Shown: positions 1-64,000, counted from the stretch's first letter. The stretch: DNA of 64,000 nt from an uncultured Bacteroidales bacterium (GCA_963844935.1 CAWJQH010000004.1:236307-300306), one strand, 5' to 3'. The notes: generated by a model from the sequence alone, not told the origin. Program-made: numbers and translations.

Positions 1-160
1 CGTTGTCATGACCGGTGAGACGGCAAAATACGGAAACATAATTCTTATAAAGGGTGTAACCCCCGCGTGATCAGACTGCCGGCTCCTGTCTGTTTTGCAG
101 AGCAGTGCACTGCCTGACAAGTTTTTCAAACAACTTTCAAACCTCATTAATCCCAGTAAT

Positions 161-1877
161 ATGAACACCTTCAGACTATCTTTTCAGTTTCTTATTGTGG
201 CAGCAGTTTTGGTTGCATTTAATTCAGATTATGCCATTGCCCAGAAACTGAAACCAGGGCCACAGGATCTCTCATTTTTCTCAACCGCGGATGAGAGGGA
301 TCAGCCGTATGCAATATATATTCCGGAAAACTTTGACGAGACAAAAGCCTATCCGCTTGTTGTGTTCCTTCACGGAGCGTGGTCAAACCACCGGCTGGGA
401 CTGAGGCGGCTGTTTGGCGTGGGAAACAGCCAGGGATATGATTTTATCAAGCCCGGCAATGTCCCGTTCGAGACAGACGTTGAGGCCACAAGATACTGGC
501 CGCCATTTAAGTCAGTTGATTATATAGCCGCAGCGCCGTACGCAAGGGGCACTGCAGGCTACCAGGGCATTCCCGAACAGGATGTTTATGAAATGCTCGA
601 TGATATCAAGTCCCGCTTTCTGATAGATGAAGACCGGATCTATCTGACAGGTCTTTCAATGGGAGGTGGCGGCACTCTCTGGCTTGGAATGACACGTCCG
701 GACGTCTGGGCCGCTATTGCCCCTGTGTGCCCCGCACCGCCTGATGGCACCATCGACCTTGCCGGCAATGCCCTGAACATACCGGTACATCTGTTCATCG
801 GCGACAAGGACTTTCTCTACAAAACAGCATCAGAGTGGAAGGCCAGGCTCGAAACAACAGCCCAGAGGCTCGACTATGTTGAATATCCCGGTGTCGGCCA
901 TAACAGCTGGGAGTGGGCATATAAGGACGGATTTATTTTTGACTGGTTCTCACAGTTCAAAAGAGACATGTTATCCGACGCAGGTTAAATTCAGTTCGAA
1001 GTGGTTTAAATACAATAAGGCTTACTGGGTTACATTTGACGACATGGTTCCCGGAACCATGGCAACCATTGATGCACGTTTTACCGCAGCCAATTCAGTT
1101 GAAGTGACCAGCTCAGGAGTTGGCGCTTTTACTCTGAACCTGTCAGGCCATCCTCTGTTCAATTCCGACAAAAAAGTAACGGTAAAGGTTGATGGCAAAT
1201 CCTTTTCAGTAAGGAGCGGCGGTGCAGTTTCCTTTATGAAAACAGGCGGGTCATGGGCAAACAGGAAATTCACTCCCGGTCTTACCGCCAAACAGCCGGG
1301 CGCCGAAGGCCCTCTGTATGCTGCAGTGACAGGCGGCCATGTCTATGTTTACGGCACAGGAGGCAATCCTTCGCCTGAAGAGCTTGCAGCCAGGAGGGAA
1401 CAGGCGGCTTCAGCGGCTGACTGGTCGGGCATGGGCGGACGCATAATGGTGTTCCCGAGAGTGATCGCTGACAGGGAAGTAAGGGAAAGCGATTATGTGA
1501 CTGCAAACCTTATCCTGTTCGGTACCCGCGAGACAAATTCAATAATTGAAAAGTTCGCCGACAAACTGCCGCTGCACCTTAATTCAGCTGCCGAAGGCTA
1601 TGGCCTTGTTTATATTTTTCCGATGAACAGGCATTACATGCTGATCAACTCGGGACTTTCATGGTGGACTCCTCCGAAGAACCCCTCCGGCCAGGCCGGT
1701 TATGCCTTTATGGGCTCCAAAGTGGAGATGCTGAAAAAGTTCCAGGATTATGTACTCTTTAAGGAGAACACGGACAATATTGTGTCACAGGGTCTCTTTG
1801 ACAGTAACTGGAAACTTCCGGCGGAAGCAATCGAAACCCTTAAAGGCACCGGAGCTGTTACCCTCATTCAGCAGTGA
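161..1877 (+). pseudogene. secreted alpha/beta-hydrolase (esterase / S9-peptidase-like) with ~300-aa C-terminal domain; one frame break as assembled
   Basis: ATG 161 gives signal peptide MNTFRLSFQFLIVAAVLVAFNSDYAIAQ. Nucleophile elbow GLSMGG. ORF 95..988 stops at 988, but the +1-frame ORF 876..1877 continues the protein (..FDWFSQFKRD | YPTQVKFSSKWF..). The switch is at ~965-975 beside an A-run. Confidence 0.6.
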
Positions 1878-1907
1878 ATATTAAATAAGCTAAAACCGCT
1901 ATCAGAA

Positions 1908-2759
1908 ATGAAGAATGCATTTTTATCCCTAATTGCCCTGGTTCTCTTTCCCTCCGTAATGGCGGGTCAGGAGGATTCATCATGGTTCACGGTCAGGGAG
2001 GTGGCAAAGGATGTCTGGCAGATCATTGACAGGGGTCCGAATATTTACCTGATCATCGGTCACGACAGCGCCCTGGTTGTCGATACCGGGAATGGCGCAG
2101 CCGACCTGGCAGGCCAGATCCGGAAGATAACGGATAAGCCTCTCATAGTGGTTAACACTCACGGTCACGGTGACCACACCGGGGCAAACTACCAGTTTCC
2201 ACAGGTATGTGTTCATGAAGCTGACCTTGAATCTGCCGTTGCGTCAGGCACATATGACCGGGCAAAATCAATGCTGGAAAATCTTCCTGAAGCAGAAAGG
2301 CCACGGGAAGAAGAACGGTTTAAAGGCAAACCTTTTAATACCAGGCTGGTGCCCGTGACGGACGGTGATCTTTTCAACCTTGGAGACCGGTGGATAAAAG
2401 TTATCGAAACTCCGGGGCATACTACCGGCAGCATCTGCCTCCTGGATATCAGTAACAAGCTCCTCTTTGCCGGTGACACCAACAACGGCCTTGTATGGCT
2501 CTGGCTGCCCGGGTGCCTGCCGCTGAGCAAGTACCTTGTGACACTCGAAAAGCAGGCGGAAAGAATGAGTGATTTCACAACTATTTTTCCCGGCCACGGA
2601 GACCCCATGCCGGCCGAATTCATCCTCGACCAGGTGGCCTGTGTAAAGTCAATTCTGGACGGTACATGCCAGGGGGAGCCGTATGAATCTTATCCGGGCA
2701 ATCCCAGGGTGTGTGCATCCGGAAAAGCCCGGGTGGCATTTAATCCAGAGAATTTATAG
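1908..2759 (+). CDS. secreted MBL-fold metallo-hydrolase
   Basis: Signal peptide MKNAFLSLIALVLFPSVMAG. HxHxDH zinc motif in NTHGHGDHTG, with later His in ETPGHTTGS and FPGHGD. Confidence 0.8.
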   Translation: MKNAFLSLIALVLFPSVMAGQEDSSWFTVREVAKDVWQIIDRGPNIYLIIGHDSALVVDTGNGAADLAGQIRKITDKPLIVVNTHGHGDHTGANYQFPQVCVHEADLESAVASGTYDRAKSMLENLPEAERPREEERFKGKPFNTRLVPVTDGDLFNLGDRWIKVIETPGHTTGSICLLDISNKLLFAGDTNNGLVWLWLPGCLPLSKYLVTLEKQAERMSDFTTIFPGHGDPMPAEFILDQVACVKSILDGTCQGEPYESYPGNPRVCASGKARVAFNPENL

Positions 2760-2786
2760 TTAATATTGCGGTCTGATTTTTAAACC

Positions 2787-3398
2787 ATGAGCAATATTAA
2801 AAACGTTGTCTTTGACATCGGGGGCGTCCTTATAGACTGGAACCCCAGGCATCTGTACCGAAAGATTTTCAGCAGCGGGGAGGAGATGGAACGGTTCCTC
2901 TCGGAAGTATGTACTTATGAATGGAATGTTCAGCAGGACGGCGGCAAGCTTTTCAGCGAAGCCACTGCCGAGCTCTCTGCCAGGTTTCCCGAATACAGTG
3001 ATAAAATTGCCCTTTATTATGGCCGCTGGGAGGAGATGCTCGGCGGGGAGCTCACTGATACGGTGAAGATCTTCAATGAGCTTAAATCGGCCGGAATGCC
3101 CCTCTACGCCCTCACAAACTGGTCGCATGAAGCTTTTCCGGTGGCATATGAACGCTATGGTTTCATGAAACAGTTTGACGGGATTGTGGTTTCGGGATAC
3201 GAAAAGCTGCTCAAGCCTGATCATGCGATTTACCGGGTGCTGATGGGCAGATATAATGTAAATCCGGCAGAATCGGTCTATATTGACGACAACAAAGCCA
3301 ACGCTGACGCAGCAGCAGAACTCGGGTTCCATTCGATACACTTTCAGTCGGCAGACCATCTCCGGCAGGAGCTTCGGTCTTTGGGACTGAAGCTCTAG
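2787..3398 (+). CDS. HAD-superfamily hydrolase/phosphatase (IA-like)
   Basis: N-terminal motif VVFDIGGVLIDW and C-terminal YIDDNKANADAA motif. 203 aa is typical for the family. Confidence 0.75.
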   Translation: MSNIKNVVFDIGGVLIDWNPRHLYRKIFSSGEEMERFLSEVCTYEWNVQQDGGKLFSEATAELSARFPEYSDKIALYYGRWEEMLGGELTDTVKIFNELKSAGMPLYALTNWSHEAFPVAYERYGFMKQFDGIVVSGYEKLLKPDHAIYRVLMGRYNVNPAESVYIDDNKANADAAAELGFHSIHFQSADHLRQELRSLGLKL

Positions 3399-3460
3399 AT
3401 TTCCGTTGATTTTGCACTGCAGAATCTTTCTGTCTATATTTGAGTGTTAAACTTTCCATT

Positions 3461-4228
3461 ATGAAAAACACTCAGAAACAAGGTTTTTCTGACCGTCACA
3501 GATCAAATTCTGCGTTATTCTGCGGTGCGAAACATTTCATTCTTATTGCATCATTTCTGTTTTTTCTGAGTGGAACAGTTCATTCCCAGGAGCCTGTTGT
3601 AGTGACAACAGTCAAAAAACCTGCGGAAACGGAAAAAAAGGATTCATTGACAGTTGCCGGAGAAGCTCCGGCCAAAACTGTCCGGGATACGGTTCCTGCC
3701 GGGAAGGAAACGAACACCGCTTTATTGAACGAACTTGTACTGAAGTCCAACTCAGTTGTAACCTTTGACAAAATCTCAATTGGGCTTGGCATCGGGCAGG
3801 ATTACGGAGGCGTTGGGGGTAGCTTCCTGTATTACCCGCAGAGGAATATCGGACTTTTCTTAGGTATTGGCTACAACCTGGCCAGTGTGGGTTACAACCT
3901 GGGGGTTAAATCCAGGATTGCCCTCGGGAGCAGCACAAGCCATGTACTGCTATCTTTCCTGGCGATGTACGGATATAATGCCGTTATAAGGGTTCAGGAT
4001 TACCAGGATCTCAATAAGGTGTTTTACGGCCCCACTATTGGTGCGGGAGTGGATTTTAAACCATTCAGGTATTCAGATGACTACATATGCATGTCATTAT
4101 TCGTGCCGCTGAGGAGTTCCGAGGTACAGGATTATGTGGATTATCTGGAACAGGTCTATAACGTGGTGTTTGAACAAGGGCTGATTCCTGTGACATTTTC
4201 ATTCGGTTACAGGATAGTCTTTCAATAA
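3461..4228 (+). CDS. hypothetical secreted protein, Gly/Tyr-rich C-terminal half (possible small OM beta-barrel)
   Basis: ATG 3461 (MKNTQKQ..). Hydrophobic segment ILIASFLFFLSGTVHSQ. C-terminal alternating G/Y pattern ending ..SFGYRIVFQ. Confidence 0.55.
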   Translation: MKNTQKQGFSDRHRSNSALFCGAKHFILIASFLFFLSGTVHSQEPVVVTTVKKPAETEKKDSLTVAGEAPAKTVRDTVPAGKETNTALLNELVLKSNSVVTFDKISIGLGIGQDYGGVGGSFLYYPQRNIGLFLGIGYNLASVGYNLGVKSRIALGSSTSHVLLSFLAMYGYNAVIRVQDYQDLNKVFYGPTIGAGVDFKPFRYSDDYICMSLFVPLRSSEVQDYVDYLEQVYNVVFEQGLIPVTFSFGYRIVFQ

Positions 4229-4266
4229 AGTAATCAGATTATGGATGAACTGTTAGTCCGGCAACA

Positions 4267-6040
4267 ATGAGGCGGATCCTTTTTACATCTGCGATTCTGA
4301 TATTTGGCCTGTCTGCCGTTACATACGGTCAGAATAAAAGTCCGAAACGGGGAATATGCGGTGATGCATCACCTCAGGACCTGGTCATTCTTGCCCCGTC
4401 AGTCACATGGTATTACGACTGGGGCGTAGAACCACCGGCCGTATCGCAGGGCCAGCTTTCGGGGATAGAATGGGTGCCGATGTGCTGGGGAGCTGTTTAT
4501 CCCGGCGATGTGGCAGGCATTGAGGCCAGGATACCAGCAGGGAGTAAATACCTCCTCGGATTTAACGAACCTAACTTTAAATCGCAGGCAAACCTGACAC
4601 CGGCACAGGCTGCCTCAATGTGGCCGAACCTTGAAAAAATCGCCGCAGACAAGGGGCTGGAACTTGTAAGTCCCGCAGTAAACTGGTGCGGCGATTGTGT
4701 GGACGGAGTCACAAATGATCCGGTTGACTGGCTCGATAAGTTCTTTGCGGCCTGTCCCGGATGCAAAGTGGATTACATTGCCATCCACAGCTATGCCCCC
4801 GGCTCAGCAGCCTTAAGCAATTACCTGGATAAGTTCAGGAAATACAACAAGCCGTTGTGGATCACGGAATTCGCTCCGTGGGACCCGCCAAAGCCCGACT
4901 TTGAAGGCGTTGTGAAATACATGAAGGAAGCGATACCGATACTTGAAAACGATCCGTCGGTTTTCAGGTATTCCTGGTTTGCCACAAGGGTCGGCATTAA
5001 TCCGGATATAAGCCTGCTCGGGGCAAACGGGACTCTGACAAAACTGGGACAGCTTTATGCCAGCATGGCGTTTCAGGGGATGACTTCCGATCTGCCTCCC
5101 GTTGCAATGGCAGGACCGGACATATTTATAAATGAGCCTGCATCAACAGCAACCCTGAAAGGATCAGTTTATGACGCAAACGGGGATGTGCCATCCATCG
5201 TCTGGACCCAGGTCAGCGGTCCTGGTACGGCAGTATTCGACAACAGTGCCATTGCCACTCCGGCAGTCTCAGGTCTTGTTCCGGGAATATACACATTCAG
5301 GATCACTGCAACCGCGGGAGGCAAGACCGATTATGATGAGGTTTCGGTAACGGTGGGCCCTCCGAATATTGCACTCAGCAAACCGGCCACAGCATCATCC
5401 GTGGAAAGTACTTCAACACCTGCCTCGGCTGTCAACGACGGAAATAAAAATAGCCGGTGGTCATCCGCGTTCTCCGATCCGCAATGGATAAGAATTGACC
5501 TGCAGTCTGCGTACAATCTGACAGGTGCAAGGATTTTCTGGGAGGCAGCGGCTGCAAAGAATTTTGAAATTCAGGTTTCAAACAATGGTACAACATGGAC
5601 TTCGGTGTTTTCAACATCCGGCGGCGACGGGGGAACAGATAATTTTTCATTCACGGCAACCGGAAGATATATCAGGATGTTTTCAACTGCCAGAACCACC
5701 CAGTACGGAAATTCAATTTATGAATTCGAAGTCTTCGGCACTTTGCAGACAGGAATTGAAGATCAGTCTGCCACAGGAAACATTTTCGGTATATCCCAAT
5801 CCGGTAACAGGGGGCATCGTACATATTTCATTCAGCAGTGACCTGGCAGGCAACGATGTAATATTGTCAGTCAACAGTATTTCGGGACAACTGATTTGTT
5901 CCGACATAATTAAGATTACGGACGAAGAAGCCGGTGACATCCCTTTTCCCATTAATGACCAGATGAGATCAGGCATCTATATTTTAACAGCCAGGGGTAA
6001 AAACATCATTAAGCATACTAATCTGATAATTGTTAACTAA
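4267..6040 (+). pseudogene. secreted glycoside hydrolase (catalytic-core type, ..LGFNEPN.. / ..WITEFA..) - PKD-like - F5/8 type C (discoidin) - T9SS C-terminal sorting domain; one frame break
   Basis: ORF 4267..5841 carries the signal peptide, NEP/TEF catalytic motifs, a PKD-like segment and a discoidin-like segment (NDGNKNSRWSS..WIRIDL). The T9SS CTD (FSVYPNPVTGGIVHISFSS..GIYILTARGKN) lies in the +1-frame ORF 5525..6040. The switch is at ~5775-5790 near a TTTT run. Confidence 0.65.
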
Positions 6041-6099
6041 TTCTTTATAATTATTTCAATATATTTATAATATACCCCCGTATTATTCATATTAATTAA

Positions 6100-6107
6100 T
6101 ATTTTTG
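6100..6107 (+). promoter_or_regulatory. Bacteroidota-type -7 box (TATTTTTG, matches TAnnTTTG)
   Basis: Exact match to the TAnnTTTG consensus in the AT-rich spacer upstream of gltB. No clear -33 TTTG partner. Confidence 0.3.
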
Positions 6108-6211
6108 GCCCTGATAGTTAATAAATGAATTCAATCATTACAACATTGTCACTTAGCATTGCTTTAAGGATAAATGCATCCTGATGAGAGTGGTATATTA
6201 ATACTGGAATT

Positions 6212-6249
6212 AAAAAAACCGTTCTCAGGAAAACAGAGAGCGGTTTTTT
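6212..6249 (+). terminator. intrinsic-terminator-like hairpin plus T6, 26 nt upstream of the gltB start
   Basis: AAAAAACCGTTCTC-AGGAAAACA-GAGAGCGGTTTTTT. 8-bp stem (one G-T pair) extended by A/T pairing, followed by a T-run. Confidence 0.6.
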
Positions 6250-6275
6250 AGTTTTTAATAATAACGGCATTGGGC

Positions 6276-9200
6276 ATGAAAACAGAACGACCGGTTGAGC
6301 AGGGGTTATACAGGCATGATTTTGAGCACGGAAGCTGCGGGATAGGATTTGTTGCTCATATAAGGGGGGAGAAATCTCACGCTATCATCAGCCAGGGCCT
6401 TGACATACTCAGGAACATGACACACAGAGGGGCCGAGGGTGCCGACAGCAAGACCGGTGACGGCGCCGGCATAATGATACAGGTGCCCCGCGATTTTTAT
6501 CTTATTCAGGGCTTCAATCTGCCCCAGGAGGGAAAATACGGCACGGGATTGGTTTTCCTTCCACGTGAAAGAACAGAAGCGTTGAGATGCGAGGAATTGC
6601 TGGAATCAATTACCCTGGAAGAAGGAGCGACCATCATTGGTTACAGGGAAGTACCCCGCGATAATTCAGTGCTGGGTGACATTTCAGGAGCTGCGGAGCC
6701 TTACATTAAACAGGTATTCATTAAGGCAGACCTTCAGCCTGAGGATCTGGAACGAACATTATATATCATCAGGAAACGGGTCGAGAGGGCAATACGGGAA
6801 TCTGACCTGCGACAAAAAAGCTTCTTTTACATTCCAAGCCTGTCGTCACGAGTGCTTGTTTACAAAGGGATGCTCACATCCGTTCAGTTAAGGGATTATT
6901 ATTCTGACCTTACAGATGTGCGGTTGGAAAGTGCCATTGCCATGGTACATTCAAGGTTCAGCACAAACACCTTTCCGAGCTGGGATCTGGCCCAGCCATT
7001 CCGCTTTCTTGGGCATAACGGGGAGATCAATACAATAAGAGGGAACAGACTGTGGATGGAGGCCAGGGAATCTATCCTGAGGTCGGAAAAACTGGGAGAT
7101 CTTTCCAGGATCTACCCGCTTATAGAACCGGATAAAAGCAATTCAGCCTCACTGGACAACGTGCTTGAGTTTCTCATCATGAGCGGCAAGAGCCTGCCCT
7201 ATGCGATGGCAATATTAATTCCTGAATCAATCAACGCCAAAAATCCGATACCGGGGGAACTGCGGGACTTTTATCATTATTATTCGACTATCATGGAGCC
7301 GTGGGACGGTCCCGCTTCGCTGATCGTCTCGGACGGAAGGTATATTGGCGGTATGCTGGACCGGAACGGGCTCAGGCCTTCAAGATATTTAATAACTACC
7401 AATGACCTGATAGTTATGGGATCAGAAGCCGGCGTACTGACATTTCCGCCCGGAATGATAAAGGAAAAAGGAAGGCTTAAGCCTGGCAAAATGATGCTGG
7501 TTGATACAAAGGAAGGGAAGATCTATAACGACGGGGAATTGAAAGCAAAGCTGGCAGGTGAGTTTCCTTACGGGCAGTGGATAAAGCAGAACATGGTAAA
7601 CCTTGAGGAGATTGAGACCGGACATGTTGAAACTCCGGAACTGGGCCCGGATTATGAAAAATACATAGTCTCATTCAATTACTCCGGGGAAGATATCGAA
7701 AAGATAATCGGAGAGATGGCCGCAACAGGCAAGGAACCTATAAGTTCGATGGGTAACGATGCACCGCTGGCCGTACTGTCTGAAAAGCCTTATCGTCTTT
7801 TTAATTATTTCAAGCAGCATTTCGCTCAGGTGACCAACCCTCCGATTGATCCCATCAGGGAAGAGCTGGTCATGACTCTTTCAGGATATCTGGGGTCCCT
7901 GCAGCAGAACCTCCTTGATGAGAGTCCTGATCATGTTAAGATGGTGCGGTTCCGGAACCCGGTAATTTCAAACACCTATTTCCAGATAGTAAAGAACCTT
8001 CGGTACAAAGGCTTTTCTGCTGCCAGCCTTAAGATGCATTTCGATGCCGCAAAGGGCGCTGAAGGGCTGCGCGATGCAATTGACCAGCTGTGCCGTGATG
8101 CAGAAAAGGCGGTGGATGAGGGTAAGAATTATATCATCCTTTCTGACCGCGGGATTGACGAGAACACTGCTCCGGTGCCCTCCCTCATTGCTGTCTCTGC
8201 AGTGCATCATCACCTGATAAGAAAACGCAAGAGGATGCAAATTGATCTTGTGGTTGAATTTGCCGAACCGCGTGAAGTCATGCACTTTGCCCTTCTCTTC
8301 GGCTATGGGGCCAGCATAATAAATCCTTATATGGTTTTTGCCATAATTGACAGGATGGTTAAGGAGAAAGCAATACAGCTGGACTACCAGAAAGCCGAGG
8401 AGAATTATATCAATTCAATCCAGAAAGGCATACTGAAGATAATGTCAAAGATGGGTATAAGCACTTTGAGGAGTTATCGTTCTTCACAAATATTCGAAGC
8501 GGTCGGAATACATCCTGAAGTAATCGACAGATACTTTGAAGGCACTGCATCAAGGATAGGAGGCATAGGCCTGAGTGAAATTGCCGAAGAGGTTATTATT
8601 CCTCACAGACAAGCATTTGCTGACGAACAACGGGAAGAAAAACTGACGGAAGGCGTCTATTCATATCGCAGGAATGGTGAAATGCATGCATGGAATCCCG
8701 AGATCATTGCGCACCTTCAATGGAGTACAGCCACAGGTGACCGGAGTATCTTCAGAGCTTACACGGAAAGGGCCAACAAAGACACCGCCCGCCCTCTGTT
8801 TATAAGGGGCCTGATTAAGATCAGGAAAAATCATATTCCGCTTGATGAGGTTGAACCGGCCGAAAATATTATGAGGAGATTTGTTACGGGTGCCATGTCC
8901 TACGGATCAATAAGCAGGGAAGCACATGAGTGCCTTGCCGTTGCAATGAACCGTATCGGCGGAAGAAGCAATACGGGCGAAGGAGGCGAAGACCCTGCAA
9001 GGTTCATTCCCCGTGAAGACGGAACTAGCGCAAGAAGTGCAATAAAACAGGTAGCCAGCGGACGGTTTGGCGTCACAACGGAATACCTTGTCAATGCCGA
9101 TGAGATACAGATAAAGATAGCCCAGGGTGCGAAACCCGGCGAGGGCGGCCAGCTTCCGGGCCATAAGGTAGATAACATTATTGCAAAGACCCGATACTCA

Positions 9201-10805
9201 ATTCCCGGCATAACCCTTATCTCACCTCCGCCGCATCACGATATATACTCTATTGAAGACCTGGCACAATTGATTTTTGATCTGCGCAATGTAAATCCCC
9301 GTGCCAGGATCAGTGTCAAGCTGGTCTCTGAGTCGGGTGTGGGTACGATAGCTGCAGGAGTAACCAAGGCCGGAGCTGACCTGATAACAATTTCCGGTTT
9401 CGAAGGGGGCACCGGTGCTTCTCCTGCCTCGTCAATCAGGCATGCGGGACTTCCGCTTGAGATGGGCGTGGCTGAGACCCAGCAGACACTTGTGATGAAT
9501 AATCTGCGCCGGAAGGTCATTCTTCAGGCCGACGGCCAATTGAAAACCGGAAGGGATGTTATAATCATGGCTTTGCTTGGAGCTGAGGAATTCGGATTTG
9601 CTACGGCTGCCCTGGTTGTCCTTGGTTGTGTCATGATGCGAAAATGCCATCTGAACACATGTCCTACCGGTGTGGCAACACAGAATTCCGAGCTCAGAAA
9701 AAGATTTTCAGGCAAAGCAGAAAACCTTGTCACCTTCTTCCGGTTTCTGGCGGAAGATGTCCGTGAACACCTTGCAGAGATGGGATTCAGAAAGCTTGAT
9801 GATATAATAGGCCGCTGCGATCTTCTCGAACGGGATCCGGGGGTAAACCACTGGAAGACAAACAATATAGACCTCTCAAAGCTGCTTCGGATACCTGACG
9901 AAGCCGGGACGAATGCCGTGTACTGCACTGAGAAAAATGTAAACAAAACGGGAGAGGTTCTTGACTTAGGCCTGCTTGATGAAGCAGAAAAAGCCATCTC
10001 GGAGAAAAGCCCTGTAGTAATCTGCAGATCAATCCGGAATACGGACCGGGCTACGGGTGCCATGCTCTCGGGCAGGATAGCTGAGCGTTATGGCTCATCA
10101 GGCTTGCCGGAAGGTACGATTAAATGCAGGTTCACAGGCTCGGCGGGACAAAGCTTCGGGGCTTTTCTTACTGCAGGAATCGAGTTTTATCTTGAAGGGG
10201 AGACAAATGACTATCTCGGCAAGGGGCTCTCCGGCGGACGAATTATCGTCAAACCGCCGCCAGGGTCGGTATTTGAGGCAGACAGGAACACAATTATAGG
10301 GAACACGGTGCTTTATGGCGCAACCGGCGGAGAAGCATTCATATCAGGCATCGCCGGGGAAAGGTTTGCCGTGCGCAACAGCGGTGCCATTGCCGTAGTT
10401 GAAGGAACAGGCAATCATTGCTGTGAATATATGACAGGCGGAAGGGTCGTCGTGCTTGGCAAAACCGGCAGCAATTTCGGTGCAGGAATGAGCGGCGGCA
10501 TTGCTTATGTCTTTGATGAAGACGGTGATTTTGACTATTACTGCAATATGGGAATGGTCGAACTTTCCCTGGTTGAGGATAACAGGGATATCGAAGAGCT
10601 TACCTCCCTGATATCCGGCCACTACAGGCACACTGACAGTAAAAAGGCAAAAATGATTCTGGATGACCCCGGTAAATTCATTCCCCGGTTTATCAAGGTC
10701 ACTCCGTACGATTATAAAAAAGTTCTGGAAGAGCAAAAACTGGAAGAGATAAAGAGGAAACTTGCCAATGTTGAGATGGACGTGGAAATGGGCACAGGAT
10801 ATTGA
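6276..10805 (+). CDS. gltB: glutamate synthase large subunit
   Basis: ~1509 aa. N-terminal Ntn amidotransferase Cys (HGSCGIGFVAHIRGEKSH), FMN/Fe-S central region, C-terminal GXGXG beta-helix region. Followed by gltD. Confidence 0.95.
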   Translation: MKTERPVEQGLYRHDFEHGSCGIGFVAHIRGEKSHAIISQGLDILRNMTHRGAEGADSKTGDGAGIMIQVPRDFYLIQGFNLPQEGKYGTGLVFLPRERTEALRCEELLESITLEEGATIIGYREVPRDNSVLGDISGAAEPYIKQVFIKADLQPEDLERTLYIIRKRVERAIRESDLRQKSFFYIPSLSSRVLVYKGMLTSVQLRDYYSDLTDVRLESAIAMVHSRFSTNTFPSWDLAQPFRFLGHNGEINTIRGNRLWMEARESILRSEKLGDLSRIYPLIEPDKSNSASLDNVLEFLIMSGKSLPYAMAILIPESINAKNPIPGELRDFYHYYSTIMEPWDGPASLIVSDGRYIGGMLDRNGLRPSRYLITTNDLIVMGSEAGVLTFPPGMIKEKGRLKPGKMMLVDTKEGKIYNDGELKAKLAGEFPYGQWIKQNMVNLEEIETGHVETPELGPDYEKYIVSFNYSGEDIEKIIGEMAATGKEPISSMGNDAPLAVLSEKPYRLFNYFKQHFAQVTNPPIDPIREELVMTLSGYLGSLQQNLLDESPDHVKMVRFRNPVISNTYFQIVKNLRYKGFSAASLKMHFDAAKGAEGLRDAIDQLCRDAEKAVDEGKNYIILSDRGIDENTAPVPSLIAVSAVHHHLIRKRKRMQIDLVVEFAEPREVMHFALLFGYGASIINPYMVFAIIDRMVKEKAIQLDYQKAEENYINSIQKGILKIMSKMGISTLRSYRSSQIFEAVGIHPEVIDRYFEGTASRIGGIGLSEIAEEVIIPHRQAFADEQREEKLTEGVYSYRRNGEMHAWNPEIIAHLQWSTATGDRSIFRAYTERANKDTARPLFIRGLIKIRKNHIPLDEVEPAENIMRRFVTGAMSYGSISREAHECLAVAMNRIGGRSNTGEGGEDPARFIPREDGTSARSAIKQVASGRFGVTTEYLVNADEIQIKIAQGAKPGEGGQLPGHKVDNIIAKTRYSIPGITLISPPPHHDIYSIEDLAQLIFDLRNVNPRARISVKLVSESGVGTIAAGVTKAGADLITISGFEGGTGASPASSIRHAGLPLEMGVAETQQTLVMNNLRRKVILQADGQLKTGRDVIIMALLGAEEFGFATAALVVLGCVMMRKCHLNTCPTGVATQNSELRKRFSGKAENLVTFFRFLAEDVREHLAEMGFRKLDDIIGRCDLLERDPGVNHWKTNNIDLSKLLRIPDEAGTNAVYCTEKNVNKTGEVLDLGLLDEAEKAISEKSPVVICRSIRNTDRATGAMLSGRIAERYGSSGLPEGTIKCRFTGSAGQSFGAFLTAGIEFYLEGETNDYLGKGLSGGRIIVKPPPGSVFEADRNTIIGNTVLYGATGGEAFISGIAGERFAVRNSGAIAVVEGTGNHCCEYMTGGRVVVLGKTGSNFGAGMSGGIAYVFDEDGDFDYYCNMGMVELSLVEDNRDIEELTSLISGHYRHTDSKKAKMILDDPGKFIPRFIKVTPYDYKKVLEEQKLEEIKRKLANVEMDVEMGTGY

Positions 10806-10822
10806 AAATTAAGGATAAGGCG

Positions 10823-12247
10823 ATGGGTGATATAACAGGATTTTTAAAGATCAAAAGAAAAGAAGCAGGAAACAGGCCTGTTGTGGAGAGGGTATGCGAT
10901 TTCAGCGAGGTGGAACAGATACTGAACAGTGAAGACCGGATGCTGCAGGCTGCCAGGTGCATGGATTGCGGAGTCCCATTCTGCCACTGGGGCTGCCCTG
11001 TCGATAACTTAATTCCTGAATGGAATGACTTGCTGTTCAGGGGAGACTGGAAAGGCGCTTATAAAAGACTGAACGCCACAAATAATTTTCCCGAGTTTAC
11101 GGGAAGAATATGTCCCGCACCCTGTGAACATGCATGTGTTCTGAATATTCAGCAGGAGCCTGTCACCATTCGTGAAAATGAAGTGGCAATAACCGAAAGG
11201 GCATTTTCCGAAGGATACATAAAACCTGTACCTCCCCAAAGCAGGACCGGTAAAAAAGTTGCTGTGATAGGCAGTGGCCCGTCCGGTATGGCAGCAGCTG
11301 ATTTGCTTAATAAGGCCGGACACGAAGTGACTCTTTTTGAGAAGGCAGCCAGGGCAGGAGGGTTGCTCAGGTACGGTGTCCCGGATTTCAAGCTCAGCAA
11401 GACAACAATTGACCGGAGACTGGACATAATGGTGAAAGAAGGTCTGACTGTCAGAACCAATGTCAATATCGGAAAGGATATCCCAATTCAGGACATTATA
11501 GACCAAAATGATGCCGTTTGTATTGCCACAGGCGCCTCTCAGCCGCGGGACCTCATAGTTGAAGGCAGGGATCTGAACGGAATACATTTCGCTCTTGATT
11601 TTCTGGTTGCACAGAATAAGATAAACGGGGGAGAAGACTCCGGTACTGCAGAACCTGTCAATGCAAGAGATAAAAGAGTGGTGGTTATCGGGGGAGGCGA
11701 TACCGGCTCTGACTGCGTGGGAACAGCTATTCGCCAGAAGGCCTCGAAGGTCATTCAGGTCGAGATCTTGCCAAAACCGCCTTTGGACAGAAATCCTGAC
11801 AATCCCTGGCCCTTTTATGCCAGGGTAATGAAGACGACAACTTCCCATGAAGAGGGATGTGAAAGGATTTGGTCTTTATCCACGGTGAGATTTACAGGTA
11901 ATGACGGCTCTGTCACCGGAGTTGAGGTGGAAAATGTGGAATGGACAAACGAAGGGTCAGGGTATTCAATGAAAGTCATTGACGGTACACGCAGAATAAT
12001 TGATGCCGACCTGGTGTTGCTGGCCCTCGGCTTTGTTCACCCGGCTAGAGACAGGCTCTTTAAGGATATTGACGTCAGGCCCGGTGGGAGATACAAAGCC
12101 GGAACAGGCCAGGGTCACGACACAGACCTCAAAAAAGTATTTACAGCCGGAGATGCCGTAAACGGGGCCAGCCTGGTTGTTTACGCGATTGCATCCGGCA
12201 GGAGTGTCGCCGCAGAGATTGACCGGTTTCTGAAAGGGCAGGTTTGA
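10823..12247 (+). CDS. gltD: glutamate synthase small subunit (NADPH)
   Basis: Fe-S Cys cluster CMDCGVPFCHWGCP. Dinucleotide folds VAVIGSGPSGMAAA and VVVIGGGDTGSD. ATG at 10823 (MGDITGFLK..). Confidence 0.93.
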   Translation: MGDITGFLKIKRKEAGNRPVVERVCDFSEVEQILNSEDRMLQAARCMDCGVPFCHWGCPVDNLIPEWNDLLFRGDWKGAYKRLNATNNFPEFTGRICPAPCEHACVLNIQQEPVTIRENEVAITERAFSEGYIKPVPPQSRTGKKVAVIGSGPSGMAAADLLNKAGHEVTLFEKAARAGGLLRYGVPDFKLSKTTIDRRLDIMVKEGLTVRTNVNIGKDIPIQDIIDQNDAVCIATGASQPRDLIVEGRDLNGIHFALDFLVAQNKINGGEDSGTAEPVNARDKRVVVIGGGDTGSDCVGTAIRQKASKVIQVEILPKPPLDRNPDNPWPFYARVMKTTTSHEEGCERIWSLSTVRFTGNDGSVTGVEVENVEWTNEGSGYSMKVIDGTRRIIDADLVLLALGFVHPARDRLFKDIDVRPGGRYKAGTGQGHDTDLKKVFTAGDAVNGASLVVYAIASGRSVAAEIDRFLKGQV

Positions 12248-12331
12248 CTTCAGTCTTCAGTCTTCAGTCCACAGTCCTCAGTATTTGACGATTGCCGACT
12301 GCTGACTGCCGATTGCTGACTGCCGACTGCC
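12248..12331. repeat. phased heptamer quasi-repeat array (12 x 7 nt) starting on the nucleotide after the gltD stop
   Basis: CTTCAGT x3, CCACAGT, CCTCAGT, a 7-nt spacer ATTTGAC, then GATTGCC GACTGCT GACTGCC GATTGCT GACTGCC GACTGCC. Confidence 0.85.
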
Positions 12332-12417
12332 TCATTTACCTTGCACATTTTTCCCGTATTCTTTTATCTATCTTTGATAATCTCAACAATGGAAGTCGTA
12401 AAACCAACCTGGAGGAA

Positions 12418-12841
12418 ATGGAAACACCGTTACTGAATGATCCGCAGATTTTCCCTGACGAAGAGATCCTGAAAAACGTTCTGGGTGAAAGCTATAAGGC
12501 ATATGCGGAGATGATAAAGTTAATTACCGGCCCCGGATACGAACTTGTACCACAATGGCACTATTACAAGGACGGGAAGGCATGGTTATGCAAAGTAGGA
12601 TTTAAGAAAAAGACAGTTTTCTGGTTATCGGTGTGGGACGGGTATTTCAAGGCAGGATTTTATTTCGTTGGAAAGACACTGCCCGGGAGTGCTTATGCTT
12701 GACATTGATAAAAGTATCAGGGAAGAATTCAAATCAAAAAAACCGTTTGGCACCCTGTTCCCCCTGGCAATTACCATTACCTCAAAAGAGCAGATAAAGG
12801 ATCTTCTCGCCGTAATTGAGTATAAAAAGAGCCTGAAATGA
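12418..12841 (+). pseudogene. DUF3788-like small protein, one frame break
   Basis: METPLLNDPQIFPDEEILKNVLGESYKAY..WHYYKDGKAWLCKV..FYFVGKTLPG continues in the +1 frame as (V)LMLDIDKSIREEFKSKKPFGTLFPLAITITSKEQIKDLLAVIEYKKSLK*. The switch is in CCCGGG at 12682-12687. The family name is from memory of the sequence pattern. Confidence 0.5.
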
Positions 12842-12858
12842 GCAAACGGCATGTAGCC

Positions 12859-12886
12859 CCATGCCTGCTTGCTCCGTGCCCCATGC
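12859..12886. repeat. short heptamer array (CCATGCC TGCTTGC TCCGTGC CCATGCC)
   Basis: Four phased 7-mers between two convergent stop codons. CCATGCC is the reverse complement of the GGCATGG units at 42.33 kb. Confidence 0.6.
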
Positions 12887-12891
12887 CAGTA

Positions 12892-13893
12892 TTACCTATT
12901 ACTGAATACCGCTTTCAGGCCAAGATAAACAGCCGGCATTTCCTTTCCAAAAGCGCTCTCATACACTTCCATCGCAGCTCCCAGGGCTGGCGCATCATTA
13001 ATTCCAGAGGTGAACACCCTTTTGTCAGGCAACCGTGCGGCAAGCAAACGGACAAAAGTGTCATTCCGTGAAAACCCTCCCGTAATATAAACCACCTCCG
13101 TTTTATCATCGGACGGAAGTATCAGTCTCAGGGATTCCATGCAGATATCAACCAGGTCGAACATCATCTGGTGATAAGCGTCAGCGAAGGTCAGGAATTG
13201 AGACATTTCCACTTCATTATCGACATAATCAGCGGGTATTCCTTTTCGGAAAAATACCCTGCCTTGTTTATTCGCGAACAACTTCCATATCTTTAAGTCA
13301 CTGATCTTTATTGTTTTGTATAATTCATCCTTAATACCGAAATACCCGTTTAGTCTTTCAGTGTTCTTATCGTGAACAGGACCCAGAAGCAAACGTGATG
13401 ACATCACCTGGCCCTGATTGACGCTCATGTAACACGAAGTGTCGTTTCGCAGTTGTTCCGCTGTCAGAGGCCCGGTATTGAACGGATTCAAAAAAATACA
13501 CCATGTGCCGGTGGCGATAAGGATGAACTGCTCTTTTGTGCCTTTAAGGTAAGGAACCAGCGCTGCATAGCCCTGAGGTATTCCGCTACCCGTTTTAATG
13601 TCATATCCTGCACCTGTTGCATACGGAATTATCTTATTGCTGAATTGCTCCATGCTTCCTTCGCAGGCAGTGAAGTCCAGCGCTTTAATGATATATTTTC
13701 CGTCTTTGACAACCGCTGCGAGGCATGATCTCATCCATGCCTCAATAGCTTCGACCCCATCGCGGCCAAAGCCGTCATCACCAGATACCTCGCCATGAAT
13801 CTTCTCTTCTGAATGGATTACGTTAAGCCATGGATCAAAAAGAAGAAACTTCTGTTTGGTCTTGCCGATATCAAATATTGCTATCACTTCCAT
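12892..13893 (-). CDS. FGGY-family carbohydrate kinase-like protein (short)
   Basis: N-terminus MEVIAIFDIGKTKQKFLLFD (actin-fold phosphate-1 type). ATGTWCIFLNPFN. C-terminus VVYITGGFSRNDTFVRLLAARLP..NDAPALGAAM. Confidence 0.6.
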   Translation of the reverse strand: MEVIAIFDIGKTKQKFLLFDPWLNVIHSEEKIHGEVSGDDGFGRDGVEAIEAWMRSCLAAVVKDGKYIIKALDFTACEGSMEQFSNKIIPYATGAGYDIKTGSGIPQGYAALVPYLKGTKEQFILIATGTWCIFLNPFNTGPLTAEQLRNDTSCYMSVNQGQVMSSRLLLGPVHDKNTERLNGYFGIKDELYKTIKISDLKIWKLFANKQGRVFFRKGIPADYVDNEVEMSQFLTFADAYHQMMFDLVDICMESLRLILPSDDKTEVVYITGGFSRNDTFVRLLAARLPDKRVFTSGINDAPALGAAMEVYESAFGKEMPAVYLGLKAVFSNR

Positions 13894-14022
13894 TGGAGGA
13901 CCTTCATCTTCAATTATCAAATATAACGATTGATCAGGACAAGAAAGCCAATCTAAAGGCATGATCGTCTTTGTTCAAATGTCCAATATTACCTACCTTC
14001 ATCCCTTCAAACGCACTGAACA

Positions 14023-14559
14023 ATGAACTGGATTGACTTTGTGATTATCGCCCTGCTTGCATTCGGACTGATACAGGGTTTCATCGACGGACTGATTATC
14101 GAGATTGCAAAGCTGGCGGCACTTATACTGGGTATATGGGGAGCCATACATTTTTCGGGCTGGACAGCAGACAAACTCTCCGGGTGGTTTGATATGCAGA
14201 GCAGCTGGACAGGCATTGCAGCCTTTGCGATCACTTTTGTTGTCATTGTCCTGTGTATAAACCTGCTCGGCAGGCTGCTGGATACAATTGTTAAATCGGT
14301 CTCACTGGGCTTCGTGGTGAAATCGCTGGGCGCCGTCTTCGGAGTGATAAAGACAGCCCTGATCCTGAGCGTCATTTTCGTTTTTCTAAATACTGTAGAC
14401 GAGAAAAAACACTTTTTGCCTTCCGCCACAATAGAAAGGTCATTTCTGTATAATCCGATCGCTGATATAATTCCGGCAATCTTCCCGATATTGGAGGGTG
14501 GCGACCTGCTTGACAGCTTCAACCGCCATAAAAAGAAACCGCAGCCGATAACCATCTGA
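14023..14559 (+). CDS. cvpA: CvpA-family membrane protein
   Basis: [41 protein letters not shown].., four TM helices, 178 aa. Confidence 0.8.
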
Positions 14560-14569
14560 CCGGTTTTGA

Positions 14570-14577
14570 TATCTTTG
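14570..14577 (+). promoter_or_regulatory. -7 box TATCTTTG (TAnnTTTG)
   Basis: Exact consensus match 24 nt upstream of the tyrS ATG. Confidence 0.45.
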
Positions 14578-14600
14578 CGACACTGAATTTTGAGCCGCCG

Positions 14601-15897
14601 ATGATGAACTTTGTCGAAGAACTGAAATGGAGGGGAATGATACATGACATCATGCCCGGAACAGAGGAATTTCTGCTGAAGGAAAAGAGTGCTGCCTACG
14701 TAGGATTCGACCCCACAGCTGATTCCCTGCATATCGGACACCTCGTGGGGGTGATGATGCTGAGACACCTTCAGAATGCCGGCCACAGGCCAATAGTACT
14801 TATCGGAGGCGCCACGGGAATGATTGGCGACCCGTCCGGGAAGTCGGAGGAACGTAACCTCCTTGATGAGCAGACGCTGCACCGTAACCAGGAGGGGATG
14901 AAAAAACAGTTCGAGAAATTCCTCGACTTCGGATCAGCTTCCCCAAACAGGGCCATTATGGTCAATAATTATGACTGGATGAGGGAGTATTCCTTCCTTG
15001 GCTTTATCCGGGACATCGGAAAGCACATCACAGTCAATTATATGATGGCGAAAGAACTCCGTGAAGAAAAGACTCGACTCCGATACCGGCCAGGGGATGT
15101 CATTTACAGAGTTTTCATATCAGCTGGTACAGGGTACCGATTTCCTTTATCTCTACAATACATATGGCTGCAAGCTGCAGATGGGCGGCTCTGACCAGTG
15201 GGGCAACATCGTGACAGGCACCGAACTTATCAGGCGCAAGACCGGAGGAGAAGCATATGCCATGACATGCCCGCTGATAACCAAAAGCGACGGACAGAAA
15301 TTCGGCAAGACCGAGACAGGCAATGTGTGGCTTGACCCGGAGAAGACAACACCCTACCAGTTTTACCAGTTCTGGCTGAATGTGGCGGACGACGATGCGG
15401 AGAAGTTTATTAAGATCTTCACCATGCTGTCGCACAGCGAAATAGATGAGCTGGTGAGTGCCCACCGTGCTGAACCCCATCTGCGCATCCTGCAGAAACG
15501 GCTGGCAGAGGAGGTGACAGTTATGGCACACTCAAGGGAAGAGTATGAAGGAGCCGTGGAAGCTTCCCAGATACTTTTCGGAAAGGGAACGACAGAGCAA
15601 CTGCAGCGCATGGAGGAAAACACCTTCCTTGCCGTCTTCGAGGGCGTGCCGATGTATGACATAAACCCAGGCATGCTTTCCGCCGGAGTGACAATCTCAG
15701 ACCTCTGCGCCGTGCACACAAAAATCACTGAATCAAAGGGAGAGTTCAGGCGCCTGGTGCAGGGCGGCGGGGTCAGCCTCAACAAGGAAAAAATTGACGA
15801 TCCGGAGCTTATAATCACACCGGACAAACTGCTGAATAATAAATACCTGCTGCTCCAGAAAGGTAAAAAGAGCTATTATCTTATCAGGGTCATTTAA
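14601..15897 (+). pseudogene. tyrS: tyrosine--tRNA ligase, reading frame broken once as assembled
   Basis: The HIGH motif (SLHIGHLV) is in ORF 14601..15194. KFGKT (KMSKS-type), GGSDQWGNI and the S4-like C-terminus are in ORF 15061..15897. Junction is ..NYMMAKE | (S)[22 protein letters not shown], consistent with one extra base near 15057. Confidence 0.9.
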
Positions 15898-15914
15898 ATA
15901 TAAAACCGGACGAG

Positions 15915-16802
15915 ATGAAGAGTAACATAAAAGCTGAATTCAAGCCGGACTCCATTGATCTGATAAATTTTATTATCAGCCATTTCAGGGTATTTCTTGT
16001 CACCGGAATTCTTGCAGCAGTAATGTCCGCAGTGATCTCGCTGCTCATAAAACCCCTGTATGAATCAACGGTGATCCTCTATCCTTCATCGAACATTACA
16101 GAGGCACGTACCCTGCTCGGTGAGGCTTCCTCCAAGACAACCCTCTTCGGTGACGATGATGCCACCGAGAAACTGCTGCAGGTGATCAGCAGCGAGCAGG
16201 TCAGGGATTACCTGAAGATGAAGTATAGCCTTGCAGATCATTATAATATCAAGCCCTCTGAGAAATACCCCCAGACTCTCATAGCTGAGAAAATGGACAG
16301 GTTTATACATTCCTCCAGGACCTCATTCGGGTCAGTTGAGATCAGGGTGAGGGACCGGGACAGGGAGCTTGCATGTGCTATGGCCAATGACATGGCATCA
16401 CAGGGCGACACAATCTTCAATAAGCTTCAGCGTAATGCTGCTGCTGCCATGCTCGATGAGATAAGCAGGAGCTATGAGATGCAGGACCGTCTCGTAAGGC
16501 AGTATGAGGATTCACTCAAGAACCTGGAGGGAGCAGCAGTATTGAAGGCCTATGCCACCCTTGACACGGAAACAGAATACCTTGGACTGATAAGGGGGAG
16601 GTATCTTGAAGCACTGGCGCTGAGCCAGCAGACCCTGCCCTACACCCTTGTCGTTGACAGGGCGGTGGTGGCTGAAAAGAAAGTTTACCCGCGCAGAAGC
16701 ATTATGGTCATTGTCTCAACCCTCTCTGTCCTGGTTCTTGCAGCTTTGATACTCTTTTTGGCCGAAGGCGTGAAGGTGCACCGCACTGATGAACGGCATT
16801 GA
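15915..16802 (+). CDS. Wzz-like polysaccharide chain-length determinant domain protein
   Basis: N-terminal TM helix followed by LIKPLYESTVILYPSS, a coiled middle region and a C-terminal TM helix (IMVIVSTLSVLVLAALILFLA). Confidence 0.5.
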   Translation: MKSNIKAEFKPDSIDLINFIISHFRVFLVTGILAAVMSAVISLLIKPLYESTVILYPSSNITEARTLLGEASSKTTLFGDDDATEKLLQVISSEQVRDYLKMKYSLADHYNIKPSEKYPQTLIAEKMDRFIHSSRTSFGSVEIRVRDRDRELACAMANDMASQGDTIFNKLQRNAAAAMLDEISRSYEMQDRLVRQYEDSLKNLEGAAVLKAYATLDTETEYLGLIRGRYLEALALSQQTLPYTLVVDRAVVAEKKVYPRRSIMVIVSTLSVLVLAALILFLAEGVKVHRTDERH

Positions 16803-18156
16803 ATTACTGATATGGCTTATCCCTGCAGGCCTTGCTGTTGTCATGCTGGCCGTGCTCTCCCTGGAACATCTGTTGCTTCTGACGCTTTTCCTGACCCCTC
16901 TTTCTGTTCAGATCAGTTATCTCACGGGCAGTACGGGCTTTGATCTTTCAGTCCCTACAGAGCCGGTACTTGCATTGCTTCTTTTCATAACCCTTTTCAA
17001 GCTTATTGTCACCCGCGAGTTTTCCGCAAAGCTTCTGAGGCATCCTGTGACCGTTCTTATCGGTCTTTATCTTGTATGGACACTTGTGACCTCGGTTACA
17101 TCGACAATGCCGGGTGTCTCATTCAAGACCCTTGCCTACCGGATGTGGTTCATTGCAGGCTTCTATCTTATTGCAGCTCAGATGTTCAGCGGAGAACGCT
17201 TTCGGAGAAGATATATTATTGCATATTCAGCAGGCCTCGCTGTCGTGGTGATTTACTTCCTTGTCAGGGCAGGGGGTGCAGGATTCCTGAACCAGCAGTT
17301 CGCTCATTCAGCCTGCTATCCGTTTTATAATGATCATACATCCTTCGGAGCATCAATGGCTTTCCTTCTGGTTCCGCTTACAGTTATTCTCATCAGGAAA
17401 AGCAGCAGTTTCACTTCAAGGGTGTTCGTTTCGGGGCTTATAACTCTGTTTATGGCCGGGTTCATATTCTCGTACAGCAGGGCGGCCTGGGTGAGCCTTA
17501 TTGCAGCACTGGCGCTGTCGCTTATCCTGTGGCTCAGGATGCCAGTCAGGCTTCTCACGGTAGCAGCTGCCGGCTTTATTGTGGCAATTGTTTTATCGGC
17601 AGGATGGATATGGCAGAAGATGGACAGCACAACAGAGGATTCATCTGCTGATCTCGGCCAGCATCTCCGGTCATCATCAAATATCTCCACCGATCAGTCT
17701 AACCTTGAACGCATAAACAGGTGGAAATGCGCTTTCGGGATGTTTGAGCAAAAACCTCTGTTGGGATGGGGCCCCGGAACTTATCAGTTCAATTACGGAC
17801 CCTTCCAGAAGGCTGCTGACAGAACCATAATTAGCACTGACTTTGGCGACGCCGGCAATGCCCACAGCGAATACCTCGGCACTTTGAGCGAGTCGGGCCT
17901 GCCCGGGGCTTTGATATATCTGCTGCTCACGGCTTTCACTGTTTTTACCGGTATCAGGGTATGGTACAGGGAGAGGAGAACCTATGAAGGATATTTCGCA
18001 CTGGCCATACTCGCAGGTCTGATGACCTATGCAGTTCACGGTATCATGAACAGTTTCCTGGACAGCGACAAGATAGCAGCACTATGGTGGGGGTTTGCTG
18101 CAATACTTGTATCGATGGATATAAGGGAAAAAGAGGTGGAGACGGGAAGGTCCTGA
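16789..18156 (+). CDS. O-antigen ligase (Wzy_C) family membrane protein
   Basis: About 10 TM helices, FSYSRAAWVSL motif and periplasmic loop ..RINRWKCAFGMFEQKPLLGWGPGTY. Overlaps the upstream gene by 14 nt. Confidence 0.75.
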   Translation: MNGIELLIWLIPAGLAVVMLAVLSLEHLLLLTLFLTPLSVQISYLTGSTGFDLSVPTEPVLALLLFITLFKLIVTREFSAKLLRHPVTVLIGLYLVWTLVTSVTSTMPGVSFKTLAYRMWFIAGFYLIAAQMFSGERFRRRYIIAYSAGLAVVVIYFLVRAGGAGFLNQQFAHSACYPFYNDHTSFGASMAFLLVPLTVILIRKSSSFTSRVFVSGLITLFMAGFIFSYSRAAWVSLIAALALSLILWLRMPVRLLTVAAAGFIVAIVLSAGWIWQKMDSTTEDSSADLGQHLRSSSNISTDQSNLERINRWKCAFGMFEQKPLLGWGPGTYQFNYGPFQKAADRTIISTDFGDAGNAHSEYLGTLSESGLPGALIYLLLTAFTVFTGIRVWYRERRTYEGYFALAILAGLMTYAVHGIMNSFLDSDKIAALWWGFAAILVSMDIREKEVETGRS

Positions 18157-18165
18157 TGCTGCCGT

Positions 18166-19395
18166 TTACAATATTTCCAGGGCAAGTATTGAAACATCAT
18201 CGAAAAGGTCAGGATTCCCGGCACGGATATCCAGTTCATCTATCAGTGCGGCAATATTTTCCGAGATGGGCCTGGAATTCGGGAAGTGTTTTACAACTGT
18301 TGAAGCTCCGATGAAATTCCCGTTGTCGTCTGTCAGTTCCGAGAGACCGTCAGTATAGCAGATTATTTTTGTCGGACGGGTTATTGAGATCTTCTCCTTG
18401 CCCACCTGCGGCATTTCATCCAGCATCCCCACGCCGACGCATGACTGCCTCAGCATTGAGGAAGTGCCTGACATGATATCTATTATAATTGGCGGGGTAT
18501 GGGCTGCATTGACATATTCAAGCACTCTCGTTTTCATGTTGAACCGTGCGATGAAGAGAGTTATAAAACATTCCCCCGACGAGTTTAATACAACAACAGT
18601 ATTCAGCCTGCGCAGCAGAACTTCAAGATCGACATTGGCAGTGAATAGCACTCTCAGGCTGGCCTGGAAGTTTGACATCAGAAGAGCGGCTGACATACCC
18701 TTTCCGGACACATCAGCAATACAGAACCCCACTGTTGTGTCAGACAAGGTGAGGAAATCATAATAATCTCCTCCGACCTCATAATGCGGGATATAAAATC
18801 CCTGGACCCTGATCTTGTTGTCTGCCGGCAGCTTTTTGTTGTCAGGGATGAGCATCATCTGCATGCGGGCTGCCAGTTCAAGCTCTTTGCGCAGGGCTTC
18901 CTGGCGGAGGCTCTCCCTGAACAACCGCTGGTTCTCAATGGCAACCACTATTATGCTTGATATTGTCTGTATGAAGTTCAGGTGTTTGACCACCGGGCTC
19001 ATTCCCTCGCCTTCCTCGTCAATATCCCCGATCAGCACATAAGCCGTCCGGATATTGTTGTTCATGACAGGAATGATTATATCAACAGCTTCAAAAGGCT
19101 TTGTATTCACTTCGGTGGTGATCTCTGTATAACGTTTGAGATCACGCTCTACATCTATTTTTTTCTTAAGGTTATCCGGGAAGCCGGAGTTGAGCAGCGC
19201 TTCCCACTTCTCGCCGTATTTGAATAACAGAAGCTTGCCTATGCCCAGATCCTCGCGCAGGATAGTCTCGTACTTCCTCAGGAGTTCGGCTGTCGGGAGG
19301 TTCGCATTGATTGAAAGGGTGATATCGAGCAGGGCGTCGAGTTTGAATTTCGACATCTTAAGCCTGTCCTTGGGAAGCCTGCTCTCATCCATCAC
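18166..19395 (-). CDS. GAF-domain PP2C/SpoIIE-family serine phosphatase (RsbU/SiaA-like)
   Basis: C-terminal half has GGDYYDF, CIADVSGKGMSAALLMSNF and YTDGLSE. The N-terminal ~170 aa is GAF-like. Confidence 0.8.
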   Translation of the reverse strand: MMDESRLPKDRLKMSKFKLDALLDITLSINANLPTAELLRKYETILREDLGIGKLLLFKYGEKWEALLNSGFPDNLKKKIDVERDLKRYTEITTEVNTKPFEAVDIIIPVMNNNIRTAYVLIGDIDEEGEGMSPVVKHLNFIQTISSIIVVAIENQRLFRESLRQEALRKELELAARMQMMLIPDNKKLPADNKIRVQGFYIPHYEVGGDYYDFLTLSDTTVGFCIADVSGKGMSAALLMSNFQASLRVLFTANVDLEVLLRRLNTVVVLNSSGECFITLFIARFNMKTRVLEYVNAAHTPPIIIDIMSGTSSMLRQSCVGVGMLDEMPQVGKEKISITRPTKIICYTDGLSELTDDNGNFIGASTVVKHFPNSRPISENIAALIDELDIRAGNPDLFDDVSILALEIL

Positions 19396-19402
19396 TGCAG
19401 CG

Positions 19403-19969
19403 TCAGCCCTTGACTCTCTCTATGTATGAACGGTCTCGTGTATCGATGCGGATCTTGTCACCCACGTTCACAAAGAGAGGTACCATAATTGTCGAACCGT
19501 TCTCTATCGTGGCCGGCTTAAGGGTGTTGGTGGCGGTGTCGCCGCGAAGTCCGGGCTCGGAATAGGTCACTTCCATGACCACATTGACAGGGAGGTCAAC
19601 AAGAAGAACGTTCTCGGTATCGGCATGAACCACCACTTCAACTATTGCGCCTTCCTTCAGAAGATCGCTGTTGTCGAGCATTGACTCCTGCACCGTGATC
19701 TGTTCAAATGTCTCGGTATGCATAAGATGATACCCCATATCATCTTTGTACAGATACTGATAGGGTCTTCTCTCCACGCGTGCCACATTTACCTTTGTGC
19801 CCGAGCTGAATGTGTTGTCAAGAACCCTGCCGGTTGTGACATTCCTGAGTTTGGTGCGTACGAAGGCCGGTCCCTTGCCCGGCTTGACATGCTGAAACTG
19901 TATTATCGCATACAGGTCATTATTGTATTCAATTACCAGTCCGTTTCTGAAATCTGCCGTTGTTGCCAT
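19403..19969 (-). CDS. efp: elongation factor P
   Basis: [43 protein letters not shown].., 188 aa. Confidence 0.95.
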
Positions 19970-19991
19970 ATAAAAATTAAAATTTCCTGTG

Positions 19992-20771
19992 TTACTTAAT
20001 AAAATTCAGTGGCTTTCCAAGCCCTTCACTCTTTACCATTTCCACGTGAAATGACCCCACAAAGATATCAAATCGGATTTTAACCGGTAAAAAATTTTCA
20101 TCGGCGCTGAACCACATCACCATATCTTCCTCTGTCTCGAAGACCCGCCCCACCTCTGTGACTGGGTTAAACCTGTAACACATTATCTTTCCGTCCTTGA
20201 TCTTAACTGTCTCCATTCCGGTGTATTTCAGGACGATAGGGTAGAGTTCATCGCCAAACCATGTGGTCATCTCAAAGACCTCTCCGGGAACAAGGGTGTC
20301 AGCCCTGGCCAGGTGGTATTTCCGGAACCAGTAAAAGCATGAAACAATGTCAAGCAGCCCTTTTGGTGCGGTATGGTTCCCCGAGCGGTCGCTGAACACC
20401 AGTGTTGAATCGCTCCGGGATGTCTGGTCAAAAGCCACTTCATTGTACATTTTGTAGTGTCCCTCCAGGATGTTTCTTATCGAGAAGACAGGAAGATCTG
20501 TTTCAGGATTTATGTAACTCTCATAAGTGTCCCTTACATGATAAAGGGCATCGGCGATGCCTGTTGTCTGTCCGGTGACTGTTGCGTGCCATACCGGTTC
20601 TCCCTTGTAGAAACCGTCTTTTATTTCAAGGACAGCGCGTCCGCTGCCGACGGGACCGTATTTAATCTGATAAAAGACTTTCTCCCCCGGCATATATGGC
20701 TGTGGCTGGGCGGAAACCCATTGCGCCGCAATGGATAATATTATCAGTATTGCCGGTATAAATTTTCTCAT
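19992..20771 (-). CDS. DUF3108-like secreted protein
   Basis: Signal peptide [22 protein letters not shown]. Pattern ..[17 protein letters not shown].. typical of the family (from memory). Confidence 0.5.
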
Positions 20772-20786
20772 CTCTAAATATTTTTT

Positions 20787-21479
20787 TCAGAGAAACAGTT
20801 TTTTGGGTATTGTTGCAATGAATTCTTTCAGATAATAAGGTTCAAAGTAAGCAACATCCTCAAACTGTCTTTCCCTGAAGGCGGTCACCGACGGCTTGTG
20901 CAAATATGATGCCGAGAGGCTGAATCCTTCATCAAAGACAGCATTGGCGCCTGTTATTGCTGACCTGCATTTGCCTGCGCCGTTACCGAAGAAAATTATT
21001 TTTTCCGATTCAAGCCTGTCGCTGTATGATGACGCGGTGATAATGTCTGCGGAGGTCTCCTGTATCATTTTTCCATCGGAAGTAAAAAGGGCATTATATA
21101 CCTCCATCCTTCTGGCGTCGATCATCGGGCACAGCAGTGTGCTGCTGCCTTCCGGCAGAGGGTTTTCAGTAAGATAACCATGGCACATTGCTGTAAGGGT
21201 GTTAATGCCGATGAGCGGTATTCCCGCACCGTAGGCGATGCCTTTGGCCACAGACACGCCGATCCGGAGACCGGTGTATGACCCGGGCCCTTTGCTGACC
21301 GAGACTGCATCAAGCTGCCGGGCTGTCAGCGAAGCGCCTCTGAGCAGTTGCCGTATTATGACAGTAAGGCTTGAGGAATGAGACATTCCGGCAGGAGCTT
21401 CAAGCACACTGACGACAGAGTTATCATCGCATAATGCCACCGAACAAACTCCGGTAGCCGTCTCAATGCAAAGGATCAT
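20787..21479 (-). CDS. tsaB: tRNA t6A37 biosynthesis protein TsaB
   Basis: MILCIETATGVCSVAL.., SKGPGSYTGLRIGVSVAKG, 230 aa. Confidence 0.9.
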   Translation of the reverse strand: MILCIETATGVCSVALCDDNSVVSVLEAPAGMSHSSSLTVIIRQLLRGASLTARQLDAVSVSKGPGSYTGLRIGVSVAKGIAYGAGIPLIGINTLTAMCHGYLTENPLPEGSSTLLCPMIDARRMEVYNALFTSDGKMIQETSADIITASSYSDRLESEKIIFFGNGAGKCRSAITGANAVFDEGFSLSASYLHKPSVTAFRERQFEDVAYFEPYYLKEFIATIPKKLFL

Positions 21480-21503
21480 TTACGGAATAAATTGCCGTTT
21501 ACC

Positions 21504-22778
21504 TTATTTTTCCTTCTTCTTCTTTTCAGTGCTGAAGAGGGCTTCTTTATCCACAACTTCAATAAGGGTGGAGTCGGAAAGTTTCTTGCTGATGGCACTG
21601 AATGGCTGAACGATGACAGTGTCGCCTTCAGCAAGACCGCTCAGGATCTCGATATTTACGTTATCCTGTATGCCTGTCTTCACATCTCGGGCAATTGCAT
21701 ACTTTCCGTCCGACAGGAAAACAAGCGTTCTTATCTCTTCAGCTCCGGCTGCTTCAGTTTTGGTAGTATCAGTACGCGTGGTGACCGCCTGGATGGGTAC
21801 TGTAAGGATATCAGCCTTCCGGCTGGTGAAGATATCCACCGATGCTGACATGCCGGGCCTGAAAGGACTTGGGCTCTTCTCACTGACAAGGTCCTCATAT
21901 GATTCGCGAAGGATGAGTATCCTCACCTCAAAGTTTGTGACCTGGTCAGAGGTGATTGTAGTGGTTTTGGCCGAATTGGCTATCTCGGTCACAACTCCCT
22001 TGAAAGTGCGGTCGAGATAAGCGTCAACCTCCACTTCGGCCGTGTCGCCCAGCTTGACCCTGATAATATCGTTCTCGTTTACCTCAACCACAACCTCCAT
22101 GCGGTTCAGGTCAGCAACGCGCAGGACCTCGGTACCGGTCATCATGGTGGCGCCGATGACCCTCTCGCCCAGCTCAACGGAGAGGCTTGATATTGTACCT
22201 GTCATAGGCGAATAGACTGTTGTTTTAACCAGGTTTTCATTTGCCTCCCTGAGAGAAGCCTCGGCGCTCTTTACCGAGTAGAGAGCGCTCTCCTTCTCGG
22301 CTTTTGCCACCTTATACTGTGATTCTGCCTGTTCAAAATCAGACTTGGATATTGTATTCTCCTCAAAGAGTTTCTTGCTCCTGTTGTACGACAGCTCAGC
22401 CTGGATCATCTGTGCCTCCACCTGTGCCTGGCGGGCCTTGGATGAATTTACGGCGGCGGCAGCACGCTCACGTGCGGAGACGTAAATTTCGGGCTTGATC
22501 TTGAAAAGCAGAACGCCTTTCTGAACAAAATCCCCCTCTTTGACGTGCAGCTCAACAATTTCACCTGACACATCAGGACTTATCTTGACTTCCTTCTCGG
22601 GCTGTATCTTGCCGTTGGCCGTTACGGCTTCGACAATCGGAGTTTTTTTAACCTGTTCAACAGCCACCTTAACCATGACTTCCTTGCCGAACCAGCCTTT
22701 CTTTTTGCCAATGGCAGCGAAAATAATTAGAACCAGAACAACGGGTACGAGGATCCTGAGAATTTTATTTTGTTTCAT
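21504..22778 (-). CDS. efflux periplasmic adaptor (HlyD/MacA-type membrane fusion protein)
   Basis: ATG 22778 (MKQNKILRILVPVVLVLIIFAA). Lipoyl-like GEIVELHVKEGDFVQKG, long coiled-coil and beta-barrel C-terminus. Confidence 0.85.
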   Translation of the reverse strand: MKQNKILRILVPVVLVLIIFAAIGKKKGWFGKEVMVKVAVEQVKKTPIVEAVTANGKIQPEKEVKISPDVSGEIVELHVKEGDFVQKGVLLFKIKPEIYVSARERAAAAVNSSKARQAQVEAQMIQAELSYNRSKKLFEENTISKSDFEQAESQYKVAKAEKESALYSVKSAEASLREANENLVKTTVYSPMTGTISSLSVELGERVIGATMMTGTEVLRVADLNRMEVVVEVNENDIIRVKLGDTAEVEVDAYLDRTFKGVVTEIANSAKTTTITSDQVTNFEVRILILRESYEDLVSEKSPSPFRPGMSASVDIFTSRKADILTVPIQAVTTRTDTTKTEAAGAEEIRTLVFLSDGKYAIARDVKTGIQDNVNIEILSGLAEGDTVIVQPFSAISKKLSDSTLIEVVDKEALFSTEKKKKEK

Positions 22779-22797
22779 AACTAATGATTTTTCTGAA

Positions 22798-24171
22798 TTA
22801 AAGTGCCATAATGCCAATATGCTGAAGGGAAAGCGGGATGCCTTTGTAAAAGTCAAGGACCTTTGTCTTGAAGACATATTCATATTTTGCCTGGGCCATT
22901 TCGCTCTGGGCGTTCAGCAGCTGCGTCTTCGACTGATTGTAATCAACAGCGGTGACCAGTCCCACGGTCAGTTTTTGTTCAGCATACCTGTAAGCCTCTT
23001 CCATTGATGATACAGCCTTCTGGCTTGAATAGTACCTCTTCAGAGCCCCCGTGGCATCGGTATAAGCCTGCTGAATGTTCTTGTAAAGCTGTTTTTTCGT
23101 ATTTTCAAGTGCGTACCTTGAATTTTCAATACCCAGTTTGGAGTTTTTGACCCGGGTGTTGACCATCCACCCGTTAAGGATAGGGATGTTCATCACAAAA
23201 CCTACAGCGCCGTTCCTGTTAATATCCAGCTGTGTCGCGAAATCATAGGGTTCAAGGGTAACAAGATCGATCCTGTTATCGGAATATGCAGTGTTCCATG
23301 ATGCACCCAATGAAATCTGGGGGCTCCTGCCACCCCTTGCAATGGCCAGGTCATATTCGGCGCCTTTAAGCTTGTACTCGGCACCCAGTATTTCCGGTCT
23401 GATTTTTTCGGCGACATTGTAGATGGAGTCCGGGTTGCTCTCAAATGTGACAGGGTCAACTGCAATTGCGGGAATTTCAATCTCAAAGTTGTCAGCCGAG
23501 GGTAATTCAAGCAGCTGCGCCAGGGTCAGCAGCGATATTGCAAGCTGGTTCTGAAGGGTGATCAGCTGCAGTTCTTCACGGGCTGCCTGAGCCTCGATGT
23601 CCAGGAGGTTTCCCCGCGCAAGGCTTCCGGCATCGACCAGCTTGGCTGTGCGGTCGATCTGCTGTTTTGTCAGTTCGACCTGTGCAGCTGTGGTAGCTAC
23701 CAGCTCGTTGTTAAGAAGTATCTGAAGATAAGCAAGTGCAACATTAAGGGAGATATTGTCCCTGAAGCCTTCGAGATCCTGCTCGGTGGCCAGGAGCTCA
23801 TACTTGTTTTTCTGGATTGTATTGTAATTAACCAGGCCGTTAAACAGTGACATATTTGAGCCGACAGTGAAACTGTTCGACTGAACAGTTTCGCCCTCTG
23901 TGTACCTGTTTGACGTCTCGTCATAAGCCCGGCCAAAGGAATAGTAATGGTTGGCACTTCCGTTGACTGAAGGAAGGAGGTTTAATTTCGACTGTTCAAG
24001 GGTGGATTCCTGATACCGGGTCATAATCTCCTGCTGTTTTATCTGAATGTTGTTCTCAAGCGCATGGGAAATGCACTCTTCAAACGTCCACTGTTTCTGC
24101 TGTGAAAAGAGAAGCAGGGGACTCAGCAGCATGATGAAGCTTAAGGTAAAAAATTTTCTTTTCATGGTCAC
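22798..24171 (-). CDS. TolC-family outer membrane efflux protein
   Basis: Signal peptide and two tandem OEP repeats (..LEQSKLNLLPSV.., ..AEYDLAIARGGRSPQISL..), 457 aa. Confidence 0.85.
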   Translation of the reverse strand: MTMKRKFFTLSFIMLLSPLLLFSQQKQWTFEECISHALENNIQIKQQEIMTRYQESTLEQSKLNLLPSVNGSANHYYSFGRAYDETSNRYTEGETVQSNSFTVGSNMSLFNGLVNYNTIQKNKYELLATEQDLEGFRDNISLNVALAYLQILLNNELVATTAAQVELTKQQIDRTAKLVDAGSLARGNLLDIEAQAAREELQLITLQNQLAISLLTLAQLLELPSADNFEIEIPAIAVDPVTFESNPDSIYNVAEKIRPEILGAEYKLKGAEYDLAIARGGRSPQISLGASWNTAYSDNRIDLVTLEPYDFATQLDINRNGAVGFVMNIPILNGWMVNTRVKNSKLGIENSRYALENTKKQLYKNIQQAYTDATGALKRYYSSQKAVSSMEEAYRYAEQKLTVGLVTAVDYNQSKTQLLNAQSEMAQAKYEYVFKTKVLDFYKGIPLSLQHIGIMAL

Positions 24172-24284
24172 TGAATAAGGACTTTAAACGAAGCTACGAA
24201 GATAGGAAATTGATCAGTATAATAAAGACATCAAAGATATTATCATGCTGCACGGCGATCAGAAAAAAGTCTTGCATTTTTGCG

Positions 24285-24292
24285 TATCTTTG
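24285..24292 (+). promoter_or_regulatory. -7 box TATCTTTG (TAnnTTTG)
   Basis: Exact consensus match 41 nt upstream of the fbaA ATG. Confidence 0.45.
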
Positions 24293-24332
24293 CCGCAACC
24301 GACTACAAAATTTCAATAAAACATACAAAAGA

Positions 24333-25409
24333 ATGAGTAACAAAGGATTAAATCTTGAGCCCGGTGTGATCTCCGGTGAAGATGTTAAGAAGCTGTTTGA
24401 TTATGCAAACAAGAATGATTTTGCCATTCCTGCAGTAAATGTTATCGGGACTGACTCGGTGAATGCTGTTCTGGAGACGGCGCGGGAGGTGAATTCGCCC
24501 GTAATAGTTCAGTTTTCAAACGGCGGAGCGCATTTCTTCGCAGGCCAGGGTCTGACGAAAGAGAACCAGACAGGAGCCATAGCCGGAGGAATATCCGGTG
24601 CCCTCCATGTGCATAACGTTGCTGAGTACTACGGTATCCCGGTAATACTTCATACTGACCATGCTGCGCGTAAGCTTCTTCCCTGGATAGACGCCCTGCT
24701 GGATGCCGGTGAGGAGTTTTATGAGACAAACGGCAAGCCGCTGTTCAGCTCCCATATGCTCGATCTCTCCGAAGAGCCCCTGAAGGAAAACATTGAGACA
24801 TGCAAGAAGTATCTTGAGCGTATGGACAAGCTTGGAATGACCCTTGAAATTGAACTTGGCGTCACCGGAGGCGAAGAGGATGGCGTCGATAATACCGGTA
24901 TAAGCAGCTCAAAACTCTATACGCAGCCCGAGGATGTGGCTTATGCCTATGAGGAACTCCTGAAGATCTCGAAAAACTTCACGATAGCTGCTTCATTCGG
25001 CAATGTGCACGGCGTTTATAAACCTGGCAATGTGACCCTCAGGCCTGAGATACTGAAGAATTCGCAGGACTATATTCAGAAAAAGCACAAGACCGGTCCC
25101 AACCCCGTCAATTTTGTTTTCCATGGCGGGTCAGGGTCTGAGAAGGAAAAGATCGCTGAAGCGATAAAATACGGTGCAGTGAAAATGAATATTGATACCG
25201 ATATGCAGTGGGCGTTCTGGGCAGGTGTAAAGGACTATTACGAGGCCAAAAAGGGTTACCTGCAGGGCCAGATCGGCAATCCTGACGGCGAAGACAAGCC
25301 CAACAAAAAGTATTATGATCCGAGGGTATGGCTCCGCAAGGGTCAGGAGACTTTCATTGCAAGGCTTAAGGAAGCCTTCGGGGATCTCAATGCCCTTGAC
25401 AGGCTTTAA
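24333..25409 (+). CDS. fbaA: class II fructose-bisphosphate aldolase
   Basis: ATG 24333 (MSNKGLNLEPGVISGEDV). SNGGAHFFAG, ILHTDHA, FHGGSGS. 358 aa. Confidence 0.93.
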   Translation: MSNKGLNLEPGVISGEDVKKLFDYANKNDFAIPAVNVIGTDSVNAVLETAREVNSPVIVQFSNGGAHFFAGQGLTKENQTGAIAGGISGALHVHNVAEYYGIPVILHTDHAARKLLPWIDALLDAGEEFYETNGKPLFSSHMLDLSEEPLKENIETCKKYLERMDKLGMTLEIELGVTGGEEDGVDNTGISSSKLYTQPEDVAYAYEELLKISKNFTIAASFGNVHGVYKPGNVTLRPEILKNSQDYIQKKHKTGPNPVNFVFHGGSGSEKEKIAEAIKYGAVKMNIDTDMQWAFWAGVKDYYEAKKGYLQGQIGNPDGEDKPNKKYYDPRVWLRKGQETFIARLKEAFGDLNALDRL

Positions 25410-25432
25410 TACTTATTAATATCATAACATCA

Positions 25433-25467
25433 AGCAGGTCAGCTAATTATGTTTGACCTGCTTTTTG
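25433..25467 (+). terminator. intrinsic terminator of fbaA
   Basis: AGCAGGTCA-12 nt-TGACCTGCT followed by TTTTT. Confidence 0.8.
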
Positions 25468-25543
25468 TTGTTAATAAATCACTGGTTCCCGGGCCGCAAA
25501 TACCGTTGCCTGAGGCTATTTTAGTATAAAATTTAAAGCCGGG

Positions 25544-25786
25544 TTGAAACGCGCACATATCACTGAGGAAAAGATAAAGAGAACGACCAACCTTACTCTA
25601 AGGCTAAATGAGAGGGAAGCGAGGGCTCTCAACATCTACTGTCAGCGTTTCAGGGTAAGGAGCAAGTCAGATTTTATGCGTCGCACCATCATGCATGCCA
25701 TTATTGGCAGGTTTGACGCCGAGCATCCTACGCTGTGGGAGCAGGGTGAGCTTACCCTGTTTTCACCTGAACCGAAAAATAACTGA
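25544..25786 (+). CDS. small hypothetical protein, possible ribbon-helix-helix fold
   Basis: TTG start. LTLRLNEREARALNIYCQRFRVRSKSDFMRRTIMHAI resembles an RHH (beta-strand plus two helices). No other support. Confidence 0.35.
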   Translation: MKRAHITEEKIKRTTNLTLRLNEREARALNIYCQRFRVRSKSDFMRRTIMHAIIGRFDAEHPTLWEQGELTLFSPEPKNN

Positions 25787-25860
25787 TCACAATCTGAGGC
25801 AAACCTAATTTTACTATTTTTGTGAATGCCACAAAGGGGGGATTTTTTGTTGCGGCCATA

Positions 25861-26244
25861 ATGGGAATGAATATTATCAAAATAGAGCCTACAAAGGTTA
25901 CACCTGAAGTATTGTTTCTTGATGGTCACCTTGAGATCAGGGGGAGGTCGATTCCCGAGAACGCTTCTGATTTTTACCGTCCTCTTGAAGAGTGGGTGAC
26001 TGAATATGTGGCTCACACGGCAATCAGGACGCGTGTATCGCTTTCATTTGATTTCATAAACACGGCATCGACCAAATGGGTTTATGGCATCATAAAGAAG
26101 CTCTCCCTTTATGATGATGTTCACAACAGGGTCTCGATAGAATGGTTTTATGAAAGGGGTGATGACGAGTTGTACGAACTTGGTCAGATTATTCACTCTT
26201 TCATCGACTGTCCGTTTATCTTTTACGAGACAGAGCAATCCTGA
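25861..26244 (+). CDS. DUF1987 / SiaC-like small regulatory protein
   Basis: MNIIKIEPTKVTPEVLFLDGHLEIRGRSIPENASDFYRPLEEWV..FDFINTASTKW..W.YE.GDD pattern. ATG at 25861 or 25867. Confidence 0.65.
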   Translation: MGMNIIKIEPTKVTPEVLFLDGHLEIRGRSIPENASDFYRPLEEWVTEYVAHTAIRTRVSLSFDFINTASTKWVYGIIKKLSLYDDVHNRVSIEWFYERGDDELYELGQIIHSFIDCPFIFYETEQS

Positions 26245-26259
26245 AATAAAAAAAATTTC

Positions 26260-26267
26260 TACTTTTG
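26260..26267 (+). promoter_or_regulatory. -7 box TACTTTTG (TAnnTTTG) for tRNA-Gln
   Basis: Exact consensus match 23 nt upstream of the tRNA 5' end. Confidence 0.5.
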
Positions 26268-26289
26268 CCACGCCTTATCAGGCGCCGAT

Positions 26290-26362
26290 TGACCCATGGT
26301 GTAATTGGCAACACGTCTGATTTTGGTTCAGAAGAGTCGGGGTTCGAACCCCTGTGGGTCAA
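26290..26362 (+). tRNA. tRNA-Gln (anticodon TTG)
   Basis: Hand-folded cloverleaf: acceptor TGACCCA/TGGGTCA, D stem GTGT/ACAC, anticodon stem TCTGA/TCAGA with loop TTTTGGT, T arm CGGGG-TTCGAAC-CCCTG. 73 nt, no encoded CCA. Confidence 0.9.
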
Positions 26363-26363
26363 C

Positions 26364-26392
26364 AAAAAAACAGCTGCAAGGCTGTTTTTTTT
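26364..26392 (+). terminator. intrinsic terminator after tRNA-Gln
   Basis: AAAAAAACAGC-TGCAAG-GCTGTTTTTTTT. Confidence 0.8.
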
Positions 26393-26464
26393 GAGGGGAT
26401 GGAGGGAGGGAGAGGGGTGAGAAGTTTATCCCGATAGGTTGAGTGGAGCGAGACCGTATCGGGA

Positions 26465-26487
26465 AACCCCTGTGGGTCAACAAAAAA
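26465..26487 (+). repeat. 23-nt exact duplicate of the tRNA-Gln 3' end (att-like scar)
   Basis: AACCCCTGTGGGTCAACAAAAAA occurs at 26347-26369 (inside and just after the tRNA) and again at 26465-26487. Confidence 0.85.
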
Positions 26488-26520
26488 GAAAGAGGCTGTT
26501 TCAATGCAGATTGAAGCGGC
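26481..26520 (-). terminator. intrinsic terminator of the TIR gene (minus strand)
   Basis: Minus strand reads GCCGCTTCAAT-CTGC-ATTGAAACAGC (11-bp stem, 2 G-U pairs), then CTCTTTCTTTTTT. Confidence 0.7.
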
Positions 26521-26566
26521 CCTTCCTTTTAATGACAGACCACTTCTGTTATATTCTAATCTTCAA

Positions 26567-28717
26567 CTATTTAGGTGTTTGATATTCCGATAACCCCATT
26601 TTGGCTAACATGGCCTGAAATATTGGTTCTGACCGGAAGACCTCATAATTGGGATCGGTATTTATCCGGGGCGATGGCTGGTTTTCAAAGTATTTCTCAA
26701 GCCAGTATAAGGCTTCTTCTTTCTTACCGGCACGTGCATACCTTATGGCTAAGGTTGATGGATTAGGTGTTTGTCTCCTGAGCTCCAATTCCAGGAGCCA
26801 GTTCCATATACCATCTATTCCTGATTTATTGTATACATCTTTAACAAAATGTGCATTTTTAACTAAAATCGTATCGCCGCTTTTGAGAAGAATCTTCTCA
26901 AGTACTTCAACTGCCTTCCGGTCTTCACCCAGTCCAATGTAGTTGTAAAAATACCGCATTGAGAAATCAGTGCTGTCATCAGAAGTCAGTTCCAGTAATT
27001 TTAATTCTTCAATCAGCGATTCCCTGAACTTGCCTTCGTGAAAGTAAAAAAGCGAACTCAAATCTCTCATCATCGGGAAAAACGGATCAATTTCCAGAGC
27101 CAGATTTATCTGTTTACGAGCTTCAGAGTTCTCTCTCAGAATATCCAGTAACTCAGCATAGTAGGAATGAGCTGTAACAAAGTTCGGGTTTAATTCAACA
27201 GCAAGCTGTAACTCCTTACGGGCCTCCTCCCATTTCCATTCATTCCAGAATAAGATCCCGCCAAGTACCGTGTGTGCTTCCGCAAGATTCTTATTAAGCC
27301 GGAGGGCCTTATTTACGTATTCTTTTGACTTTGCATAAGCTTCTGCCTGTGGCATCTCCTGGTACCATGCAAGAAGGAAATAAGCATCAGCCAGTCCGGC
27401 ATAAGCCAGGGCATAATCCGGATCTGCGGCTACTGCCTTTTCAAAATATTCAATGCCTTTTTTATATCCCTGGCTCGTCCTCTTCTCTATATAAAAACGG
27501 CCCAGCAGATACAGATTATATGCTTCCGGATTCTCGGTTTCATTTTTCTTAATATCTTTCTTCTCCTCAGATGTCAATGTTGCTTTTAACTCATTTGCAA
27601 CATTTTGAGCAACCTCAGACTGAATTGTGAAAATATCCGTAATGTTTCTGTCATATATTTCGGACCATAAATGCACATCCGTTTTTGCATCAATAAGCTG
27701 AGCTGTTATCCGCACATTACTCCCTGTTTTTTGTACGCTGCCTTCAAGAATTGAGGCAACACCTAATTCTCTGCCTATCTCCTTGATAGAGAGTTCAGTA
27801 TTCCTATATCTTTTGGTTGATGTACTGGATATGACTTTCAGGTCACCTACTTTGAAAAGGTGATTTAGGATTGCTTCCACAATACCGTCACTGAAATAGA
27901 CCTGGGTTGTATCATTGCTCAGGTTGGTAAATGGTAATACAGCTACAGATTTTTCGACAGTTTCGGAAGATTTAAGCAATTTCGGCAACAGGAAAAGGCC
28001 AAGAATAAGTAATGCCAATACAATTATTGATCCTGCAATGATTCTTGTTTTACGAATTCCTGACCGGAAGGCAACCGGTTTAAAAGCTTCCTTTTTTACA
28101 TCTTCAGGTGGAAGATCATATTGGGTTATCGCGGTAATAATATCTCTTATTGCAAGAGCAACCTTATTTATCTGATTCCGGTAATTGGTTTTGTTCAGGT
28201 TTTTCTCCTCATTATCCTTTTTAGTCAGGGGTCTGTCAACACCCGGTTCTTTATATATGAATTCAACTCCCCTGAGAACTCCGCCCAGAACGGATTCACA
28301 TTCTGTAATATCAGCAATACCAAGCTCATGAATACGAACCGGCAGCACCCTGCTCGCCACATTGCCATTAGGCAGCCTTACCTTCAGTCCAAACTTATCA
28401 TGAGAGGCCTGAACAACAAATGCCTTAAACTCTTGCTCCCATGCAAAGGATTTAGGATCACAGTATGTTCGGGATATTATCGGAATGAAGACCAGACACT
28501 TCAGTTTCTCTTTTAAGGAGGCATCTACATCATGGGTCTCCAACAGGCCGTCATTCGGGTTGATGTCAAAATAAACACTGACTTCCTCTTTAAAAGTAGA
28601 CTCAAGTTCTGTCTTCAATGCTTCCACAAATTCACTCACCCACCTGTCGCCCTTGTTGTCTTTCTGGCGGTAGCTGATAAATACATCATATTCATAACCC
28701 GGAATGGCGCTTGACAT
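26567..28717 (-). CDS. TIR domain - TM helix - periplasmic TolB-N-like module - TPR repeat protein
   Basis: ATG 28717 (MSSAIPGYEYDVFISYRQKDNKGDRW..). TIR-like ..LVFIPIISRTYCDPKSFAWEQEFKAF... TM helix IIAGSIIVLALLILGLFLLPKLL. KSVAVLPFTNLS..FSDGIVEAIL..ILEGSVQKTGSNVRITAQLIDAKTDVHLWSEIYD. Then ~300 aa of TPR-like repeats. Confidence 0.75.
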   Translation of the reverse strand: MSSAIPGYEYDVFISYRQKDNKGDRWVSEFVEALKTELESTFKEEVSVYFDINPNDGLLETHDVDASLKEKLKCLVFIPIISRTYCDPKSFAWEQEFKAFVVQASHDKFGLKVRLPNGNVASRVLPVRIHELGIADITECESVLGGVLRGVEFIYKEPGVDRPLTKKDNEEKNLNKTNYRNQINKVALAIRDIITAITQYDLPPEDVKKEAFKPVAFRSGIRKTRIIAGSIIVLALLILGLFLLPKLLKSSETVEKSVAVLPFTNLSNDTTQVYFSDGIVEAILNHLFKVGDLKVISSTSTKRYRNTELSIKEIGRELGVASILEGSVQKTGSNVRITAQLIDAKTDVHLWSEIYDRNITDIFTIQSEVAQNVANELKATLTSEEKKDIKKNETENPEAYNLYLLGRFYIEKRTSQGYKKGIEYFEKAVAADPDYALAYAGLADAYFLLAWYQEMPQAEAYAKSKEYVNKALRLNKNLAEAHTVLGGILFWNEWKWEEARKELQLAVELNPNFVTAHSYYAELLDILRENSEARKQINLALEIDPFFPMMRDLSSLFYFHEGKFRESLIEELKLLELTSDDSTDFSMRYFYNYIGLGEDRKAVEVLEKILLKSGDTILVKNAHFVKDVYNKSGIDGIWNWLLELELRRQTPNPSTLAIRYARAGKKEEALYWLEKYFENQPSPRINTDPNYEVFRSEPIFQAMLAKMGLSEYQTPK

Positions 28718-28821
28718 CTGCGAAATAGTTGTTTGAATTTCAAAGGTACACCATGCTAATGCCAAAGTCAACTATATTGAGATGAAGCATGGGCATACAT
28801 AATACATCTGCCTGACTGAAA

Positions 28822-28847
28822 GAAGAACCCGCGAAGCTGATCCGAGG
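28822..28847 (-). terminator. conserved-loop hairpin, copy 1 (downstream of the 143-aa gene)
   Basis: AAGAACCCGCGAAGCTGATCCGAGGG. Imperfect stem. On the minus strand it is followed by TTCTTCTTT. Confidence 0.5.
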
Positions 28848-28877
28848 GCTAACAATAACTCATGGTTCAATGTTAAA

Positions 28878-29309
28878 TCAAAATCTTAATGTTATTCCCA
28901 ACCCAACCGCCGTTGAATTATTTGGTTTAATGTAATACGCCTTCATTGCAACTTCAGCTTTCATTTTTCTGCTTCCGCTTATCCAAAGGGGAACGCCCAC
29001 CAAAGAAGAAAGGGCACCACCAATAGTCATACCTGCATATAGTATCGGCTCAAACCCACCCCTGTCTTCAGCAGGTGTTTCCAATGCATAATTAATGAGG
29101 AGAAAAACACCTGTTATATAAATTGGAAGTCCTGCCAGGGTCATTATCATTCCTGCAGTTCGCATATTAGCAGCTTTATCTTTATACAGATCAAGCTGGT
29201 CTTTATTTAAAGTATCCGGATTTATCTTCTGGGCCATTGTGATATTGGAAACAAAGCACAACACTAGTATCAGCATGATAAGTCTGAAAGTAATCCGATT
29301 TCCTTCCAT
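28878..29309 (-). CDS. hypothetical small envelope/membrane protein
   Basis: Signal peptide-like N-terminus (LIMLILVLCFVSNITMAQ), two hydrophobic helices, C-terminus ..AVGLGITLRF. Confidence 0.6.
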   Translation of the reverse strand: MEGNRITFRLIMLILVLCFVSNITMAQKINPDTLNKDQLDLYKDKAANMRTAGMIMTLAGLPIYITGVFLLINYALETPAEDRGGFEPILYAGMTIGGALSSLVGVPLWISGSRKMKAEVAMKAYYIKPNNSTAVGLGITLRF

Positions 29310-29335
29310 ATTTTGTAATTTAATGTTTATCCAGG

Positions 29336-29362
29336 TTACACCAGCAAAAAGTTACAGTCAAT
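29336..29362 (-). promoter_or_regulatory. shared 27-nt upstream motif, copy A (27 nt upstream of the 143-aa gene start)
   Basis: Minus strand reads TTGACTGTAACTTTTTGCTGGTGTAAC. 23/27 identical to copy B at 29784-29810. Confidence 0.55.
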
Positions 29363-29566
29363 TTTGGATGCTCATATATGAAAGCCGAAAACCTGTTATT
29401 TGATCAACAAATCCTCAAAGGACTAAACTCCCGCGGTAAAATACCAGGGAAAATGAAGGAGAATAGTGTGGCATCCAATATTACTTTATACCAGTTTAAT
29501 AATTTGTTAACAAGGCCTTCTCCTGAAACAGGAAGGTTAAAAGAACTGAACTATAAAACGATTATT

Positions 29567-29749
29567 TCATTTGCAGTCACAGCCATCATTTTCATAATTA
29601 CTCTTGCCCGAATCAGTGCAAGTTAATGGATTAGAACCATCAGGGCAAGAGCACAACCAGCATGGACCTTCCTCACACGAAACGAATGTCAGCATATAAA
29701 GAAAAAGAAGGACACCGATAACTTTGAAAAGGATTTTTTTCATTTTCAT
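29567..29749 (-). CDS. Cys-rich mini-lipoprotein/secreted peptide (about 36-aa mature part, 7 Cys)
   Basis: MKMKKILFKVIGVLLFLYMLTFVSC|EEGPCWLCSCPDGSNPLTCTDSGKSNYENDGCDCK. Lipobox-like FVSC. The conserved upstream motif supports expression. Confidence 0.5.
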   Translation of the reverse strand: MKMKKILFKVIGVLLFLYMLTFVSCEEGPCWLCSCPDGSNPLTCTDSGKSNYENDGCDCK

Positions 29750-29783
29750 AGCCAACCTGTTTAGTTGTACAACAACAAGTAAA

Positions 29784-29810
29784 GTTACAACAGCAAAAAG
29801 CGAAAGTCAA
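29784..29810 (-). promoter_or_regulatory. shared 27-nt upstream motif, copy B (35 nt upstream of the Cys-rich peptide ATG)
   Basis: Minus strand reads TTGACTTTCGCTTTTTGCTGTTGTAAC. Confidence 0.55.
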
Positions 29811-29944
29811 GTTCGACCATTCTCGGTCAACAGATTGATTTTAATTAGTAATCAAAAAATGTAAACAATATAATTCCCGCTATTAATTTTCTGAGCTGGC
29901 ATTGATACAAAGTTCAACCTTTCTTGTGTAACGGACTTTGCTAT

Positions 29945-29972
29945 ATGTCCCAAAGATTGTTCTCTGTGTACC
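29945..29972. repeat. 28-nt intergenic motif ATGTCCCAAAGATTGTTCTCTGTGTACC (copy 1)
   Basis: Near-identical to 32709-32736 (GTGTCCCAAAGTTTGTTCT-GTACGTACC). Confidence 0.7.
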
Positions 29973-30062
29973 AAAAGTGATTGAAACATAGAATCCAGCC
30001 TCGTGTAATAAGAGAGGGAACTGATTGTAAATCATAGATCAGGGTGAATTTATCCCCGTTTC

Positions 30063-32630
30063 TTAAATTACGAGCATCAGCTGGACACGGAAACCAAAGC
30101 TGGAAATGCCCGGCTGATCAAGATAGGTAAAACGCTTTATCAGGTCGACTCTGAAAACTCTCAGGATATTTGATAATCCAATCCCTGCTTCCACATACGG
30201 CTTATTCTCCAGAGAAAAGGTTATCGGCATATTGTTGCTGTCGACGGGGAAATGGAACAGATCCTCATTATTGTCAGGATTATTATTGGTGCCCAGCCCG
30301 CCGAAAAGCACCTTGCATGTAATTATCTCCCTGAATTTCAGCCTCTTCAATAACGGTACTTTATTGAAAATGAACCCGTTGAATTGATGGTCAATATTCA
30401 ATGAAGCATATTTGTCGCTTACGAATTCAAGATAGTTCATAAGGTTATATGAATTGCTCTGGTAGGCATATGTCTGGTTAGCCGTATGAATGAACAATAA
30501 CGGATACGGAACCGTACCAAAGATCTTTCCGGCTTCAAGTGCAACATCAGTGTAACCGATGATTGAAATATAGAACCTCCTGCTTATATTCATCTGAAGC
30601 CGCAGGTAATCGTAATCGTTATATAATGCCTTTACACCGAAAGCGGTATTAAGCTGAATAACAGGATATTTACTTGGAAACCTGTCCCTGTATAACTTCT
30701 GCTGGTAAAAAGTTTCATTTGGCGCATAACGCAAGTTGAGAAAGGTTTCAGAAATATTAATGCTGTTAACGTTATCAGGGGTTGTTACATCTCCGTCATA
30801 GTCAAAGGAGAGGGAGCCCAGGGGTTGCTGACGGGTGAGATTAAATCCCAGAAGGTATGAAAAATGGTTCTCGTACTCATTCAGAAACTCAAACCTCAGA
30901 GTATTGTTCATCAGGAATTTATCATTCTCGCCGCGGGTGAATGACAGGAAGAAATTATCCCTGTAGGCAAACCGGTACTCCTGCCCGGGGAGCACAATGT
31001 CCTTCTGGTAACTCAGCCTCACCGATTTTACCGGGAACTGGTATATAGTACGGGGCGTGAGTGAATAGGTTATTCCTGCATTATATTTAAAATCATTGTC
31101 CCTTGTACCATAGGCGAGGTAGCCATCCAGGGTTGTCTTCCTGCTGAAATCAGTCGTTGTCCTTCCTCCGGCCCTGAACCTGGATCCCTCCACAGGATTG
31201 AAGCTGTATGTGTTGCCAAGAGGTCCTATTTCGAATTTGCCGAGATCAAGAAACTGCGTTGTAAGGAGCATGACAAATACCATCTGTCGCCTGAATGCAG
31301 GTACTTTGTTTATGCTGTCTACCATGGAGTATATAGCACCTTCCGACCTTGTGAGGGGAACATGCCTGTTAATGTTCCAGAAGTCAGGGTTATCTGACAT
31401 CGGGTCTATGCTTTCACTTGTCACCGGGCCCCTGAAAACCTTGTCATCAATATGGTTATTAACTGTGTAATTCCGGTATGATACAGTGCGCTGTGCATAC
31501 AATCCGGGCTGGTCCTGCACAACTCCAGCATCAATTGATATCTCTTCCTTCGAAAGCAGCCACAGGTTCTTACCGAACATCTCAAAATCCTGCTTTATGC
31601 TGAGATCATTGATCCAGTCGATATTAATATTCCTGTTCATTCCCATGTCAATTCCCCTGACCGCGTAGCTGCTGTCCATGGTTATATAAAGATCACCGTG
31701 AAACAGAAAATCAGATTTATTCCTGGGCTCAAAGAACAGCCTGATGCACCTGATATCCTTAACCAGCAAGGTGTCGGTGATATAATACCTGTAAAAGGCG
31801 GGGGCGCTTCGGGCGAGGGGACTTAAGAACCTGTTTGTCATAAACAGGATCTCATTGTCATAGATTTTAATATTCTGGAACAAATGATCAAGGTTTGCCA
31901 CAACACCTTTATTATCAAGATATTCCTGAAGGTTGACGGTTTTGGTGGCGAGAATTATTTCCTTTGTGGCCTCAGGTTCCTTCCTGTAATAATAATCAGA
32001 GATGGTTTCCTGAATGAATATGGGCAGGACATTTTTACTGATACGTCTTGTAGTGTCAGTATTGTCAAAAATGAATTTATATTTTTCGAAAGCCTTTGCC
32101 TGCCTTAAGCTGTCAGGGATGTTGCTCAGTGCAAGCAGGGTCTTTTCATATTTTTCATATTCAAGGAACCCGAAAAATTCCTGCCTGTTCTGATCCTTGT
32201 GTTCAATAACTTTTTCTATCAGTTCGACAGCCGGATTATTCTTGTTGCTGTACTCTCTTTTCCCGGGTTTCACAGTGACTTCACTGAGCGTTATTGATGA
32301 GAGTTTCAGGCTGATGTCTATTATCTGTTCTTCACCCTTCACAATAGTTCTGGTTTCCGCCTCATAGCCAATGTATGAAAACCTGACCTCGGCAGCTACA
32401 GCATTTGTACGGATTGAATATTTTCCCTGGTTGTCAGTGACGGTGCCGACGGTGGTCCCTTTCAGCAAAACATAAACAAAAGGAACAGGTTCACCTGTAT
32501 TTGCATCGGTGACTGTGCCTTTAATCACGGTCCTGCCTGTGTCCTGGGGGAAAATATTCTGGCTGATCAGGAAGAATATCAGGATCAGGATTTGAAAAGA
32601 ATATTCTCTTTGTGCAAGTTTTCTAAACAA
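30063..32630 (-). CDS. carboxypeptidase-regulatory-like domain plus DUF5686 family protein
   Basis: N-terminus ..VIKGTVTDANTGEPVPFVYVLLKGTTVGTVTDNQGKYSI (CarboxypepD_reg-like), then ~750 aa of beta-rich protein. TTG start. 855 aa is typical of the family. Confidence 0.7.
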   Translation of the reverse strand: MFRKLAQREYSFQILILIFFLISQNIFPQDTGRTVIKGTVTDANTGEPVPFVYVLLKGTTVGTVTDNQGKYSIRTNAVAAEVRFSYIGYEAETRTIVKGEEQIIDISLKLSSITLSEVTVKPGKREYSNKNNPAVELIEKVIEHKDQNRQEFFGFLEYEKYEKTLLALSNIPDSLRQAKAFEKYKFIFDNTDTTRRISKNVLPIFIQETISDYYYRKEPEATKEIILATKTVNLQEYLDNKGVVANLDHLFQNIKIYDNEILFMTNRFLSPLARSAPAFYRYYITDTLLVKDIRCIRLFFEPRNKSDFLFHGDLYITMDSSYAVRGIDMGMNRNINIDWINDLSIKQDFEMFGKNLWLLSKEEISIDAGVVQDQPGLYAQRTVSYRNYTVNNHIDDKVFRGPVTSESIDPMSDNPDFWNINRHVPLTRSEGAIYSMVDSINKVPAFRRQMVFVMLLTTQFLDLGKFEIGPLGNTYSFNPVEGSRFRAGGRTTTDFSRKTTLDGYLAYGTRDNDFKYNAGITYSLTPRTIYQFPVKSVRLSYQKDIVLPGQEYRFAYRDNFFLSFTRGENDKFLMNNTLRFEFLNEYENHFSYLLGFNLTRQQPLGSLSFDYDGDVTTPDNVNSINISETFLNLRYAPNETFYQQKLYRDRFPSKYPVIQLNTAFGVKALYNDYDYLRLQMNISRRFYISIIGYTDVALEAGKIFGTVPYPLLFIHTANQTYAYQSNSYNLMNYLEFVSDKYASLNIDHQFNGFIFNKVPLLKRLKFREIITCKVLFGGLGTNNNPDNNEDLFHFPVDSNNMPITFSLENKPYVEAGIGLSNILRVFRVDLIKRFTYLDQPGISSFGFRVQLMLVI

Positions 32631-32708
32631 GTCAGAGTAAATAGATTTATTCCTGGTTGCGGTTAAAAGGGTAAATATCGGCTAATATATTCAAAAGCAC
32701 CTTTCTGT

Positions 32709-32736
32709 GTGTCCCAAAGTTTGTTCTGTACGTACC
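32709..32736. repeat. 28-nt intergenic motif (copy 2), 79 nt upstream of the DUF5686 gene start
   Basis: See 29945-29972. Confidence 0.7.
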
Positions 32737-32747
32737 GTAGTAAGACA

Positions 32748-32775
32748 AAGAACCCCCGAAGCTGATACCCGGGGG
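32748..32775 (-). terminator. conserved-loop hairpin, copy 2 (downstream of the Fib_succ lipoprotein gene)
   Basis: AAGAACCCCCGAAGCTGATACCCGGGGG. CCCCCG/CGGGGG stem. On the minus strand it is followed by TTCTTTGTCTT. Confidence 0.6.
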
Positions 32776-32806
32776 TTGTCAACAGATTGTTATTATCATC
32801 AACAGG

Positions 32807-34171
32807 TTAATCCTTCACACAGCGGACAGACAGTCCATTATTCTTGCTTCCTGAGTATGGACTGATAAACGGAAACTCATACCAGTAAATCTCTATCGCG
32901 ACAAACTGTGCATTTGTCGAATTGGTTTGTGTAGCCGACCACCATCCAGCATAAAATTCAATTCCTGTAAATCTAACATCAGGATCCCAGCCAGACAAAT
33001 CAGTATTACGAGATCCCGCAGGAAGACCTGTAAATCCTAATTCATTAATTGCATCGGGGTAAGTACTTAGCAGCCAATGGGTATTACCGATTTCTATCAA
33101 TTTACTTGCGGAAGCATCTCCCAGGTAGCCTGTAAGGGTATTAAAATCGGTTTCGGTGGGTACATGCCAACCTATGGGGCACAGGTTGTTGGTGGCAACT
33201 GCATACCAGTTATACAGGGCTCCATAGGTCGCTTTGTAAGACGCGGCATCATTCAGGTACCAGCTATAACCCGGCGTTGCAAGGGTACCCCAGTCATAAT
33301 TGTCAGTTACTTCAGGGATAATTGTGCCATCATTTAACCTGGTTGTTTTGAGGTTCTCCGCCATCCAGAGCTGTGAGCCAATCTGTATTGTCTTATAGAT
33401 ATTGCCATCGATATCTGAAACAGTCCCGTAGGTTAAATTTTCATTAAATAAAATTGGGCCGACACTTAAAGTTGTAAAGGTTACCTCATTACCGTAAGCT
33501 GTTCCAACACTGTTTGTTGCAAAAGACCTTACATAATATGTCGTTGAGGGCTTCAAGTCACGTATTATACCAATTATAGTTTGATATCTTCCAACAAAGG
33601 TTAACAGTTTGCTGTCAGTCTTATTTGGATTTACATGTGTTCCCCAACAGATCCCCTTTTCTATTATGGGTTTTCCACCATCAGAAATTATATTAAAGCC
33701 TGAATATGCATATCCGGCTGAGATATCAGTAATTTCCATGGTAGTTATCGTTGGGATTGTATAGTGTGGATCTTCCGGATTAGTACGAAACATTACATGG
33801 ACACCATAACCGGTACCGGCACTGTTTGTTGCATAGGCTTTTGCATAATATGTTGTGTTAGGCATCAATTCAGTAAGTGTGCAATCAAAAACATCAAGAC
33901 TGGAACTAACTGAAACCTTGTTATCTGCAATTGTTGGATTCATTGCTGTACTCCAACAGACTCCCTTTTCAGTGACTTTAGCGCCTCCGTTACCTTTTAC
34001 AGATGCTAATACAGTTGCGGTTGTCTGACCGAGGCTTGAAACACCCTGGGTGGATACTTCAGGTGGTACAGGCGTCATAGGTTCCTCCATTTCCTTTTTA
34101 CAGGAAGTGGGATAAATTGTCAAACCCGATAACAGGATGACAATTGCGGAAATCCTGGTTTTACGATTCAT
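32807..34171 (-). CDS. lipoprotein: 2 x FN3-like repeats plus Fibrobacter-succinogenes-major-paralogous (Fib_succ_major) domain
   Basis: Lipobox ..IYPTSC. Repeats ..GVCWS..NTTYYAKAYATNSAGTGYG... C-terminus ..QLWMAENLK..YGALYNWYAV..CPIGWHVPT..GLSVRCVKD. Confidence 0.8.
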   Translation of the reverse strand: MNRKTRISAIVILLSGLTIYPTSCKKEMEEPMTPVPPEVSTQGVSSLGQTTATVLASVKGNGGAKVTEKGVCWSTAMNPTIADNKVSVSSSLDVFDCTLTELMPNTTYYAKAYATNSAGTGYGVHVMFRTNPEDPHYTIPTITTMEITDISAGYAYSGFNIISDGGKPIIEKGICWGTHVNPNKTDSKLLTFVGRYQTIIGIIRDLKPSTTYYVRSFATNSVGTAYGNEVTFTTLSVGPILFNENLTYGTVSDIDGNIYKTIQIGSQLWMAENLKTTRLNDGTIIPEVTDNYDWGTLATPGYSWYLNDAASYKATYGALYNWYAVATNNLCPIGWHVPTETDFNTLTGYLGDASASKLIEIGNTHWLLSTYPDAINELGFTGLPAGSRNTDLSGWDPDVRFTGIEFYAGWWSATQTNSTNAQFVAIEIYWYEFPFISPYSGSKNNGLSVRCVKD

Positions 34172-34197
34172 TGTGATATTTATTTAATTGGTTGTTG

Positions 34198-35799
34198 TCA
34201 AAGATTCGGGTCATATTCCCAAAAATCGCGCAAATAGGCAGTTTCATTATCTGAACCAGTGCCGATGTATGCCCTGTTTCCGACAGAGACAGCAAAGGCA
34301 CCACCCCGCGGACCTCCGGCATAATCAGCAACCCTGGTCCATGTATCAGCTGCCTGGTTCCATTCCCAGATATCCTTCGTAAATGAAGTGCCATTACCTC
34401 CTGTTCCTATATAGCCTTTGCTTCCGATTGAAAAACCAAAAGCTGAACTTCGCGGGCCTCCGGCAAAATCAGCTTTTCTTACCCATACATTGGTTGCCTG
34501 ATCCCATTCCCAGAATTCAGCAGATGAATAAGTACCGTTCCATCCTGTTCCTATGTATCCCTTGTTGCCGATTGAAAAGCCGGCAGCCGCTGATCGTGCA
34601 TTGCCCGGAAAGTCAGCTTTCTTTGCCCATACATTGGTTGCCTGATCCCATTCCCAGAAATCATTGTAGTATTCCATCGCAAGACCGTTGTATTGTTCCT
34701 TTTGACCAATGGCAATATATCCTTTCATACCGATTGAAAAGACAACAGCAGAACCTCTTGCAGGTGTGGTTGGTATCGATGCTTTCTGAGTCCAGATATT
34801 TGTTGCCGGATCATACTCCCAAAGTTCATTTGTAAGGTAACCCTCATTCCAGGTATTGATTGTCGTTATATATCCTTTTGTTCCGATTGAAAAGCCGCCA
34901 ACATAACCACCTGCGTCTCCGGGGAAGTCGGCCTGCCTTGTCCATGTCTCAGTTGCCGGATCCCATTCCCAGAAGTCATTGGCGGGGAAATCATGATCTC
35001 CGATGCCTAACCCGGCATATATTTTAGTGCCTATGGCAAAACCAGCAGCGCCGAACCTGGCCATCCCGGGAAAGTAACTGTCTGATACTACTATAACCGG
35101 GGCGGTTGTGAAACTGATTTCATTGCCATAGACTGTAGTGGAGTTGTCAAAAACTGCATAGGCTCTCACGAAGTAAGTAGTTCCCGCAGTTAACCCCGTC
35201 AGATTACCGATAAAGTCTCCCGAATAAGTTTCATTCATTGTCTTGCTGTCGTCGGTTGTCGGACTCCCGGAGGTATTCCAGCATAAACCACTTCCTGTCA
35301 AATGATATCCGTTTTGTCCGTAAAGAACATTTCCTGTTACGACAGCGGAATTGTACGAAAAAGCAATTACGGAAGATGTAGTCACATCCGGAAATGAAGG
35401 AGAAAAGTCCGGCACAGTGAATGAAATCTCATTTCCGTAAGCTGTTCCCACAACATTTGTTACATAGGAGCGAACATAATAAGTGGTATTTGGTGTTAAC
35501 CCGGATATACGGCTAAAAAAACCACCAGGGCCCTTTCCGGCAAAAGTTTTTTTATCACTTATCGACGGGTTCTGGCTTGTGCTCCAGCAAAACCCACAGG
35601 CTTTCACTTCAGCACCTCCGTCAGCAATTATTATGCCTCTTACTACCGCAGATTGCGGAGTAATTTCCGAAACCGAAGCAGTAGCTACGGCAGGTAAGGT
35701 TGGTGTGAGTAAGGGATCGGGCTCTTTTTTACAGCCATTTAGCATAATTATCCCGGGCACGAGACATGCTAAAACAAGGTAATTCAATTTTGTTTTCAT
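34198..35799 (-). CDS. lipoprotein: 3 x FN3-like repeats plus 6-bladed Kelch-like beta-propeller
   Basis: Lipobox ..MLNGC. Repeats ..CGFCWS..NTTYYVRSYVTN..GTAYG... Six copies of FWEWD.AT..W..KADF.G..R..A.GFSIG.KGYIGTG. Confidence 0.8.
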   Translation of the reverse strand: MKTKLNYLVLACLVPGIIMLNGCKKEPDPLLTPTLPAVATASVSEITPQSAVVRGIIIADGGAEVKACGFCWSTSQNPSISDKKTFAGKGPGGFFSRISGLTPNTTYYVRSYVTNVVGTAYGNEISFTVPDFSPSFPDVTTSSVIAFSYNSAVVTGNVLYGQNGYHLTGSGLCWNTSGSPTTDDSKTMNETYSGDFIGNLTGLTAGTTYFVRAYAVFDNSTTVYGNEISFTTAPVIVVSDSYFPGMARFGAAGFAIGTKIYAGLGIGDHDFPANDFWEWDPATETWTRQADFPGDAGGYVGGFSIGTKGYITTINTWNEGYLTNELWEYDPATNIWTQKASIPTTPARGSAVVFSIGMKGYIAIGQKEQYNGLAMEYYNDFWEWDQATNVWAKKADFPGNARSAAAGFSIGNKGYIGTGWNGTYSSAEFWEWDQATNVWVRKADFAGGPRSSAFGFSIGSKGYIGTGGNGTSFTKDIWEWNQAADTWTRVADYAGGPRGGAFAVSVGNRAYIGTGSDNETAYLRDFWEYDPNL

Positions 35800-36051
35800 G
35801 ACTTTTCGTTTAATGTTTTGAAAATATATTGTTAACTCTTTTTCAACGCATTTTAGGAGAAAGTCATTATTGCTAATAGGCTTTGTGATATTTTAACATA
35901 TTCAGATTTATTTTGTTCACAATATTTAGGTAATTATTTAATATTTTGTAATTAATATAGCCGATCATGTTGCCGGATCAGGTCCAATGGCTTAAAAGGC
36001 AGGAGAAGCTGCAATGCAGACATCACGCAATTTCCCGATATATATTAAAAA

Positions 36052-36079
36052 AAGAGCCCCCGGAGCTGATGTCCGGGGG
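36052..36079 (-). terminator. conserved-loop hairpin, copy 3
   Basis: AAGAGCCCCCGGAGCTGATGTCCGGGGG. 8-bp stem. On the minus strand it is followed by CTCTTTTTTT. Confidence 0.7.
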
Positions 36080-36162
36080 CATGCAATTGCTGAACGGTTT
36101 GCCTTTCAGCAACCCTGTCAGCATTTTATCTTTTGGTTCACCTGTCGAGACTTCGCAATGGA

Positions 36163-36438
36163 TCAGGCCGGTTCCGAAGCATGCAGGTTGTAGCTGTCAT
36201 ATTCTTCTGCTGTAATCTCATGACCCTCAAGAAAAGCCTCCATGACAACTTTACTCCGCCTCTTGATCCTGTATTCTTTACCGGTCTTTGGCCTGGCATA
36301 AAATTCATGGTTATCCGGAGGAACATATTTTATGGCAATTCCCGCCTTCCGGTTTTCGAAATAACACGGAATACCGCGACGGATCTTGTCCATTATGCGA
36401 TCAAAGCCCTCCAGGTCCGGTACAGCCAATGGAATCAT
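36163..36438 (-). CDS. hypothetical 91-aa protein
   Basis: Balanced composition (MIPLAVPDLEGFDRIMDKIRRGIPCYFENRKAGIAIKYVPPDNHEF..). A minus-strand terminator lies 84 nt downstream. It competes with a plus-strand ORF of poorer composition. Confidence 0.45.
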   Translation of the reverse strand: MIPLAVPDLEGFDRIMDKIRRGIPCYFENRKAGIAIKYVPPDNHEFYARPKTGKEYRIKRRSKVVMEAFLEGHEITAEEYDSYNLHASEPA

Positions 36439-36571
36439 ATTCTCAATTTAGACAATAATTTGCAATAATTGTTCTGCGGGATAAATAAGTAACCCGTTCG
36501 TTTAGTAAAGTTTTATTTCACCAGCCGTGGAAACTGGTTCCACCGGATAAAAATCGTTTCGCTGTATGTTC

Positions 36572-37909
36572 TTACTTTTCTGCAACCACAAGCATTTCAA
36601 AATCCTCAGTGGTCAGCTTGTCGTCCCTCGAGAAGGCCCCGAGCCTGGCGCCGAAAATTCCGACATTGGTAAATCCCAGGGACTTTAAAAGCCATGTTAT
36701 TTCACTGGGCACATAGTATCTTTCATTGCAATCCAGTGTCTTCTTATTGCCGTTGTCATCCTCGAACTCCGTGATATTATGATCGCGGAATGTCATCAGG
36801 TCAAAGGTGTTGCTTCTGTATGTCGCATTACCTTCTCCGGTCGTGGAATCACAGAATTGCTCGACGGAATGATACAGTGGAAAGAGCCCGTTGAGTGTAG
36901 TGAAAATGAACCGCCCTTTTTTCTTTAACGACTTTGTCACATTCTTCAGGATCTCAAAATTCATTTCATCGGTTTCCATCAGAGGGAAGCCGCCTTCACA
37001 AAGCATTACCGCCACATCAAACTCATTCACAAAGGGGAGGTTTCTGGCGTCATGTTTCAGGAATTTTATTTTCAGCCTTGCCGCTGCGGCTTTTTCCTTT
37101 GCCACCTGAAGCTGGGATTCTGACAGGTCAATGCCGGTAACGTTATACCCTCTCCCTGTCAGCTCAATTGAATGTCTGCCTGTACCGCATCCCACATCAA
37201 TGATCTTCAGTGATTTGTCATAACCCAGCTCTTTTTCAAGGAAATCACATTCACCCTCTGTTCCCGCGGTGAAGCTTTCGGAATCGTATTTATGCCCGTA
37301 GTTTTCAAACAGCGCCTCGTACCATTGCTTTTTGACCATTCCCGGACCGGATTGTTCGCCTTTGCCGGCCTCAGCACCCGGGTTCAGACACCTGGCATAC
37401 CTGATTTCGTCATATATCTTACCTTTTTTGCTGACAGCGTTTTTGCTTACGGCCTCCTTTTCGAATCCGCATTTTTCAAGTACGCGCTGGGAAGCCGGAT
37501 TATAATCAAATACACCTGAATAGATCCTGACAATATCCAGTTCCTTAAAGCCGTATTCGCATATCAGGTTCACTGCCCTTGTCGTTATTCCCTTGTTCCA
37601 GTAAGGCTCGCCGATAAAATATCCAAGCTCGGCCGATTTGCTGTAAACGTCACCCTGTTTATGCAGCCCTATGTTCCCGACATACTGCCCGTGGTATTCA
37701 ATTGCGAATATCTCAACGGGGTTTTGCCTTATGCATCCGGCAATGAATGCTTCGGCGTCAGCAATGGTGTAGGGAAAGGGAAAGGCATCCCGAAGGTTGA
37801 TGCTGATTTTTTCATTGTTTGCCAGCTCTGCCATCCGGAATTTGTCGCTGTGTCTGAATTTCCGGATTGTAACGATCCCGTCAGTCATGCGAATGGTCTT
37901 TGTTGTCAT
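36572..37909 (-). CDS. fusion protein: GNAT (RimJ/RimL-like) N-acetyltransferase plus class I SAM-dependent methyltransferase
   Basis: N-terminal half has ..IRKFRHSDKFRMAELANN..GYFIGEPYWNKGITTRAVNL..RVLEKCGFEKE. C-terminal half has the SAM motif KIIDVGCGTGRHSIEL. Confidence 0.75.
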   Translation of the reverse strand: MTTKTIRMTDGIVTIRKFRHSDKFRMAELANNEKISINLRDAFPFPYTIADAEAFIAGCIRQNPVEIFAIEYHGQYVGNIGLHKQGDVYSKSAELGYFIGEPYWNKGITTRAVNLICEYGFKELDIVRIYSGVFDYNPASQRVLEKCGFEKEAVSKNAVSKKGKIYDEIRYARCLNPGAEAGKGEQSGPGMVKKQWYEALFENYGHKYDSESFTAGTEGECDFLEKELGYDKSLKIIDVGCGTGRHSIELTGRGYNVTGIDLSESQLQVAKEKAAAARLKIKFLKHDARNLPFVNEFDVAVMLCEGGFPLMETDEMNFEILKNVTKSLKKKGRFIFTTLNGLFPLYHSVEQFCDSTTGEGNATYRSNTFDLMTFRDHNITEFEDDNGNKKTLDCNERYYVPSEITWLLKSLGFTNVGIFGARLGAFSRDDKLTTEDFEMLVVAEK

Positions 37910-37968
37910 CTTTTGTCAGATAATGATGTCACCCGTTATAAAGGTATTAAATTGTGTATAATTGCAGG

Positions 37969-40206
37969 ATGAATAAGATCCTCACCGGAATATTATTCTT
38001 CTTCCTGTTAATTCAGTATGTTCCGGCGCAGCCCGCTTTGCCAGACAACGGGCCGCTCTATGCTGATACGATCGTACCGCGGATAGACATTACAATCAAT
38101 CCCGACACACTCGAATGGATCTACAATAATCCTGAAAGCGACCGGGAGTTTCATGCAGTTTTTGCATTCACCAGCGGCACCATACATGATATAATTGATC
38201 CGGTGGGCTTCAGGCTGCGTGGAAACACCTCGCGCTATTCAAAGAAAAAATCATTCAAGGTCTCATTCAACACATACACAGAGGGGGGTAAGTATTACGG
38301 GGTTGAAAAACTGAACCTGAACGGCGAGCATAACGACCCTTCAGTCATGCGGTCAAAGCTGATGTGGGACATCCTCAGGAAGTGGGAGATTCCGGCTCCG
38401 AGGGCCAACCATGTCCGGGTTTATATTAACGGGAACTATTACGGATTGTACCTGAATGTGGAGCACATCGATGAAGAATTCGTCCTGTCACGTTTCGGCA
38501 ACAAGGACGGCAATCTCTACAAATGCCTTTATCCTGCCGATCTTGCATACCTGGGCGCTGACCCCGACAGCTACAAGCTGATGTCAGGGGACAGGCCGGT
38601 TTATGAGCTGATGACGAACACTGAGGAGAACGACTACTCTGACCTGGCAGCTTTTATCAGTGTTCTCGAAAATTCACCTGATGAAAGGCTGATTTGTGAC
38701 CTGGAAGCCCTCTTTAACACATATGATTATCTGAAATTAATGGCAGCCGATATCTTTTGCGGCGACTGGGACGGGTACATTTACAACAAGAATAACTTTT
38801 ATCTCTATCACAACACTGAGACGGGCAAGATGGAATACATCCCGTACGATGTGGATAATACTTTTGGAATTGACTGGTTCAATATCGACTGGGCGGAGAG
38901 GAATATCTATGACTGGAAGCGCGGAGGATCAGAGCAAAGACCGCTGTATGACCGCATCATCAATAATAAAGAGCTGCGCCAGCAGTTCACATTCTATGCC
39001 GGTCAGCTTATAAGCGGTACCATCGACATGGATTCCCTGACACAAAGCATTGAGTCGCGAAAGAACATGATCGCTCCCTATATTGCTGCCGATCCGTATT
39101 ACCCGCTCGATTACGGATATGATTACGGCGATTTTATGCTTTCATATACAAGCGCTGCAGGAGGGCATGTCAGATACGGCCTTTACCCTTATCTCTCAGC
39201 AAGAAGCCAGTCAATGTCACAGCAGCTTGAACCAGGCACGATGGTGCCGGTGATAAAGTATATCAGTCACCGCCGTGATCCGGTGCAGGGAATCGAAGTA
39301 AAGGCCCGTGCCGAAGCGGAAGCATTGCCGTTAACGGCAATTTTACTTTATACTGTGGATGGCGGAAGCAATCAGCAGGCTGTCATGAACCATGAAGGCC
39401 AGGGCATTTATTCGGTTACTCTCTCCGGAATTCCGGATGCATCTGCGGTAAGTTACCATATTGTGGTATCGGACAGTGATGGCCGGACAAATGTCAAGCC
39501 ATGTGAACCTGCAGTGATACGGCCCCTGTCGGGCGATACCCCCTTGCTGTTCATAAATGAATTCATGGCTGACAATGAGGAAACTGTCACTGATGAGTAC
39601 GGGAACTACAGCGACTGGATTGAAATTTATAACGGCGATAACAAGGCGGTATATCTTGGCGATCTTTACCTGACTGATAACTTCAGTAATCCGGGTAAAT
39701 GGCAGTTACCGGCGATCAGCCTTGATCCGGGAGGATTTATGCTTTTCTGGGCTGACGGTAACAGTGCTCCGGGCGACCGCCATACGTCGTTTAAACTTTC
39801 AAAGGATGGTGAAGAAATAGGACTCTATGATAAGGATTTTCTTGTTATCGATACTCTTTCATTCGGTCTTCAGCAGGATGATGTCAGCAGAGGCAGGAAA
39901 AGTGACGGAGCAACCGAAACAGTGTTTTTCACTGTGCCCACACCGGGCAGGTCAAATAACGCCACCCCGGTTGAAGATGCACAGGCTGATAACGGGCTCA
40001 TTGTTTATCCAAACCCTGTTCAAGGTGATAAGGTAAGGATCAATCAGAAGATAAACTGCAGGATTTACAACTCGCGGGGAACGATAGTTTTTACAGGGCG
40101 TGAGGTTGATGAGATTGACCTTCAGGATTATCCGTCAGGGTTATACATTCTGCTGACGGATGATGGCAGGAGTGTTAAATTCATTGTTGTCAGATCCGGT
40201 CAGTAA
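37969..40206 (+). CDS. CotH-family protein plus lamin-tail-like domain plus T9SS C-terminal sorting domain
   Basis: ATG 37969 with signal peptide. CotH-like ..FRLRGNTSRYSKKKSFKVSFN..KLNLNGEHNDPS..NNFYLYHN... LTD-like ..LFINEFMADNE..DWIEIYN... CTD ..IVYPNPVQGDKV..GLYILLTDDGRSVKFIV. Confidence 0.75.
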   Translation: MNKILTGILFFFLLIQYVPAQPALPDNGPLYADTIVPRIDITINPDTLEWIYNNPESDREFHAVFAFTSGTIHDIIDPVGFRLRGNTSRYSKKKSFKVSFNTYTEGGKYYGVEKLNLNGEHNDPSVMRSKLMWDILRKWEIPAPRANHVRVYINGNYYGLYLNVEHIDEEFVLSRFGNKDGNLYKCLYPADLAYLGADPDSYKLMSGDRPVYELMTNTEENDYSDLAAFISVLENSPDERLICDLEALFNTYDYLKLMAADIFCGDWDGYIYNKNNFYLYHNTETGKMEYIPYDVDNTFGIDWFNIDWAERNIYDWKRGGSEQRPLYDRIINNKELRQQFTFYAGQLISGTIDMDSLTQSIESRKNMIAPYIAADPYYPLDYGYDYGDFMLSYTSAAGGHVRYGLYPYLSARSQSMSQQLEPGTMVPVIKYISHRRDPVQGIEVKARAEAEALPLTAILLYTVDGGSNQQAVMNHEGQGIYSVTLSGIPDASAVSYHIVVSDSDGRTNVKPCEPAVIRPLSGDTPLLFINEFMADNEETVTDEYGNYSDWIEIYNGDNKAVYLGDLYLTDNFSNPGKWQLPAISLDPGGFMLFWADGNSAPGDRHTSFKLSKDGEEIGLYDKDFLVIDTLSFGLQQDDVSRGRKSDGATETVFFTVPTPGRSNNATPVEDAQADNGLIVYPNPVQGDKVRINQKINCRIYNSRGTIVFTGREVDEIDLQDYPSGLYILLTDDGRSVKFIVVRSGQ

Positions 40207-40221
40207 GTCTAATTTTAAATA

Positions 40222-41109
40222 TTAATGGTGCAGCGGCCTTTTTTTCAGCACGCCCCCCTTGGCCTGGCTGATGGGGAAGCAGTATATAAAAGCCTTCTCG
40301 TCAACATCGTTAACGATCTTCTTGACCCTGCTTATTTCAAGCTTTGTGACGATTGTAAAGATGATCTCCAGATCTGCGGCACCGTCGATGTCAGCCTTTT
40401 TACCGATCATGCTCCTTTTGCCTTTGTAGATAGTGATTCCGCGGCCGAACCTGGTCATCAGGGCCAGTTTCACCTTGTTGCTCTTTTCCGAGATGATCGA
40501 AATACCTGTGTATTCTTCGATACCCTCAACCAGGTAATCAATTGTCTTTGAGGCTGCAATATATGTAAGTATCGAGTAGAGGGCAGGTTCAATGCCAAGA
40601 AAGAAAGCGGCGGCGGAAAAAATTAAAATGTTGAAGGCAAGTATCATGTCGCCGATTGAAGCCTCCACCTTGCCGGCCACCCACAGGGCGAGTATCTCCG
40701 TTCCGTCAAGCACACTTCCGCCCCTGACAGAGAGACCTACGCCGCCTCCCAGGAAGAGACCCCCAAAGACGGCTGTAAGCAATTTGTCGTCGGTGATGAT
40801 GGGAAACTCAACAAACGCCAGAAAAAAAGAAAAACCGGCTATGGCAAGCAGGGTCTTAAGCGCAAATATTCGCGATATCTGTGTGTACGCCAGAACAATG
40901 AACGGCACATTTATGGCGAAAATAAGCACTGAAAGCGGCAACCCGGTGGTATAATTGACCAGGAGGGAGATTCCCGTCACCCCTCCGTCAATAAACTGGT
41001 TGGGAAGCAAAAAGCCTTTCAGCCCGAAGCTTGCTGAAGCAATACCGATAATTATCAGAAGGGCACCTTTCAGATGATGGTACACTGTTCCACCCTCAAT
41101 TTCTTTCAT
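40222..41109 (-). CDS. YitT-family membrane protein (with DUF2179-like C-terminus)
   Basis: ..FGLKGFLLPNQFIDGGVTGISLLV.., 5-6 TM helices plus a soluble C-terminal domain. Confidence 0.75.
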   Translation of the reverse strand: MKEIEGGTVYHHLKGALLIIIGIASASFGLKGFLLPNQFIDGGVTGISLLVNYTTGLPLSVLIFAINVPFIVLAYTQISRIFALKTLLAIAGFSFFLAFVEFPIITDDKLLTAVFGGLFLGGGVGLSVRGGSVLDGTEILALWVAGKVEASIGDMILAFNILIFSAAAFFLGIEPALYSILTYIAASKTIDYLVEGIEEYTGISIISEKSNKVKLALMTRFGRGITIYKGKRSMIGKKADIDGAADLEIIFTIVTKLEISRVKKIVNDVDEKAFIYCFPISQAKGGVLKKRPLHH

Positions 41110-41243
41110 AAAGCAATAAGATCTTTGTCCGGGACAACCTGCTGAAGCAGCTCCGGCAGCTTTTAACTTAAGCAGTTTGCACTACCAAGTTACTAAATTT
41201 TCACTGCTTTGGATTTATTCAGGTAAATTTGAAAAAAAGATGA

Positions 41244-42314
41244 ATGAAGACCGGAACGGTTGAAATAAACATGATCCATCAGGGCGATTCCATTGAATTG
41301 CTGAAACAGCTGCCGGATAATTCAATAGATCTGGTCTTTGCTGATCCGCCTTACAATCTTCAGCTTAAGGGTGATCTCTTCCGCCCCGACCAGTCGAAGG
41401 TAAGCCCGGTGAATGATCACTGGGACAGGTTTGGCTCTTTCAGCTCTTATGATGACTTTACCCGTGAATGGCTGCGTGAGTGCCACCGGGTGATAAAGGA
41501 TACCGGCAGCATCTGGGTTATCGGCACCTATCACAATATCTTCAGGGTCGGCACCATACTGCAGGATACTGGATTCTGGATCCTCAATGATATTATCTGG
41601 ATAAAAACCAATCCAATGCCCAACTTCAGGGGCACCAGGTTTAACAACGCACATGAGACACTCATCTGGGCAACGAAGACAAAGGCATCAAAATACACTT
41701 TTCATTACCGTACAATGAAAGGTTTCAATGACGACCTGCAGATGAGGAGCGACTGGCTGATACCCATCTGCCAGGGATCGGAGAGGGTGAGGGAGAACGG
41801 CCGGAAAGCCCATTCAACGCAGAAACCCGAGGAGCTTCTGTACAGGATTATACTGGCCACATCCAACCCGGGCGACCTGGTGCTTGATCCTTTCGCCGGC
41901 AGCGGCACCACGGCTGCGGTGGCGAAGAAGCTGGGAAGAAATTTTATCGGATTCGAGAGAGAACCTTTATACATCAGTGTGGCCAGGGAGAGAGTTGAAA
42001 AAACAGAACCAGTCAGCTCACACTTGCTTGAATACAGGAATGAGAAGCGCAGGCCGAGGGTGCCATTTGGCAACCTGGTCGAGGGGGGATTTATACGACC
42101 CGGAGAGTACCTCTATTCCTCAGATAAGAAACACAAAGCGGAAGTGCAGGCAGACGCCTCACTGTTATGCGACGGTCACGCAGGGTCAATTCATGCCGTC
42201 AGCGCGCTGGTAACGGGAAAGGAGAAACAGAACGGATGGGATTTCTGGTACGTACAGCGCGGCAGAAAGCTGGTTGTTATTGATGATCTAAGGAAGGAAT
42301 ATGGTAAAGCATAA
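41244..42314 (+). CDS. beta-class N6-adenine DNA methyltransferase, CcrM / M.HinfI-like (predicted GANTC), no adjacent endonuclease
   Basis: Motif [10 protein letters not shown] precedes motif [10 protein letters not shown]. Long stretches match my recollection of CcrM ([68 protein letters not shown]). CcrM-type C-terminal ~80 aa. Confidence 0.85.
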
Positions 42315-42425
42315 AGCATAGAGCATGGAGCATGGGGCATGGAGCATGGAGCATGGAGCAAGGAGCAGGGAGCAAGGAGCACAGGGCCGGGAGCCAGGAG
42401 GGGATGAGGGGGCAGGGTTAAGGGG
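42306..42425. repeat. drifting heptamer array (about 17 x 7 nt) spanning the methyltransferase stop codon and ending in a G-rich tract
   Basis: AAAGCAT AAAGCAT AGAGCAT GGAGCAT GGGGCAT GGAGCAT GGAGCAT GGAGCAA GGAGCAG GGAGCAA GGAGCAC AGGGCCG GGAGCCA GGAGGGG ATGAGGG GGCAGGG TTAAGGG. Confidence 0.85.
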
Positions 42426-42466
42426 ATGACAGATGGCGGATATAAGACAAGAATGTAAGTGATAAC

Positions 42467-42506
42467 AAAAAAAAGACCCTCGCGGATGACGGAGGGTCTT
42501 CTTTTT
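42467..42506. terminator. bidirectional intrinsic terminator between convergent genes
   Basis: AAAAAAAAGACCCTC-10 nt-GAGGGTCTTCTTTTT. Confidence 0.8.
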
Positions 42507-42518
42507 AAGAATTATTTA

Positions 42519-43712
42519 CTATTCATGAATTATCGGGTCAGGCTCACCGTCAGGATCACCTCTCACGTATCCGCGGATGTGGCGATTGCCACCGGTAGCC
42601 AGAAGCACTCCGCAGGCGTGCGGGGCTGCCATTGATGTGCCGCTCATGGTTGCAAGTCCTCCGCGTATAATAGGTTGAAAGTATGCTGACACCGGGGGCG
42701 CAGTAGTCTATGGGTGGATTTCCATAAGTTTGAAAAATGAAGCCCAGAGTATCATTTACATCACATGCCGAGATAGTATACATATTGAGGCTCATTTGCC
42801 CTTGCCGGTGAATGGTTGTTTGCATCATCACTTTCGTTGCCTGCTGCAAGAGCCACAAAGATACCCTTTGCTCCCATCTGAATAACCTCAAGATCCAGCG
42901 GCTCATATGCACTACCGCCAGAGAGCTCATATTTGCAGCATCGCCCGCAATACCGTTGGCAGTTACAAAGTCGACACCTGCGATTATAACTGACATTGCA
43001 CCTGAACCGCGTTTGTCGAGAACCTTTACAGGAACAACCTTTGCACCGGCTGCAACTCCGACAACACCAACGGTATTATCAATTGCTGCTACGATACCTG
43101 CGCAGTGAGTTCCATGGCCGTTATCATCATTAGGCGGTTGTGGTACGGGAAACAAATGTTTTTCCGCTTGCAGCTACTCAACATTAAGATCTGCATGATC
43201 CAGATCTATGCCCAGTATCAATGATCCATGCCTTATTGGTGCCGGTATATGTTGCTCCTCCACCAACCCTGGTTATTCCGGGAGGTGTCACTTCAGCCGG
43301 CAGAGGTGTGGGTGCAGGGGCAGGTCTTGCCATTATGTACATCATGTCAGGCCATATGCCCCTGACATTAGGGTTCTTTTCAAGTGCGGCAACCTCACTG
43401 TCGGTTAGCTTGACAGCAAAACCAGGGATCCCGGCTGAATAGAAAGACATTCAGCGGTTCACGCACGGATATGCCAGATGCAGCAAGCACATTACTTGTG
43501 ACACCCATCATGGAAAGCTGGGCATCTTCATAGCTCATCGCCTCTGACTTGACATAACCGCAGTCGCTTTTCAATAAAACCACATACTGGCCGGGGATAA
43601 CCTCAAGTGAAGTCTTAATGTAGTCATCTTGCTGCGTGAGACTTTCGGGAGCTCTCTCGCACGCTCCGAGCAGCATGGCTGCTGCTGCAACAGAAAGTAG
43701 GAGTTTTTTCAT
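42519..43712 (-). pseudogene. subtilisin-like S8 serine peptidase lipoprotein, multiply disrupted
   Basis: Signal/lipobox MKKLLLSVAAAAMLLGAC. Propeptide-like segment. Catalytic D (AWIIDTG), H (DDNGHGTHCAG) and S (SGTSMAAPHACG) lie in different frames. About 5 frameshifts plus an in-frame TAG at 43174-43176. Confidence 0.8.
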
Positions 43713-43844
43713 TTAAATCAGGTTTAGGTTGATAAAGAGTTAACTAACCCCTAATTTACTATAAACCTGAAATTTGTGTTAACAAATGTTAAACAAAATT
43801 ATTAACAAGACCATAAAACTCTGATAACAAGTAAAATAAAAATT

Positions 43845-43882
43845 TCAGACTTTCAGACCCTCAGACCTTCAGACATCAGACC
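43845..43882. repeat. octamer quasi-repeat array abutting the pruA stop codon
   Basis: TCAGACTT TCAGACCC TCAGACCT TCAGACA TCAGACC, immediately followed by TTA (the minus-strand stop of pruA, 43883-43885). Confidence 0.8.
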
Positions 43883-45508
43883 TTAATCCATGTACGGGTA
43901 CCGGAAGTCTGTAGCCGGCAGGAAAGTCTCCTTGATTGTACGCGGGGAGGTCCACCTGACAAGGTTAAGCCTGCCGCCGGCTTTATCATTAGTGCCGGAT
44001 GCCCTTCCGCCGCCGAAAGGTTGCATTCCTACCATGGCCCCGGTGGGTTTATCGTTTATGTAGAAATTACCCGCGGCAAAACGCAGTACCTGGCATGCTT
44101 TAACGATTGCCGGCCTGTCGTTAGAAAAAATCGAGCCCGTAAGTCCGTATGGCGAGGTCTCATTGACAATATGAAGGGTCTCTTCATAATTCTCATCCTC
44201 ATACACATACAGCGTAACCACTGGTCCGAAAATCTCTTCCTGCATGGTCACGAACTTCGGGTTTGTTGTCAGTATTATTGTCGGCTCAACGAAGTAGCCC
44301 TTTTCCTTGTCGCCGTGGCCGCCGTGAATAATTTCGCATTCCGATGATACCCTGGCCATCTCAATATACTTCATTATGTTATCGAAAGAACGCTCATCTA
44401 TGACGGCATTCATGAAATTGCTGAAGTCAGCCGGGTCTCCCATCTTTATCTCCGATGCCTGCCTCTTCAGGTGACCGGAGATTTCAGGCCAGAGAGAGCG
44501 CGGGATATAGACCCGTGACGATGCTGAGCATTTCTGCCCCTGGTATTCAAAGGAGCCCCTGATAATAGCAGTTGCAGCTTCGGGAGGGTTGGCAGACTTA
44601 TGGATCATTATAAAATCCTTACCGCCTGTCTCACCTACAATACGCGGATAGGATCTGTACTTTTCAAGGTTGTCCGATGCCGTTTTCCATAACGAGTTGA
44701 AAGTGCCGTTCGACCCCGTGAAATGTATTCCCCCGAGATCACGATGGTTGAGAACCACACTGCTTATAGTCGACCCCTGCCCGGGGAGGAAGTTGATCAC
44801 ACCGTCAGGCATGCCGGCCTCCATGAAGATCTGCATCAGTATCCAGCTGGACAGGAGCGAAGTGGTAGCCGGTTTCCAGATTGATGTATTGCCCATCAGT
44901 GCGACGGACATATTGAGGTTTGATGCGATGGCGGTGAAGTTAAAGGGAGAGACAGTATATACAAATCCTTCCAGGGGCCTGTATTCGACCCTGTTAAGCT
45001 GGTCCCATCCTGACCTCGGCTGTTCAAGGTATATCTGGCCGGCAAAATATGCATTGTACCTCAGGAAGTCTATTGTCTCGCAGGCAGCCTCCACCTCGGC
45101 CTGCTGCACGCTCTTGCTCTGCCCGAGCATGGTGGCGGCAACAATTGTAAACCGGTATTTCTTTGAGAGCAGCTCGGCAGCCTTCAGCATTATCGAAGCC
45201 CTTTCAACCCATGACAGGGTCATCCACATCTCCTTGGCCTCCATGGCTGCATCTATCGCCTCGCGTGTCTCCTTTTCTCCGGCCATGTGGTAAGTGGCAA
45301 GAACATGACTGTGATTATGAGGCATAACGACACTGCCGGTCTTCCCGGTTAAAATTTTCTTCCCGTTGACAACAACAGGTATCTCTGCAGTTTCAGATGA
45401 GATCCTCCGGAGTTCCTTCATCAGCTCATCACGCTCCCTGGTGCCCGGGGCATAACTTAAAACCGGCTCATTATGAGGCCTGTGGATAGAGAAAATTGCA
45501 TTATTCAT
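43883..45508 (-). CDS. pruA: L-glutamate gamma-semialdehyde (1-pyrroline-5-carboxylate) dehydrogenase
   Basis: ATG 45508 (MNNAIFSIHRPHNEPVLSYAPGTRER..). Aldehyde-DH motifs ..VGETGGKDF.. and ..EYQGQKCSASSR... 541 aa. Confidence 0.88.
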   Translation of the reverse strand: MNNAIFSIHRPHNEPVLSYAPGTRERDELMKELRRISSETAEIPVVVNGKKILTGKTGSVVMPHNHSHVLATYHMAGEKETREAIDAAMEAKEMWMTLSWVERASIMLKAAELLSKKYRFTIVAATMLGQSKSVQQAEVEAACETIDFLRYNAYFAGQIYLEQPRSGWDQLNRVEYRPLEGFVYTVSPFNFTAIASNLNMSVALMGNTSIWKPATTSLLSSWILMQIFMEAGMPDGVINFLPGQGSTISSVVLNHRDLGGIHFTGSNGTFNSLWKTASDNLEKYRSYPRIVGETGGKDFIMIHKSANPPEAATAIIRGSFEYQGQKCSASSRVYIPRSLWPEISGHLKRQASEIKMGDPADFSNFMNAVIDERSFDNIMKYIEMARVSSECEIIHGGHGDKEKGYFVEPTIILTTNPKFVTMQEEIFGPVVTLYVYEDENYEETLHIVNETSPYGLTGSIFSNDRPAIVKACQVLRFAAGNFYINDKPTGAMVGMQPFGGGRASGTNDKAGGRLNLVRWTSPRTIKETFLPATDFRYPYMD

Positions 45509-45628
45509 TGTTACAAATTTTTTTAAGCGGACTTTATCATAGCAAATGCCGGTCAATCAACCGGCGACGTAACTGTAACAAAAACAGGGGATGTTTGTTC
45601 TTGAATGCTGAGGATGGCCGACAGGGGA

Positions 45629-47620
45629 TCAGGGCTGATCTATCTCCTTTGAAAGTAAATCAGTTGCGATCGCTATCATCTCCGGCTTCCCTAACAGATA
45701 TACAATGTCATTTCCGGTTATTAAGGTTGTGGGTCCGGGGTTTGGAATGACAACGTCTCCCTGCTTTACTGCTACCATTGTAACACCGCAGGTTTTCCGG
45801 AGAGCTGTTTCTGCAATTGTTTTACCGGCAAAGACCGATTTTTCTCCAACCTTCACGGCAGCTATTTCAATATCCGGAATATCCTTGAGAAGTGAGTATC
45901 CTCCATCCTTGTCCTTTTCTCTGAAAATGCCGTAGTTATCCTCCCTTATCCGTGCTATTGCCCGTTCTATTTCTATCCTTGGGATGAGGTATTTACTAAG
46001 TATCCTTTCAAAGAAATCAATGGCCGTCTCAAATTCTTCGGGAATGACCTGCGTTGCACCGATGCGGTATAACTCCTCAATATCAGTAACATGCCTGGTT
46101 CGGACAATGATATAAGCATGCTTGTTCATCCTCCTGACATGCTCGACGATAGACATTGCCTTAATAAGGTCTCCCACCGAGACAATTACCATTTCTGCAG
46201 TATGTACATAAGCCTGCCGGAGAACAGGTTCATTGGTTGCATCCCCGAAAACTGCCAGGTTGCCGTTCTCTATCTGTTTGCGGGCACGGTCAGGATCAAA
46301 AATGATGGAGGTAAAGGGCAGTTCCATTTTTTTGACCATAGCCGCCAGGTTGATTGCCCTGGAATCTTTGCCTATAAGAACGATGTGGCTTTTAAGCTCA
46401 GGTATCTCAACCTGTTTCAGGGGGAAGAGTCCGTCGACGAGAAAAGGCGGAAGAGGCAGCTTGAGTATCAGGCCGGCTAATGGTCTTGAGATCTGTATCA
46501 GCATGGGAGAGAGAGCCATTGAAGTAATAGCCACAGAAAGGAAAAGCTGGTAGTGAGCGGGAGTTATAATAGCATTGGTCAGACCCAGCCTTGCAAGGAT
46601 GAATGAAAACTCACCCACCTGTGCCAGAGAGAGGCCGATGACCACGGTCCCGAAGAAGGTATGGCCAAGCGAGAATGCCGCAAAGCCTGCAACAATCGTT
46701 TTCAGGACTATCACCAGCAGCACGGTGGCTATCACGAGCCACGGATGATCATATACGAAGCCAAGGTCAAGGAGCATCCCAATTGAAACGAAGAAGAAGC
46801 TTGTAAAGACATCCTTGAAGGGTATCAGGTTGCCGAACGCGCTGTGACTGTACTCTGAGTCAGAGATCATCAGTCCGGCCAGGAACGCTCCGAAAGCAAG
46901 CGACATGCCCAGCTCATGGGTCAGCATAGCAACGGCAAGACAAAAGAGTAGAATGCTCATCAGAAAGAGCTCCTGGCTGTGAGTCATTGCTATCAGATGC
47001 AACAGCTTGGGCATCAGCCACCTGTTTCCTATATAAATGAAGATTATTATGCCTGTCGTCTTAAGCAACAGCATCAGCAATTCACTTCCGATATTTCCGG
47101 TTGCACCGCCCAGCATAGGAGTAAAAAGCAGCAGCGGTACAAGTATTATATCCTGGAAGATGAGTATCCCGACAATTGTTTTTCCATAATGAGTGGTAAG
47201 TTCAGAACGCTCCTGCAGGAGCTTCAGCACAACAGCCGTACTGCTGAGAGCCGTGAGAAAACCTACAAAAACAGACTCAGCCCACCCGAAATTATAGGCT
47301 CTGGCCACAAACAATGTGACACCTGCCGTGATCAGCAGCTGCATGAATCCGCCTAAAAAGACTATCCTGCGGATATTAAGAAGATGGTTGATCGAAAACT
47401 CAAGGCCGATTGTAAACATAAGCAGAATGACACCTATTTCTGCCATAACCTCGACATTCTCCGGTGAGTTTATAAGTGCCAGGAGATGAGGCCCGGCAAT
47501 GACGCCGGTAATAAGATAACCGATAATGGCAGGGACCTTGATCCTTGTAAAGATGAAGTTGACAAAGGTCGAAAGCGCAAATATTATGACGATATCTTTG
47601 AGAACCCCAAGTTCCATCAC
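45629..47620 (-). CDS. CPA2-family monovalent cation:proton antiporter with TrkA-N and TrkA-C (RCK) domains (Kef/YbaL-like)
   Basis: About 12 TM helices. HIVLIGKDSRAINLA (Rossmann-like). C-terminal TrkA-C-like ..AGKTIAETALRKTCGVTMVAVKQGD... Confidence 0.85.
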   Translation of the reverse strand: MMELGVLKDIVIIFALSTFVNFIFTRIKVPAIIGYLITGVIAGPHLLALINSPENVEVMAEIGVILLMFTIGLEFSINHLLNIRRIVFLGGFMQLLITAGVTLFVARAYNFGWAESVFVGFLTALSSTAVVLKLLQERSELTTHYGKTIVGILIFQDIILVPLLLFTPMLGGATGNIGSELLMLLLKTTGIIIFIYIGNRWLMPKLLHLIAMTHSQELFLMSILLFCLAVAMLTHELGMSLAFGAFLAGLMISDSEYSHSAFGNLIPFKDVFTSFFFVSIGMLLDLGFVYDHPWLVIATVLLVIVLKTIVAGFAAFSLGHTFFGTVVIGLSLAQVGEFSFILARLGLTNAIITPAHYQLFLSVAITSMALSPMLIQISRPLAGLILKLPLPPFLVDGLFPLKQVEIPELKSHIVLIGKDSRAINLAAMVKKMELPFTSIIFDPDRARKQIENGNLAVFGDATNEPVLRQAYVHTAEMVIVSVGDLIKAMSIVEHVRRMNKHAYIIVRTRHVTDIEELYRIGATQVIPEEFETAIDFFERILSKYLIPRIEIERAIARIREDNYGIFREKDKDGGYSLLKDIPDIEIAAVKVGEKSVFAGKTIAETALRKTCGVTMVAVKQGDVVIPNPGPTTLITGNDIVYLLGKPEMIAIATDLLSKEIDQP

Positions 47621-47665
47621 AGATTTTGTTATGGCTTTAAAGATAGAGAATCAGTCCGAGTGAGC

Positions 47666-47694
47666 AAAAAAAATCCCGGCAGGTTATACCGGGA
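47666..47694 (-). terminator. intrinsic terminator (minus strand) after the PadR/PspC module
   Basis: Minus strand reads TCCCGG-TATAACCTG-CCGGGA followed by TTTTTTTT. Confidence 0.8.
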
Positions 47695-47737
47695 TGGAAC
47701 AGGCAAAAATCCGTGGGTGCAGATATAGTGCCTTTCT

Positions 47738-49003
47738 TTATTCTGATATCTCTGTTAGCTGACCTTCTTCAATGCGAAAGACTCCCGTACCGTTTAAGTT
47801 GTGAACATGAAACTGCCATTTTGACAAAGAGGTTTCCGGGGCACATCTCACTTCTGTACCTTCCGGTAGACCCAGGTCGATATCGACAAGGGAACCGTTC
47901 CATTTGCTGCCTGCCGGAAGTGAAAAGAACTCATCAAGATAGAGGGTGTCACCCGAAAATTTCCAATTATAATCAATAAGACGGGCATTTGTCCAGGCTT
48001 CGTCATTTGAGTTACTGCTCGCGCGCTTCTCCACAGAGATCCATCCGGAGGTGGTGTCGCTTCCGTAAATATTCAGGTCCGCCGTGGCATAAAGCCTTCC
48101 GTCCGGTGAATTGCGGTAGAATGTAAAGTGGTCAACGGTGGCTGTTTCATCATATCTGATGTCCGAGATATTTCTTAACGGAGCGATCCATAATATCTTC
48201 GGCGGAGCCTCAAGACCCATCTTCTTTTCAATACGCTCACTGTTCGAATAAACAGAGAGCTGAAGGCCCAGGAACACACCAAGGCAGCATAAGGAAGCAA
48301 ACCAGATCACGGTCATTACTATCGTTAAAACCCTGAGCCTCGTTTTGATATTGAAGATCATCTTGATGCCGAGATAGGTAAGGGCTATCAGCGGGATCAG
48401 AATAACGAGGGCAGTCAGAATGATTACCGGCCATACCATATTGCTGTTCAGTACTATGGAGAGCAGCGTATTAATGTTTGTCATTCCCGGTTCCATCGCT
48501 GAAGCGAGGAAGGGTGCATCATGGAAGAAAAGTACCATTGCAAATGAGAAGAGAAGAACAAATCCGATAATGGTAAATATTACTCCAAAGAATATGGCAA
48601 GCACCCTGAAAATTGCAGACAGCACTTTTCCCAGTGCTCCGAAAAAACCTGCGAGGGCTTTGCCGGTACGGGCAGAAAGGCTGTTTGGGTCGTACATCGA
48701 CTTGCGGGTAGTGAAGGCAGTGCTGTCACGGTTCACGCTGTTATCGTCATAATAGTCCTCCGGAGCGCCCATTGTATTAATCATGTCACTGACCATCTCT
48801 TTCGATACAAGTACCGGCGGTTCCTTTCCTCCGCCGAAGATCTCGGCTATACGCAATTCAATATCGGCAAGTGTCTCATCGCCTCCCTGTTCTTTGCGGA
48901 ACCTGGTGGCTACATGGTTCAGGTAGTGTGTCAGAATCTCCCAGGCGTCCTCATCAATACGGAAGAGTTGTCCGGCAATATTGATATTCATTGTTTTTTT
49001 CAT
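47738..49003 (-). CDS. membrane protein of the PadR/PspC module (N-terminal domain paralogous to the PspC-domain protein; beta-rich C-terminal domain)
   Basis: MKKTMNINIAGQLFRIDEDAWEILTHYLNHV..IELRIAEIFGG parallels the N-terminus of ORF 49382..49963. Four TM helices. Confidence 0.65.
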   Translation of the reverse strand: MKKTMNINIAGQLFRIDEDAWEILTHYLNHVATRFRKEQGGDETLADIELRIAEIFGGGKEPPVLVSKEMVSDMINTMGAPEDYYDDNSVNRDSTAFTTRKSMYDPNSLSARTGKALAGFFGALGKVLSAIFRVLAIFFGVIFTIIGFVLLFSFAMVLFFHDAPFLASAMEPGMTNINTLLSIVLNSNMVWPVIILTALVILIPLIALTYLGIKMIFNIKTRLRVLTIVMTVIWFASLCCLGVFLGLQLSVYSNSERIEKKMGLEAPPKILWIAPLRNISDIRYDETATVDHFTFYRNSPDGRLYATADLNIYGSDTTSGWISVEKRASSNSNDEAWTNARLIDYNWKFSGDTLYLDEFFSLPAGSKWNGSLVDIDLGLPEGTEVRCAPETSLSKWQFHVHNLNGTGVFRIEEGQLTEISE

Positions 49004-49012
49004 GGCTGCCTC

Positions 49013-49342
49013 TTATTTCTTGTCCCGTATCTGATTGACTGATTCTACAAGCGCTTCCCACGATTTATCAAGCTCATTGAGATAGATTTTTCCCACTTCG
49101 GTGAGCTCATAATACTTGCGTGGCGGCCCCTGAGGCGATTCCTCCCAGCGATAACTGAGCAACCCTGCATTCTTCTGTCTTGTCAGCAGGGGATAGAGCG
49201 TTCCTTCAACAACAATCACCTCGGCTTTTTTGAGCTCATTGATGATGTCTACTGCATAGCATGAGTTTCTTGAAAGCACCGCCAGTATGCAGTACTCAAG
49301 AATTCCCTTGCGCATTTGTGCTTTTGTGTTGTCCGTATTCAT
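49013..49342 (-). CDS. PadR-family transcriptional regulator
   Basis: ..MRKGILEYCILAVLSR..YAVDIINEL......VVEGTLYPLLTRQKNAGLL..W.....PPRKYYELTEVG.., 109 aa. Confidence 0.9.
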   Translation of the reverse strand: MNTDNTKAQMRKGILEYCILAVLSRNSCYAVDIINELKKAEVIVVEGTLYPLLTRQKNAGLLSYRWEESPQGPPRKYYELTEVGKIYLNELDKSWEALVESVNQIRDKK

Positions 49343-49381
49343 GGCAATTTCTGTTTTATCTGCGTAGAAATATTAATGACA

Positions 49382-49963
49382 TTAAAGCTTCATTTTCTCT
49401 TTGACGGTCTCAAACTCCTGTTTTACAGAATCTTTGATGTTCTCAATCGTCACCGGGTCACCTCTCATCTCAAGCTTCTGGGCTGTGGTCTTTGCTTCCG
49501 GAACTATGATCCACAGGATCAGGTACAGGGCGACCCCAAACCCTCCGGCAATTACCAGTGCGACAAAAATCACCCTCCAGATCAGGGGATCCCAGTTGAA
49601 ATATGCCCCGAGGCCGGCGCATACACCTCCGATGATCCTTCCGTCAGGATCACGGTAGATCCTTCTCGGCGACCTCCCGGAACGTTCTTCAGAGGCTCCG
49701 CTTCCGCTGATGACCTCCGGAGCGCCAAGGATAGCCATCACCTCTTCAACATCTTTCATCGTGATCACCTGTTTGTAACCGGTAAGCCTTGATTTGAACA
49801 ACTCGGCTATCCGTCCCTCAATATCAGACATGATCTCTGCTGCGCTGGACTCACCTGAAAACTCCTTCTCAAGACTTTTCATGTATTGACGGAGGCGGTC
49901 ATAAGCATCTTCATCAACATTAAATGCATAGCCCCCGAGGTTGATGTTAACTGTTAGTTTCAT
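49382..49963 (-). CDS. PspC-domain membrane protein
   Basis: ATG 49963 (MKLTVNINLGGYAFNVDEDAY..). PspC domain RIYRDPDGRIIGGVCAGLGAYFNWDPLIWRVIFVAL. Confidence 0.8.
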   Translation of the reverse strand: MKLTVNINLGGYAFNVDEDAYDRLRQYMKSLEKEFSGESSAAEIMSDIEGRIAELFKSRLTGYKQVITMKDVEEVMAILGAPEVISGSGASEERSGRSPRRIYRDPDGRIIGGVCAGLGAYFNWDPLIWRVIFVALVIAGGFGVALYLILWIIVPEAKTTAQKLEMRGDPVTIENIKDSVKQEFETVKEKMKL

Positions 49964-50144
49964 TGTCTTAATTATAAGGTATCTGTTAATACATACTATT
50001 ATTGTAATGCAAATATATATATTTATTTTAATACTATGCAATACATAGATGTATTTTTTTAAGAATATTTTATTTTTTTTATTAACAGCCCTGAAATGGG
50101 CATGTAACGGGTTACATCAATAATCGTTAACTTTATCAAAATTC

Positions 50145-51137
50145 ATGACAATGAAAGCATATAACTGGGGAATTCTCGGAACCGGCAATATTGCACATAA
50201 GTTTACCAGGGCGCTGATGTTGCTCGATAATGCACATCTTCAGGCGGTTGGATCACGGGACGCCGTGAGGGCTGAAAAATTCGCGGCTGAGTTTGGCTTT
50301 AAATCCCACTACGGCAGTTATGAGGAGACGGTTGCGGATCCTGCCGTGGACGTAGTCTATATCTCTTCACCTCACTCACATCATCTCCAGCATACCATTC
50401 TTGCACTCCGGAACGGAAAGCATGTTATCTGCGAAAAGCCGATGTCAATAACCGCCGACGAGGTTAAGGTGATGGCAGACGAAGCTAAAAAGCTGGGACT
50501 GTTTCTTATGGAGGCGTTATGGCCTCCTTTTCAGCCCTCTTATCTGAAGGCTTCAGCGATCCTCGACAGTGGAAAGATGGGCAGGCTGGTGCATATGAGC
50601 GGAAAGTTCGCCTTTTTGTCGCCCTATGATCCGGAACTCAGGACATATAATCTGAAGCTTGGGGGCGGTTCGCTGCTTGACATAGGAATTTATCCCGTTA
50701 TGGACATCCTTCGATATATGGGTGAGCCTGAGACAATAGTGGCCTCTTCCGTTCTCTCCCCCACGGGCGCTGATGAGAGCACCTCCGTAATTTTTAAATT
50801 CAGTGACGGCAGGCTTGCGGAAGCGCACAGTTCATTCTCAAGCATGGCCGGTGTATCGACGGAATTCAACTGTGAGAAGGGTAATCTGATCCTTTCACGC
50901 GGAAGAGACCGTTCTCAGCATCTTTTCATAGAATTTCCGAATGACACGGAAGACAGGGTTTTCACACCGCCGGCCCAGGGTTATCAGCATGAAGCCGTGG
51001 AGGTGATGAACTGTCTTGATAAAGGGCTGACGGAGAGCCCCGTGGTACCGCTCTCTTTCACGCTCACTCTTGCCAGGACCCTTGATGCGATAAGAAAAAA
51101 GACCGGCATAAAGTACCCGGGACGCGATAAGAAATGA
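50145..51137 (+). CDS. Gfo/Idh/MocA-family NAD(P)-dependent oxidoreductase
   Basis: YNWGILGTGNIAHKF Rossmann start and ..VICEKPM.. motif. 330 aa. Confidence 0.85.
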   Translation: MTMKAYNWGILGTGNIAHKFTRALMLLDNAHLQAVGSRDAVRAEKFAAEFGFKSHYGSYEETVADPAVDVVYISSPHSHHLQHTILALRNGKHVICEKPMSITADEVKVMADEAKKLGLFLMEALWPPFQPSYLKASAILDSGKMGRLVHMSGKFAFLSPYDPELRTYNLKLGGGSLLDIGIYPVMDILRYMGEPETIVASSVLSPTGADESTSVIFKFSDGRLAEAHSSFSSMAGVSTEFNCEKGNLILSRGRDRSQHLFIEFPNDTEDRVFTPPAQGYQHEAVEVMNCLDKGLTESPVVPLSFTLTLARTLDAIRKKTGIKYPGRDKK

Positions 51138-51156
51138 TGACAGGGGAGCTGCTGTT

Positions 51157-51822
51157 ATGGAAGAACGATCAGCCGCACCGGAAAAGAAGCGTTTGCTTCT
51201 GAGCATGCTCATCCCTTTTATTTTCATCTCCCTGATGTGGCTTGTCAGGGCTGTTGAAGTGATTTTTGAGATTGACCTGTATTTCCTTGGTATCTTTCCC
51301 CTGAAAGCCTCGTCGGTTACCGGCATTATCACATCGCCTTTCATCCATGCCGACGTGAGGCACCTTTTCAACAACACAATTCCCCTGTTTGTCCTTGGAA
51401 CAGCCCTCTTCTACTTTTATTCGCAGGTCTCTTTCCGGGTCCTGCTGTGGCTCTTCCTGTTAACGGGCCTCTCTGTATGGATCACCGGCAGGCCTTCGTG
51501 GCATATAGGGGCAAGCGGCATCATTTACGGTCTTGCCTCCTTTCTGTTTGTCAGCGGCATAATTCGCCGCCATATTCCGCTTATGGGCCTTTCCCTGCTG
51601 GTGGTGTTCCTTTACGGCGAATTGGTATGGGGTATATTCCCCGGCTTCAGGATGGATATCTCGTGGGAATCGCACATGCTTGGGGCAGTCGTGGGGCTGT
51701 TCCTGGCAGCCTGGTATCGGGCCGAGGGCCCCCAGCGCCCGGTTCCCTTTTATGAAAACGAGGAGGAGGAGGCAGGAGGCGAGGAAGAAAATGGCAACGG
51801 CGGTGAGAATCAAAAAGATTAA
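51157..51822 (+). CDS. rhomboid-family intramembrane serine protease
   Basis: Six TM helices, HADVRHLFNN, catalytic GASGIIYGL, later His (SHMLGAVVG). Confidence 0.8.
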   Translation: MEERSAAPEKKRLLLSMLIPFIFISLMWLVRAVEVIFEIDLYFLGIFPLKASSVTGIITSPFIHADVRHLFNNTIPLFVLGTALFYFYSQVSFRVLLWLFLLTGLSVWITGRPSWHIGASGIIYGLASFLFVSGIIRRHIPLMGLSLLVVFLYGELVWGIFPGFRMDISWESHMLGAVVGLFLAAWYRAEGPQRPVPFYENEEEEAGGEEENGNGGENQKD

Positions 51823-51863
51823 TTGCTATTTTTAACCCCTGAAACCAACCTAACCCTCCAGTT

Positions 51864-53459
51864 ATGTATGTCAGAACTGGTACTCCGGCATTTGATGAGC
51901 TCATTCCCAGGATAATCCGTTTCCTTGAGCAGGATCTTCTTGAAGTAAATATCGACGGTGAAAAGATAAGAGGCTACCGCTCCCCTGATGCCCGGTCCAT
52001 CTGGATAAGGAACTATTCAGACATGATGAGGGCTCTCCGCTATTCCGAGGCAGACCTGAAAAGCACCATAAGGCATTTTGCTGACAACCAGGCACGAAAC
52101 GGCCGTATCTTCGACTATTTCACAACCTTTCCCGAGAAGCTTCCCTGCGAACGCGAGAACTGGACCAAATACGTCAGGACACCCGTGGAGGCAGACACCG
52201 AGTTCAGGTTCATCAAGGCAGCCTGGCTGGCGTGGCAGGCTACCGGCGACGATGCCTTCATCAAAGAGCTGATACCGTCATTTGAAAAGGCCCTCGGTTA
52301 CGTGATGGGCGGACGTTATTTCGATAAGGATAAGTATCTTTTCCGCAGGCCTTATACAATTGACACATGGGACTTCGCCTATACGGCCGGCCAGCATGAC
52401 TGGCTTCAGTTCCAGATAGATGACAAGACCTTCTGGGGTTACTTCCACGGTGACAACAGCGGTTATTACGAGGCTTTTCACTTCATGTCATACTGGTATG
52501 ACATGTTCGGCGACAAGATCAGGTCGGCCAAATGGCGCGACCGTGCCATGAAACTGCGCAAGAGCATGAACAGCATCTGTTTCAACGGCTCGTTCTATAC
52601 TCATTTTGTAAAACAGACCCCTGTGACAATTGACGGCGTCGACGAGGCATCACAGCTCAGCCTGAGTAACCCTGCAGCCATCAACAGGGGTGCTGCTACG
52701 CCTCATATTGCAGCATCAATAATCAATGAATACATGAAGCGTCGTGAGACCACTTCAGCTTTTGCAGAGTGGTTCTCGATCGATCCGCCGTTCCCGTCAG
52801 GTATTTTTGGCGATTATAAGCTGTCGGGAGGCGCTTACTGCAACGGCGGCATCATGCCGCTGACAGGTGGTGAACTGGCCCGCGCTGCCCTTGAGTACGG
52901 TTATGAGCAGTACGGTATTGATATCCTGATGCGTTATTACGACCTGATTTCCCGGAACGGGGAGACCTATCTGTGGTATTTCCCTGACGGAAAGCCTTCT
53001 ACAGTGGAGAGAAGCACATCACCGGAAGCCAAGCCGACAGACGGCTGGGGATCGTCGGCAATGCTCTATGCTTTTGTTGAGGGCCTCGTTGGCATACAGG
53101 ATAAAGACAAGCTCTTTAAAAGAATACGGATATGCCCGAGATGGAGTGCCGCAGGAATTGAAAAGGCTGAAGTAAACGTGGATTATAAAAGCTCCGGTGC
53201 CTGCGTGAAATATATCTACAGCCAGACGGCAGAGAAAATGACAATCAAGCTCTCAGGGAGCTATGAATATATTCAACTGTCTCTTCCCGTGCCTGCTAAT
53301 TACATTGCCGGCGACCTTTTAATTGGCGGGAAGAAGAAAAAGTACCTTTTATCAGGCATTAACAAGAGTACATATGTTACAACTGATGCTGATATCAGCG
53401 GAGAATGTGAGATCATCCTGAAACTCAAGAGAAAAACCCTTGTCCGGAAAGTAAACTGA
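51864..53459 (+). CDS. hypothetical cytoplasmic protein, possibly (alpha/alpha)6 glycosidase-like
   Basis: Long uninterrupted 531-aa ORF with no signal peptide. The helical-repeat N-terminal half with W/Y/D-rich motifs is only weakly suggestive. Confidence 0.5.
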   Translation: MYVRTGTPAFDELIPRIIRFLEQDLLEVNIDGEKIRGYRSPDARSIWIRNYSDMMRALRYSEADLKSTIRHFADNQARNGRIFDYFTTFPEKLPCERENWTKYVRTPVEADTEFRFIKAAWLAWQATGDDAFIKELIPSFEKALGYVMGGRYFDKDKYLFRRPYTIDTWDFAYTAGQHDWLQFQIDDKTFWGYFHGDNSGYYEAFHFMSYWYDMFGDKIRSAKWRDRAMKLRKSMNSICFNGSFYTHFVKQTPVTIDGVDEASQLSLSNPAAINRGAATPHIAASIINEYMKRRETTSAFAEWFSIDPPFPSGIFGDYKLSGGAYCNGGIMPLTGGELARAALEYGYEQYGIDILMRYYDLISRNGETYLWYFPDGKPSTVERSTSPEAKPTDGWGSSAMLYAFVEGLVGIQDKDKLFKRIRICPRWSAAGIEKAEVNVDYKSSGACVKYIYSQTAEKMTIKLSGSYEYIQLSLPVPANYIAGDLLIGGKKKKYLLSGINKSTYVTTDADISGECEIILKLKRKTLVRKVN

Positions 53460-53463
53460 CAAT

Positions 53464-54243
53464 ATGAATCAGAAACCAGTAGCTATAATTACAGGAGCAA
53501 GCAGGGGCATAGGCCGCGCCATCTCACTTGCACTTGCTTCCGAAGGTTATGATATTGTCGCCATCGGCCGCACCCCTGACAGCGAGTGCATGATTTCACT
53601 TCAGCCTGAAATTGAAAAGCTTGGAGCTGCTTTCTTCCCCATCGGCCTTGATATTGCACACACATCTTTTCATGATGAGGCTATCTCAAGCATCCTGGAG
53701 CGTTACGGACGGATAGACCTGCTGGTGAACAACGCCGGGGTTGGCCCCATAGAGCGCAAGGACCTGCTTGAACTTGAGGAGGAGGACTTTGACCGTGTTA
53801 CACATGTGAACCTGCGGGGCCCTGTGTTTTTTGCCAGGAAAGTCGCAAGGGAGATGATATGGATAAAGGAACAGATCAGGGACTACAGGCCCTCGATAAT
53901 GTTCGTGACATCATTCCTTGCCTACACATCATTTACAACCGGCATCGAGTTTTGCATATCAAAGGCAGGCCTCAGCATGGCTGCACAGGTCTTTGCCGAC
54001 AGGCTGACGGAAGAAGGAATAAATGTTTATGAAATAAGACCCGGCCTGATCGAGACGGACCTGACCCACAGAAGCAAGGACAGGTTTGACAAACTCATTG
54101 CTGAAGGCCTTATTCCTCAGAAGAGGTGGGGCACACCTGAAGATGTTGCCAGGGCCGTAGCCTCGCTTGCCAGAGGTGACTGGCAGTTCTCTTCCGGGAC
54201 CGTTTTTGAGGTCAGCGGAGGCATGAACATCAAAAGCCTCTGA
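53464..54243 (+). CDS. short-chain dehydrogenase/reductase (SDR)
   Basis: AIITGASRGIGRAI, NNAG, YxxxK-like region (..FCISKAGL..). Confidence 0.85.
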   Translation: MNQKPVAIITGASRGIGRAISLALASEGYDIVAIGRTPDSECMISLQPEIEKLGAAFFPIGLDIAHTSFHDEAISSILERYGRIDLLVNNAGVGPIERKDLLELEEEDFDRVTHVNLRGPVFFARKVAREMIWIKEQIRDYRPSIMFVTSFLAYTSFTTGIEFCISKAGLSMAAQVFADRLTEEGINVYEIRPGLIETDLTHRSKDRFDKLIAEGLIPQKRWGTPEDVARAVASLARGDWQFSSGTVFEVSGGMNIKSL

Positions 54244-54351
54244 TAATAAGCCACAGAGACAATCTGAGATCTCCCGGGATCATTTTATTCAACTTTTGTT
54301 GAACAAAATGCCACCTTTCGTGGTTCTATCTGAAACTTAAACAGAATTAAA

Positions 54352-54936
54352 ATGAAAAAGACAAGTTTAATAGTACTTATAACAGTATTGATTGTTCTCC
54401 CTTTAAGCGCCCAGAAGAAATATGCTGCTGATCCTTCAGCAACACAGATTACCTGGACCGGGAAGAAGCTTGGTAAAGAACATTTCGGAACGATAAACCT
54501 GAAGGAAGGCGTTATACACATCGATAACAATGCCATTACAGGAGGAGAGTTCCATGTTGACATGACGACTATTAAAAACATTGACGTCGAAGACGAAAAG
54601 ATGAACGGAATGCTTATTGGTCATCTCAAATCAGATGATTTCTTTGGTGTTGAAAACCATCCGGCAGCTAAGCTCGTCCTTACCGGCGGCGGCAAATTTG
54701 AAAACGGAACCGCCACGGTTAAAGGCGCCATGACTATCAAGGGAAAAACCAATCCCGTTGAGTTCACAGTTAAGGAGGCTTCCATGGGAAGCGTAAAAAC
54801 CTATAAGGCTGTTATAACCGTTGACCGCTCACTCTTTGATGTCAGGTACGGCTCAGGCAAGTTCTTCACGGACCTGGGAGACAAAGCCATCAGTGATGAG
54901 TTTACCCTCGAGGTAACACTTGTAGCAAAATCGTAA
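54352..54936 (+). CDS. YceI-family periplasmic (polyisoprenoid-binding) protein
   Basis: Signal peptide. ..ITWTGKKLGKEHFGTINLKEG.. and ..HLKSDDFFGVENHP.. are typical YceI motifs. Confidence 0.8.
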   Translation: MKKTSLIVLITVLIVLPLSAQKKYAADPSATQITWTGKKLGKEHFGTINLKEGVIHIDNNAITGGEFHVDMTTIKNIDVEDEKMNGMLIGHLKSDDFFGVENHPAAKLVLTGGGKFENGTATVKGAMTIKGKTNPVEFTVKEASMGSVKTYKAVITVDRSLFDVRYGSGKFFTDLGDKAISDEFTLEVTLVAKS

Positions 54937-54954
54937 CGGGTAATCCGGACTTTT

Positions 54955-54993
54955 ACTCCCTCGTCTTCATGCATGAAGGCTGAGGGAGTTTTT
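54955..54993. terminator. bidirectional terminator between convergent genes
   Basis: ACTCCCTC-GTCTTCATGCATGAAGGCT-GAGGGAGT followed by TTTTT. Confidence 0.75.
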
Positions 54994-54994
54994 G

Positions 54995-56500
54995 TTAGTA
55001 GCCGGGTGTGCCGGCATTTGCCATTTCAATTATTGCCAGGTATATTAGTTTGGCCACATCCTCCATAATTTCGGGGGTCACAGCGGTCTCGTCATCACCC
55101 GGCAGGTGATACCAGACCGGCTTCACCCTTTCGGTTGTTGAAATATCCATGGTTCTGTAGCCGTCTGCCAGAAAGACCAGGCCGTCGCTTCGCGGCCGGC
55201 CGTAATAAGTAACAGTTGAGACTGATGACCTCAGTGGCCGGTGGATATACTTTTCATTTGCCGTCCTGAAATACCCGGTCAGCCCGGCACACGACGCCGA
55301 AGCACTCACTGCCAGTCCTGTTCCGTTGCCCACCATGTCTAGGTTGATGTAGGCGACGGTTTTTTCTTTGGGGAAGAGCGGGTTTTCCACGTATAATTTG
55401 CTCCCCACGAGCCCTGTTTCTTCACCGCCGATTAACAGAAAAAGCACAGAGCGTCTGAGTTTTATTCCTGAGCCTGCAAGCGCCTTTGCCGCGGCCATTA
55501 TGTCAACCACGCCGCTGGCATTGTCAAACCCGCCGGGCACAATTATCCCGCCTGCATTGCCCACGGCATCAAGATGGGCGCCGATGATTATAACCTCATC
55601 CTTCAGAACAGGATCCGAACCTTCGATAATTCCTGCAACATTGCATGTCCTGCCCTCAGGATGCCTTGTTGTATTTGCCTTTATCGTCATTACCTTCCCT
55701 GTCGGGAAGGAAGCCGGCCTGAACGATTTGTCTATTTGCGCGGTCACAGCAGCATTGGTTTTCCCCAGGCCGGCAAAAATGTCTGCCAGCGGTTCAGGAC
55801 CTATTCCGCAGACAATCATATTTTCAATATATGAAATGTTGGGATTGGCGCTGTTGCCGTCGATATAAAGCATCCCGGCAGCTCCGTGCAGCGCTGCGTT
55901 TTCAGCCTTGTACTGGTGATAGCAGTATCTGACCCATTTTGCATATTCGGGATTAAGTGCATCCTTATAGGGAACATCGCGGTTCATCAGCACAATCCTT
56001 CCCTTCACGTCGATGCCCTTATAATCGTCGTAGTTCAGCTCAGGGGCCGTAACGCCGTAACCAACATAAACCACCTCCGCGGTTACCTCTCCGCTGCCTG
56101 AGTTCATTCCGGGATAGTACTCAGCGGGGGCACTGTAGTTTTTTATTACAGTAGTGCCGTCTTTCTGGGTGATGTGAAGCTCCAGGGATCCGGCATCATT
56201 CACTACTGTATATGGCTGATCGAACCACTGGTAATATGTGCCGTTGTCGCCCACAGGCTTTACGCCCCACTCGTGCAGCCGACCTGCCACCCACTCTGCA
56301 GCTGCCGTATATTCCGGAGTACCGGCCAGCCTGCCGTTATATTCAGGCGAACATAATTCCGCCATCCAGCCGGCTATCTCCTCGCTGCTGATTGAATGAA
56401 AATGTTTCAGAAGAAGCGCTTCATCAACTTCCTGCGCCGGGGCGCTAAAGGAAAGAACGATTGATAACAGCAGGGCATGGATGATAAAAAAGGCTCGCAT
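54995..56500 (-). CDS. M28-family metallopeptidase with PA domain
   Basis: Signal peptide. ..IIGAHLDAVG.., ..FLLIGGEETGLVGS.., PA-domain insert (..VKGRIVLMN..). Confidence 0.8.
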   Translation of the reverse strand: MRAFFIIHALLLSIVLSFSAPAQEVDEALLLKHFHSISSEEIAGWMAELCSPEYNGRLAGTPEYTAAAEWVAGRLHEWGVKPVGDNGTYYQWFDQPYTVVNDAGSLELHITQKDGTTVIKNYSAPAEYYPGMNSGSGEVTAEVVYVGYGVTAPELNYDDYKGIDVKGRIVLMNRDVPYKDALNPEYAKWVRYCYHQYKAENAALHGAAGMLYIDGNSANPNISYIENMIVCGIGPEPLADIFAGLGKTNAAVTAQIDKSFRPASFPTGKVMTIKANTTRHPEGRTCNVAGIIEGSDPVLKDEVIIIGAHLDAVGNAGGIIVPGGFDNASGVVDIMAAAKALAGSGIKLRRSVLFLLIGGEETGLVGSKLYVENPLFPKEKTVAYINLDMVGNGTGLAVSASASCAGLTGYFRTANEKYIHRPLRSSVSTVTYYGRPRSDGLVFLADGYRTMDISTTERVKPVWYHLPGDDETAVTPEIMEDVAKLIYLAIIEMANAGTPGY

Positions 56501-56601
56501 AAATAGAAAATTCTTGTCCTGAGGATTGTTTAATGATTACAAATATATCGTTTTAGTGAAACAGATTTGGAAAAGGCTGAAGTAACACCTTATTTTGAAG
56601 G

Positions 56602-57852
56602 ATGCGAAAAAAACGTCCCGAAAGGCTGGTGACCCGTGAGTTCATCGTTGCCTTCATCCTTGTGACAAGCCTTTTCTTTCTCTGGGGTGTGGCTCACAGC
56701 CTCCTTGACGTGCTTAACAAGCACTTCCAGGATATCCTCGGAATCACCAAGGCCAGGTCAGGACTGGTGCAGGCAGCTCTTTACGGAGGCTATTTCGTGA
56801 TGGCTATACCGGCAGGACTGTTCATGAACAGGCTGGGTTACAAAAAAGGCATAATAACCGGCCTGCTGCTTTATGCCGCAGGTGCTTTTTTCTTCTGGCC
56901 CGCAACATATATTCAGACCTTCGGGTTTACGCTTTTCTGTCTCTTTATAATTGCCTGCGGACTGACTTTTTTGGAGACAGCGGCAAATCCTTATTCAAGT
57001 GTTCTCGGACCGAAGAAGACGTCGGAGCAGAGGCTCACCCTCTCACAGTCGTTCAATGGCCTGGGGTGGATAATAGGTCCTGCCCTGGGTGGGATGCTGA
57101 TTTTAGGAAACAGCGGTGACGGAGAAACCAACAAGTTCGCCTCCATGGCCGTTCCGTACATGCTTATAGGAGGGGTGGTGCTTGTGATAGCATTCCTGTT
57201 CATAATCACCAGGCTGCCGGAGATCCATGAAGGTGAATATGACAGTCGCGGCGACAAGGGAACATACGGGGGACTTTTCAGGGTGCGGCATTTCCGCTAT
57301 GCGGTGATTGCCCAGTTCCTGTATGTGGCAGCACAGACAGGCATCAACAGCTTCTTTATCAATTATATAGTTGAGACCATGCCGGGCTATTCACCCGAAA
57401 AGGCTGCATATCTTCTTTCACTGGGTTTTGTCTTCTTCATGTCGGGCCGGTTCCTGGGATCTCTGTTCATGAGCTGGTTCAGTCCGCGTCAGATGCTGGC
57501 TCTCTATGCTGTTGTCAACACTGCGGCCATGGCCCTTGTGATTGCGGGCCTCGGCTGGCCGTCACTGATTGCCCTGTACCTAACTTATTTCTGCATGTCT
57601 ATAATGTTTCCCACCATTTTTGCGTTAGGATTAAAAGACCTGGGGGGCATGACGAAGAAGGGCTCCTCGGTGCTTGTTATGACAATTGTCGGCGGAGCCA
57701 TTTGCCCTGTTATTATGGGCCGGATAGCCGATGTCTCGCGTATGGCTGTCGGTTTTGCAGTGCCGATGGTCTGCTTTGCCTTTATAGCATGGTATGCTTT
57801 TTTCCGTGCGAAGAGTATGTCAGAAGACATTAAAACCAGGCCTTCGCACTAA
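56602..57852 (+). CDS. MFS sugar transporter (FucP/GluP family)
   Basis: 12 TM helices. N-terminus ..LFFLWGVAHSLLDVLNKHFQ..L..T.A.SGLVQAALYGGYF is typical of fucose/glucose-galactose permeases. Confidence 0.8.
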   Translation: MRKKRPERLVTREFIVAFILVTSLFFLWGVAHSLLDVLNKHFQDILGITKARSGLVQAALYGGYFVMAIPAGLFMNRLGYKKGIITGLLLYAAGAFFFWPATYIQTFGFTLFCLFIIACGLTFLETAANPYSSVLGPKKTSEQRLTLSQSFNGLGWIIGPALGGMLILGNSGDGETNKFASMAVPYMLIGGVVLVIAFLFIITRLPEIHEGEYDSRGDKGTYGGLFRVRHFRYAVIAQFLYVAAQTGINSFFINYIVETMPGYSPEKAAYLLSLGFVFFMSGRFLGSLFMSWFSPRQMLALYAVVNTAAMALVIAGLGWPSLIALYLTYFCMSIMFPTIFALGLKDLGGMTKKGSSVLVMTIVGGAICPVIMGRIADVSRMAVGFAVPMVCFAFIAWYAFFRAKSMSEDIKTRPSH

Positions 57853-57861
57853 AATGACGAA

Positions 57862-58500
57862 ATGAAGGATAAATTTCTGATATTTTTTTTGCTGATTGCA
57901 CCATTAAGTGCCGCACAGGATACGTGGTACGGTGAGGTTGCGCTATTTGGCGGAGGAGGTACGAATGACATCTTCAGGTATGATGAGCTTGATGGAGCAG
58001 GCTCGGTCACTGGAACGGGCACGTGGACAACAGGTATTGATATACGGAGGTTATTCGGCGATCATTTCAGTCTTGAGTCCGGCCTTGGATATTCCCATCA
58101 GTATTATTATACAAGTCCTGCCCCGGGGATCACCGGAGATGATGTTCCCGGAAGTTTTGGATTAATAGTCCTGCCTTTTACTGCCAGGGTCGATTTCCTG
58201 CATTGGTTTTTTGCCGATGCAGGGGCAGTGTTTACGCTGCAGACCGGCAACTCTCAGACTGATAATATGACGGGACTGGGGGCCACACTGGGAGCCGGTT
58301 TTCAGTACAACTTCAAATCTGACATTTTCTTAAGGATCAGAGCTTATACAAGCCAGTATGCCCTGTTGCATTTTATGCCGGAAGATTATCCGCAGACGCT
58401 GATGAATTCAGGTGTGACCTTAGGGATCGGTTACAGGTTCATTCATCTCGGCAAGTGCAACTGTCCGGATGATAACAGTCCCCGCAGGAAATATTACTAG
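57862..58500 (+). CDS. small outer-membrane beta-barrel protein
   Basis: Signal peptide MKDKFLIFFLLIAPLSAAQ and alternating aromatic/Gly beta-strand pattern (..GLGYSHQYYY.., ..GAGFQYNF.., ..TLGIGYRF). Confidence 0.6.
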   Translation: MKDKFLIFFLLIAPLSAAQDTWYGEVALFGGGGTNDIFRYDELDGAGSVTGTGTWTTGIDIRRLFGDHFSLESGLGYSHQYYYTSPAPGITGDDVPGSFGLIVLPFTARVDFLHWFFADAGAVFTLQTGNSQTDNMTGLGATLGAGFQYNFKSDIFLRIRAYTSQYALLHFMPEDYPQTLMNSGVTLGIGYRFIHLGKCNCPDDNSPRRKYY

Positions 58501-59484
58501 TCCTCAGCTATTTCCCTGATCATTTCTTTTGCCTCTTTCCATTTCTCTTCGGGCATGCGGGCACCTACGACCTCGATGACTTTTCCTGCAAGTATTGACC
58601 CGAACAGGCCGCATTTGTCGAGGCTGAAGCCGTGTGAGAAGCCGTAGAGGAAGCCTGCGGCATAAAGATCGCCGGCGCCGGTGGTATCAACGGGTGTCAC
58701 CGGCAGTGCATCGACCCTGATCACTTCCTCGCCTCTTTTTATCCATGATCCCACGGGACCGGTCTTCACAATTGCAACAGTGCATCTCCTTGCTATGGCG
58801 TCAAGCGCTTCCCTCGGGTCAAGTCCCGTGAATGCCCTTGCTTCCTCTTCATTGGCGAAGATGATATCGACATATTTGTCGACGATTTCATTAAATCGCG
58901 GCAGCATATCTGTTACCACGTTGAAGCTTGACAGGTCGAGAGCGATACACATCCTTTTTTCTTTGGCCAGGCGGCAAGCCTGTTCGACGAGGGGGAGGTT
59001 AAAGATGAGATATCCTTCGAGGTAGAGAATATGGTAGCCCTTGAATAATAAGCTGTTGAGCTCTTCGGCGACCAGCTCTGTGGCGGCGCCGAGGTGGGTG
59101 GCGAAAGTACGTTCCAGAGTCAGGAGTAACAAGTGCCACGGCTGTACCTGTGGGTGATGCGTGTGCACGCATGAGCACGGGTGTCACGCCGGCCTCGACC
59201 ATATCCTTCTCGTAGAAGTTGCCGAGCTCATCGCGGCCCACTTTACCTATGAATGATGATGGTATGCCCATGATACCGAGGCCGTACATTGTATTTCCTG
59301 CCGAGCCGCCGGAGGCGAGCGTTTTTTGCATGGAGTCAATTGACTGTTTTATCTCGCCTGAGCGTGTGTTATCGACCATTGTCATGCTTCCTTTGGGGAG
59401 GCCGAAGCGTGTGAGGTATGTGTAATCAGGCACCATTGTCATGACGTCTACGAGTGCGTTGCCGATGCCTAATATCTTCTTCAT
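58497..59484 (-). pseudogene. PfkB-family carbohydrate/adenosine kinase, one frame break
   Basis: The N-terminal ORF 58999..59484 (MKKILGIGNALVDVM..GGSAGNT..) and C-terminal ORF 58497..59168 (..DTTGAGDLYAAGFLYG..) join as ..LVTPDS | ERTFATHLGAA... Indel near 59116-59120. Confidence 0.8.
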
Positions 59485-59529
59485 CCGGAAAATTTTGACA
59501 AAGATATTGGTAAATTCGTTTAAAGCGGT

Positions 59530-59537
59530 TAATTTTG
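59530..59537 (+). promoter_or_regulatory. -7 box TAATTTTG (TAnnTTTG) for tRNA-Asn
   Basis: Exact consensus match 25 nt upstream of the tRNA 5' end. Confidence 0.5.
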
Positions 59538-59561
59538 CGACGCTTTAAAAGGCAAATATCT

Positions 59562-59635
59562 TCCTCAGTAGCTCAGTTGGTTAGAGCACCTGACTGTTAA
59601 TCAGGGGGTCCCAGGTTCAAGTCCTGGCTGGGGAG
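59562..59635 (+). tRNA. tRNA-Asn (anticodon GTT)
   Basis: Hand-folded: acceptor TCCTCAG/CTGGGGA, D arm GCTC-AGTTGGTTA-GAGC, anticodon arm CCTGA-CTGTTAA-TCAGG, T arm CCAGG-TTCAAGT-CCTGG. 74 nt. Confidence 0.9.
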
Positions 59636-59648
59636 CGAAGCAAGTCAA

Positions 59649-59681
59649 CCACTTACACGGATTTCGGGTAAGTGGTTTTTT
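59649..59681 (+). terminator. intrinsic terminator after tRNA-Asn
   Basis: CCACTTAC-11 nt-GTAAGTGG followed by TTTTTT. Confidence 0.8.
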
Positions 59682-59688
59682 CTTTGGC

Positions 59689-59711
59689 GCCAGTTTTGGG
59701 CCAGGTTTTGG
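59689..59711 (+). repeat. direct repeat, left copy (GCCAGTTTTGGGCCAGGTTTTGG)
   Basis: Matches 63969-63992 (GCCAGTTTTAGGCCAGGTTTTTGG) with one substitution and one 1-nt indel. Confidence 0.75.
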
Positions 59712-60024
59712 ATGAAATTCACTGTTTTGGGTCATAAATTGATGACGGTTGAAGGCTGTTATTAAGTAAGGACTGATGCGTATATTTAAATGAAAATAGC
59801 TGGAAAAATTCCAGCTACTCATGTCCATCCTACTGTCTTACATTTAAAAACAATTGACTTTGGATTGAGGAAAGCATAACTTTACATAAATACCATTGAT
59901 CTGATTAATTGACATTAAATTCTATCTCAATTTCATTTGATCAGCCGCTTGTGCGATCGAATGTTAAGGTGAGCCAGGCTTACCAACGCACTTTTGCCAG
60001 TTAGATTTTCTAAAATATATAACC

Positions 60025-60939
60025 ATGAAAAGGGGAAACTTATTTAACTATTTTTTAATGATCATTCCATTGTTATCAATGAGTAATTGGGCCTATTCGC
60101 AGAGTCCTATGACCAATGCTGTTTCAGATCAAAAAGTAGCAGAGAATTTTTACCTGATAAAGGACTTTGGCTGTAATATTGCGGTCATGGCAGGGCAAGA
60201 GGGTCTGATAATTATCGATACAGGTCACGAAAGGTCTTCATTAAAAACAAATTTAGTTATTTCGACAATTTCCAATCTGCCTGTAAAGTATATTTTAAAT
60301 ACACACCTTCATTTCGACCATTTGGGAGGCAACAAAAAACTTTCGGAAAAGGGAGCAATAATTGTTGCGCATGAAAATACCAGGAAGGGAATGTTAATGG
60401 AATGGAATATGCCAGAGATAGCAGGAATTAAATATCCTGTAATTCCTCCCTATCCTGAGGAATATTTGCCAAAAATATGTTTCCATGACTCGCTTAACAT
60501 TTATTTCAACAATGATATTATTAAGTGTATTTGGTTACCAAATGGTCATTCTGACGGTGATGTGATTTACTATTTTGAAAAAGCCAACTTAATCCATGCA
60601 GGAGATTTGTTCTTATCTAATGGATTTCCAATAATTAATCCACTGCCAGGTTCAATAGATGCTTATATAAAAGCCGTTGATGAGATTATTAAAATTTGTG
60701 ACGAGAATACTGTTATTATACCAGGCCATGGACCTGTCGCAGATCGCCAGGAATTGAAAGAGTATAAAATTATGTTGACTAAATCAAGGAACAGGATTGA
60801 CAGGTTGGTAAAAGAAGGAAAAACATTGGATGAGGTCATTGCAGCAAATCCGACCAGGGGTCTTTTTAAAGGTGGAAAATCATGGTTGCCAGACAAGCTA
60901 TATATCGCAACAGTCTTTATGGGTTTATCTCAAAAATAG
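60025..60939 (+). CDS. secreted MBL-fold metallo-hydrolase
   Basis: Signal peptide. HxHxDH in NTHLHFDHLGG. Later GHSDGD and PGHGP. Confidence 0.8.
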   Translation: MKRGNLFNYFLMIIPLLSMSNWAYSQSPMTNAVSDQKVAENFYLIKDFGCNIAVMAGQEGLIIIDTGHERSSLKTNLVISTISNLPVKYILNTHLHFDHLGGNKKLSEKGAIIVAHENTRKGMLMEWNMPEIAGIKYPVIPPYPEEYLPKICFHDSLNIYFNNDIIKCIWLPNGHSDGDVIYYFEKANLIHAGDLFLSNGFPIINPLPGSIDAYIKAVDEIIKICDENTVIIPGHGPVADRQELKEYKIMLTKSRNRIDRLVKEGKTLDEVIAANPTRGLFKGGKSWLPDKLYIATVFMGLSQK

Positions 60940-60994
60940 AAAGTTGTCTTTTGTGAATGTATTGTTCCTATGCCATCAGATAAATCCCAGTAAC

Positions 60995-62054
60995 ATGAAA
61001 AAAACTTGCACAATAGCAATGATTATAGCATTCTTGATGCTGTTGTCAAATGGCCTACGAGCTCAAAATAATCAACCCAGCCAAAGGGAACCTGGAGCCG
61101 TACCAGAGGCCAGAATTTATCACAGCCTTGTATACCATATTAAAACTGACAATATTCTTGTTTTTGCTGGATTAACTAAGCGAGGTTGGATAGGAGATCT
61201 TCGTGATATTTGGAAGTATGATCCGAACACTGAGCAATGGAAATATGTTGGAATATGTGAAGCTGTTTCAGATGATGGTAAAAGCGTAATTACTACAATG
61301 GCCTATGATCAGGAATCTGATCAATTTATATCTGTTGACCATAATGGCAGTACCTGGGCTTACAATTTTAAAAAAAATCGATGGAAAAACATGAATCCGC
61401 TAACATCTCCTTCGGGTAGGGCGGGACAAGGAATGGCCTATGACAAAGAGTCGGATCAGAATAATAATGTTCGGAGGATTTGGTGGTAAGAGTATTGATG
61501 ATTCAGTTTTCTCCGATACATGGACATATGATTTTAATGCCAATCAGTGGACTAAAATGAACCCCAAACTATCTCCTTCAGCAAGAATGTATTTTGCTAT
61601 GACTTATGATGCAGAGAACGATAAGGTAATTTTATGGGGCGGACGAAAAAAGGATCCAATTACTGATAATATGGTTTGGATATATGATTATAACGAGGAT
61701 TCATGGGAATTGAAGGAAAATATCGGAGGTCCTGAAAAGCCTTTAACATACTCAGTAATGGTAAATAGAATCAATTCTAAAGACAATATCATATTTGGAG
61801 GTGCGATACTTGAGTCTGTCTATAAGGGGACTTTAACCAATGAAACATGGTCATACAATTTAACACAGAACAAATGGAACCGATTATCTCCTGAAGTTTC
61901 TCCTCCCCCTATGGCAGACCATAATATGGCATACGATGCAAAAAGGAATTCAATCATCTTGTTCGGAGGAGAGCTTGGGACTCTGTACTCAAACAAGTTA
62001 TCTGGAGATCTATGGATATTTAATTCAGGAATAAATTCATGGATTAAAAAGTAG
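60995..62054 (+). pseudogene. secreted Kelch-repeat beta-propeller protein, one frame break
   Basis: ATG 60995 (MKKTCTIAMIIAFLMLLSNGLRAQ). ORFs 60830..61489 and 61440..62054 join as ..GMAYDKESD | RIIMFGGFGG... Indel at ~61455-61462 in an A-rich run. Confidence 0.7.
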
Positions 62055-62184
62055 ATAAATACCTTATATGTAAAGAGTTACTCAATCTGTTTAAAGTCCC
62101 AACAAGACCCTGGAAAGGACTTACCCATGCTTTTAACGGGTAAATCGAAATTTTTTCACCAGAATCGAGATTAATATATCGAGA

Positions 62185-62685
62185 TCATTTCTTTTGCCAA
62201 TTCCATGTAAGAGCTGCAACGGCATTACTATTTTGAGAAACTGTTAATATGAAGGCATCTTGCGACTTGAATTCAAATTTAAATTTTATTGATGCATTTT
62301 CTGGATCGGAAATATCCTGTTGCAGCACTCCTTCAACTATATTCTTAGATGTGAACCAAACTACATCAATCTCCATTACTGGAGTATTATTGAATATTTC
62401 TGCAATAATAATTTTATCATTCTTTTTATCATACCCCCATAGGTACTTATTCTGATCAAAAATTGTGTCTTTGGAAATAAATCTAGTATTCCCTACCATC
62501 GCATCGCCAAAAGGTATGTTCTCAAAAATCATTGAAGAGCCATCAGGACTATCATGCTTCCAGCTACCAATAAACTGCTTCATCAACTCCATTTGATCAA
62601 GTTTTGTGTCAGCGGTCTGTGCCTGAATCCCGTATGTACAGAATAACAGAGCAGTAATCATTGTGGTCAAACAAACAGTTTTCAT
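62185..62685 (-). CDS. hypothetical small secreted protein
   Basis: ATG 62685 with signal peptide MKTVCLTTMITALLFCTYGIQAQ. 166 aa, beta-rich. Confidence 0.6.
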   Translation of the reverse strand: MKTVCLTTMITALLFCTYGIQAQTADTKLDQMELMKQFIGSWKHDSPDGSSMIFENIPFGDAMVGNTRFISKDTIFDQNKYLWGYDKKNDKIIIAEIFNNTPVMEIDVVWFTSKNIVEGVLQQDISDPENASIKFKFEFKSQDAFILTVSQNSNAVAALTWNWQKK

Positions 62686-62864
62686 TTGATTGGGGTATGG
62701 TTTATAAATAAAAAAAAATTGTAAATCAATTATATGATGAAAGTTACGCCGAAAATTAACCACAGTCAAATAAATTGAACAATACTTGACATCTATTATA
62801 TTGATCAGTAAATTTGACATAAAGCGTTATACCCTCTCATAATTAATAACTTCTACCCTTACCC

Positions 62865-63821
62865 ATGAAAAAAACCATTTTGGCTGCAGTAACAGTATAT
62901 TCTATTTTAAGTTTTTCTTCCAACCTATCTGCCCAAATGCTGTGGAAACAAGTGACAACATCTGCTGAATGGCAAGCAAGGTTTCAGCATTCTGCAGTAG
63001 TTTTCAATAATAAAATGTGGGTAATGGGCGGCAGTAGTGATACAATTGTCTTAAATGACATCTGGTATTCAAAAAATGGTTTAAAATGGACAATGGCATC
63101 TGGCAATGCTGGGTGGTCAGGTAGGGCATGCTTTACTTCTGTGGTTTTCAAAAACAAAATATGGGTAATAGGTGGTTGTTTAGCGAATGGCACCAATTTG
63201 AACGATGTGTGGTATTCATCAGATGGTATTGAATGGAAGCAAGCAATAGCATCTGCTCCCTGGACTGGAAGGCATTATCATACATCAGTAGTATTTGACA
63301 ATAAAATCTGGGTGTTTGGTGGGTATGATGGCAATTGGAAAAATGATGTATGGTGTTCATCAGATGGCTTAAACTGGATTCAAACAACTGATTCGGCATC
63401 ATGGTCAATAAGATGTGCCCAATCATCAGTAGTCTATGATAATAAAATGTGGGTAATTGGTGGTGTATATAGAAAGGATAAAAAGTTCGTCTACCTGAAT
63501 GATGTTTGGTATTCAAATGATGGTAAAAATTGGATTCAGACAACTGATGCTGCATTATGGCCCAAAAGGTATGCGCCCCAGGTAGTTGTTTATCGTGACA
63601 AAATGTGGTTAATGGGTGGATGTCCGATGTTTCCATCGACTCATATAAATGATGCCTGGTCTTCTACTGATGGAACTGTATGGAATCAGGCAGCCAATTC
63701 ATCTGCCTGGGCAGCCAGAAAAAGTTTCTCAGTATTAGAGTATAAAAACCGCATGTGGTTAATTGGTGGCGATACTACTGCTTATAAATATGGGACCAAC
63801 GATGTCTGGTATTCGAAATGA
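62865..63821 (+). CDS. secreted six-bladed beta-propeller repeat protein (Kelch-like)
   Basis: Signal peptide. Six repeats of ~48 aa: NDVWYS.DG..W.Q....A.W..R..H.SVVF.NK.WV.GG. Confidence 0.75.
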   Translation: MKKTILAAVTVYSILSFSSNLSAQMLWKQVTTSAEWQARFQHSAVVFNNKMWVMGGSSDTIVLNDIWYSKNGLKWTMASGNAGWSGRACFTSVVFKNKIWVIGGCLANGTNLNDVWYSSDGIEWKQAIASAPWTGRHYHTSVVFDNKIWVFGGYDGNWKNDVWCSSDGLNWIQTTDSASWSIRCAQSSVVYDNKMWVIGGVYRKDKKFVYLNDVWYSNDGKNWIQTTDAALWPKRYAPQVVVYRDKMWLMGGCPMFPSTHINDAWSSTDGTVWNQAANSSAWAARKSFSVLEYKNRMWLIGGDTTAYKYGTNDVWYSK

Positions 63822-63968
63822 TCCACAAAAAACAAATTTCAATAAGAGATAACAAAAAATGAAAAGTTTAACTCTGTCAATCTCATTGGAATTAACTTTT
63901 AATGCAGTAACTGGATAGGAAATATGCTCATTTAAAACTTCAGACGGGGAGTATCTTCTCAATACAAG

Positions 63969-63992
63969 GCCAGTTTTAGGCCAGGTTTTTGG
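63969..63992 (+). repeat. direct repeat, right copy
   Basis: See 59689-59711. Confidence 0.75.
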
Positions 63993-64000
63993 GAAAATCT

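Follow-up and report, generated by a model that had tools for sequence, protein, structure and literature searches.

A divergent TIR domain on a predicted extracytoplasmic TolB-like/TPR sensor in a large paralogous family of uncultured Bacteroidales

In the literature consulted, the characterised bacterial TIR systems sense infection in the cytoplasm. In a survey of E. coli TIR proteins, membrane features like those of Toll-like receptors (TLRs) were seemingly absent from bacterial TIR systems (PMC11350192). TIR domains combined with TPRs have been described as the E. coli 'TIR-II' systems (PMC11350192), as TIR-AP-ATPase-TPR proteins (PMC7159879) and as the 'group 6' proteins with an N-terminal TIR and C-terminal TPRs (PMC7075850). 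An N-terminal TIR on STAND-type and FGE-sulfatase bodies is the context of an oligomerisation-activated effector (PMC7159879). Searches of the accessible literature turned up no bacterial TIR whose sensor lies outside the cytoplasm, in line with a preliminary description of the gene studied here, in which an envelope-facing TIR sensor was regarded as a different logic. With a TIR placed on a sensor that faces the periplasm, TIR/NAD+ signalling would come to include the detection of outside cues, and bacteria would have an analogue of the TLR topology that was noted as apparently missing (PMC11350192).

Here we analysed a gene with this predicted arrangement from an uncultured Bacteroidales bacterium. 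All coordinates refer to a stretch of 64,000 nucleotides (GCA_963844935.1 CAWJQH010000004.1:236307-300306), hereafter the window. Based on the ORF list and the N-termini of homologues, the complete coding sequence spans 26567..28717 (minus strand). It starts at ATG 28717, as described before, ends with a TAG stop at 26567-26569 and specifies a protein of 716 aa. For this exact protein, with either of the two possible starts considered below, no entry was found on record. All motifs that had been quoted for the protein were found in the translation. An in-frame TTG at 28771, upstream of the ATG, is a possible alternative start. When the N-termini of homologues were compared, all of them began at the position equivalent to the ATG, with the motif 'M[AS]S[IL]I.GY.YD', and ATG 28717 was therefore taken as the start. 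Between the TTG and the ATG, 24 nt upstream of the latter, a putative -7 promoter box was read from the sequence (TACCTTTG, 28741-28748, minus strand). It was named on the basis of its match to TAnnTTTG, which we take to be the Bacteroidetes -7 promoter consensus. The gene does possess its own terminator-like element of the intrinsic type, a hairpin with a T-run at 26481..26521 (minus strand) that separates the gene from the convergent tRNA-Gln. The hairpin (GGCCGCTTCAAT-ctgc-ATTGAAACAGCC, 26494-26521) has a GC-containing stem of 12 bp, is located 46 nt past the stop codon and is followed by TCTTTCTTTTTT on the minus strand.

The N-terminal 196 residues (28130..28717, minus strand) form a predicted cytoplasmic head, in which a divergent TIR is followed by a conserved C-terminal β-hairpin/helix extension. 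The claim of an N-terminal TIR held at the level of the fold, whereas the single sequence missed the database thresholds. With Pfam TIR_2 (PF13676) the window protein reached 15.4 bits (E 0.028), below the gathering threshold of 28 bits, and a single-sequence search with the L6 TIR was not significant (E 0.23). More generally, TIR matches were sub-threshold or absent in single-sequence searches of Pfam, NCBIfam, PADLOC and, with phmmer, the PDB, and a HMMER family profile of the head had no match at E<=10 among PDB sequences. When eight divergent family members were searched, TIR_2 was the top-ranked model in seven and the second in the remaining one, with scores of 14-22 bits, all below 28, and with profile position 1 always at residue 12.

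The structure prediction that had been proposed as a check yielded a confident AF2 model of the head (pLDDT 89.8, pTM 0.88) from an MSA of 149 sequences. This model replaced that of an earlier run on 20 sequences of ~80% identity, which was unusable (pLDDT 50). In a Foldseek search against the PDB, the best match was RUN1 (E 3e-4), followed by SARM1, RPP1, TcpB, MyD88 and ThsB; ranks 1-10 were held by the TIRs of RUN1, SARM1, RPP1, TcpB and MyD88 with a probability of ~1.0. Foldseek TM-scores were only 0.45-0.63 (0.5-0.63 for the top ten, target-normalised). The top match in a viral structure library was also a TIR. In both libraries, TIR domains outranked every other fold, with flavodoxin-like oxidoreductases and nucleoside 2-deoxyribosyltransferases lower in the lists. 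Using hhalign, the head was aligned to the plant TIRs L6, RUN1 and RPV1 with E ~3e-5 and a probability of 51-72%. Against L6 alone, E was 4e-6 and the score 42, compared to scores of at most 28 and E values of at least 9e-4 for 20 shuffled controls. Sequence identity to known enzymatic TIRs is only about 10-17%. Taking the family alignment, the AF2 model and the hhalign results with plant TIRs together, we regard the head as a genuine TIR, though a divergent one.

An invariant Glu together with an SYR motif is a feature of NADase TIRs, unlike the scaffold TIRs of TLR/MyD88. The β-A motif of the family, 'YD(I/V)FISYR', resembles 'DVFISYRR' of SARM1 and 'YDVFLSFRG' of plant TIRs. The Glu of the WEQEF motif had been put forward as the catalytic residue, and the second Glu of this motif, E96 (W93-E-Q-E96-F; codon 28430..28432, minus strand), is the candidate. 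It is invariant among 149 representatives, and hhalign puts it on L6 E135 and RUN1 E100, the catalytic Glu of plant TIRs. The alignment with SARM1, which is of low confidence, places E96 beside E642, one residue off, and in these profile alignments the register of E96 relative to the catalytic Glu is ambiguous by one residue. The spacing is W-x-x-E in the family versus W-x-x-x-E in canonical TIRs. An ungapped L6 alignment would suggest E94 as the catalytic residue; this was rejected, since E94 varies to Q or R in divergent members whereas E96 does not vary. Residues 54-63 (PNDGLLETHD; 28529..28558, minus strand) constitute a BB-loop-like segment that is predicted to be flexible. Nowhere else in the AF2 model does pLDDT drop under 50. 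The columns of this segment are at least 90% conserved, and its counterpart in the plant TIR alignment is the BB-loop region 'DELLKGKEI'. The head is apparently catalytically equipped, as a putative TIR of the NAD-cleaving type.

C-terminal of the head, the only strong hydrophobic segment of the protein coincides exactly with the single TM helix described previously (residues 225-247, 27977..28045, minus strand). The linker in front of it had been given as ~60 charged residues. Most of this stretch, residues ~150-196, is the conserved β-hairpin and helix of the head, and the truly variable part is the basic segment of ~28 aa at residues 197-224 (28046..28129, minus strand), which could be aligned in only 23 of 279 members (median identity 42%). 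The 15 residues ahead of the TM helix contain five K/R and no D/E, giving flanking charges of +5/0 inside versus +3/-2 outside. In the positive-inside analysis of the family, the N-side was the more basic one in 79% of 189 single-TM members. The window protein has no N-terminal signal peptide. Hydropathy and the positive-inside pattern predict an N-in/C-out orientation, which would place the TIR head in the cytoplasm and the TolB-like/TPR part outside of it. Together with the domain matches, they support the proposed order of a cytoplasmic TIR, one TM helix and an extracytoplasmic CadC/TolB-like module with TPRs.

The first part of the predicted sensor (residues ~250-375, 27593..27970, minus strand) is a TolB-N/CadC/LpoB-like α/β module. 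With the full protein, the NCBIfam models CadC (E 4.6e-10) and HilA/EilA (E 4.6e-16) matched over residues 255-672. Positions 216-414 of the CadC model correspond to residues 266-472. Both matches are far under the equivalog cutoffs (58 versus 589 bits) and therefore indicate homology of the module, not orthology. Among family members, matches to the TolB (best E 6e-9), CadC and HilA models were found, and weak matches of the juxtamembrane module to LpoB and FlgO. The second part is a TPR solenoid of ~340 aa (residues ~376-716, 26570..27592, minus strand) supported by Pfam, NCBIfam and PDB TPR matches. Pfam TPR_19, TPR_14, TPR_2, TPR_11 and TPR_17 were above their cutoffs within residues 418-545, and the end-cap at residues 656-704 matched NCBIfam TPR_END_plus with 35.3 bits (cutoff 32). 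Both the TPR region and the module known from CadC/ToxR-like regulators were hence recovered after the single TM helix. No Trans_reg_C or winged-helix DNA-binding domain was found in the protein, the N-terminus being the TIR head. The idea of a swapped output agrees with the alignment of the sensor to HilA/EilA and CadC downstream of their wHTH, and with its alignment to the cyclase-linked TPR model TIGR04510.

The window gene is not a one-off but typical of the very large family of paralogues to which it belongs. Clustering at 90% identity gave at least 1515 clusters; at 50% identity, with E<=1e-30, there were 512. Of 287 genomic matches, the best 80 were all in Bacteroidales MAGs bar one likely misbinned contig, and the family occurs almost only in uncultured (wetland) Bacteroidales. 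One MAG holds at least 15 copies, tandem arrays contain up to five copies per 12 kb, and frameshifted copies (pseudogenes) occur, Illumina MAGs included. Because the TIR head lies below Pfam thresholds, database entries for family members are unnamed or called 'hypothetical protein', which leaves this large family as a blind spot in defence and signalling catalogues.

Conservation within the family is strongly uneven, with a median identity of 75% in the head, 44% in the TolB-like module and 28% in the TPRs. Between ancient paralogues, in which synonymous sites are saturated, head identity is still 75-85%. Values of pN were 0.13 in the head versus 0.53 and 0.59 in the sensor parts, and pS was ~0.76 throughout and saturated. 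The head is therefore kept by purifying selection; gene conversion was rejected, since the head shows saturated synonymous sites just like the tail. The conservation spans all 196 aa and goes beyond what the active site alone would need.

About 83% of the full-length members have an extracytoplasmic sensor and the rest are cytoplasmic. In 14% of members, the TolB-like/TPR sensor comes without a TM helix. As the cytoplasmic versions share the head, envelope sensing is the commonest but not the sole option in the family. The head is also fused to NB-ARC/STAND-TPR bodies (e.g. L003:6001-8763, NB-ARC E 1e-8) and to TM-PEGA-FGE-sulfatase(-hydrolase) ectodomains, while Pfam detected no STAND/NB-ARC NTPase in the window protein itself. 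Short 'TIR-only' ORFs were considered as adaptors and mostly rejected, since most of those checked were frameshifted or interrupted full-length genes.

The neighbours of the window gene encode a 143-aa membrane protein without family match, DUF5686, FISUMP and SiaC, and the nearby genes for surface or secreted proteins encode DUF5686, FISUMP, Kelch and CotH with a T9SS tail. As reported before, a ThsA/SIR2-type partner is not adjacent; there is none among the neighbours, and PADLOC had no matches in the window, ThsB included. We searched 79 related loci for a recurrent partner gene. The commonest neighbour cluster was present in at most 6 of the 79 loci, by which a conserved operon partner was rejected. 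None of the loci retrieved was collinear around the gene, and a syntenic or orthologous locus was rejected among them. Of the AT-rich island described at this site, a modest GC dip was recovered (0.37-0.46 versus ~0.48-0.50). The idea that tRNA-Gln borders a mobile element or defence island was not supported: no integrase, mobility or defence genes were found, and the sole trace is a 16-nt repeat of the tRNA-Gln 3′ end, 100 nt away. Search patterns derived from the sequence of the window gene alone retrieved no viral relatives from IMG/VR contigs. The gene context (no PADLOC match, island, mobility gene, recurrent neighbour or viral copy) gives no support for a defence role.

Compared to the enzymatic TIRs of plant TNLs, SARM1 and AbTir/ThsB, the window head shares the TIR fold, the 'DVFISYR' β-A motif, the invariant Glu in α-C aligned to the plant Glu, the conserved BB-loop-like segment and the N-terminal placement before a sensor body. 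It differs by an insertion of ~10 residues ahead of the BB-loop, by the ~45-aa conserved C-terminal hairpin and helix, by W-x-x-E and by its score below the TIR_2 threshold. Like CadC, the protein carries a cytoplasmic output at its N-terminus and, beyond a single TM helix, a sensor in the periplasm, and the CadC and HilA/EilA models align to the sensor half over ~400 residues. Unlike CadC/ToxR/HilA, the output is a TIR and not a wHTH, and the family is multi-copy and diversifying. The predicted layout is also that of animal TLRs, in which a solenoid-repeat sensor outside the cytoplasm is joined through one TM helix to a TIR inside, with many paralogues in which the TIR is conserved and the ectodomain variable. 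However, TLRs carry LRRs instead of a TolB-like module and TPRs, their TIR is C-terminal and not N-terminal in a type-II orientation, and the window TIR retains a catalytic-type Glu in contrast to their scaffold TIRs. As there is no homology to TLRs outside the TIR, the resemblance is convergent. Defence proteins of the bacterial TIR-TPR and TIR-STAND types likewise combine an N-terminal TIR and C-terminal TPRs in one polypeptide of ~700 aa or more, and window paralogues carry the family head on NB-ARC/STAND-TPR. Those proteins are cytoplasmic, whereas the TM helix puts the window TPRs outside; moreover, the window head represents a TIR subfamily of its own that lacks annotation, is nearly confined to Bacteroidales MAGs and is not found in defence islands. 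Thoeris (types I-XI) resembles the window protein in having a possibly signal-generating TIR, with ThsB structures among the fold matches, but here the sensor is fused and membrane-anchored, and there is no adjacent effector at the window or in the 79 loci.

We favour the reading of an outside-in single-pass receptor with a TIR NADase output that is activated by clustering, and consider it about evenly balanced between right and wrong. The protein would be a type-II (N-in) inner-membrane receptor, in which the periplasmic TolB-N/CadC-like module and the TPRs serve as ligand sensor. Following the precedent of SARM1, plant TNLs, AbTir and bacterial TIR-STAND proteins, binding of a ligand outside the cytoplasm would cluster the receptors and let the TIR heads meet, and the assembled heads may form composite active sites around the conserved BB-loop and E96. 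NAD+ would then be cleaved, leading either to its depletion, with growth arrest or an abortive response, or to an ADPR-derived signal to an unlinked effector. With a nearly invariant TIR head on diversifying sensors and dozens of paralogues per genome (at least 15 counted in one MAG), the family would amount to a lineage-specific repertoire, and we infer that it is a pattern-recognition or conflict-type receptor set. A stronger form of this idea, which we regard as unlikely, is an innate-immune-style repertoire built on one TIR head. Its TLR-like membrane receptors would sense extracytoplasmic non-self, such as parts of incoming phages, effectors of contact-dependent or T6SS attack, or molecules of competitors in the periplasm, next to NLR-like receptors in the cytoplasm, and through TIR oligomerisation both would produce the same NAD-derived signal for a shared unlinked effector. 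If true, trans-envelope TIR signalling would be new to bacteria, and a single genome would contain a convergent counterpart of animal TLRs together with plant TNLs.

Alternatively, the family may act in physiological signalling and not in immunity. The proteins would then be a lineage-specific set of one-component-like environmental sensors, in which the TIR makes an NAD-derived messenger or locally tunes NAD+ on periplasmic nutrient or envelope cues, comparable to the ECF/anti-sigma and hybrid two-component expansions of Bacteroidota, and the TIR would replace the wHTH, cyclase or kinase outputs that this TolB-like/TPR sensor type has in other bacteria. We consider this rather improbable. In its favour are the alignment of the sensor half with HilA/EilA, CadC and TIGR04510, the lack of a defence island, PADLOC match or mobile-element link, the surface and secreted proteins encoded nearby, and the numerous paralogues with distinct sensors, which recall nutrient-sensor expansions. 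It is harder to reconcile with the sharing of the head by NB-ARC/STAND-TPR and FGE-sulfatase bodies, whose typical setting is conflict systems (PMC7159879), and with the frequent pseudogenes and tandem birth-and-death turnover; in the literature searched, no non-immune signalling role was found for any bacterial TIR.

A TIR that works as scaffold or adaptor, catalytically silent or only secondarily catalytic, would assemble homotypically or heterotypically with one shared unlinked cytoplasmic partner, as in TLR/MyD88. Binding to a common partner or to itself would demand conservation over the full 196-aa head as seen between ancient paralogues, one head on very different sensor bodies suits adaptor logic, and the fold matches include the TIRs of MyD88 and TLRs. 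The top fold matches, however, are enzymatic (RUN1, SARM1, RPP1), the invariant Glu and the SYR motif are as in NADase TIRs, no candidate partner gene is linked, and the 'TIR-only' ORFs are mostly broken full-length genes, which makes this reading distinctly unlikely to us. Least probable, and by our estimate very improbable, is that the protein is no receptor at all, with the TolB-like/TPR ectodomain as a structural or assembly part like LpoB, TolB and TPR lipoproteins, and a flavodoxin-like or nucleosidase-type head functionally unrelated to TIR NADases. The TIR assignment is sub-threshold by sequence, oxidoreductases and deoxyribosyltransferases do appear among the fold matches, and the similarities to LpoB, FlgO and TolB are weak; against this stand the ranking of TIRs above other folds in both structure libraries, the TIR-specific β-A and α-C motifs, and the divergent paralogues, TM-less versions and STAND fusions, which are hard to square with a structural role in the envelope.

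Under the receptor reading, the constant head and the variable sensors would provide a natural experiment, in which the head is assayed once and many sensors can be screened for ligands. Moreover, since one head occurs on TLR-like, NLR-like and lectin-like bodies, domain swapping could directly address what activates a TIR. As counterpoints to a receptor in the envelope, we note that elsewhere TolB-like/TPR sensors belong typically to ordinary regulators (CadC, HilA, cyclases), and that the TM-less members imply that the sensor need not face the envelope.

The TIR gene (26567..28717, minus strand) proved to be a real ORF encoding 716 aa from ATG 28717 (ORF list), and every motif quoted in the preliminary description was found in its product. 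An alternative in-frame start, TTG 28771, would add 18 residues. The N-termini of homologues (M-[AS]-S-[IL]-I-x-G-Y-x-Y-D) all lie at the position equivalent to ATG 28717, and a TACCTTTG box between the two codons, read from the sequence, fits the Bacteroidetes −7 consensus. At the other end, 46 nt past the stop codon, we found a terminator-like 12-bp hairpin (26494-26521, minus strand) followed by TCTTTCTTTTTT on the minus strand.

No signal peptide was found in the window protein. The TM helix described at 27977-28045 corresponds exactly to residues 225-247, the sole strongly hydrophobic segment and the only TM helix. It is preceded by 15 residues with five K/R and no D/E and followed by 15 with three K/R and two D/E; the N-terminal side was likewise the more basic in 79% of the single-TM family members (n=189). 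Missing signal peptide, single TM helix and charge bias together predict a cytoplasmic head (residues 1-196) and an extracytoplasmic C-terminal part of 470 aa. Most of the stretch taken for a 60-aa linker is conserved and extends the head; the variable linker proper spans about 28 aa. The HilA/EilA model matched the full protein over residues 255-672 (E 4.6e-16), and the CadC model matched it with profile positions 216-414 (E 4.6e-10), which we take to lie within the CadC periplasmic domain. In family copies the juxtamembrane module matched the TolB (best E 6e-9), CadC and HilA models, and weakly LpoB; it is TolB-N/CadC-like. The remainder of the protein consists of TPR and a TPR end-cap. With a CadC/HilA/TolB-like module and TPR behind the TM helix, a ToxR-like architecture with its output swapped for TIR is a fair reading.

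The TIR-type domain was not apparent in single-sequence searches. Pfam returned only TPR families for the full-length protein, and TIR_2 below the cutoff of 28 for the isolated N-terminus (E 0.028, 15.4 bits). In a single-sequence PDB search the L6 TIR scored E 0.23, PADLOC did not match the protein, and a family profile of the head retrieved no PDB sequence at E<=10. However, of eight divergent family members, seven had TIR_2 as the top-ranked model and the eighth had it in second place (E 2e-4 to 0.075), with residue 12 aligned to profile position 1 in each. AF2 gave an unusable model from 20 near-identical sequences (pLDDT 50), and a head model with pLDDT 89.8 and pTM 0.88 from a 149-sequence alignment of representatives of 50% clusters. 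The best PDB matches of this model were RUN1 TIR (E 3e-4), SARM1, RPP1, TcpB, MyD88, IL-1RAPL and ThsB; below these TIRs came generic flavodoxin-like proteins. In a viral structure library, too, the top match was a TIR. When the family was aligned by hhalign with L6, RUN1 and RPV1 (sequences validated against PDB, the RUN1 E100A entry fixing the catalytic Glu), we obtained E ~3e-5 over ~145 columns; L6 alone gave E 4e-6 and a score of 42, whereas none of 20 shuffled controls scored above 28. Since TIR_2 rankings, AF2 fold matches and hhalign agree, the head is probably a true TIR, of a subfamily that has diverged strongly; it groups with the TIR superfamily by structure although it misses the Pfam TIR_2 threshold.

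The Glu singled out earlier (codon 28430-28432) is E96, which is invariant in 149/149 representatives; E94 is replaced by Q or R in divergent members (WQNEF, WQYEF, WRHEF). In the alignment with the plant TIRs, W93 fell on the motif Trp and E96 on L6 E135 and RUN1 E100, as expected for the catalytic position. Against this, the family spacing is W-x-x-E, compared to W-x-x-x-E in canonical TIRs, and in a low-confidence alignment with SARM1 E96 lay one residue beside E642. E96 is supported as a candidate catalytic Glu. The beta-A motif, YDVFISYR, is similar to SARM1 DVFISYRR. Residues 54-63, aligned to the BB-loop region, form the sole low-confidence segment of the head model, yet are invariant in sequence; we infer a loop that may become ordered only upon TIR-TIR assembly.

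With the head alone as query, 1515 or more clusters (90% identity) were retrieved, the top 120 being 71-85% identical to the window head. Among 50%-identity representatives, an exhaustive search found 1122 clusters at E<=1e-3, of which 512 reached E<=1e-30, and a one-genome-per-species scan gave 287 matches. The best 80 of these 287 loci come, but for one contig, from MAGs of uncultured Bacteroidales (in part labelled Rikenellaceae) from fens, peat, soils and sediments. The exception, a 2.7-kb contig in a Candidatus Methanofastidiosum bin (LNGD01000173.1), carries a family member with a head 81% identical to that of the window; most likely this is binning contamination and not an archaeal copy. 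The 80 loci hold 131 copies, often in tandem (up to five per 12 kb), and one MAG has at least 15; the window has one. Since the short ORFs checked were mostly frameshifted or interrupted full-length genes, also in Illumina assemblies, birth-and-death turnover is suggested. A large family is thus brought to light that is mostly nameless in the searched databases, or labelled 'hypothetical protein', with one 'TolB-like protein' as exception.

Median identity to the window protein was 75% in the head, 44% in the TolB-like module and 28% in the TPR region. In a Nei-Gojobori analysis of 600 pairs, pS was saturated (~0.76) in all three parts, and pN was 0.13, 0.53 and 0.59, respectively. The head is therefore kept by strong purifying selection on the protein. 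Gene conversion as its homogeniser is ruled out by the saturated pS in the head itself. In 230 members with a length of 600 aa or more, the head was followed by TM and TolB-like module (+ TPR) in 172, by TolB-like/TPR without TM helix in 32, by TM and another ectodomain in 14, by TM, PEGA, FGE-sulfatase and alpha/beta-hydrolase in six, and by NB-ARC/STAND and TPR without TM helix in five; one had neither TM helix nor any of these modules. Extracytoplasmic, cytoplasmic and NLR-like sensors thus share the head as a portable output module. Examples on TM, PEGA, FGE-sulfatase (C-type-lectin-like) and dienelactone-hydrolase bodies are L038:3151-5994 and L039:6001-8784 from related MAGs. Diversity-generating retroelements commonly act on FGE-sulfatase domains.

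The TIR gene is surrounded by genes for a 143-aa predicted membrane protein without family assignment (28878-29309, minus strand, 160 nt upstream), DUF5686, FISUMP and Kelch proteins, a GNAT-methyltransferase, CotH with a T9SS tail, a SiaC-family protein and fructose-bisphosphate aldolase. The 143-aa protein is not conserved beside family members in other loci. As described before, no ThsA/SIR2-type partner is adjacent, nor did we find an effector at the locus. The AT-rich island, in the mobile or defence sense, was not supported: GC dips only modestly over 26-38 kb, no integrase lies near the gene, and PADLOC matched none of four genes scanned. 'Accessory region' is justified. Around the gene, collinearity with the window was seen in none of the fetched loci. 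No more than six of 79 homologue loci share any one neighbour cluster, and search patterns derived from this one sequence found no relatives on IMG/VR contigs. Linker and island apart, the earlier interpretation stands in its architecture and is much widened by the family.

Induced proximity is an established trigger of the N-terminal TIR in SARM1, plant TNLs and bacterial TIR-STAND proteins. For the last of these it is documented in PMC7159879, and the logic may be transferred to the family because the very same head occurs on STAND-TPR bodies. Ligand binding by the TolB-like/TPR ectodomain would cluster the single-pass receptors, the TIR heads would assemble and cleave NAD+, and the outcome would be either NAD+ depletion or an NAD+-derived signal read by an unlinked effector. 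Such an outside-in NADase receptor, immune or physiological, is the most economical reading, and we give it an even chance. That the whole head is conserved may also reflect binding to a shared partner. The repertoire speaks for a pattern-recognition or conflict role, with its many diversifying paralogues, its pseudogenes, and its NLR-like and lectin-like relatives; physiological signalling is kept alive by the lack of a defence-island context and by a sensor of the regulator type.

Precedents for TIR-TPR or TIR-STAND-TPR proteins are E. coli TIR-II (PMC11350192), 'group 6' TIRs (PMC7075850) and the Aravind-lab conflict systems (PMC7159879); TIR-made signals operate in eleven types of Thoeris (bioRxiv 2025.12.03.692087). 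TLR-like membrane features are seemingly absent in bacteria (PMC11350192), and in the literature consulted on bacterial TIRs we found no description of a TIR joined via a TM helix to an extracytoplasmic sensor. The window protein differs from Thoeris in having no effector gene, from CadC/ToxR in lacking the wHTH, from TIR-STAND in lacking the NTPase, and from TLR in lacking LRR and in its reversed polarity. New here are the TIR subfamily and the predicted trans-envelope wiring of a TIR sensor-effector fusion, a finding that is computational only, yet specific and testable.

Several further observations were made in the window. Sixteen nucleotides of the tRNA-Gln 3′ end, AACCCCTGTGGGTCAA (26347-26362), recur exactly and in direct orientation ~100 nt past the tRNA, at 26465-26480. 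A hairpin and a T-run come after either copy; these are the only two in the window, no integrase is nearby, and the repeat might represent a local duplication or an att-like scar. Just upstream of tRNA-Gln is the gene for the SiaC-family regulatory phosphoprotein (25822-26244, plus strand); a small ORF ahead of it (25544-25786, plus strand) matches DUF6290 weakly. By eye, a similar N-terminus heads a neighbour ORF cluster in two related loci. A PfkB-type carbohydrate/adenosine kinase (58497-59484, minus strand) appears split into two overlapping ORFs (N-terminal 161 aa, C-terminal 223 aa); the gene may be frameshifted or a pseudogene, or the sequence may contain an error. Past tRNA-Asn, 59562-64000 has a GC of 0.34-0.38 and encodes an MBL-fold hydrolase and Kelch-like repeat proteins. 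Family members adjoin the homologue of this region in several related MAGs (loci L003, L025, L045, L053, L055 and L072), and it seems to be a recurrent variable site. The Kelch-like repeat gene at 62879-63817 shares 91% nucleotide identity with one in another MAG (L053:10021-10959), whereas other DNA common to the window and related MAGs is mostly ~65-80% identical, which suggests recent exchange.
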